Part shown: positions 1 through 32,000 of the stretch, in pieces
How the letters are laid out: every line of letters begins with the position of its first letter
Numbering within the stretch: position 1 is the stretch's first letter
From: Desulfobacteraceae bacterium
GTDB lineage: Bacteria; Desulfobacterota; Desulfobacteria; Desulfobacterales; Desulfobacteraceae
Assembly (NCBI GenBank): GCA_030632885.1
Contig: DAOVTW010000002.1
Span: forward strand, 36,056 to 68,055
Direction of reading: 5' to 3'
DNA length: 32,000 nucleotides
Position numbers and translations under genes: made by a program
The notes under the pieces: generated by a model
Told to the model about the DNA's origin: nothing
What the model saw: only the letters and a program-made list of their open reading frames with translations
Databases searched by the model: none

Positions 1-1
1 T

Positions 2-229
2 AAAAGAGCAAAGGCTGCCGGTCTTGAGGTTAATAAAGAAAACCTTTACAAAATGATGAACGAAATGAATGGGGATAAAGCTTATCAACCATATACCACC
101 ATAGGACCTGTAACATATTCAGAAACAGACCGTGCTGGTGTTGATATGCTTCAAATCTATAACGTTCAAGGCGGCACATTCAAAAAAGTTGGAGAACCCA
201 TGCAGTCTGAGTACATGAAAAAAATATAG
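2..229 (+). CDS. 3' fragment (75 codons) of a periplasmic ABC substrate-binding protein, branched-chain amino acid (LivK-like) family; the start lies upstream of the window
   Basis: Frame is open from the window edge to TAG 227-229. Hand translation: KRAKAAGLEVNKENLYKMMNEMNGDKAYQPYTTIGPVTYSETDRAGVDMLQIYNVQGGTFKKVGEPMQSEYMKKI. A LivF-type ATPase gene follows. Confidence 0.5.
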   Translation, partial: KRAKAAGLEVNKENLYKMMNEMNGDKAYQPYTTIGPVTYSETDRAGVDMLQIYNVQGGTFKKVGEPMQSEYMKKI

Positions 230-260
230 TAAACCTGAATTAATTAGCATTGATTTAACT

Positions 261-290
261 ACAGTGACCAGTGATAATACTGGTCACTGT
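261..290 (+). promoter_or_regulatory. Intercistronic stem-loop: perfect 12-bp inverted repeat ACAGTGACCAGT-gataat-ACTGGTCACTGT
   Basis: Read directly. It lies between the binding-protein stop (229) and the livF-like start (334). AAAATAAAC follows, so it is not a canonical intrinsic terminator. Confidence 0.35.
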
Positions 291-333
291 AAAATAAACT
301 ATAGAAGTAAAACTAAAATAGAACAAAGAGCAT

Positions 334-1152
334 ATGAAAAATACAACTGAAGAAAATTTGCTGGAAGTTAACAATATTGAAGTTGTATATAATGATATTG
401 TTCAGGTGTTGCGTGGTGTGAGTTTAAGTGTACCAAAAGGATCCATTGTAGCTTTACTTGGGACCAACGGCGCCGGCAAAACAACCACCCTAAGAGCTGT
501 CAGCGGTCTTTTAAAGCCTGAAAATGGTGCTATCAGAGAAGGGTATATCAAGTTTAACAACGTAGATACAACCCATCTAATGGGGACTGATGTTGTAAAG
601 CTTGGTGCTGTTATGGTTCCTGAAGGCAGAAGGGTTTTTAAACATCTGACAGTTAATGAAAATATCAGAGTCGGCTCTATTACACGGAAAGACGGTGCTC
701 AAAAAATACGTGAAGATAATGAGCTGATGTATAAGCATTTCCCAAGACTTTCAAATGTTACAAACAGGATGGCAGGCTACAGTTCCGGAGGCGAGCAACA
801 GATGATTGCCATTGCAAGGGCTCTTATGGCAGCTCCTAAAATGCTCATGCTTGATGAACCATCGCTTGGTCTTGCACCTCTGCTTGTAAAAGAAATTTTT
901 GAAAATATACAGCGTATTAACAGAGAATTGAATACTACAATTTTTGTTGTAGAACAAAACGCAAAGATTGCTTTATCAATTTCTGATTACGCTTATATTA
1001 TGGAGTCTGGTAAAATTGTTCTTGAAGGTTCTTCAGAAGAGTTACAGAACAATCCCGATGTCAAGGAATTTTATATGGGGATCACCAAGGGTGGTGGCAG
1101 AAAGTCCTTTAAAGATGTCAAATCATATAAAAGACGTAAACGCTGGATGTAG
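334..1152 (+). CDS. livF: Branched-chain amino acid-type ABC transporter ATP-binding protein (LivF family)
   Basis: 272-aa ORF with Walker A GTNGAGKTT, ABC signature YSSGGEQQ and Walker B MLMLDEPS; basic C-terminal tail KSYKRRKRWM. Confidence 0.8.
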   Translation: MKNTTEENLLEVNNIEVVYNDIVQVLRGVSLSVPKGSIVALLGTNGAGKTTTLRAVSGLLKPENGAIREGYIKFNNVDTTHLMGTDVVKLGAVMVPEGRRVFKHLTVNENIRVGSITRKDGAQKIREDNELMYKHFPRLSNVTNRMAGYSSGGEQQMIAIARALMAAPKMLMLDEPSLGLAPLLVKEIFENIQRINRELNTTIFVVEQNAKIALSISDYAYIMESGKIVLEGSSEELQNNPDVKEFYMGITKGGGRKSFKDVKSYKRRKRWM

Positions 1153-1175
1153 TCGAAAAGTTTAGGAGAACATTT

Positions 1176-2078
1176 ATGAAGATTATGGTTGGATATAATG
1201 GTGGTGATGTTGGCAGGAGAGCCCTCTCTCTTGCCAGAGATTATGCAAAAACTTATGAAGCTTTTGTTTATATAGTCACTTCCATGGAAGGTGGGACTTC
1301 TGAAAGACAATCTGATATTGCTTCGGCCCAGGAGGATTTGGATTTTGCAAAAAGCTTTATGCAAGAAGCAGGCATTGAGTGTGATACTCAACAGATTGTG
1401 CGTGGACTTTCTCCAGGTGAGGATCTTGTAAAATTTGCTTATGACATGGATATCTCTCATATTTTTCTTGGATTAAAGAAAAAATCAAGAGCACAGAAGA
1501 TGCTTTTAGGCTCAACTTCCGGATATGTGATCCTCAAAGCACCTTGTCCTGTAACAACAGTAAAATGGGACATTACAAGTCTGTCAACAGAGGATATTTT
1601 AAAGGATCAAAAAATTCTTATTGTTGACGATGAACCAGATATTATTGAAACAATTGAAGAGCTTCTTGATATGTGTTCTTTGGATACTGCTCCAACTTTT
1701 GAAGCTGCAAAAAAACTTCTTTCTGAGAATAAATATGATCTTGCAATTTTAGATATTATGGGTATTCAAGGATATGATTTGCTTGATCTTGCAAAACAAA
1801 GGGGTATTCCTGCTTTAATGCTCACTGCCCATGCACTCACCCCGGAAAACCTTAGAGAATCTATTGAGAAAGGTGCTGATGCATACGTTCCCAAAGATGA
1901 GCTTGTAAATATTGCAGATCATATAGCAGATGTTATAAAAAGCAATGTTAAAGGAAAACAGGGTTATGGAGCATGGTTTTCTAATCTGAAGCCATTCTTT
2001 GACAAAGCTTTTGGGAAGGGATGGAGAGATAAAGATAGAACTTTCTGGAACTCTTTTGACGATAAGTATGGCAGATAA
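1176..2078 (+). CDS. Universal stress protein (Usp) domain fused to a CheY-like receiver domain; no output domain
   Basis: 300-aa ORF starting 23 nt after the livF-like stop. Usp-like N-terminal half (KIMVGYNGGDVGRRAL ... LLGSTSGYVILKAPCPVTTV). Receiver half with ILIVDDEPD, DLAILDIMG, LMLTAH and YVPKDE. Confidence 0.75.
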   Translation: MKIMVGYNGGDVGRRALSLARDYAKTYEAFVYIVTSMEGGTSERQSDIASAQEDLDFAKSFMQEAGIECDTQQIVRGLSPGEDLVKFAYDMDISHIFLGLKKKSRAQKMLLGSTSGYVILKAPCPVTTVKWDITSLSTEDILKDQKILIVDDEPDIIETIEELLDMCSLDTAPTFEAAKKLLSENKYDLAILDIMGIQGYDLLDLAKQRGIPALMLTAHALTPENLRESIEKGADAYVPKDELVNIADHIADVIKSNVKGKQGYGAWFSNLKPFFDKAFGKGWRDKDRTFWNSFDDKYGR

Positions 2079-2091
2079 TTAGTTTTTGTTT

Positions 2092-3288
2092 TTATTCAGT
2101 TTTAAGCTTTGCAAGACCAAGACTGAAAAAAATGCAAAGTCCTGCAATACATCCTAAAAACCAGGATCCAGAACTCCAGGTTCCGGTTGTTGACACAATC
2201 CATGCAAGTATAATCGGTCCAAAAACCTGCCCTGATTGACCTCCTTGAATTAACATACCTGTTGTTGTAGAAATTAATCTTTCAGATGGTGCATAAATTG
2301 GCGCTCCTCCAAGTACTGATGCAGGTATCAAACCCCCTATTATAGAAAAAAGAATACATCCTGTATAATTAATTAAAAAGTTTGTATCTGAATATATTGC
2401 TATAGAACAACACCCCATGACAAAACTAGCAAATGCTATTAAAAGCCATCGTTTAATTCCATATTTTAAAAGGCGTCCTCCAGCAAGGTTGCCAACAATA
2501 TTTGCTCCCACCATTATAGCAGTTAATATAGAAGCACTTGATTTTGTAAACTCGTATTTTTCTATTAGAAGAGTTGGCAAAAAGCCCATCACAGCGAGCC
2601 ATTGCAAAGCATACATTGTAAAAATCAGAGAAAGTAGTACCGGACCTGCCGAGGTTAAAGTTGTTTTCATATCATGGATGAAGTTTTTAATACTTAACTT
2701 ATTTTCTTTCTTAAAAGGAGTAATGCTTCCCGTCGTATTTATCAGAAGAATGAGATAAAAAGTAAGTAAAAGACTGTTTATTTGCCATGCCCCTCGCCAG
2801 TCAGCAAATTTTGAAAAAAAAGGGATAAGAAACATTATAAGAGATGCTCCAGCAGGTAAATAGCAGCTCCACATTGATAAAGCAACTTTTATATCTTTTT
2901 TTCTCACCACTTGAAATATTAGTGTTGGGGCACTTACAACAACTGCAAGAAAACCCATACCTTCAAAAAGGCGTGTTCCTAATAATATATAAAAAGATGA
3001 TGCAAATGATCCTAAAAAACTAGCCAGAGCTTGAATAGCCATGCCAAATATTAAAAGTCTGCGGTGACCAATAGTGTCAGCGATTGCACCTGTAAATGTT
3101 CCAAGAATAAGACCTGTTATATTAAATATGGAAAGAATCCATCCTGCATAAAACAGGCTAATCATTAGTTCGGTTTTTATATCAGGTAATAAAGGAGGGA
3201 CTTTACCTACCTGGAAAGCTGAAACAACACCTGCTCCCACTAGTATTAAAACAAGTCCCCATGGGCTGTTGGTTTTGATTTCTTTCAA
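2092..3288 (-). CDS. MFS transporter
   Basis: 398-aa ORF that is hydrophobic throughout (about 12 segments by eye). MFS motif-A-like loop GAIADTIGHRRLL. 4-nt ATGA overlap with the upstream GT gene. Confidence 0.75.
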   Translation of the reverse strand: MKEIKTNSPWGLVLILVGAGVVSAFQVGKVPPLLPDIKTELMISLFYAGWILSIFNITGLILGTFTGAIADTIGHRRLLIFGMAIQALASFLGSFASSFYILLGTRLFEGMGFLAVVVSAPTLIFQVVRKKDIKVALSMWSCYLPAGASLIMFLIPFFSKFADWRGAWQINSLLLTFYLILLINTTGSITPFKKENKLSIKNFIHDMKTTLTSAGPVLLSLIFTMYALQWLAVMGFLPTLLIEKYEFTKSSASILTAIMVGANIVGNLAGGRLLKYGIKRWLLIAFASFVMGCCSIAIYSDTNFLINYTGCILFSIIGGLIPASVLGGAPIYAPSERLISTTTGMLIQGGQSGQVFGPIILAWIVSTTGTWSSGSWFLGCIAGLCIFFSLGLAKLKTE

Positions 3289-4529
3289 TTTATTAAATCT
3301 AAATGATTATAAATGGTGTTTATTCTTTTAAATATTTTTCCCCAGGTATAATTAGCGATGAGATTATTTATAGTTGAAAAACCATGTGCTGTTGTAAAAT
3401 CATGGTTTTGATTTGAAATAACAGTCTGAATCATATGCTCTATTATCTTTGCAAGGCTTGTTTCCAAATAATGTATATCTTTTTTATAAGGCATATCAAT
3501 GGTTTCAAGCTTTGGAAGATCCACCATCTGAATCATATCACTTTCAATTGTCCCAAAGACCTCCTTAACCCCTTCAAGGGAAGTGGTGATAATTCGGCAT
3601 CCACAAGCAAGCGCTTCCATCAAGACAAGGGGGAATCCCTCATAAAAAGAGGGAAGAATAAAGATATGGCATTTGCGCATCATTTTTCCTAAGTCCTCAT
3701 GGCTCAGAGGTCCATGATACAAAGCTTTATCACCAAGTTTTTTTGCAAGATCAAGACACAATTGCTTTTCATTTGTACTCCCGTCACCTGCTATATGAAG
3801 CCTGAAAGGAGAGTCCTTAATTTTTAATAAACTATTGAGTAGCCAGGGTACGCCCTTGGCGCCTGATAATTTTCCGGCGTATAATATTTCTACTTTGTCT
3901 TTAAATTCCTTTTTCTTAAAATAGAATACTTTGTCATTGAATCCTCCCGGGATTACATCAATTTTTTTAGGGTCAATTGAGTGTATGTTAACAATTTGCG
4001 CTTTTTGGAAATTACTTAATGCCATTACCCGGTCAATATTTTTAAAAGACTTAGTCACTCTTTTACCAATATGCGGGCATAAATAAAACTGCCTGAGACA
4101 GGTTCCATGACATGTGGTAACAATGGGGATATTTGGTGCTGCTTTCAAGGCTATTGATGTTGCGATCCATAGATGATGCGTATGGATAATATCAGGTTTA
4201 AATAAATTAAGTGCTTGAAGAATCTTATTCTCAAACACGGTTTCATAGTGTTCTATTTCAGAAGTGGAAAGGGTAGAAAAAATAGCGCTCTTATAAGGCA
4301 TGGCATCAGACATTCCAGGAATTGCACAGGCAATATCTTTTCCGTCAAATTGGATAGAAATACAATTTTCTTTAGCAATTATAGACGGAGCAATATTAAA
4401 ATCAGACTGCATGCCAGCAATGAGAAAATTTTCATGCCCGTTTAGTTTTGCGTTTTTTAAAATTTCCTGAATAAATTTACCACTACCAGTAAAGTCAGGA
4501 GCCTGGCTTATGATATGTAAAATTTTCAT
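3285..4529 (-). CDS. Family 4 (GT-B, retaining) glycosyltransferase
   Basis: 414-aa ORF. N-terminal KILHIISQAPDFTGSGKF and C-terminal EGFPLVLMEALACGCRIITT are typical of GT4/GT1-type enzymes. Confidence 0.8.
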   Translation of the reverse strand: MKILHIISQAPDFTGSGKFIQEILKNAKLNGHENFLIAGMQSDFNIAPSIIAKENCISIQFDGKDIACAIPGMSDAMPYKSAIFSTLSTSEIEHYETVFENKILQALNLFKPDIIHTHHLWIATSIALKAAPNIPIVTTCHGTCLRQFYLCPHIGKRVTKSFKNIDRVMALSNFQKAQIVNIHSIDPKKIDVIPGGFNDKVFYFKKKEFKDKVEILYAGKLSGAKGVPWLLNSLLKIKDSPFRLHIAGDGSTNEKQLCLDLAKKLGDKALYHGPLSHEDLGKMMRKCHIFILPSFYEGFPLVLMEALACGCRIITTSLEGVKEVFGTIESDMIQMVDLPKLETIDMPYKKDIHYLETSLAKIIEHMIQTVISNQNHDFTTAHGFSTINNLIANYTWGKIFKRINTIYNHLDLIN

Positions 4530-4631
4530 TTGAAAGAAAATATCACATGTTTAAATTAAAATAAACGTTAATGAATTGTTTGAGGATAATTTGTAAATAT
4601 TAGGGCAAGGTCAGTTAGTTTTATTGCTTGC

Positions 4632-4660
4632 TTGACAAAAAAGTGATTTCCTATCATAAA
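4632..4660 (+). promoter_or_regulatory. Sigma70-like promoter TTGACA-17 nt-CATAAA
   Basis: Consensus -35 at 4632-4637, 17-nt spacer, 4/6 -10 at 4655-4660. It lies inside the TTG-started 5' extension of the tracked ORF, so the helicase probably starts at ATG 4667 (possibly leaderless) or ATG 4685/4691. Confidence 0.4.
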
Positions 4661-4666
4661 ACGTAT

Positions 4667-6817
4667 ATGACTAGCAAAATAAATATGCCCATGTCGACAC
4701 TTGTAAACAATGAATTACTATTAGCTAATGACTTTGTTCAATACACTGGGTCTAATATTTTTTTGACAGGAAAAGCAGGCACCGGTAAAACAACATTTCT
4801 TCATAATCTTCAAAAAAATACAGCAAAACGGATGATAATTACTGCGCCAACAGGTGTTGCAGCAATCAATGCTGGCGGAGTAACACTCCACTCTTTTTTT
4901 CAATTACCTTTTGGACCATTTGTGCCGGGCAGTGAGGGATATGAGCGCAGTAAACAACATCAGTTCAGGTTCAGCAAAGAAAAAAAACAGATTATGCAAA
5001 GTCTTGATTTGCTGGTTATTGATGAAATAAGTATGGTCAGGGCTGATTTGCTTGATGCTGTTGATGCAGTATTGCGTAGCCATCGGCGTAATAATCAGCC
5101 TTTTGGTGGCGTACAGCTTTTGATGATAGGGGATCTTCATCAGCTTTCTCCAGTAGCAAAACAAGCTGAATGGCAAATTCTACAGCAATACTATGAATCA
5201 GTTTATTTTTTTTGCAGCAAGGCTATTGCTGATACTGAACTTATAACCATAGAGTTGAAACATATTTATCGCCAGTCAGACGTGAATTTTATCAAACTTC
5301 TTAATCAGGTGCGTGACAACCGGCTTGATGAATCAGCTATGTCGAAACTAAATCAACGCTATATTGCGGATTTCACACCTGATAAAGATCAGGGCTATAT
5401 TACCTTGACCACCCACAATCGAAATGCTGAATCAATTAATCATACCAAGCTTGAGGAATTAACTAAAAAAGAACATCATTTTAAAGCTGAAGTTTCAGGA
5501 GATTTTCCTGAGCATATTTATCCGACATTGGAAACTCTCTTGCTTAAAGAGGGAGCCCAGGTAATGTTTGTGCGTAATGATAGCGGTTCTGAAAAGCTCT
5601 ATTACAATGGTAAAATTGGTAAAGTAAGTAATCTCTCAGATAATAGTATCAGCGTTATATGTTCTGGAGATAAAAGAGAAATCATAGTGAGACCGATTAT
5701 TTGGGAAAATATCAAATACACAGTGAACAAAGAAAGCAGGGAAATTGAAGAGGATATTATTGGTAGGTTTGAACAATATCCTTTGAAACTTGCCTGGGCT
5801 ATTACCATTCATAAGAGCCAGGGGCTAACTTTTGAAAAGGCAATTATAGATGCCAAGGCAGCTTTTGCTCACGGGCAGGTTTATGTCGCTTTAAGCCGCT
5901 GTAAAACTTTTGAGGGGATGGTACTAAGTTCCCCCATTTCTTCACAAGGAGTTGGAACAGATCGGGCAGTGAAGCATTTTAGCAAAAGCACAGAGTTAAA
6001 TCCTCCGTCTGAAAATCGGCTTAGTCTGGCAAAAATCAATTTTCAGCAACAATTGTTGCTTGAATGTTTCGGCTTTCAATCATTGCAAAATCGGCTTAAT
6101 TATTTTTCCAGGCTTTTACTGGGTAATAAAAGTGTGGTTCAGGTATCAGGGGGTATAGATATTGATCAACTTGAGAAAGATGCTATGGAAAATATTTTTA
6201 ATGTCAGTAAAAAATTTTTACGGCAATTAGACACAATTTTTAGAGATAATAAGCTGCCTGAATCTGATGACTATATTCTGGAACGAATCAGTAAAGCATC
6301 CACATGGTTTAAGGAAAAGTTTGCTTTAGTTTTTGGAGATTCGATTAATAAAATATACATGGAAACAGACAATACTAAACTTCGTACAAAGATTAACAAT
6401 GCTTTGAATAATCTGAAACAGGAGATCGCTGTGAAGATGGCCGGAGTGCAAGCCTGTGAAAATAATTTTACACCATCAAATTACCTTAAGTCTGTTTCAA
6501 ATGCAATGATTGACTTTACCCCGGATAAAGCAAAGAAACAAAAGATTCCAGAATACACCGAGTTAGACATTGATCACCCGGAGTTGTTTAAAACTATAAA
6601 AGACTGGCGTTCTCAAATAGCAAAAGAACAAAAAATTGCTCATTTCCTAATATTACATCAACAAGTACTGATTCAAATTGTGGTAGGCCTGCCTGATAAC
6701 CTTAAAGATTTACAAAAAATAAATGGAGTAGGACAGAAAACCATTGAAAAATACGGTGAAGAGCTTTTAGCTATGGTATTTGCTTATCGTAAAAAATTTT
6801 CTATTGACAAAAAATGA
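4667..6817 (+). CDS. PIF1/RecD-like superfamily 1 DNA helicase with a C-terminal HRDC domain
   Basis: Walker A GKAGTGKTT, ITAPTGVAAINAGGVTLHSFF, Walker B LLVIDEISMV, LLMIGDLHQLSPV, AITIHKSQGLTFE, YVALSRC. HRDC-like tail ILHQQVLIQIVVGLPDNLKDLQKINGVGQKTIEKYGEELL. The tracked ORF begins at TTG 4628; I prefer ATG 4667. Confidence 0.8.
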   Translation: MTSKINMPMSTLVNNELLLANDFVQYTGSNIFLTGKAGTGKTTFLHNLQKNTAKRMIITAPTGVAAINAGGVTLHSFFQLPFGPFVPGSEGYERSKQHQFRFSKEKKQIMQSLDLLVIDEISMVRADLLDAVDAVLRSHRRNNQPFGGVQLLMIGDLHQLSPVAKQAEWQILQQYYESVYFFCSKAIADTELITIELKHIYRQSDVNFIKLLNQVRDNRLDESAMSKLNQRYIADFTPDKDQGYITLTTHNRNAESINHTKLEELTKKEHHFKAEVSGDFPEHIYPTLETLLLKEGAQVMFVRNDSGSEKLYYNGKIGKVSNLSDNSISVICSGDKREIIVRPIIWENIKYTVNKESREIEEDIIGRFEQYPLKLAWAITIHKSQGLTFEKAIIDAKAAFAHGQVYVALSRCKTFEGMVLSSPISSQGVGTDRAVKHFSKSTELNPPSENRLSLAKINFQQQLLLECFGFQSLQNRLNYFSRLLLGNKSVVQVSGGIDIDQLEKDAMENIFNVSKKFLRQLDTIFRDNKLPESDDYILERISKASTWFKEKFALVFGDSINKIYMETDNTKLRTKINNALNNLKQEIAVKMAGVQACENNFTPSNYLKSVSNAMIDFTPDKAKKQKIPEYTELDIDHPELFKTIKDWRSQIAKEQKIAHFLILHQQVLIQIVVGLPDNLKDLQKINGVGQKTIEKYGEELLAMVFAYRKKFSIDKK

Positions 6818-6832
6818 AATGGTTTGTATATT
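6804..6832 (+). promoter_or_regulatory. Near-consensus sigma70 promoter TTGACA-17 nt-TATATT overlapping the helicase stop
   Basis: TTGACA 6804-6809, 17-nt spacer, TATATT 6827-6832. It would start a roughly 255-nt leader ahead of the DAHP synthase fusion gene. Confidence 0.45.
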
Positions 6833-6894
6833 CCAAAGTTATTAAAAGATGTAGATATTAATAAATGATTATAAGGTTATTTACTGAAAGACTG

Positions 6895-6981
6895 ATGAAA
6901 GCTTTAACAAATAAAAATTTAGTAGCACTTGCAATATTTAGTATTGAACGTTTCTTTTTTAGGAGCGTTCATCCGGTATAA
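6895..6981 (+). CDS. Candidate 28-aa leader peptide MKALTNKNLVALAIFSIERFFFRSVHPV with a run of three Phe codons
   Basis: ATG 6895, TTC TTT TTT at 6952-6960, TAA 6979-6981. Only a weak GAAAG Shine-Dalgarno. An in-frame upstream ATG at 6865 would give 38 aa. The stop codon sits inside the 5' arm of the candidate antiterminator. Confidence 0.35.
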   Translation: MKALTNKNLVALAIFSIERFFFRSVHPV

Positions 6982-7016
6982 TAACTAACAAATAAGTTAT
7001 AATACCTCGGGTGAAC
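6967..7016 (+). promoter_or_regulatory. Candidate antiterminator hairpin of the aro/phe leader
   Basis: Hand pairing of 6967-6985 (GTTCATCCGGTATAATAAC) with 6996-7016 (GTTATAATACCTCGGGTGAAC): 18 pairs in 5+5+8 blocks, with one mismatch, a 2-nt bulge and one G-U. The 3' arm overlaps the 5' arm of the terminator (7005-7011). Confidence 0.4.
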
Positions 7017-7043
7017 ATGATTTGCCCGGGGTTTTTTATTTTT
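7005..7043 (+). terminator. Intrinsic terminator-like hairpin inside the leader, 52 nt upstream of the fusion-gene start
   Basis: CCTCGGG (7005-7011) pairs with CCCGGGG (7025-7031), 7 bp including one G-U, 13-nt loop, followed by TTTTTTATTTTT (7032-7043). Confidence 0.55.
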
Positions 7044-7045
7044 AG

Positions 7046-7076
7046 GCTCTGGGAAGAAATTCTTAAGAGCTTTTTT
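7046..7076 (+). terminator. Second, weaker hairpin plus T6 just before the RBS
   Basis: GCTCT (7046-7050) / AGAGC (7066-7070) with an inner AAG/CTT, then TTTTTT 7071-7076. AAGGAGG RBS at 7084-7090. Confidence 0.25.
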
Positions 7077-7094
7077 ATTTTATAAGGAGGTAAA

Positions 7095-8963
7095 ATGTTA
7101 CTTGTACTTAAAGAGAATATAACTCAAGAGCAGAAAGAGTTATTAAAAAGGACATTAACAGATCAAAATTGTATTACGCGTGAAATAAGAGACATGGGTA
7201 AAGATGTAATCGGAGTTATTGGAAAGATTACAAAAGATATTGATTATTTTAAAAAGATGGATGGAATAGCTGATGTTGTTCCAATCAGCACACCATTTAA
7301 ATTTGTAAGCCGTGAATTTAAAAAAGAAGATACAAAAGTCAAGGTTGGCGATGTTGTTGTGGGTGGCGATAGGATAGTTATTATGGCAGGACCATGTGCT
7401 GTGGAAACTCTTGAACAGTGTATGTCCATCGCAAAATCAGTGAGACAATATGGAGGAGTCCTTTTTCGAGGCGGCGCCTATAAACCACGATCATCTCCCT
7501 ACTCTTTCCAGGGACTTGAAGAAGAAGGCTTGAAAATACTTGCCAAAGTCAGAGAAGAGACAGGTCTTGGAGTCGTCACTGAAATGACATCTCCTGTCCA
7601 GGCTGATCTGATGATGCAATATGTTGATGTTGTTCAGATTGGTGCCAGGAATATGCAGAACTTTGAATTGCTCAAATGTGTCGGTAAAATGGGAAAACCT
7701 GTTCTTTTAAAAAGAGGTCTTGCATCAACAATACAGGAATGGTTAATGTCTGCTGAATATATCGTATCTGAAGGAAATGAGAATGTAATATTATGTGAGC
7801 GGGGCATTAGAACATTTGAACCCTCCACTAGAAATACTCTGGATCTTTCTGCAATCCCTGTGTTAAAAAAATTGACACATCTTCCCATTATAATTGATCC
7901 AAGTCATGCAACAGGCATGAGAGAAAAAGTCAGCCCCATGGCAAGAGCAGCAATTGCAGCAGGCGCAGATGGATTAATGATTGAAGTTCATAATGATCCT
8001 GATAATGCTTTGTCAGACGGTCCCCAAAGCCTTTATCCCGAGCAGTTTGGTAAACTAACAAGAGATCTTTATGTTATTGCTCCTGTTGTTGGTAAACAAT
8101 TGGATTTTGATTACTTAAAAAAATCAGAGACAATGAAAAAATCAAATGGGAATGGTGCTGGAACAGCTACTTTTATAGGTGCGTTAGGGACTTATAGTCA
8201 TATAGCATCCATGCAGTATTTTGGTGATGATATCAAACCGCTTCCCAAGGAGACATTTAGAGATATTTTTAAAGCAGTTGATTCAGGAGATGCTGAATAT
8301 GGAGTGATTCCTTTGGAGAACTCACTTTCAGGTTCGATTCACGAAAACTATGACCTGCTCCAGGAATATGATCTTAAGATAATAGGGGAGATAAAAATTC
8401 GTATAGAGCATTCATTAATTGCCCAAAAAGGTGCAACTAAAGAATCAATTACCAAAGTGCTTTCGCCACCACCTGCTCTTTCCCAGTGCAAACATTATCT
8501 TGATCAACACCCTGATTATGAACAGATAATTGCAAAAGCTACAGCAAGTGCAGTAAAAACTGTCAGTGAATCTGATGATTTAACATTGGCTGCCATTGGA
8601 AGCAGTATGGCAGCAGATATTTTTAAAATGACAATCATTGATAAAGGGATAGAAGATAATCCAAGAAATTATACCAGGTTTGCAATTATATCCAAAAATC
8701 CTGAAACGCCTGCAAAGGGTACTAAATCTTCCATAATTTTTTCAACTATTAATAAACCAGGAGCATTATTTGGTGTTATGAAAGTGTTTTCAGATCATGA
8801 GATCAATCTTGTGAAACTTGAATCAAGACCAATTGCAGGAAAACCATGGAAATATATGTTCTATGCAGATTTAGAAACAAATATAGAAGATGATAAATCA
8901 AAGCAAGTGGTTAAAGTTATAGAAGAAAAAACTGATTATTATAGAGTCCTTGGAGTATACTGA
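7095..8963 (+). CDS. Fusion protein: ferredoxin-like regulatory domain + type I-beta DAHP synthase + prephenate dehydratase + ACT domain
   Basis: 622-aa continuous ORF with a strong RBS. The N-terminus MLLVLKENITQEQ...VIGVIG...FKFVSREFKKEDT resembles the Thermotoga-type DAHPS regulatory domain. Catalytic core: IMAGPCAVE, KPRSSPYSFQG, IDPSHATG. PDT half: FIGALGTYSHIAS, IPLENSLSGSIHENYDLL. ACT region: NKPGALFGVMKVFSDHEINLVKLESRP. No chorismate mutase segment recognised. Confidence 0.85.
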   Translation: MLLVLKENITQEQKELLKRTLTDQNCITREIRDMGKDVIGVIGKITKDIDYFKKMDGIADVVPISTPFKFVSREFKKEDTKVKVGDVVVGGDRIVIMAGPCAVETLEQCMSIAKSVRQYGGVLFRGGAYKPRSSPYSFQGLEEEGLKILAKVREETGLGVVTEMTSPVQADLMMQYVDVVQIGARNMQNFELLKCVGKMGKPVLLKRGLASTIQEWLMSAEYIVSEGNENVILCERGIRTFEPSTRNTLDLSAIPVLKKLTHLPIIIDPSHATGMREKVSPMARAAIAAGADGLMIEVHNDPDNALSDGPQSLYPEQFGKLTRDLYVIAPVVGKQLDFDYLKKSETMKKSNGNGAGTATFIGALGTYSHIASMQYFGDDIKPLPKETFRDIFKAVDSGDAEYGVIPLENSLSGSIHENYDLLQEYDLKIIGEIKIRIEHSLIAQKGATKESITKVLSPPPALSQCKHYLDQHPDYEQIIAKATASAVKTVSESDDLTLAAIGSSMAADIFKMTIIDKGIEDNPRNYTRFAIISKNPETPAKGTKSSIIFSTINKPGALFGVMKVFSDHEINLVKLESRPIAGKPWKYMFYADLETNIEDDKSKQVVKVIEEKTDYYRVLGVY

Positions 8964-8968
8964 AGATA

Positions 8969-9040
8969 GCAAATTTACCAATGAAGTTTGCCCAAAGATT
9001 TTATTATTTTGGACAAGCTTCATTGCAAGTAAAATTGATT
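8969..9040 (+). repeat. Copy A of a 72-nt repeat containing a long imperfect hairpin
   Basis: Ungapped hand alignment with 14947-15018 gives 58/72 identities, including the exact 16-mer ACAAGCTTCATTGCAA. The internal arms 8979-8996 / 9008-9025 pair over about 18 bp (one mismatch, one G-U). It begins 6 nt after the fusion-gene stop. Confidence 0.7.
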
Positions 9041-9068
9041 TTTCCTTGAAAAAGCAGACATATTTTTC

Positions 9069-9098
9069 TTGACAAAAAGCGCCTTCCTGCCCTATAAT
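9069..9098 (+). promoter_or_regulatory. Near-consensus sigma70 promoter TTGACA-18 nt-TATAAT for the NifU-like operon
   Basis: TTGACA 9069-9074 and TATAAT 9093-9098. The -35 box is part of a direct repeat: CTTGAAAAAGC (9045-9055) / CTTGACAAAAAGC (9068-9080). Confidence 0.55.
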
Positions 9099-9168
9099 TA
9101 AAGTTTATAATCATGGCACGGTCTTTGCTTTATATCCTCTGTGTCCATGCGTTTTGGAAGGAATTATC

Positions 9169-9579
9169 ATGCACCAGGATCATACTGATTTTTTAAACAC
9201 CCATTCATTAAATTATATTGAAATGGCCTTAAGCACTGACAGAGTTGAAAGGATTACTCATCCGGATGGATACGGCAAAAGGACTGGACAGTGTGGGGAT
9301 ACGGCTGAATTTTTTTTGATCTGCAAAGACAATATACTGCAATCGGTCTCTTTTAATGTTTGCGGTTGCATGAATACAACCGCTTGTTGCAATACGGTTT
9401 CAATGAAGGTCACGGGAAAAACGATTGATGCCGCATGGAAAATTTCACCCGAAGAGGTGGACCGGTTTTTAGAGACACTTCCGGAAGATCATTTTCATTG
9501 TGCCGAACTTGCAGTGGGTGCATTATATCTCGCATTGACGGATATAAACGGCAATAAATTAGAACAATTAAAGGACTAA
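9169..9579 (+). CDS. NifU N-terminal/IscU-like Fe-S scaffold-family protein (copy 1)
   Basis: GQCGDTAEFFL, VCGCMNTTACC and HCAELAVGAL follow the IscU three-Cys layout. I prefer ATG 9169 (GGAAGG RBS) over the tracked TTG 9154. Confidence 0.7.
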   Translation: MHQDHTDFLNTHSLNYIEMALSTDRVERITHPDGYGKRTGQCGDTAEFFLICKDNILQSVSFNVCGCMNTTACCNTVSMKVTGKTIDAAWKISPEEVDRFLETLPEDHFHCAELAVGALYLALTDINGNKLEQLKD

Positions 9580-9590
9580 AGGAGAAACAA

Positions 9591-9845
9591 ATGCCCCTAT
9601 ATGAATTTAAATGTGAGGACTGTGGCAGGCTAACAGAAATCCTCATTTTCGGGACAAAGGATCAGCCTTCCTGCCAATCCTGCGGCAGCACAAATATGAC
9701 AAAACAGATGTCAGCCCCTTCTACTATGTCGGGTCCGACCAAAAATGCCATGCCAGGATTAAAAGATACGGCCTGCTGCGGGTCATCGCCAGGAAAAGCC
9801 GAAGGGTGTGCAGGACCCGGTAGTTGCTGCGGGAAGCAATTTTAA
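9591..9845 (+). CDS. FmdB-family zinc-ribbon protein with a Cys/Gly-rich tail
   Basis: MPLYEFKCEDCG...SCQSCGS (CxxC...CxxC) plus the tail TACCGSSPGKAEGCAGPGSCCGKQF. Confidence 0.75.
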   Translation: MPLYEFKCEDCGRLTEILIFGTKDQPSCQSCGSTNMTKQMSAPSTMSGPTKNAMPGLKDTACCGSSPGKAEGCAGPGSCCGKQF

Positions 9846-9847
9846 TC

Positions 9848-10291
9848 ATGGACCAACTGGATGAATTTGTTGATAACCTTCAAAATCAGATCTTTGAAGA
9901 AGCAAAACAGGCCCTTGGTGAAAAAGGATTTGACCGATGGCGCAATCCAAAATGGAATGGAAAAATTGAAAACCCGGACGGTTATGCCAGGGTAATAGGC
10001 GAATGCGGTGATACCATGGAGATCTTTTTAAAATTTGAAAATAACCGGGTCTCAAAAGCATCCTATTTTACCGATGGGTGTGCCTCAAGCATGGTCAGTG
10101 GTTCCTTTGCAGCTGAACTGACCTTGGGTCGGGATCCTGATGACCTATCCGATATCACCGCAGAAACTGTATTAGCTGCTATCGGACGACTGCCGAAAGA
10201 AGATCAGCATTGTGCAAGCCTTGCGGCACGGACTGTGCAAGAAGCATTAACCCATTACATGTCAGGTCTTGTAAAAAAGACAAAGGAATAA
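9848..10291 (+). CDS. NifU N-terminal/IscU-like Fe-S scaffold-family protein (copy 2)
   Basis: GECGDTMEIFL, DGCASSMVSGS, HCASLAARTV. ATG 9848 lies 2 nt after the zinc-ribbon stop; the tracked TTG 9824 would overlap that gene. Confidence 0.7.
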   Translation: MDQLDEFVDNLQNQIFEEAKQALGEKGFDRWRNPKWNGKIENPDGYARVIGECGDTMEIFLKFENNRVSKASYFTDGCASSMVSGSFAAELTLGRDPDDLSDITAETVLAAIGRLPKEDQHCASLAARTVQEALTHYMSGLVKKTKE

Positions 10292-10306
10292 ACCAAAAGG
10301 ATAAGC

Positions 10307-10828
10307 ATGGCCATATATCAATATGGTAAAAGAATTCCGCAAATCGGAAAAAACTCATACATCAGCGATTCTGCAAGAGTCATTGGTGATGTTACCATAA
10401 GTGATAATTGTTATATTGGTCATGGCGCCATTGTCAGGGGAGATTATGGTAAGATTATCATTGGATACGGAAGCGCCATAGAAGAGAATGCCATTCTTCA
10501 TATCAGACCCGACGGCATTCTTGAACTGGAAGACAGTGTAACTGTCGGTCACGGGGCTATTATCCACGGCAAGACCATTAAATCCCATGCCGTAATCGGA
10601 ATCGGCTCTGTCATCGGCTTTGATGTGGTGATTGGTACCTGGGCCATTGTGGCTGAAGGCTGTGTCATCCCTCAAAAATCTGTTGTTCCCGATGAAAAAA
10701 TAGCTGGCGGAGTGCCGTTTGAAATTATCGGCGATGTCGAAAAACGGCATAAGGATTTTTGGACTTATGGAAAACAGCTTTATGTTGACCTTGCCCGGGA
10801 ATATCCTGGCAAATTTAAAAAACTCTAA
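10307..10828 (+). CDS. Left-handed beta-helix (hexapeptide repeat) protein, gamma-carbonic anhydrase / CaiE / PaaY family
   Basis: 173 aa with repeated hexapeptide-like units (VIGDVTISDNCYIGHGAIVRGD..., VTVGHGAIIHG..., VIGIGSVIG...). Confidence 0.75.
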   Translation: MAIYQYGKRIPQIGKNSYISDSARVIGDVTISDNCYIGHGAIVRGDYGKIIIGYGSAIEENAILHIRPDGILELEDSVTVGHGAIIHGKTIKSHAVIGIGSVIGFDVVIGTWAIVAEGCVIPQKSVVPDEKIAGGVPFEIIGDVEKRHKDFWTYGKQLYVDLAREYPGKFKKL

Positions 10829-10846
10829 CCCTTCCCCTTTTTCTCC

Positions 10847-11149
10847 ATGGAAATAATCATAGACACAAGCCAGCACTGTATCAAAACAGGTTCCAAAAAA
10901 GAATATGAACGCCTGATCCGGCAATATTTTAAAGCCGGCTTGTGTGAAAAAGAAAAAAGCATCATGGAACAACAGATAGAGGCTTTAATCTATTTTCTTG
11001 AAAATGTTGATTTTTCAGACCTCAGGAATCAGTATCACAAAATTGGTCCATCCGGAAAATCATCAGTTCTGGTCTTCCCCCAAACATTAAAAGAAATGTA
11101 TATCCGGTTTGATCAAAGAATATTGTCCCCGATTTGGAAAAAAAGATAG
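10847..11149 (+). CDS. Hypothetical protein, 100 aa, no recognisable domain
   Basis: ORF in operon context only; no clear RBS seen. Confidence 0.4.
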   Translation: MEIIIDTSQHCIKTGSKKEYERLIRQYFKAGLCEKEKSIMEQQIEALIYFLENVDFSDLRNQYHKIGPSGKSSVLVFPQTLKEMYIRFDQRILSPIWKKR

Positions 11150-11262
11150 CATCAAAAACCTGTTGTCTTTCCTTACATTATCTGAAATAATTGACCTTTT
11201 TTAGCTTTGAATCAAAGGTTAGATTTCATTGCGGTCAACAATTTAAAAAAGGATGTTTCATC

Positions 11263-12042
11263 ATGAAATTTGAACAGGTGATCGTTGAAAAAAAAGAAAC
11301 TCATGTCGCTACCCTGACCTTGAACCGTCCGGACAGCATGAACACCTTCAGCAGCAAAATGGCCTTAGAACTAAAAGAGGCATTATGCGAACTGGATGCC
11401 GACCCTTCCATCCGGGTCATTCTTTTAAAAGGGGCAGGCAAAGCTTTTTGCGCCGGGATTGATGTGAATGAACTTGAAGGGAAAACCGGCATTGAATATC
11501 AGAAATGGATCGAGCATATGGAGGCGCCGCTGGTGACCATGTCTAAAATCAAAACCCCGGTTATTGCGCAGCTCCACGGGGTTGCCGCAGCCAACGGCAT
11601 GGGACTCATTGCTGCAGCCGACCTTGTCATTGCTGAAGATAATTCTCGAATGGGACTCACCGCCATCAACGTGGGTCTTAATTGCGTCGGCCCTGTCATT
11701 CCGGTGGCTAGATGCGTGGGCCGCAAAAAAGCTCTGGAACTTCTGTTTTACGGTAAACTCATCAAGGCAGAGGAAGCCCTGGCACTTGGTCTGATCAATA
11801 AGATCGTCCCAAAAGACGAACTCGACTCAAAGGCTCTGGAATGGGCAAAAGAACTTGCACAAAAAAGTCCCTTAGCGGTTCAGATTGCTAAATCTGCCTT
11901 TTATCAATCAGAAGACATGAGTTATGCAGATCAGTTTGCTTATATGAACGAAGCCTTTGCACGCCTTTGCACCACGGATGATGCAAAAGAAGGTGTCAGG
12001 GCATTCTTTGAAAAACGCACTCCTGTCTGGCAGGAAAAATAA
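11263..12042 (+). CDS. Enoyl-CoA hydratase/isomerase (crotonase) family protein
   Basis: LNRPDSMNTF, GAGKAFCAGIDV, LHGVAAANGMGLIAAADLVIA. I prefer ATG 11263 with an AAGGA RBS over the tracked upstream start 11191. Confidence 0.85.
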   Translation: MKFEQVIVEKKETHVATLTLNRPDSMNTFSSKMALELKEALCELDADPSIRVILLKGAGKAFCAGIDVNELEGKTGIEYQKWIEHMEAPLVTMSKIKTPVIAQLHGVAAANGMGLIAAADLVIAEDNSRMGLTAINVGLNCVGPVIPVARCVGRKKALELLFYGKLIKAEEALALGLINKIVPKDELDSKALEWAKELAQKSPLAVQIAKSAFYQSEDMSYADQFAYMNEAFARLCTTDDAKEGVRAFFEKRTPVWQEK

Positions 12043-12044
12043 TA

Positions 12045-12944
12045 TTAGCGAATTGGTGACACAGGGTTTTCAATTTCCTTTAGTATTTTTTTTAATGCTA
12101 TTGGGATGCATTTGATAATCTCATCGACCTGGGTGGCAGGTGTCGGGTTTGCATAATACCCTGCAAGCCTGTTAACTTTTGCAGCAATTTTTGCAGCCTT
12201 GGGAATTTTCATTCCAGTTCCAATAAGGGCAGTTACAATACCTGTAAGTGTATCCCCTGTTCCCCCAATGGCTTCCATGGTCTCTGTTGCCGGGCTGTTA
12301 ACAGAAAACATGATACCATTTTCATCTGCAATATAATCTGTTGATCCTTTAACAAGCAGGTGTTTTGCGGCATTTTCATGGAAATAAGCACGAGTGATAA
12401 GATCAGGAATTTTATTGTTTTTGTGTAAAATAAACCCTCTGGTGTAAAATGGATGAGGAGCTTTTTCATCAGCAAGAAAGGCAAGTTCTCCAACATCGGG
12501 GGTGAAAAGATCATATGAAGTTGCAAGGCCACTCATTTTGGCTGCATACATGAATCCAGCGTCTGCAATTATAACAGGCTTTTTTTTCAAATCGTTGAGC
12601 TTAAACAGAATTTTGTTGTGCCAGTCAACATCAGGTTGGAGGTAATGAAACACAATAACATCAATATCCATATGAGGAATATTTTCAACAAGATATTGAT
12701 ATAATTTGGAGCTTCCATTTCCAAGCCCAATATCGCCGGCAATAAATCCTGTGGTGTCCTGAATGTTATCAGTTGATGGGCTAAGTGTGTTTAGTGTGGT
12801 AACCATTGCACCCAAGAGTGCTGGTGTTCCACGATTTGTCAGGAGATTTTTCCCATTAATACATAGCTGACCATCAATCATATTAATATTGCCTGTTGTC
12901 AAAGGAAAATCCTGATCAGTAACAGTGCCTACAACTGCTAACAT
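12045..12944 (-). CDS. Ribokinase-fold protein resembling the YjeF C-terminal domain (ADP/ATP-dependent NAD(P)H-hydrate dehydratase/carbohydrate kinase family); function unknown
   Basis: 299 aa with LFTPDVGELAFL, LLVKGSTDYI and GGTGDTLTGIV motifs. The N-terminal third is not recognisable. The start overlaps the upstream stop (ATGTTAG, 12938-12944). Confidence 0.55.
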   Translation of the reverse strand: MLAVVGTVTDQDFPLTTGNINMIDGQLCINGKNLLTNRGTPALLGAMVTTLNTLSPSTDNIQDTTGFIAGDIGLGNGSSKLYQYLVENIPHMDIDVIVFHYLQPDVDWHNKILFKLNDLKKKPVIIADAGFMYAAKMSGLATSYDLFTPDVGELAFLADEKAPHPFYTRGFILHKNNKIPDLITRAYFHENAAKHLLVKGSTDYIADENGIMFSVNSPATETMEAIGGTGDTLTGIVTALIGTGMKIPKAAKIAAKVNRLAGYYANPTPATQVDEIIKCIPIALKKILKEIENPVSPIR

Positions 12945-13471
12945 TGTTTTTTTATCTCCTCAAAGGCAAGCCCAAGAGCATAGCCACAAAGTGTATGCCC
13001 GATTTCAAGGGGGTCAGGTGCCTGTGCCAGAGTTTTTCCTACCATTTTACAAGCAAGATATGGTACATCTGGGCATCCGCCTCCTGAAATATTTACAATT
13101 AATTGAGTTTCTATTTCTATTGTGATTTTCATATTTGCGGCTCTGACCATTAAAAACGCCCCGAAATTTTTTACATGGAACAGATCCACTGGTATGAGTA
13201 AAGGGTCTGTGACAGGAACTATTTGCTGAGGAGAAATATCTGCTTTTTTTAAAAGCCGTAAAATATTCAGTTCTTTAATAAGTTCAAATTCAATAACAAG
13301 GTCGCATCCTGTCTGAATTCCAGGGGGAGGACCCATTACTCGTATTTTGACATTATTTGACTTTAAGGTCTTTTCAGCCTGAATGACTTCACTGGTGTTT
13401 TCGAACACCAGTATGCCAAGACCTTCCTTTGATAAAATAGTGTCTTTTTTGTTTTTAAATATACTTAGCAT
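12938..13471 (-). CDS. DUF3343 (putative Se/S carrier)-like N-terminal domain fused to an unrecognised Cys-containing C-terminal domain
   Basis: GILVFENTSEVIQAEKTLKSNNVKIRVMGPPPGIQTGCDLVIEF fits the DUF3343 pattern. The C-terminal roughly 100 aa carries GGGCPDVPYLAC, LCGY and a terminal KKQC. Confidence 0.6.
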   Translation of the reverse strand: MLSIFKNKKDTILSKEGLGILVFENTSEVIQAEKTLKSNNVKIRVMGPPPGIQTGCDLVIEFELIKELNILRLLKKADISPQQIVPVTDPLLIPVDLFHVKNFGAFLMVRAANMKITIEIETQLIVNISGGGCPDVPYLACKMVGKTLAQAPDPLEIGHTLCGYALGLAFEEIKKQC

Positions 13472-13494
13472 GTTAAAAAAAATTATATTTACTA

Positions 13495-13713
13495 TTAATC
13501 CTTAATAAGAGTAATTTTATATTCATCCCCTTGTTGTTCAATGTCCTTAATTGTATATTTTTTGTTTTCAGCTGCTCTTGATACATTTTCCTTTGATGCA
13601 TCAGTGTCAGTAAAAACTATTATTTCATTTTCATTGCCTGATTTCACAGCATCCATAAACATTAAAACTGGCTGAGGACAGGAAAGCCCTCTTGTATCAA
13701 TTGTTGTACTCAC
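13495..13713 (-). CDS. TusA/SirA-family sulfur carrier protein
   Basis: 72 aa with the TIDTRGLSCPQPVLM CPxP active-site motif and typical length. Confidence 0.85.
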   Translation of the reverse strand: MSTTIDTRGLSCPQPVLMFMDAVKSGNENEIIVFTDTDASKENVSRAAENKKYTIKDIEQQGDEYKITLIKD

Positions 13714-13724
13714 AATTAAACTCC

Positions 13725-14810
13725 TTATATTTTTTTTCTCATTGTAAACCCAATGAATAAACAGATTACAAGCCCGACTACCACAGCCGTTACCCCATGC
13801 GGACCAACACCTTTTGGCGAACTTGCTAACCCGAAATTGTGTGCAATTGCAGCTCCCATGATCATTCCCAGAACAAAAATTGCAGCATCCCCATCACCTT
13901 CACCGGAAAGGAAAAGTTGACGCCCAGGACAACCTCCGGCAAGCGCAAATGCAAGACCTGCAAGCACCATCCCTGCAAAATTCCAGATATGCATTGCATG
14001 AGCAACCGGCTGGCCGGTGAATCCCGGGTTAAATTGACCAAAAACAAAGTTTGTAATAAATGCAAAGACCACTAATGCTATCACTCCAGAAAAAAGATGC
14101 ATTTGTCGGAATAAAATCAGATCTCTGAAAGCACCCATGGTACAGAATCTGCTTCTCTGGGCAATAAAACCGATAAACAGACCAGCTCCAAGGGATAGCA
14201 ACAATGGTGCATGCATGGCTCCAGGACCTTTAAGGCTGTAAAATAACACTCCTGCTTTGTTCTCGCCAGCAAGCTGAGGATAAATAAGCATCAAGCATAG
14301 AAGACCAAGCATTAGAAGAGGTAAAAGCAGACCTGCACTTTTATGTGTCGGCTTACTTTGTCCTAAGTTGTATCCATTTTTTAAAAATTGAACACCTATC
14401 CAGATACCACCTGCAAGTCCAATTAGACCTATGATTGCATTTCCGTCTCCACCGGCAAGGCGTAGAAGCGCCCGCCAGGGGCAGCCTAAAAATACAAGTG
14501 CCCCAATCATTGCAAACATGCCAAGAGTAAACCTGACAATGGGAGCTGAACCTGAACGAGGTTTAAATTCTTTAAAACTGAAAGCTGCGACCAAGGCACC
14601 TAAAACAAACCCAATAATTTCCGGGCGGATATATTGTACAACACCTGCTCTGTGAAGTCCTATTGCTCCTGCAATGTCTCTTTCAAAACACGCAACACAA
14701 ATTCCCATATTCCCGGGGTTTCCAAATTTTTGCAGCAACCCGGCTAAAACACCAATAATTGCACCAACACAGATAACCCCCCATCTGGTGGCAAAAAAGT
14801 TTTTTATCAT
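13725..14810 (-). CDS. YeeE/YedE-family membrane protein (sulfur/selenium compound transport family)
   Basis: 361 aa, polytopic. Cys motifs GICVACFERD, LGCPWR, RFCTMGAF, GGCPGRQ. AAGGAA RBS. Confidence 0.8.
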   Translation of the reverse strand: MIKNFFATRWGVICVGAIIGVLAGLLQKFGNPGNMGICVACFERDIAGAIGLHRAGVVQYIRPEIIGFVLGALVAAFSFKEFKPRSGSAPIVRFTLGMFAMIGALVFLGCPWRALLRLAGGDGNAIIGLIGLAGGIWIGVQFLKNGYNLGQSKPTHKSAGLLLPLLMLGLLCLMLIYPQLAGENKAGVLFYSLKGPGAMHAPLLLSLGAGLFIGFIAQRSRFCTMGAFRDLILFRQMHLFSGVIALVVFAFITNFVFGQFNPGFTGQPVAHAMHIWNFAGMVLAGLAFALAGGCPGRQLFLSGEGDGDAAIFVLGMIMGAAIAHNFGLASSPKGVGPHGVTAVVVGLVICLFIGFTMRKKI

Positions 14811-14946
14811 TTTGTATTCCTTTTAAATTTATTTAATTACTATTGTTCTGTTTGTCATAAATTTTTTAGGAAATCCAATTGATAATCATGATAGAAAAAG
14901 AGTAATCTATAGATGATATCAATATGGTAAAAAATATATGTTTTGT

Positions 14947-15018
14947 GCAAATTTATCAATTAAGCTCGCTCCAAGGTTTTGCCATTTTGAACAAGCTTCA
15001 TTGCAATTAAAATTTAAT
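14947..15018 (+). repeat. Copy B of the 72-nt repeat (same orientation as copy A)
   Basis: 58/72 identity to 8969-9040. The internal hairpin is partly retained (one C-G replaces a G-U of copy A). The 3' end overlaps a separate perfect 10-bp palindrome, TTGCAATTAA-n7-TTAATTGCAA (15001-15027). Confidence 0.7.
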
Positions 15019-15081
15019 TAATTGCAATCTTTTGAAACCATCTCCTTGTTTTTGGCAGAGTTGCATCCTATAATCATAAAT

Positions 15082-15267
15082 ATGAATAGTGAAATAAAAA
15101 CAGAAGATTCATTAAATGTTGACAAGAGCTTAATTGCAATGTTTCTTAAATTGTCACCTGATGATCGGATCCTTTCTAATGATAACATGATACGTACAAT
15201 TATTGAGCTTAGGAACGCATATGAGCAACAAAAAGCAAACAGCATTAGATCTAAGTGCAATTCTTGA
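15082..15267 (+). CDS. Small hypothetical protein (61 aa), possible antitoxin-like partner of the downstream nucleotidyltransferase
   Basis: MNSEIKTEDSLNVDKSLIAMFLKLSPDDRILSNDNMIRTIIELRNAYEQQK... A TTGTTT-17-TATAAT promoter-like element (15046-15074) would put the transcription start at about the ATG. Overlaps the next ORF by 47 nt. Confidence 0.35.
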   Translation: MNSEIKTEDSLNVDKSLIAMFLKLSPDDRILSNDNMIRTIIELRNAYEQQKANSIRSKCNS

Positions 15268-15721
15268 AGGTTTATTGGAATCGGACATAGAATTTATTTT
15301 GGTTGGCGGTCTTGCTGCTGTTGTACAAGGAGCACCTGTCACCACAATGGATGTTGACATAGTCCATAATCAATCTTCTGAAAATATATCCAAATTGATT
15401 AAATTTCTCAAATCAGTTGATGCAATATATCGTCGTCCAGATGATAAGGTGATTGAACCCAATGGAAAAGATATCTCAGGTATGGGTCATTTTCTCCTTA
15501 AAACTCGATTTGGTCCTCTTGATGTTTTATCTTTTATTGAGCAGAGAAAGGTTTATGCTGATCTCCTTAAACATACCGTGGAGATTAAGTTTAGGAACCG
15601 TATTGTTAAGGTGCTTGATCTTAAAACATTGATCGATCTCAAAAAATTGTCTAAAAATCCTAAAAACAAACAAAAGTTAATGGTATTGGAAGAAACTTTA
15701 AGGCAGATCAATGGAGAATGA
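15221..15721 (+). CDS. Minimal nucleotidyltransferase-fold (pol beta superfamily) protein
   Basis: FILVGGLAAVVQGAPVTTMDVDIV matches the GG...G-x(n)-DxD NTase signature. I prefer ATG 15221 with an AGGAA RBS over the tracked TTG 15203. Confidence 0.6.
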   Translation: MSNKKQTALDLSAILEGLLESDIEFILVGGLAAVVQGAPVTTMDVDIVHNQSSENISKLIKFLKSVDAIYRRPDDKVIEPNGKDISGMGHFLLKTRFGPLDVLSFIEQRKVYADLLKHTVEIKFRNRIVKVLDLKTLIDLKKLSKNPKNKQKLMVLEETLRQINGE

Positions 15722-15738
15722 AAATTTTCAATTAAGAT

Positions 15739-16479
15739 CTAATTTATGATTTCGTCAATTGCAATATTGGCGATCATTAAACCAAAAGTTCCTGTTATAT
15801 AAGGGACTGTCCCAAGGGGAGGTCTTTTTCTTCCATGGTCTGGCTCTGAATTTAATTCTAACTCTAATTCAGAGACAATTTCTTGAACACTATTCTTTGG
15901 TTCTTCCATAGAGTAAACACATTTGACATTTTCAGAAATTCCACGCCTGCGAAGCCTTCGCCTTACAAATCGTGCAAGGGGGCAAACACTTGTTTTAAAA
16001 ATATCACTTATTTTTATCATGGATGCATCTGTTTTACCGGCAGCTCCCATGCTCGAAACTATTTTCAAACCATTCTCTTTTGCTTTACAGATAAGGTTCA
16101 CTTTAGAGTTTAATCCGTCTATGGCATCGATAACAACATCAATATCTTTTGATAGCAAGGTTTCTATGCTTTCAGCATTAACAAAGGAATCATGGATTTC
16201 AACAATAGCGTTAGGATTAATATCTTTTATTCTTTTTTTTGCAAGTTTTGCCTTTTTTTTTCCAATTGTGGAATGCAAAGCATAAATTTGGCGATTGATA
16301 TTAGTTATATCTATTTCATCAAAATCAATCAGGCTGAAAAATCCAACACCTGTTCGTGCCAATGCTTCTACGGCAAATGAACCAACAGCTCCAAGCCCAA
16401 AGACTGCAATCTTTGCTTGTTTGATTTTATTTAATGCTTCAGACCCGAGAAGTTGTTCTGTCCGTGTAAATTGATTCAT
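15739..16479 (-). CDS. tcdA: ThiF/MoeB-fold tRNA threonylcarbamoyladenosine dehydratase (TcdA/CsdL-like)
   Basis: FTRTEQLLGSEALNKIKQAKIAVFGLGAVGS...IDFDEIDITNINRQI; size and motifs are typical of TcdA. Confidence 0.75.
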   Translation of the reverse strand: MNQFTRTEQLLGSEALNKIKQAKIAVFGLGAVGSFAVEALARTGVGFFSLIDFDEIDITNINRQIYALHSTIGKKKAKLAKKRIKDINPNAIVEIHDSFVNAESIETLLSKDIDVVIDAIDGLNSKVNLICKAKENGLKIVSSMGAAGKTDASMIKISDIFKTSVCPLARFVRRRLRRRGISENVKCVYSMEEPKNSVQEIVSELELELNSEPDHGRKRPPLGTVPYITGTFGLMIANIAIDEIIN

Positions 16480-16497
16480 TAAAATTGATCTTATTTT

Positions 16498-16875
16498 TTA
16501 TGATTTGAATGCTATCTGAAAACCAATAAATGCAGCAAAAAGTCCTACTATTACTTGAACTGTTATATTAAGCAGAGTTTGAATAGAATCTCCATTTTGC
16601 ATCATTTCAATGGTTTCATAACTGAATGTTGAAAAGGTAGTATAACTGCCAAGAATTCCAACAAACATGAATAATCGGATTTGAGAAGTAAAAAAATGAT
16701 GGTTTTCAGCCCATCCATTTAAAAGTCCTAATAAAAGGCAACCAGAAATATTAGCAATGAGCGTGCCAAGGGGAAAGGATAGTCCTTCAAAGAGTCCTTT
16801 AGACCATATTGTAACCATATGGCGCATTACAGCCCCTATAAAACCACCAATACCAACTAGAAAAATACCCTCCAT
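16498..16875 (-). CDS. crcB: Fluoride ion channel CrcB/FluC
   Basis: 125 aa, four hydrophobic segments, GGFIGAVMRH, GTLIANISGCLLLG, GSYTTFSTFSYE. Confidence 0.9.
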   Translation of the reverse strand: MEGIFLVGIGGFIGAVMRHMVTIWSKGLFEGLSFPLGTLIANISGCLLLGLLNGWAENHHFFTSQIRLFMFVGILGSYTTFSTFSYETIEMMQNGDSIQTLLNITVQVIVGLFAAFIGFQIAFKS

Positions 16876-16880
16876 AATTT

Positions 16881-17690
16881 TTATTGTCCTGATATATTAA
16901 ATAACCTGACTCCATTATTATATGTTTTTACTACAAATTCTTTTACAGGAATTTTTTTTATTTGTGAAGCAATATTTGCAATAAAAACAAGGTTTTCTGG
17001 TTTATTGATTGCATTTTTCTCCTGATGTAGTGGCATGCTTGGCAGAATATCAGGGCTGTCTGTTTCAATCAACATTCTATTTTCTGATACAATTTCCAGG
17101 GCTTTAATTGGCTTTCTGGCATTGGGCCGTGTTATGGAGTCTGAAAAAGAGATATAGAAACCATATTTTTCAAATATTGGAATCATATCAGCAGACCCTG
17201 AATAAGAATGTATAAGACCTTGAGCTGGAAGGTCGCCTATTTTTTTTAGTATGTTGATAAACAAATCCCATGCTTTTCTAATATGAATTGAAATGGGAAG
17301 CTCCAGCTCTTTTGCAAGGATTAGCTGATCTGTAAATATTTTTTCTTGTAATGGTCTGTTGGGCACTTTAATGGCAAAATCCAGCCCTGCTTCACCAATC
17401 CCTGGTAAAAAATTATTTTTAAGCCTTGTTTTTTCGGTCCTTAAAAGATCTGCAAGCTTGTTTTCCCATTCGAATGAAATGTTATCCATATACCATGGGT
17501 GTATTCCATAACATGGGATAACAAAATCATGTTCTAAAGAAAGATTTTGTACATCAAGCCAGTCTTGTTCACACGTTGCACAGCAGACCATATATTCAAC
17601 ACCTGCAGAGTTAGCGTTTTTAATTGTCTGATCAATATTCTCACTTAATCGTGAGGACTGCAAATGACAATGTGCATCAATTAGTTTCAT
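16881..17690 (-). CDS. TatD-family metal-dependent hydrolase
   Basis: MKLIDAHCHLQ at the N-terminus, HIRKAWD, IHSYSG, ETDSP. Confidence 0.85.
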   Translation of the reverse strand: MKLIDAHCHLQSSRLSENIDQTIKNANSAGVEYMVCCATCEQDWLDVQNLSLEHDFVIPCYGIHPWYMDNISFEWENKLADLLRTEKTRLKNNFLPGIGEAGLDFAIKVPNRPLQEKIFTDQLILAKELELPISIHIRKAWDLFINILKKIGDLPAQGLIHSYSGSADMIPIFEKYGFYISFSDSITRPNARKPIKALEIVSENRMLIETDSPDILPSMPLHQEKNAINKPENLVFIANIASQIKKIPVKEFVVKTYNNGVRLFNISGQ

Positions 17691-17835
17691 TTAGTAAAAG
17701 TCCTAAAGCCTCAGTAAAACCTTATTTTATACTATTCGATTAAAAAAGGTTAACAAAAAATATTTTTAATTTAATTTGTATCTATGGTAAGATTATAACT
17801 ATTTTTATTAAAATAGCTGTCATATTTATAGGAGG

Positions 17836-19275
17836 ATGGGTAAATTGCTTGAACATAAGGTTATTATAAGGCGTTGTAATGAGTATGACCCTGATCTTAT
17901 TTCTAAGATTGTCAAAGAAGGTATGGAAGAATTAGGAGTTAAGCCTTTTGGGAATATCCTTTTAAAACCAAACACTGTAATTGCACACCCAGAAATTTTT
18001 CCCTATGCTTTTACGAGAAAAGAACTTTTAGATGGTGCGCTTGATGCCACAAAAAAAACTTCAGAAAATGTAAAAGAAATAAGTGTGGGTGAACGATGTG
18101 GCATAACCATTCCCACAAGATTTTGTTTTAAGCATGCAGGCTATCCTGAAGTAATTAAAAAACATAAAGCAAAAACATATTATTTTGATGAAGAAAAAAG
18201 TGTTCCTGTAAAGTTAACAAAAGAAGGAAGACTTAGAGACAGAGTTTTTATTCCAAAGTCTGTTACCCAGTGTGATTTTTTAATTAATCTTCCCAAGTTT
18301 AAATCTCATCCCTGGACAAGGCTTACTTTGAGTTTGAAAAATTTTATTGGTATTCAGGATGACCGGCACAGACTGGTTGATCATAATATTCATTTAGAAG
18401 AGAAAATTGCTGATTTGCAGGAGGTAGTTCAGCCAAAATTTATAGCCATTGATGGAATTATTGCAGGGCAAAAGATGATGTTAACTCCTGAGCCATTTCC
18501 TTTGGGCGCTATTATTATGGGTACAAATTCATGCGCTGTGGATACTGTATGTTGTCATATGGTCAATGTGGATCCTCAAGATTTAAAACATCTATGTTTA
18601 ACATCTCAAAGAGGGTTTGGACCAATGAACCTTGATGAGATTGAAGTGTCAGGCGATTATCCCCTTGCCGAAGTTCAGAAGAAAACAAAAGATTTCGCTT
18701 TTTGCATGGAACGAATTGATGATTATTTTAAAGATCACAAAGCCATCTCATGTACCTTAGGTAAATTTCCGGAAGGGCGGGACTATTGCTGGGGAGGATG
18801 TCCTGGAGCTTTACAAGAGGCAATGCACATTTTTAAAGGCTTTGATCCTGAGGTTGAAGATAAGATGGAAAAAGTACGTGTTGTAATCGGAAAAGTTGAT
18901 AAGCCTCTTAACCTTACAAAGGGAGAAAAAGTACTTTTTGCAGGAGACTGTACTTCATGGGAAGGAGAGATTCAGGGGAGAAAGGTGAAAATCGAATCTA
19001 ACTTTAAGACAAAAACCGAAGTAAATGAATGTAAAACAAAATCCAATGACATGCTTAAAAAAAATATAGGATCTTTTTTCAAGGGTTTATTTCTTGGGAA
19101 AAAACCCTTTATACATGCAAAAGGTTGCACAATCTGTGTCGCAGACCATGTCCATTATCTTTCTTTTCTTGGGAAAATAAAAAATCCAAATTATGATAAA
19201 AGATTGGTTTTTGGTATTGCAATCAGTTATTTGCGTATGATAGTTTCCAGATTTTGGAATACAATAAGGAGTTAG
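17836..19275 (+). CDS. DUF362 domain protein with a Cys-rich C-terminal extension
   Basis: ILLKPNTVIAH and LINLPKFKSHPWTRLTLSLKNFIG are typical of DUF362. The C-terminus has CWGGCPG, GDCTSW and GCTICVADH. AGGAGG abuts ATG 17836, so TTG 17845 (9 nt from the RBS) may be the true start. Confidence 0.6.
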   Translation: MGKLLEHKVIIRRCNEYDPDLISKIVKEGMEELGVKPFGNILLKPNTVIAHPEIFPYAFTRKELLDGALDATKKTSENVKEISVGERCGITIPTRFCFKHAGYPEVIKKHKAKTYYFDEEKSVPVKLTKEGRLRDRVFIPKSVTQCDFLINLPKFKSHPWTRLTLSLKNFIGIQDDRHRLVDHNIHLEEKIADLQEVVQPKFIAIDGIIAGQKMMLTPEPFPLGAIIMGTNSCAVDTVCCHMVNVDPQDLKHLCLTSQRGFGPMNLDEIEVSGDYPLAEVQKKTKDFAFCMERIDDYFKDHKAISCTLGKFPEGRDYCWGGCPGALQEAMHIFKGFDPEVEDKMEKVRVVIGKVDKPLNLTKGEKVLFAGDCTSWEGEIQGRKVKIESNFKTKTEVNECKTKSNDMLKKNIGSFFKGLFLGKKPFIHAKGCTICVADHVHYLSFLGKIKNPNYDKRLVFGIAISYLRMIVSRFWNTIRS

Positions 19276-19289
19276 AAAATATATAAATT

Positions 19290-20186
19290 ATGAGAATAGT
19301 AACAAGGCCGGATTTTGATGGGATTGTATGTGCAGTTTTTATAGAACAATCGGAAAATATTACAGAGCCTGTGAAATGGATTGAGCCTGGAGATGTTCAG
19401 CAAGGTACAGCAGATATTAAGGATGGCGATATCATGGCAAATCTGCCCTATGATGAAAGATGCTCTGTATGGTTTGATCATCATATTTCAAATGTTCCTT
19501 TCTCAAAAGTTGAAGGCTCATTTAAAATAGCTCCTTCAGCCGCAGGAATTGTTTACGAATATTATAAAGAAAAAGGTCTTTTAAAAAAGAATTTTGATGA
19601 GCTTGTTGAACAGACCGATATTATTGATGCAGCGAAACTTACTAAAGATCAAGTGCTAAATCCCCAAAAATATCCATATATTCTTCTTTCCATGACTGTG
19701 AAAAACAAGGATGAGTCTGATCCGAAATATTGGAATAAGCTTATCTCTTTATTAAAGGATATGCCAATCAAAGATATTATAGAAGATAGCGAAGTAAAAA
19801 AGAGAGCAAAGATTGTTTTAGAGGAGAATATTGTTTATGAAAAATATCTTAAAGAATATACAAAAATAGAAGGGAATATATCTGTAACTGATTTTAGGTC
19901 TTTTGATCAATCTCCTTCTGGCAACAGGTTTCTTTCATATCATCTTTTCCCTGATACTATTGCAAGCATTACAATAAGAAATAAGGTCGAAAATAAAAAT
20001 CAAATTCTTTTAAGTATTGGAAAAAGTATTTTTAATAATAAAAGTAATGTAAATATTGGTAAACTTCTTTCAAATTATAGTGGTGGAGGGCATGACGGTG
20101 CTGGTGGATGTACTCTTAATGTTGAGACAGCTGAGGTAGACATTAAAAAGATTATTAGTATAATGGTGGAAGATAGAGAAAATTAG
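19290..20186 (+). CDS. DHH/DHHA1-family phosphoesterase (NrnB/COG2404-like)
   Basis: RPDFDGIVCAV, WFDHH, GGGHDGAGG. Confidence 0.65.
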   Translation: MRIVTRPDFDGIVCAVFIEQSENITEPVKWIEPGDVQQGTADIKDGDIMANLPYDERCSVWFDHHISNVPFSKVEGSFKIAPSAAGIVYEYYKEKGLLKKNFDELVEQTDIIDAAKLTKDQVLNPQKYPYILLSMTVKNKDESDPKYWNKLISLLKDMPIKDIIEDSEVKKRAKIVLEENIVYEKYLKEYTKIEGNISVTDFRSFDQSPSGNRFLSYHLFPDTIASITIRNKVENKNQILLSIGKSIFNNKSNVNIGKLLSNYSGGGHDGAGGCTLNVETAEVDIKKIISIMVEDREN

Positions 20187-20269
20187 AATTGGTGCGCCTT
20201 GACTTTTTTTTACATAATTATTAAATTTTTAAATACTAATGAAATAATACTAATCAATGGGATATAAAA

Positions 20270-20758
20270 TTGAATATAGTTTCTATTGTTGGAAAATCCG
20301 GCGCAGGTAAAACAACACTTATAGAGAAGTTAATTAAGGAATTAAAGAGAAAAGGCTATATCGTTGGCACTGTAAAGCATACACATAAAGGTTTTCATAT
20401 GGATAAGAAGGGAAAGGACTCCTGGCGACATCGAAATGCAGGGTCAGATGCAACCCTTTTAATAGCTCCCGGGATAATTGCACTTGTAAAAGATGAAGAA
20501 CTTGATGTGATAGAAGAGATACAAGCATATCTCTCTGATATGGATATTGTATTGGTAGAAGGATTTAAGAGAGAAAATCTTCCAAAAATTGAGATTTTCA
20601 GATCAGATGGAGATCATAAAGGGCCATTATGTATGGATGATAATAACCTGGATGCTTTTGTTACTGATTCAGATTATGCTCCTGATGTTCCAAGGTTTGG
20701 TCTTAAGGATATTGACGCTATAACTCAGTTTATCGAAAAGCAATATTTGAAAGTATAA
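20270..20758 (+). CDS. mobB: Molybdopterin-guanine dinucleotide biosynthesis adaptor protein MobB
   Basis: IVGKSGAGKTTLIEKLIKELKRKGYIVGTVKHTH...GKDSWRH; TTG start. Confidence 0.85.
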   Translation: MNIVSIVGKSGAGKTTLIEKLIKELKRKGYIVGTVKHTHKGFHMDKKGKDSWRHRNAGSDATLLIAPGIIALVKDEELDVIEEIQAYLSDMDIVLVEGFKRENLPKIEIFRSDGDHKGPLCMDDNNLDAFVTDSDYAPDVPRFGLKDIDAITQFIEKQYLKV

Positions 20759-21637
20759 ATGAATAAAAGTAAATTAAAATATAATAATATAATGATCATG
20801 GGGATTTCTGTTTTTTTGTTTCTTTTGTTTTTTAACCCAACCATAGGCTTTGCAGACAATATACCTTGTCCGGAAAAAGGGTATGTTACAAAGCTTGAGA
20901 ATGGAGCTATTAGCTGGGGTACAGGATGCATTACTGCAAAAGGCAAAGCATCTCCCTCAAAAGAAGATAAAGGCAAGTCATCAAGCTCAATCCCTGGTGC
21001 TGCAAAAACAGATGCAACTAAGAATCTTATCTCTATACTTAAAAATATAAAAATTGCAACAAATAGTGTAAAAGAGTTTGTGGCATCAAATGATGATATT
21101 ATGGCACAAATTGAAAATACCATTTCCGATGTTTCTGTAATAAAACAGCATTATACATCTGATGGTGCATTGGAAATAGAGGTTGAAACTTCAATGTATG
21201 GCAGCTTTCTTCAGTTTATTCTTCCCCATGAGATAATCCAGATTCCTGAAATAAAATCAATTGAGACCAATAGCGATGTTCAAAAACAAAGAGGAAGATA
21301 TACCGGGTTTGTTTTAGATGCCAGGGGGCTTAAGTTTGAGCCTTCATTGTATCCTGTTATTAAAAATGAGTATGGGGAAGAAATATACAGCGCAGTTTTT
21401 ATTAACAGAGAATATGCTGCCCAATATGGTGTTTGTAAATATTTTTGTAGTATGGAAAAAGCTGTTGTAAATAAAAGAGTTGGTGAAAATCCTCTTGTTT
21501 TAAAAGCTTTAAGGCTAGGAGAGGATAAAAATTCAATAATTTTGAATAAATCTGATGCTGAAAAAATAGAGAAACTAATTGAGCGGCATTCTTTTTTTAA
21601 AGAATGCCGGGTAGTTATTGTTCTGGATCAAGAATAG
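20759..21637 (+). CDS. Secreted hypothetical protein (signal peptide)
   Basis: The start abuts the mobB stop (TAAATG). The N-terminus IMIMGISVFLFLLFFNPTIGFA is signal-peptide-like. No domain recognised. Confidence 0.5.
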   Translation: MNKSKLKYNNIMIMGISVFLFLLFFNPTIGFADNIPCPEKGYVTKLENGAISWGTGCITAKGKASPSKEDKGKSSSSIPGAAKTDATKNLISILKNIKIATNSVKEFVASNDDIMAQIENTISDVSVIKQHYTSDGALEIEVETSMYGSFLQFILPHEIIQIPEIKSIETNSDVQKQRGRYTGFVLDARGLKFEPSLYPVIKNEYGEEIYSAVFINREYAAQYGVCKYFCSMEKAVVNKRVGENPLVLKALRLGEDKNSIILNKSDAEKIEKLIERHSFFKECRVVIVLDQE

Positions 21638-22466
21638 CATTATCTATGAGCCTAGTTTTCCCAAAATTTACAGCAAGTGCAAAAAGTGTTTTCCCTTTGA
21701 TCCCTTTTACCGTTTCGAGGGTTTCAGGGTCACACAGGGTCGCATAATCAATTTGTGCCTTTTCAAAAGAATTTATAAAAACATCTATTTTATTTAAAAT
21801 AATATCTGCATCGGTTTCTCCTAGCTTGATCATTGCTTTTGCTTTTTCAATGGATTTTGAAAGGCAGAGGCCTGATTCACGCTGTTTGGGTGTGAGATAT
21901 GCGTTTCTTGAGCTCATGGCAAGGCCATCGTCTTCCCTTACTATGGGAGCCCCAATGATTTTGATATCAAAATTCAAATCCTTTGTCATTTGACGAATAA
22001 TCCTAAGTTGTTGATAATCTTTTTGTCCAAAAACAGCTGCATCAGGCATTACAATATTAAATAACTTTGTTACAATGGTTGCAACTCCTTTGAAATGAAC
22101 AGGTCTTGAAAGGCCGCAAAGGTGATTAGGAAGGTTTGCAAGCTCAACATATGCCTGAAAATTCTCTTTGTACATTTCGTTTTTTGAGGGAAGAAAAACA
22201 GCATCTGTATGGAGCCTCTCAGCATGGCAAAGATCGTTGTCAAGGTCAACAGGATATGAGTCAAGGTCTTCGTTTTCTCCAAATTGAGTTGGGTTTACAA
22301 ATATACTTACTACTAGTCTGTCATAAAGAGTTTTTCCTTTTTCAATAAGTGAAAGATGTCCTTTGTGAAAATATCCCATTGTAGGGACAAGGCAAATAGT
22401 CTCGCCTTGTTTTATGATTTGCCTTGACCATGCTTGCATTTCTGATGCTTTTTTGAAGATTTCCAT
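21615..22466 (-). CDS. panC: Pantoate--beta-alanine ligase
   Basis: LVPTMGYFHKGHLSLI, FVNPTQFG, GQKDYQQ, SSRN. Confidence 0.9.
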   Translation of the reverse strand: MEIFKKASEMQAWSRQIIKQGETICLVPTMGYFHKGHLSLIEKGKTLYDRLVVSIFVNPTQFGENEDLDSYPVDLDNDLCHAERLHTDAVFLPSKNEMYKENFQAYVELANLPNHLCGLSRPVHFKGVATIVTKLFNIVMPDAAVFGQKDYQQLRIIRQMTKDLNFDIKIIGAPIVREDDGLAMSSRNAYLTPKQRESGLCLSKSIEKAKAMIKLGETDADIILNKIDVFINSFEKAQIDYATLCDPETLETVKGIKGKTLFALAVNFGKTRLIDNAILDPEQ

Positions 22467-22584
22467 TGTTTTTTATTCCTGCCCCTATTAAACTCAAATC
22501 TTTATTGACTAATTAGTAAAATACCAGTATTGAAATTTTACATAAAAAATTAATAAATTGCAAAGACATTTATATGAGGTTTAT

Positions 22585-23163
22585 ATGAACACTGTAGCAC
22601 CGACAAGGAAAATGGCTTTTGATTTGCTAAATGAATATAATTCAAAACCCGGGCTTATCAGGCATGCGCTTTCAGTAGAAGCAGTTATGGCACATTTTGC
22701 TGAAAAATTTGGTGAAGACGTAGAGATGTGGAGAGTTATCGGGCTTATACATGATCTTGATTATGAAAGGTATCCTGAAGAACATTGTAGTAAAACAAAG
22801 GAGATTCTTTTAGAAAGAGGCTGGCCTGAGGATTATATCCGAGCTGTTATGAGCCATGGCTGGGAGTTGTGCACAGATGTCAAACCTGAAACAAAACTTG
22901 AAAAAACTCTTTATGCTGTCGATGAACTTACAGGACTTGTGGCAAGCACAGCATTAGTCAGACCGTCAAAAAGTGTTCTTGATATGAAGGCAAAGTCTGT
23001 AAAGAAAAAATGGAAAGATAAATCTTTTGCCGCAGGGGTTAATCGATCTGTGATTGACAAAGGAGCTCAAATGCTGGGAATAGAAATAGGCGAGCTTATT
23101 ACAGAAACAATTGCTGGTATGCAAAAAGTAGCTTTGGAAATCGGATTAAAAGGGAACGTATAG
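22585..23163 (+). CDS. HD-domain (HDIG-type) metal-dependent phosphohydrolase
   Basis: RHALSVEAVM ... GLIHDLDYE. I prefer ATG 22585 with a GAGG RBS over the tracked start 22558. Confidence 0.7.
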   Translation: MNTVAPTRKMAFDLLNEYNSKPGLIRHALSVEAVMAHFAEKFGEDVEMWRVIGLIHDLDYERYPEEHCSKTKEILLERGWPEDYIRAVMSHGWELCTDVKPETKLEKTLYAVDELTGLVASTALVRPSKSVLDMKAKSVKKKWKDKSFAAGVNRSVIDKGAQMLGIEIGELITETIAGMQKVALEIGLKGNV

Positions 23164-23166
23164 TTT

Positions 23167-23189
23167 CGTCATGCTTTTGACGCTTTTTT
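23167..23189 (+). terminator. Weak intrinsic terminator after the HD gene
   Basis: CGTCA-tgcttt-TGACG (5 bp) then C TTTTTT. Confidence 0.3.
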
Positions 23190-23364
23190 GTATCAATTTT
23201 GCCTAGGTTGCGTAATAGTAAATCAGGTCATATTTCTATAACCATTTGAAATAACATCATTTTTAGTCTTTTTTTAGTATTGGCATTATAATTGCATTTT
23301 CATTCTTTAATTGTTTTTTAGAAATTGAGCAATGATAAATAACAAACAATGGGGAAAGTAAAAA

Positions 23365-24441
23365 ATGCCAATTAATAGTCTGTCCAATAAAATATCAACA
23401 ATTTTTACAACTATGTTTAAAACGGTTGGGAAACAGGCAGACCATAAAAGACTGACAAATTATATCATCACAATCCATCAGAAAGAATCCACAGAAGAAA
23501 TTCTTAGCGAGCTTTCCCATTGTTTAAAGAATATTTTAAATTACAGACTTTTTGCCTTTGTAATACAGCAAAAGAGTAATTTGGATATTTGGCTTGACCC
23601 ACGTACATATAAGGAATCACTGGAAAAAGCTGTAATAGAGGATTTTAGTGTTAAAGATAAAGCTAAACTCAATTACTTAAATTATACTTTTTCACCTGAA
23701 CACTCTGAAAATGAGGAACAAAAGTTTAACATGGAAGATATTACCTCCTATGAAATTAAAGAAGATGATTATTTCGCTAGAGTGTATATATTGACCAATA
23801 AAGGCTTGCTTGATTTTCATGATGATGAGATAGATATGATTTTAAAAACTACCCAGACAGCCATTTCAAGGCAATTAGGCATGAAAAAGTTATTTGATGC
23901 CGCAGCTATTGATCCGTTGACTATGTGTTATAACAGGCGGGAATTTAAAGCTCAGTTAGAACGAAATATCTCCAATACACTGAGACATAAAAAAGAGCTT
24001 TCAATTTTTATGTTTGACCTTGATCATTTTAAGAAGATCAACGATACCTACGGACATCAGGCAGGAGATCTGGTGTTACAAAAGGTATCTTCTCTGGTTA
24101 AAAATAATATTAGAACAGCAGATTTCCTTGCTCGATATGGAGGAGAAGAATTTATTGTGATTCTTCCTGAAACAAACAAACAAAAAGCAATGGAACTTGC
24201 CAACAGAATCAGAGAGAATGTTTCAAATACAAGAATAAAATTAAATACAGGCAAAGAAATAAGGGTTACAGCAAGTTTTGGTGTTGCGAGCTTAGGAGAG
24301 GGCTCTTCAGATATGAATCAATTGATTCATGATGCTGATACAATGATGTATAAGGCAAAATTAAATGGTAGAAACACTGTTATGCCTGGGCTAATTAAAG
24401 TGTGCCCTTCTATTGATTCTAAAAAAACGGTTAAGAATTAA
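23365..24441 (+). CDS. Diguanylate cyclase (GGDEF) with an I-site and an unrecognised N-terminal domain of about 180 aa
   Basis: RYGGEEF active site, RTAD (RxxD) five residues upstream, FMFDLDHFKKINDTYGH. Confidence 0.85.
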   Translation: MPINSLSNKISTIFTTMFKTVGKQADHKRLTNYIITIHQKESTEEILSELSHCLKNILNYRLFAFVIQQKSNLDIWLDPRTYKESLEKAVIEDFSVKDKAKLNYLNYTFSPEHSENEEQKFNMEDITSYEIKEDDYFARVYILTNKGLLDFHDDEIDMILKTTQTAISRQLGMKKLFDAAAIDPLTMCYNRREFKAQLERNISNTLRHKKELSIFMFDLDHFKKINDTYGHQAGDLVLQKVSSLVKNNIRTADFLARYGGEEFIVILPETNKQKAMELANRIRENVSNTRIKLNTGKEIRVTASFGVASLGEGSSDMNQLIHDADTMMYKAKLNGRNTVMPGLIKVCPSIDSKKTVKN

Positions 24442-24567
24442 TCTATAGTCTTTTCTTGATTTATTAATCCCGCTGAAGTAAAATATTATTTGAAAACTAT
24501 CGTTAAAGTAGGTAAATCTTTATCTGGCTATCGCCTTATGATTATCAGAGTCAGGAGAGGTGAAAAG

Positions 24568-25416
24568 ATGGTTGCAATGCAAGAGTTGGTAAAAGAGATT
24601 AAACAATTAAAGCCAATTCCGGCGATTGTAAATCAGATTATTGAAATTATTGACAAGCCAGATTCTTCAATGAAAGATATTGCAAAAATAATTAAATATG
24701 ATCCTGCTGTAACTGCTAATCTTTTAAAGATTTGCAATTCGGCTTATTTTGGTCTTAAAGAACCTGCTGAATCGGTTGAAGATGCTGTGTCTTTGATAGG
24801 TATTGATCAAATTGTCGAGCTTGTTCTTATGAAGTCTGGAGCAAGTGTTCTTGGCTGTAAACTTGATGGATATGGGTTTGCTGAAGGGGCAATGTGGAAA
24901 TATTCAGTTTCATCAGCTTTAATTGCAAAGCAGATAGCAAATAGACTGTCTATGGAAAATAAAAATACAATATTTACTGCATCATTATTAAAAGATATCG
25001 GCAAGACAGTCCTTGATAAGTTTGTTTCTAACAGTTTTGAAAAAATAAATGCTCTTGTTTTAAATCAGAATATGGGTTTTATAGAAGCAGAAAAGAAAAT
25101 CCTTGGAGTAGACCATTCAGAGCTTGGAGCAATGATTGCAAAAATCTGGAAGTTCAGTCCTAAAATGGTAACCATTATTCGGAATCATCATTGCCAGGAT
25201 AGTTCCATGTATAAAGATAAGGACGTTGCAGTTGTATATTTTGCAGATTGTGTTTGTATGATGTTTGGTATAGGTATTGGAGCTGATAATATTGCATATA
25301 GGTTTCATAAGGAAGCTATGGAAGAGCTTGGTATAAATGCCAGTGAAATGCCTGAAATAATAATTGAGTTTTCAGAAAATATGCAAAAAGTAGAAGAACT
25401 TTTAAACATGGTTTGA
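24568..25416 (+). CDS. HDOD domain protein
   Basis: IPAIVNQIIEIIDKPDSSMKDIAKIIKYDPAVTANLLKICNSAYFGL. I prefer ATG 24568 with a GGAGAGG RBS over the tracked start 24490. Confidence 0.8.
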   Translation: MVAMQELVKEIKQLKPIPAIVNQIIEIIDKPDSSMKDIAKIIKYDPAVTANLLKICNSAYFGLKEPAESVEDAVSLIGIDQIVELVLMKSGASVLGCKLDGYGFAEGAMWKYSVSSALIAKQIANRLSMENKNTIFTASLLKDIGKTVLDKFVSNSFEKINALVLNQNMGFIEAEKKILGVDHSELGAMIAKIWKFSPKMVTIIRNHHCQDSSMYKDKDVAVVYFADCVCMMFGIGIGADNIAYRFHKEAMEELGINASEMPEIIIEFSENMQKVEELLNMV

Positions 25417-25425
25417 ACAATCAGG

Positions 25426-26604
25426 TTAAACTATGCAAGTTAATAGGAAAATATCCAAGCCTCCATGATAAAAAGACCTTATTGCACTTTTTTGAAAATT
25501 ATAATTTTTTAAAAGATGCTTTTCCGGCATAATAATTCCAACGCTCCATCCTTTAAAATCTTGTTCAAGTTTTTTCCCGATTTCATTATAAAATGAGGAT
25601 AAAGTTTGTTGGTTGCCAATTCTCTTTCCATAGGGAGGATTTAGTATAAGGACTCCCTTTTCTGTTGTAAATTTTTCAGGAATAATAGTGAAAAAATCAG
25701 CTTTCTGAATTTCAATGTTGTTAAAGTCATGCTTTTGTAAATTTTTTTTACAAGCCAAGATAGCTTTACCATCAATATCAGATGCAAAGATATCCTTTTT
25801 TATGCTTGATTCAAATTTATTTTGAGCATGTTTTTTTATATAGTTCCACTTTTCTTCTCTAAAGCATTGCCATTCTTCAAAAGCAAAGTTTCTAAAAAAC
25901 CCGGGAGGGATATTTTGTTTAAACATGGAAGCTTCAAGGGAAAAAGTTCCAGACCCGCACATGGGATCAATAAGAACATCATCTTTGGAAAATTGGGTAA
26001 ATAAAAGTACAGCCCAGGCAAGGTTTTCGCGAAGAGGAGCATGAGTTGTGGTTTCTTTGATACCTCTTTTATGTAGGAGATCTCCGCTACTGTCTAACGA
26101 GATTTCAAAGCGATCATTTTCAGCTCTGATAAATATATCATGAGAGATATCTTCTTTGATATTGGGTAGCCTGTTGTCATGGGTTAATAGTTTGTCAGAT
26201 ATTATCGCATCGGCTCTTTGGGCAATGGCACTGGTATGATAGAGCCTTGATTTTTTTGTTGAAACATGGAAATTCAGTTTTGCGTTTTTTTGAAGTAGGA
26301 GTTCCCAGTCATATTTTCCAAGTTTTTCTTCCAGAGTTGAAAAATTTTCAGCTTTAAATTCTGCAATTCTCATTAAAATTCTTATTGGTATACGCAAGTG
26401 CAGATTTGCAAGATAACAATCATGAATTTTACCAAAAAATTCAACGCCACCTTCTCTAATATTTATTTTTTTGGATTTTATATTTAGATTATTAATTTCA
26501 TTGACCAGAAGTGTTTTTAATCCAGGCGCGCAAGATGCAAAAAAAGTATGTTTTCTTGCAATAACGTTTCTTTTAATTCTTTTTTCAAGAGCGGTTTTTT
26601 TCAT
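25426..26604 (-). CDS. THUMP-domain class I SAM-dependent methyltransferase (RlmL N-terminal half / UPF0020-like)
   Basis: DPMCGSGTF (SAM motif I) and LILNPPYGKR (motif IV); 392 aa. Confidence 0.75.
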   Translation of the reverse strand: MKKTALEKRIKRNVIARKHTFFASCAPGLKTLLVNEINNLNIKSKKINIREGGVEFFGKIHDCYLANLHLRIPIRILMRIAEFKAENFSTLEEKLGKYDWELLLQKNAKLNFHVSTKKSRLYHTSAIAQRADAIISDKLLTHDNRLPNIKEDISHDIFIRAENDRFEISLDSSGDLLHKRGIKETTTHAPLRENLAWAVLLFTQFSKDDVLIDPMCGSGTFSLEASMFKQNIPPGFFRNFAFEEWQCFREEKWNYIKKHAQNKFESSIKKDIFASDIDGKAILACKKNLQKHDFNNIEIQKADFFTIIPEKFTTEKGVLILNPPYGKRIGNQQTLSSFYNEIGKKLEQDFKGWSVGIIMPEKHLLKNYNFQKSAIRSFYHGGLDIFLLTCIV

Positions 26605-26744
26605 AGTATTGGTTTATATAGTATAATAGTTATTTGTCAATTGCTATATGCTGCCAAGGTGGTTTGCACTTTAAAGGATGGAAGTTCCGGGAAGCTTTTA
26701 ACGCTCTGGCTTGTTTGATCGCTTATGACTAACAGTTTCAGTAG

Positions 26745-26784
26745 ATATGAAGCTGTTCAACGATATTATTAAACAGCTTCATAT
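26745..26784. terminator. Perfect 13-bp hairpin 15 nt downstream of the octahaem cytochrome gene
   Basis: ATATGAAGCTGTT (26745-26757) / AACAGCTTCATAT (26772-26784), 14-nt loop. The T-tract (GTTTTTATT) is on the plus strand; the minus-strand side has no U-tract. Confidence 0.4.
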
Positions 26785-26798
26785 GTTTTTATTAATAT

Positions 26799-28190
26799 TT
26801 ATTTTTTAAATAATTCGGGAGGCTTTGTCTTATTTCCGGTAGAATTCGGGAAATCTTTTGCCACATAAGCCTTCTCTCCAGTTTTGATAAGATGGTTGGC
26901 CTCTTCCATGAATTTAACATATCGTTTTTTTAATTCATAAAATCCATGCCACCATGAATAGTCTGGTGCCATCATTGCAGCTCCCATCCTAGCTCGACGA
27001 CCTTCATGATGCCATAGTTCGTAATATTCCACTTCAAGCTGCTCATCAAAAAATCTGGTTTTATCAAGAAGTCCTTTACTATAAAGTTCATCTAACTTTG
27101 CTTTTGCTGGTTTAAAATATACTTCATTATATTCTTCTATGGTCTTATCCATCTGACTGTAATGAGCCTCAATCCATTTTTTTCCATGGCATTGCTTACA
27201 AACTTCCTGCATTTTTTGTCTTTCTTCTTTCCAGTTGGTTTTGGAGGGGAACGGTTTAAAGTCTTCAGGTCTTATTGTTAAAGGGGCCTGAAGTTCCCAG
27301 GATAGGCGTTCAGTAACGTCGTGGGAAGTCATCACTGTTCCTGCACCTGACATATGACAGGAAGCACATGTAGGGCCTCTAAAATCAACACCGGGCGTCC
27401 ATGTTCCAGGAGCTGCTTTCCAGTTATATTCATCACCAAAGGCATCGTATATACCTCCGTGCTTTGACTCAGTGAAGATTTCAATTTGAGGATGATCCGG
27501 ACCTAGATGGCACTGACCACAGGCCTGGGGTTTTCGTGCTTCCATAATCGAGAATCGATGACGTGTATGGCAGCTTGTACAACTGCCCTTGCTGCCATCC
27601 ATGTTTACTCTACCCACACCGACATTAGGCCAGGTTTCAGGAGTGAGTTCTTTATTTTCCATTTTTAATATAGTTCCATGGCAGTGATAGCAACCATTAA
27701 CCCTTTCAAAATCACTATTCATACCATTGTTCAACCAAGGATCAATTTTCCAAATAATTTCAAGAGTGTTGGCATGCTTGCTTTTACTATATTGTATTGC
27801 CTCATCTGGGTGGCATCTGGAACAATCTTTAGGAGTTACTACAGCAGAGACTGGTACCATATTTTTTTTCTGGCCATATTTTGTATCATTTGACTCATAT
27901 TCTTTATAATGAGATTGACTCACATCAGCATCATGGGGTTCAGCAACATGGCAGTCATAACAAGTTATATTTGCACTGGCATGACGACTATCTGCCCAAT
28001 CTGAGAATATTCCCGGGTGTTCTTTTTTATGGCATTCTATACATGCCATGGCCTGGGGAGACATAGACCTTTCAATCCTAAACTCTTTTGATTTGGGAAA
28101 ATTCATTTTAACATCCTGACTAATTGCTAAAGACACCGTAATAATAGATAGCAATCCAATAATGAACAAAATAAAAATATTTTTTTTCAT
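26799..28190 (-). CDS. Secreted octahaem c-type cytochrome of the hydroxylamine oxidoreductase (HAO) family
   Basis: Signal peptide. Eight CxxCH motifs (CIECH, CYDCH, CSRCH, CYHCH, CTSCH, CGQCH, CASCH, CKQCH). HAO-like CGQCHLGPDHPQIEIFTESKHG and PDYSWWHGFYE. Confidence 0.8.
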   Translation of the reverse strand: MKKNIFILFIIGLLSIITVSLAISQDVKMNFPKSKEFRIERSMSPQAMACIECHKKEHPGIFSDWADSRHASANITCYDCHVAEPHDADVSQSHYKEYESNDTKYGQKKNMVPVSAVVTPKDCSRCHPDEAIQYSKSKHANTLEIIWKIDPWLNNGMNSDFERVNGCYHCHGTILKMENKELTPETWPNVGVGRVNMDGSKGSCTSCHTRHRFSIMEARKPQACGQCHLGPDHPQIEIFTESKHGGIYDAFGDEYNWKAAPGTWTPGVDFRGPTCASCHMSGAGTVMTSHDVTERLSWELQAPLTIRPEDFKPFPSKTNWKEERQKMQEVCKQCHGKKWIEAHYSQMDKTIEEYNEVYFKPAKAKLDELYSKGLLDKTRFFDEQLEVEYYELWHHEGRRARMGAAMMAPDYSWWHGFYELKKRYVKFMEEANHLIKTGEKAYVAKDFPNSTGNKTKPPELFKK

Positions 28191-28246
28191 GGTTAACTCC
28201 CTGTTTGTGTTATTTGAATATTTTCTTTATTTTCAGCTATTCATAG

Positions 28247-28810
28247 TCATATACCTAATCCTCGGTATGGTTGCTGTCTTCCTTTATATTGATAAACATC
28301 CCTATCAACATGGACGAGATTTTTATGACAGTCAACGCATTTTTTTTCATATCCTTTTTTGGGATATATAACTGTTCGGTGCGCCAGCATTGCTCCTCGT
28401 TTATCAGGAATGTGTAAAATATTACGATGGCATTTCTGACACTGGGCATTTTTAAAAGTTTCATAGGCATGATTTCTGCTATATTCTCTGTCATATGGTC
28501 CGCCGACAAAATGAGCAAAAACATCCTTAATACCATGGGCTGTTTTAGCATAAAAAAAGTTGAACGTGTCTTGGGGAGCAGGTAGGTGACAGTCCATACA
28601 GTCGGCAGTAAAACCCTGGGCATTATTAACGTGGGTAGATGTTTTCCAGCTATCATATGCGGGTCTGATTTCGTGACATGAAGTACAGAATGCAGGGGTC
28701 GATGTTCTTACCATTGTGTAATAGGTCAGGCTGAAAATAGGGAAAGCGATTAGGACACCAATGGCAATAAAAATAGCAGGTTTGATAAATTTCTTCATAG
28801 CCTTTCTCAT
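28247..28810 (-). CDS. Membrane-anchored tetrahaem cytochrome c, NapC/NirT/NrfH family (quinol dehydrogenase)
   Basis: N-terminal TM helix and four CxxCH motifs (CTSCH, CMDCH, CQKCH, CVDCH); 187 aa. The HAO-family gene follows 56 nt downstream. Confidence 0.8.
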   Translation of the reverse strand: MRKAMKKFIKPAIFIAIGVLIAFPIFSLTYYTMVRTSTPAFCTSCHEIRPAYDSWKTSTHVNNAQGFTADCMDCHLPAPQDTFNFFYAKTAHGIKDVFAHFVGGPYDREYSRNHAYETFKNAQCQKCHRNILHIPDKRGAMLAHRTVIYPKKGYEKKCVDCHKNLVHVDRDVYQYKGRQQPYRGLGI

Positions 28811-29019
28811 ATATTGTCCTTATAATTTTGAAATCTGGTGTAAGAAAAATGATTTAACTACTAATATTTTTTACTACCAAAATTCAATGGAAAAAAGCTT
28901 TAATTAATTTGAATTATTAAACATAATATTCCAAGTGAATCAAGATGTAAATCAAAAAACTAAAAAATCATAATTTTCTTATATTATGAGTTTCTAAAAT
29001 AAGATTGGTATCATTACTC

Positions 29020-29124
29020 AATCCGCAACCTTCCTGCCCAGCAAAGCCATCTAAAAGCAACACAAAAAAAAGCCACCGAGAACCCCCAAGCCTCGCGGTT
29101 ATCTTTTTGGGAAGGTTGCAGATT
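29020..29124. other. Structured element: a 15-nt long-range inverted repeat enclosing a terminator-like GC hairpin
   Basis: AATCCGCAACCTTCC (29020-29034) / GGAAGGTTGCAGATT (29110-29124), one mismatch. Inner hairpin ACCGAG...CTCGCGGT (29075-29099) is flanked by A8 (29064-29071) and T5 (29104-29108). Confidence 0.4.
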
Positions 29125-29170
29125 ATGGGTCACAGATTGATCTATTTTTAACAGGTTCTAAGCTACATTA

Positions 29171-29220
29171 CGGTGAAGGGAAAAAACTCGCTTCGCTCAA
29201 ACAGTTTTCCCTTTTAACCG
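29171..29220. other. Second hairpin of the intergenic GC-rich island
   Basis: AAGGGAAAA (29176-29184) / TTTTCCCTT (29205-29213), plus outer CGGT (29171-29174) / ACCG (29217-29220). Confidence 0.35.
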
Positions 29221-29404
29221 CTTCTTTGATTAGAAAGTAATTAGAGCAACCAATATATTAAATATAAAATTAAATTTTTGTGTTCTTTAAAAAATGCAAA
29301 CTGTATGCTACAAAGATCATCATTTTTAATATTAAGGCTCAAAAATTGCAACATAATTTTATAAATATGTTAATATAAATAATAACTTTATCTGGTTGGA
29401 AGAT

Positions 29405-31705
29405 ATGAAAAAACAAAAATATATTTTCAGGATGAATATAGTTTCCAAGTTTATTATTTTTGTTGGTGTTTCACTGCTTGTGATCATTTCAGCCTGGGCC
29501 TATTTCAACATCAATTATCAAAAAGAAAAATTAATGAACCATATTATTGCTGATTCTGACAGATTGACCGAAACAATAAGGCTTGGAACCCATTATGCAA
29601 TGACACTGAATTCTCGGGATGATATTACACAGATTATACAGAATATTGGAAAGCAGGGGGGAATAGAAAGAATTCATATTTACAACAAAGCCGGAGAAAT
29701 AAAATTCTCAAACATTGAAACAGAGGTAAACAAAGAAACAAACATAAAAGCTGAAGCCTGCAATATATGCCACAAATCAGAACCACCGCTTGAACGTATC
29801 GAACTTTCCCAAAGAACACGTATAATCAATTCCCTCCAGGGATATCGCCAGCTTGGAATCATCAGCCCAATCTACAACGAAAAAGGATGTTCAACAGAAG
29901 ACTGCCATGTCCATCCCAAAAACAAAAAAATTTTGGGAACACTTGATGTCGTGGTCTCCTTGGAAGCCCGTGACAAGGAGATCATGGATGCAAAAAAGGC
30001 AGTTATTAGCCTTGCTTTACTTGCTTTTATAATTATTTTCACAATAATATTTTTCTTAGTTTATAAATTTATCAATATTCCCATTAAGAAATTGATGGAA
30101 GGAACAGTTCAGATTGCAGGCGGTAATTTTGAAACCAAAATTGCTATATACCAGAAAGATGAACTGGGACAACTTGCTGATTTAATAAACAGTATGGGAG
30201 ATCAAATCCATATCCAGCAGACAGAACTGCATGCACAGAGAAATGAATACAGAACCCTTTTTGATTATGCCCCTTGTATGATAAGCGTACAGGACAGAGA
30301 TTACAAACTCTTGCGTTATAACCGGCAGTTTGGAAAAAGCTTTCAGCCAAAACCAGGTGCCCACTGTTATCAGGCATATAAGGGACTTAACAGGAAATGT
30401 GACAATTGTACTGTTGAAAAAACATTTAAAGATGGAAAGTCTCATTATGGAGAAGAGTCAGGGATCGGTAAAGACGGGACAATGAATCACTGGATATTTA
30501 TTACATCACCCATAAGAAATGTAAAGGGTGAAGTAATATCAGCCATGGAGATGAGCATTGATATTACATCAAGAAAATATTTGGAGAAAAAACTTGAAGC
30601 ATCAGAAAAAAAATACCAGTCTATCTTTAATAATATCCCAAACCCTGTATTTGTTCTAAACGAAGAAACTTTGGAACTGCTTGACTGCAATCAGAGTGTC
30701 AAATCTGTATATGGATTTGATAAAAATGAAATATTAAATCAGTCATTCCAGAATTTTTTCATTAATGAAGAAAAAGGAAAAATGTTTGATCTTGTCAAAT
30801 CATCATCAACTCTCAACCAGGTAAAACATAAAATTAAAGATGGGAAAAATATATATGTTGATATCTGGATTTCACCTTCAGAGTATAATGATAAAAAAGT
30901 ACTGCTTGTAACAACAAGTGACATCACAAAACGTCTTGAAACAGAACGCGAACTGATACAGGCAGGGAAAATGGCAACTTTAGGGGAGATGTCCACTGGC
31001 ATTGCCCACGAATTAAACCAGCCTTTATCGGTTATAAAAACAGCAAGCGACTTTATCTTAAAAAAGGTTGATAAAAAAGAAAAAATCAAAGAATCAATTT
31101 TTCATAAACTATTGGTAAAAATCAACAATAATGTAGACCGTGCTTCAAAAATCATAGAACATATGCGCCATTTTGCCCGAAAATCAGATATCAACTTTGA
31201 AGATATCAATGTTAATGAAATCCTCATGCGTGCCCATGATATTTTCAGCCAGCAGCTAAAAGTAAGAGGTATCGAGGTAGTCTGGAGCATACAAGAGGAT
31301 ATTCCTGCCATAACAGCCGACCCTAGCCGCATCGAACAGGTGTTTATAAATCTTTTGGTCAATGCAAGGGATGCCATCGAAGAAAAAAGTGAGCAGCAAA
31401 ACTCTATGATTGACAATGAAAAAATATACATAGAAACTTTTTCTAAAGACAGACATGTGATTGTAAAGGTCAGGGATACTGGTTTAGGGATTCCGGATGG
31501 TATAAAAGATAAGCTTTTTGAACCCTTTTTTACAACCAAGGAAGTAGGTAAAGGCACTGGATTGGGACTTTCAATCAGTTATGGGATTATGAAAGAATGC
31601 AAGGGCAACATAGAAGTTGAGTGTGATAAGGTTACCGGTGGTGCTACCTTTATTATACAATTTCCCTTTGCCAATAATAAAAAAACCGATTATCTGTTTT
31701 CATAA
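29405..31705 (+). CDS. Sensor histidine kinase: periplasmic domain with two haem-c motifs, HAMP, two PAS-like regions, HisKA, HATPase_c
   Basis: TM-periplasmic-TM layout. CNICH (29759-29773) and CSTEDCH (29888-29908). HAMP LGQLADLINSMGDQI. H-box STGIAHELNQPLS. N/G boxes LLVNARDA, DTGLGI, GKGTGLGLS. I prefer ATG 29405 over the tracked TTG 29396. Confidence 0.85.
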   Translation: MKKQKYIFRMNIVSKFIIFVGVSLLVIISAWAYFNINYQKEKLMNHIIADSDRLTETIRLGTHYAMTLNSRDDITQIIQNIGKQGGIERIHIYNKAGEIKFSNIETEVNKETNIKAEACNICHKSEPPLERIELSQRTRIINSLQGYRQLGIISPIYNEKGCSTEDCHVHPKNKKILGTLDVVVSLEARDKEIMDAKKAVISLALLAFIIIFTIIFFLVYKFINIPIKKLMEGTVQIAGGNFETKIAIYQKDELGQLADLINSMGDQIHIQQTELHAQRNEYRTLFDYAPCMISVQDRDYKLLRYNRQFGKSFQPKPGAHCYQAYKGLNRKCDNCTVEKTFKDGKSHYGEESGIGKDGTMNHWIFITSPIRNVKGEVISAMEMSIDITSRKYLEKKLEASEKKYQSIFNNIPNPVFVLNEETLELLDCNQSVKSVYGFDKNEILNQSFQNFFINEEKGKMFDLVKSSSTLNQVKHKIKDGKNIYVDIWISPSEYNDKKVLLVTTSDITKRLETERELIQAGKMATLGEMSTGIAHELNQPLSVIKTASDFILKKVDKKEKIKESIFHKLLVKINNNVDRASKIIEHMRHFARKSDINFEDINVNEILMRAHDIFSQQLKVRGIEVVWSIQEDIPAITADPSRIEQVFINLLVNARDAIEEKSEQQNSMIDNEKIYIETFSKDRHVIVKVRDTGLGIPDGIKDKLFEPFFTTKEVGKGTGLGLSISYGIMKECKGNIEVECDKVTGGATFIIQFPFANNKKTDYLFS

Positions 31706-32000
31706 TCTGTTATTGGAAGTTTAACCTGTATACAGGTTCCTTTTCCTTTGGCAGATTTTAAATTAATAATACCTCCATGCTGCTGGATAATGTTTTTGGA
31801 TATAAACAGACCAAAACCTGTGCCCTTGTTATGTTTGGAAGAGAAAAAAAGGTTGAAGATTTTTTCCCTGGTTTTTTGATCCATGCCTATGCCATTATCA
31901 TGTATCTCAAAAATATTATATTTTTCATCCTGTTTTAATGTAAAAATAATCTTGTGATCTTTTTCCCCTTTGTCCTCAATACATGCGTCAACTGCATTAT
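31690..32000 (-). CDS. 3' part of a second histidine kinase (HATPase_c domain); the start lies beyond the window
   Basis: The minus-strand frame is open to the window edge: NAVDACIEDKGEKDHKIIFTLKQDEKYNIFEIHDNGIGMDQKTREKIFNLFFSSKHNKGTGFGLFISK... It overlaps the other kinase's 3' end by 16 nt. Confidence 0.75.
   Translation of the reverse strand, partial: NAVDACIEDKGEKDHKIIFTLKQDEKYNIFEIHDNGIGMDQKTREKIFNLFFSSKHNKGTGFGLFISKNIIQQHGGIINLKSAKGKGTCIQVKLPITDYENR

Follow-up and report, generated by a model that had tools for sequence, protein, structure and literature searches.

A conserved cassette pairing a DUF3343-DUF8182 multi-cysteine protein with a putative ribokinase-fold enzyme as a candidate operon for selenium import and delivery

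The specific uptake of trace selenium and its safe delivery to selenophosphate synthetase (SelD), against a huge excess of sulfur, are an open problem for prokaryotes, and YedE, YedF and DUF3343 have so far been only comparative-genomics candidates. As of 2024, no transporter of any organism had been shown to be specific for selenium, and M. maripaludis had no clear selenium phenotype after deletion of its yedE (PMC11097638). Neither DUF3343 nor TusA proteins are specific to selenium in themselves, and DUF3343 has no selenium-specific subfamily (PMC5322559). The closest described arrangements are the YedE/YedF/DUF3343 set of selenium genes (Lin et al. 2015, PMC5322559); the YeeE/YeeD (TsuA/TsuB) thiosulfate uptake system of E. 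coli and Spirochaeta, where a Sulf_transp-fold protein with pathway cysteines is followed by a small TusA-like CPxP partner; and the YTD cluster (yedE-tusA-dsrEFH type II), which is found in the same phylum as the locus described here and unites a transporter, a TusA and a dedicated multi-cysteine acceptor.

We analysed a stretch of 32,000 nucleotides (the window), in which four minus-strand genes, G1 to G4, span positions 12045-14810 as open reading frames read from the sequence. An earlier note had described these genes as an operon, and its account of the layout is exact: the genes are co-directional, with a gap of 11 nt between the G1 stop and the G2 start (GGAG lies inside it), a gap of 23 nt between the G2 stop and the G3 start, and an overlap, ATGTTAG (12938-12944), of the ATG of G4 with the TAG of G3, the last implying translational coupling of these two genes. 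Every motif that it quoted is present, and its family assignments held in profile-HMM searches: Sulf_transp/TIGR04112 for G1, TusA (PF01206; 62.6 bits, gathering score 28.6) for G2, DUF3343 (PF11823, Se_S_carrier; 73.5 bits against 25) for G3 and Pfam Carb_kinase (39.1 bits, gathering score 27) for G4. Upstream of G1 lies an intergenic region of 392 nt (14811-15202, minus strand), presumed to hold the promoter or other regulatory elements, with a sigma-70-like match at 14959-14931 that marks a location only, since the promoter scan of the window performed at chance level (6 matches against 10.8 expected). A terminator-like hairpin with a T-run is found 9 nt after the G4 stop (12020-12036, minus strand), and is weak evidence at a scan rate that is again that of chance (4 matches against 3.3 expected). 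With both scans at chance, the argument for co-transcription in the window is made by gene spacing and overlap only. The hairpin sits within the 3' end of a convergent enoyl-CoA hydratase gene. The window also encodes multihaem cytochromes and NapC/NirT; tRNA and Rfam scans found neither a tRNA gene nor an Rfam element in it, and hence no tRNA-Sec or riboswitch.

The four genes form one conserved cassette. In a one-genome-per-species collection it is kept at several hundred loci, 80 of which made up our locus set (wider counts take in 91 loci). G4 is accompanied by G3 in 78 of the 80, by G2 in 75 and by G1 in 74, and about 75 loci preserve the order G1-G2-G3-G4, practically all of those that extend far enough to reveal it; the order persists in members only 33-35% identical. 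This arrangement is far beyond chance. Within it, G3 and G4 are a unit: their start and stop overlap by 4-16 nt in 70 of 71 loci, and in dozens of clusters, from Desulfovibrionaceae, Ca. Adiutrix and others, they are joined in a single chain of 500-590 aa (PF11823+PF26554+PF01256) that is still preceded by YedE and TusA. Both the synteny and the fusion of G3 with G4 are conserved across phyla, and one divergent lineage (L088/L089) carries G3-G4 with no adjacent YedE or TusA. Co-conservation had been named beforehand as one of the points on which the operon proposal should be judged, and the 74-78 of 80 loci, the 70 of 71 overlaps and the natural fusions bear the proposal out. The 80 loci show no other gene from the neighbourhood in the window to be conserved next to the cassette, and the ThiF/TcdA-like gene, the two NifU_N genes and the genes for enoyl-CoA hydratase, CrcB and TatD were set aside as functional partners on that ground.

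G1 (13725-14810, minus strand) encodes a putative selenium transporter of the YedE family, 361 aa long, whose residues 12-355 match positions 2-337 of the 337 in TIGR04112 at 494.7 bits (cutoff 200), a full-length match above the curated equivalog cutoff. Five cysteines (Cys38, Cys41, Cys110, Cys223 and Cys294), the pathway cysteines of the two Sulf_transp repeats, are invariant in 78-81 loci. Scores against the TsuA/YeeE models fall far under cutoff (NF052577, 40.2 against 400; NF041049, 25.1 against 645), as does that of G2 against the TsuB model (17 against 147.5), and a thiosulfate YeeE/YeeD identity for the pair was ruled out on these model scores. By family, then, G1 is a selenium-type YedE, and a putative transporter, rather than a thiosulfate YeeE/TsuA. 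The earlier note had left the choice between a sulfur and a selenium relay undecided and had cited the thiosulfate type of YeeE; because G1 is of the TIGR04112 type, that ambiguity leans clearly to selenium.

G2 (13495-13713, minus strand; GTG start) encodes a TusA-like carrier of 72 aa with the motif GLSCPQP, in which Cys12 of the CPxP element (codon 13678-13680) is invariant in 82 loci. It was considered as a long YedF, a two-domain protein of roughly 194 aa, and rejected: it reaches 47.9 bits on the 194-position model TIGR03527 (cutoff 110) and matches only model positions 1-66, the TusA half.

The 177-aa product of G3 (12938-13471, minus strand) has two domains. The N-terminal DUF3343 domain (aa 20-85; 13217-13414, minus strand) carries Cys56 in a GCDL motif, invariant in 88 loci and in the family alignment as well. 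The C-terminal domain (about aa 90-177; 12941-13204, minus strand) is DUF8182 (PF26554), an assignment that is precomputed both on a protein identical to G3 (P0121) and on all 120 of the homologs listed. In this domain Cys133 (GGGCPDVP), His159 and Cys162 (GHTLCGYAL) are invariant, and Cys177 is conserved in most unfused members. What the earlier note had called a DUF3343-like carrier does contain DUF3343, but it is not a plain DUF3343 protein, the second domain with its further invariant cysteines having been missed. The C-terminal domain is modelled by AF2 at a pLDDT of 88. No fold match for G3 was found in the PDB (best Foldseek E=3e-3, TM below 0.3, with a generic ACT/ferredoxin-like likeness only), nor did phmmer against the sequences of solved structures give anything usable (E above 1). 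Judged by its domains and invariant residues, G3 is a multi-cysteine protein of DUF3343-DUF8182 make-up, and with G4 it constitutes a unit.

G4 (12045-12944, minus strand) encodes a putative enzyme of 299 aa. Its AF2 model (pLDDT 88, pTM 0.90) has an alpha/beta/alpha fold with a C-terminal GxGD anion hole, and Foldseek relates the model to Nnr, ThiD, PdxK and ribokinases with a probability of 1.0 and E about 2e-7, at TM about 0.5-0.57 and 12-18% identity, with no one subfamily singled out. On the strength of this model we confidently place G4 in the ribokinase-like superfamily. Sequence comparisons point to a separate family within it. The Carb_kinase match covers profile positions 87-226 of 242 (aa 116-268), and G4 is under every NCBIfam cutoff, including those of TIGR00196 for NAD(P)HX dehydratase (38.2 bits against 129.85) and of the bifunctional Nnr model NF007856 (17.4 against 703). 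A profile of the G4 family finds 562 of 1.84 billion representative proteins, which form a compact, separate clade; in the PDB its best sequence match is ThiM (E=0.0018, over the anion-hole region), and the Nnr protein TM0922 is reached only at E=0.06. The earlier note had named membership of the true NAD(P)HX dehydratases as a finding that would speak against its proposal; G4 does not group with them, and on this point too the proposal is borne out. Among the 120 relatives listed, database names are either absent or generic ('NAD(P)H-hydrate dehydratase', 'sugar kinase').

About 20 residues of G4, mostly polar or glycine and including the anion-hole Asp, are invariant down to 32% identity. 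Among them is the GGTGD anion-hole motif (G227-D231; nt 12252-12266, minus strand), which, with K199-G200, represents the ribokinase-type nucleotide motifs; it is from these motifs and the fold that we infer nucleotide binding. H100, Y101, D128, D150, D203, E224 and R259 make up an invariant polar cluster, and a loop at about aa 159-171 (ADExAPHPFYTRGF) is likewise invariant but modelled at low confidence (block means of 63 and 70 for residues 161-180). No conserved cysteine was found in G4 across the loci, whereas G1, G2 and G3 all have invariant ones.

The surroundings of the cassette also point to selenium. In 21 of 91 loci, namely 20 of the 80 species loci and L090, a selD gene (TIGR00476, 366 bits) is found no more than 7 kb away, and all 21 copies are Sec-type; in three loci (L023, L040 and L090) its ATG overlaps the stop of G4. 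A selenium-specific LysR regulator (LysR_Sec_metab, 294 bits against 250) occurs in 8 loci, and a true long YedF (218 bits) is encoded as a separate gene in 15. The earlier note reported no cysteine desulfurase, rhodanese or SelD in the window, and Pfam and NCBIfam profile searches agree; for SelD this holds for the window, while in relatives the gene can be found directly downstream and sometimes translationally coupled. Variants with Sec in place of a relay cysteine (in-frame TGA) were absent from the 91 loci, and the cassette flanks show no recurring gene for DsrE, rhodanese or sulfite reductase.

On this basis we consider it probable that the cassette is a selenium import-and-delivery operon that ends in a carrier-enzyme pair, G3-G4, from which SelD is supplied. 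By analogy with YeeE and thiosulfate, G1 would carry a selenium species through the membrane by way of its conserved cysteines. At Cys12, G2 would then bind the chalcogen in a Cys-S-Se adduct and pass it to the cysteines of G3 (Cys56 in DUF3343, Cys133 and Cys162 in DUF8182), with G3 docked on G4. The chemistry of G4 is inferred: it would spend ATP or ADP on a phosphoryl transfer acting on the G3-bound selenium species, a step that could make the hand-over irreversible or selective before reduced selenium is released to SelD. Several points tell against selenium delivery. The selD gene lies outside this window and adjoins only about a quarter of the loci; SelD itself consumes ATP, so that it is not obvious why the chemistry should need another step that depends on a nucleotide; and to these are added the breadth of DUF3343 and TusA proteins, the yedE deletion in M. 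maripaludis, the lack of Sec variants among the relay cysteines and the lineage (L088/L089) in which G3-G4 has no YedE or TusA beside it.

A more far-reaching form of this proposal, which we hold to be rather unlikely, is that G3-G4 is an ATP-driven activating or proofreading machine that tells carrier-bound selenium from the far commoner sulfur (a Cys-S-Se(-) or selenium-oxyanion adduct on DUF8182 might, for instance, be phosphorylated) and then hands selenium to SelD or even makes selenophosphate or a C-Se bond independently of SelD. Were this true, G4 would represent a new enzyme class of the ribokinase superfamily, and the pair would supply the missing specificity step of prokaryotic selenium acquisition.

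It is unlikely, in our judgement, that G4 is instead a small-molecule kinase or ATP-dependent dehydratase that acts on a hydroxyl metabolite, from which the phosphate would leave in exchange for carrier-bound selenium, so that an organoselenium compound or cofactor is made and SelD is not fed. The structural neighbours of G4 (Nnr, ThiD, ThiM and PdxK) and the invariant, catalytic-type Asp of GGTGD are what such an enzyme would lead one to expect; to our knowledge, all characterised ribokinase-superfamily enzymes act on hydroxyl groups, and the logic of phosphorylating first and then substituting with selenium is familiar from the PSTK/SepSecS route. Against this, no biosynthetic genes for such a metabolite recur in the flanks, and the fusion to a cysteine carrier, together with the coupling to selD, points to a protein-bound substrate upstream of SelD.

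A sulfur relay, in which the cassette would import thiosulfate, polysulfide or zero-valent sulfur for assimilatory or dissimilatory sulfur metabolism in the manner of YeeE/YeeD and YTD, is decidedly unlikely. The handling of sulfur is well established for YeeE/YedE-family proteins and for TusA, the same phylum contains YTD clusters, DUF3343 has no subfamily specific to selenium, and the host lineages are sulfur cyclers, with multihaem cytochromes and NapC/NirT in the window itself. G1, however, scores 495 bits on the SelD-correlated TIGR04112 and 25-40 on the TsuA models (cutoffs 400-645), and it is Sec-type selD (coupled to G4 in three loci), long YedF and LysR_Sec_metab that recur nearby, rather than the DsrE, rhodanese or sulfite-reductase genes of sulfur metabolism.

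That G4 binds nucleotide without being a catalyst, as a scaffold or a nucleotide-gated switch that stabilises or regulates G3, strikes us as improbable: the obligate pairing and fusion with G3 and the ADExAPHPFYTRGF loop, which looks like a partner-binding element, would suit such a role, but about 20 invariant residues of catalytic character, the anion-hole Asp included, are more than a scaffold needs. Finally, an ordinary NAD(P)HX dehydratase of metabolite repair placed beside carrier genes by accident, as the database names and the above-gathering Carb_kinase match might suggest, is scarcely credible and was rejected, given the scores far under the NnrD equivalog cutoffs, the partial Pfam match, a family profile that hardly detects Nnr, and synteny and G3 fusion kept across phyla.

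The cassette brings in two uncharacterised parts, DUF8182 and a ribokinase-fold family of its own, and links both with YedE, TusA and SelD through synteny, translational coupling and gene fusion. A vague 'carrier' hypothesis thereby becomes a defined, purifiable system, for which the natural single-chain fusions are especially convenient, and the specific acquisition of selenium by bacteria becomes easier to approach; the database names of the G4 family (562 representative clusters) would be corrected. The open literature that we searched does not describe a part for G3, G4 or DUF8182 in selenium metabolism. The earlier note knew of no described pathway running from a transporter through carriers to a ribokinase-fold enzyme, and we found none in the searchable literature.

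Compared with the described systems, the cassette most resembles the selenium gene set of Lin et al. 2015 (PMC5322559), with which it shares a full-length TIGR04112 protein followed by a TusA-domain protein and DUF3343, and linkage to selD, long YedF and the selenium LysR regulator. That work describes neither a kinase-like enzyme nor DUF8182; in the cassette, DUF3343 makes up the N-terminal half of a longer protein with several cysteines, which is paired or fused with a ribokinase-fold partner, and G2 matches the long YedF model over its TusA half only. YeeE/YeeD shares the transporter and its small TusA-like partner but lacks downstream DUF3343-DUF8182 or ribokinase-like genes and linkage to selD. 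The YTD cluster (now known as dsrEFH type II) was rejected as an identity for the cassette, G3 and G4 having no DsrE-family match in Pfam or NCBIfam: its acceptor, DsrEFH type II, feeds DsrC in sulfur metabolism, whereas that of the cassette is DUF3343-DUF8182 with a putative nucleotide-dependent enzyme and adjoining selenium genes. For G4 taken singly, the nearest Pfam family is that of NAD(P)HX dehydratase (YjeF_C/NnrD/Carb_kinase, PF01256), with which it shares the ribokinase-like fold and the motifs TPDxGE, KG..D and GG(T/S)GD, the first of which we take to align with the TPHxGE motif of NnrD. Only the C-terminal two thirds align, however; the N-terminal roughly 115 residues are distinct (a beta-hairpin subdomain with NRGTPAL and GDxGxGxGS loops), ADExAPHPFYTRGF is an invariant insertion, and the constant partner of G4 is G3, whereas in bacteria the dehydratase domain of Nnr is commonly joined to a YjeF_N epimerase domain, as in the bifunctional Nnr model. 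Structural similarity to the ThiM, ThiD and PdxK kinases is comparable (TM 0.5-0.57), but at only 12-18% identity; the gene context has nothing to do with thiamine or B6, and the scores lie far under the family cutoffs. SelD, encoded beside G4 in many relatives, resembles it in the putative role of nucleotide-consuming selenium activation from a protein-bound or protected donor, yet the two folds are unrelated: SelD is AIRS/PurM-like and carries a glycine-rich loop with Sec/Cys and Lys, while G4 has the ribokinase-like fold and no conserved cysteine.

The cassette comprises four minus-strand genes, designated G1 to G4, which encode a YedE-family membrane protein (G1, 13725-14810, 361 aa), a TusA-like carrier (G2, 13495-13713, 72 aa, GTG start), a DUF3343-DUF8182 protein (G3, 12938-13471, 177 aa, ATG start) and a ribokinase-fold protein (G4, 12045-12944, 299 aa). 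The coordinates of the four ORFs agree exactly with those of the earlier note, and each junction it described was read in the sequence: the G1 stop is followed by 11 nt (with GGAG) before the G2 start and the G2 stop by 23 nt before the G3 ATG, while the G4 ATG overlaps the G3 TAG within ATGTTAG at 12938-12944. With a GC content of ~36%, the window is an AT-rich stretch of chromosome, and a protein identical to G4 is on record from a Desulfobacterales MAG. Because promoter and terminator matches were at chance level, spacing is the sole support for co-transcription in the window.

Profile searches placed G1 in TIGR04112 ('YedE family putative selenium transporter') over its full length, at 494.7 bits where the cutoff is 200, whereas on the models for thiosulfate transporters G1 scores far below threshold (40 versus 400 and 25 versus 645). 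G2 contains a TusA domain (62.6 bits) and covers only the first 66 of the 194 positions of the long-YedF model. The description of G3 as a DUF3343-like carrier holds for its N-terminal half, where DUF3343/Se_S_carrier was found at aa 20-85 (73.5 bits), but is incomplete, since the C-terminal half of G3 corresponds to a further known domain, PF26554/DUF8182 (precomputed for a database entry of identical sequence, and given by name at related loci). Five cysteines are invariant in G1, one in G2 and three or four in G3; in an alignment of 44 homologs the invariant residues of G3 are Cys56, Cys133 (GGGCPDVP), His159, Cys162 (GHTLCGYAL) and Cys177.

The earlier note had called G4 a YjeF_C/ribokinase-fold protein; the fold stands, and G4 is almost certainly not an NAD(P)HX dehydratase. 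A confident AlphaFold model (pLDDT 88, pTM 0.90) is ribokinase-like, but the Carb_kinase match is partial (39.1 bits, aa 116-268) and every NCBIfam cutoff lies far above the G4 score (yjeF_cterm, 38.2 versus 129.85; bifunctional Nnr, 17.4 versus 703). Structural neighbours (Nnr, THI20/ThiD, PdxK and ribokinases) are approximately equidistant, with TM ~0.5-0.57 and identities of 12-18%. When the G4-family profile was compared with PDB sequences, the matches to ThiM (E=0.0018) and the Nnr protein TM0922 (E=0.06) were both confined to the GG(T/S)GD segment. The same profile found only 562 matches at E<=1e-3 (92 at E<=1e-30) among 1.84 billion representative proteins, and the family is therefore compact and sharply bounded. 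Residues kept down to 32% identity are G39, H100, Y101, D128-A129-G130, P149-D150, K199-G200, D203, E224, G227-G228-T229-G230-D231, G235 and R259, a set predicted to provide a nucleotide-binding, anion-hole site together with a polar pocket and containing no conserved cysteine. An invariant loop with low confidence in the model (ADExAPHPFYTRGF, ~aa 159-171) may serve to bind a partner or substrate.

At least 534 stretches of GTDB r232 (one genome per species) encode a relative, a lower bound as the search patterns suit only the Desulfobacterales-like subfamily. In the best 80 of these loci, mostly from Desulfobacterota MAGs, tblastn with the window proteins found G3 in 78, G2 in 75 and G1 in 74; the order is always G1-G2-G3-G4 on one strand, and missing genes fall at contig ends. 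All but one of 71 loci show an overlap of 4-16 nt between the G3 stop and the G4 start. An Anaerolineae locus (L090) keeps the gene order, as does a locus (L087) whose member is only 35% identical and whose transporter still scores 358 bits on TIGR04112. G3 and G4 are still paired in the most divergent lineage (L088 and L089, 33% identity), with YedE and TusA not adjacent. The next gene after G3-G4 in these two loci (L088, 7897-9042; L089, 1739-2884) encodes a 381-aa protein that has one TM segment, at the N-terminus, and matches no family; its GDCDEK motif recalls transglutaminase-like cysteine proteases.

Other neighbours in the window, namely the genes for enoyl-CoA hydratase, two NifU_N proteins, a gamma-carbonic-anhydrase-like protein, a ThiF/TcdA-like protein, CrcB and TatD, are not conserved at the best 80 loci. 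The ThiF-family E1-like protein (15739-16479; best match TcdA, at 159 bits against a cutoff of 304) was a tempting partner as an adenylating sulfur-carrier activator, and was rejected as it is conserved beside the cassette in none of the 80 loci. The tandem NifU_N/IscU-like scaffold genes (9154-9579 and 9824-10291) are followed by the gamma-carbonic-anhydrase-like hexapeptide protein (10307-10828) and then a 100-aa ORF without a family match; in other genomes these genes show no linkage with the cassette. Adjoining the yedE upstream region is a plus-strand 172-aa ORF (15203-15721), its 5' end overlapped by an 81-aa ORF (15022-15267). It has no Pfam or NCBIfam match and is not conserved beside the cassette elsewhere, and its sequence (LVGGLAAVVQGAPVTTMDVDIV) resembles a nucleotidyltransferase-type toxin-antitoxin component. 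Further away, a 622-aa protein (7095-8963) comprising DAHP synthase (with an FXD domain), prephenate dehydratase and an ACT domain brings the opening step of aromatic amino acid synthesis and a late one together in one polypeptide, and a gene for MobB (molybdopterin-guanine dinucleotide synthesis; 20270-20758) lies between two ~295-aa ORFs (19290-20186 and 20759-21637) without significant family matches.

Several representatives of 500-590 aa bear the G4 domain at their C-terminus, and their N-terminal halves are plainly G3, with GCDM followed by IVN(I/V)SGGGCPDVPYLA and then G(H/R)TLC(S/G)YAL. Cys56, Cys133 and Cys162 are kept in these fusions and Cys177 is not. A search with one fusion found the PF11823+PF26554+PF01256 architecture in dozens of clusters, down to 38% identity, the hosts including gut Desulfovibrionaceae (Ca. 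Mailhella) and Ca. Adiutrix, and Sulf_transp (YedE) and TusA again lie upstream of the fusion gene. This Rosetta-stone evidence indicates that G3 and G4 work as a single physical entity. Directly downstream of one fused gene, on the opposite strand, is a GRDA gene of the glycine reductase complex selenoprotein A family (L085, 8657-8989).

Recurring flanking genes were found by clustering all ORFs of the 80 loci and identified by profile searches. They include SelD, the selenophosphate synthetase (TIGR00476, 366 bits; 20/80 loci), long YedF (TIGR03527, 218 bits; 15/80) and a selenium-metabolism LysR regulator (NF040786, 294 bits versus 250; 8/80). In L023, L040 and L090 the true start codon of selD and the stop codon of G4 overlap as ATGA, and an 18-nt gap separates the two genes in L051. 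In L090 the LysR gene lies ahead of YedE-TusA-G3-G4-SelD, and 2.4 kb beyond these comes a gene for a NifS-like desulfurase. An in-frame TGA stands at the active-site position (G-S-G-U-A-S-K) of every one of the 21 neighbouring selD genes, which therefore encode selenoproteins. That roughly one species in four has selD, a single-copy gene, no more than 7 kb from the cassette greatly exceeds chance expectation. The earlier note had left sulfur and selenium side by side; proximity to selD in related loci shifts the balance toward selenium, although selD itself is, as that note stated, absent from the window.

Three further genes recur near the cassette. Directly after G4 in 32 of the 80 loci (L003-L076), usually overlapping its stop, is a small ORF of ~78 aa with a CxCC (GECICC) motif, absent from the window and showing weak resemblance, at 28.8 bits against a cutoff of 44.95, to TIGR03980, the 'hybrid cluster protein-associated redox disulfide domain'; it is a possible fifth and optional component of the cassette, with a redox-partner role. 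In seven loci the cassette has nearby a double-cubane-cluster anaerobic reductase (NF040772, 469 bits), perhaps one that reduces selenium species at low potential (L011, L014, L023, L057, L065, L066 and L078), echoing the '2-hydroxyglutaryl-CoA dehydratase/activase' neighbours of YedE/YedF (Lin et al. 2015, PMC5322559). Finally, a ~156-aa ORF, provisionally labelled HAD-like, lies downstream of G4 in L006, L013, L014, L018, L019, L022, L025 and L028; it sits between long yedF and selD in four loci, and several Desulfobacterota show the layout G4-yedF-(156 aa)-selD.

The cassette is conserved and is physically linked to selD, to yedF and to the gene for the selenium LysR regulator, and within it G3 and G4 form a unit; the residues of G4 point to a ribokinase-type nucleotide site. 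On balance we favour a selenium acquisition-and-delivery operon feeding SelD, and regard any specific chemistry for G4 as much less probable. YedE would import a selenium species along its own cysteines, on the model of thiosulfate uptake by YeeE, and Cys12 of G2 would accept it and hand it on to G3 docked on G4. G4 might then spend ATP or ADP on a phosphoryl transfer acting on the species bound to G3, so that hand-over to SelD becomes irreversible or selective. That G4 instead phosphorylates a free hydroxyl-bearing metabolite, leading to an organoselenium product, seems to us unlikely. A purely sulfur function of the cassette is improbable, being opposed by the model scores and by the selenium neighbours. 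We give very little weight to G4 as a non-catalytic, nucleotide-gated partner. A trivial NnrD, that is, an NAD(P)HX dehydratase, is essentially excluded by the profile scores, the compact separate family and the conserved synteny and fusion with G3.

Comparative genomics has tied YedE, YedF and DUF3343 to selenium, without mention of a kinase-like gene (Lin et al. 2015, PMC5322559). According to a 2024 study, a selenium-specific transporter is known in no organism, and deletion of yedE in M. maripaludis produced no clear phenotype (PMC11097638). No description of G3-G4 or DUF8182 was found in the full-text literature searched, which left most subscription journals outside its scope, no NCBIfam model (June 2026) names G3 or G4, and their database names are generic; we therefore regard the acceptor as new on a known import module. 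The cassette combines a YeeE/YedE and TusA chalcogen import module with an acceptor of a new sort, in which a multi-cysteine carrier is paired with an uncharacterised enzyme of the ribokinase superfamily.
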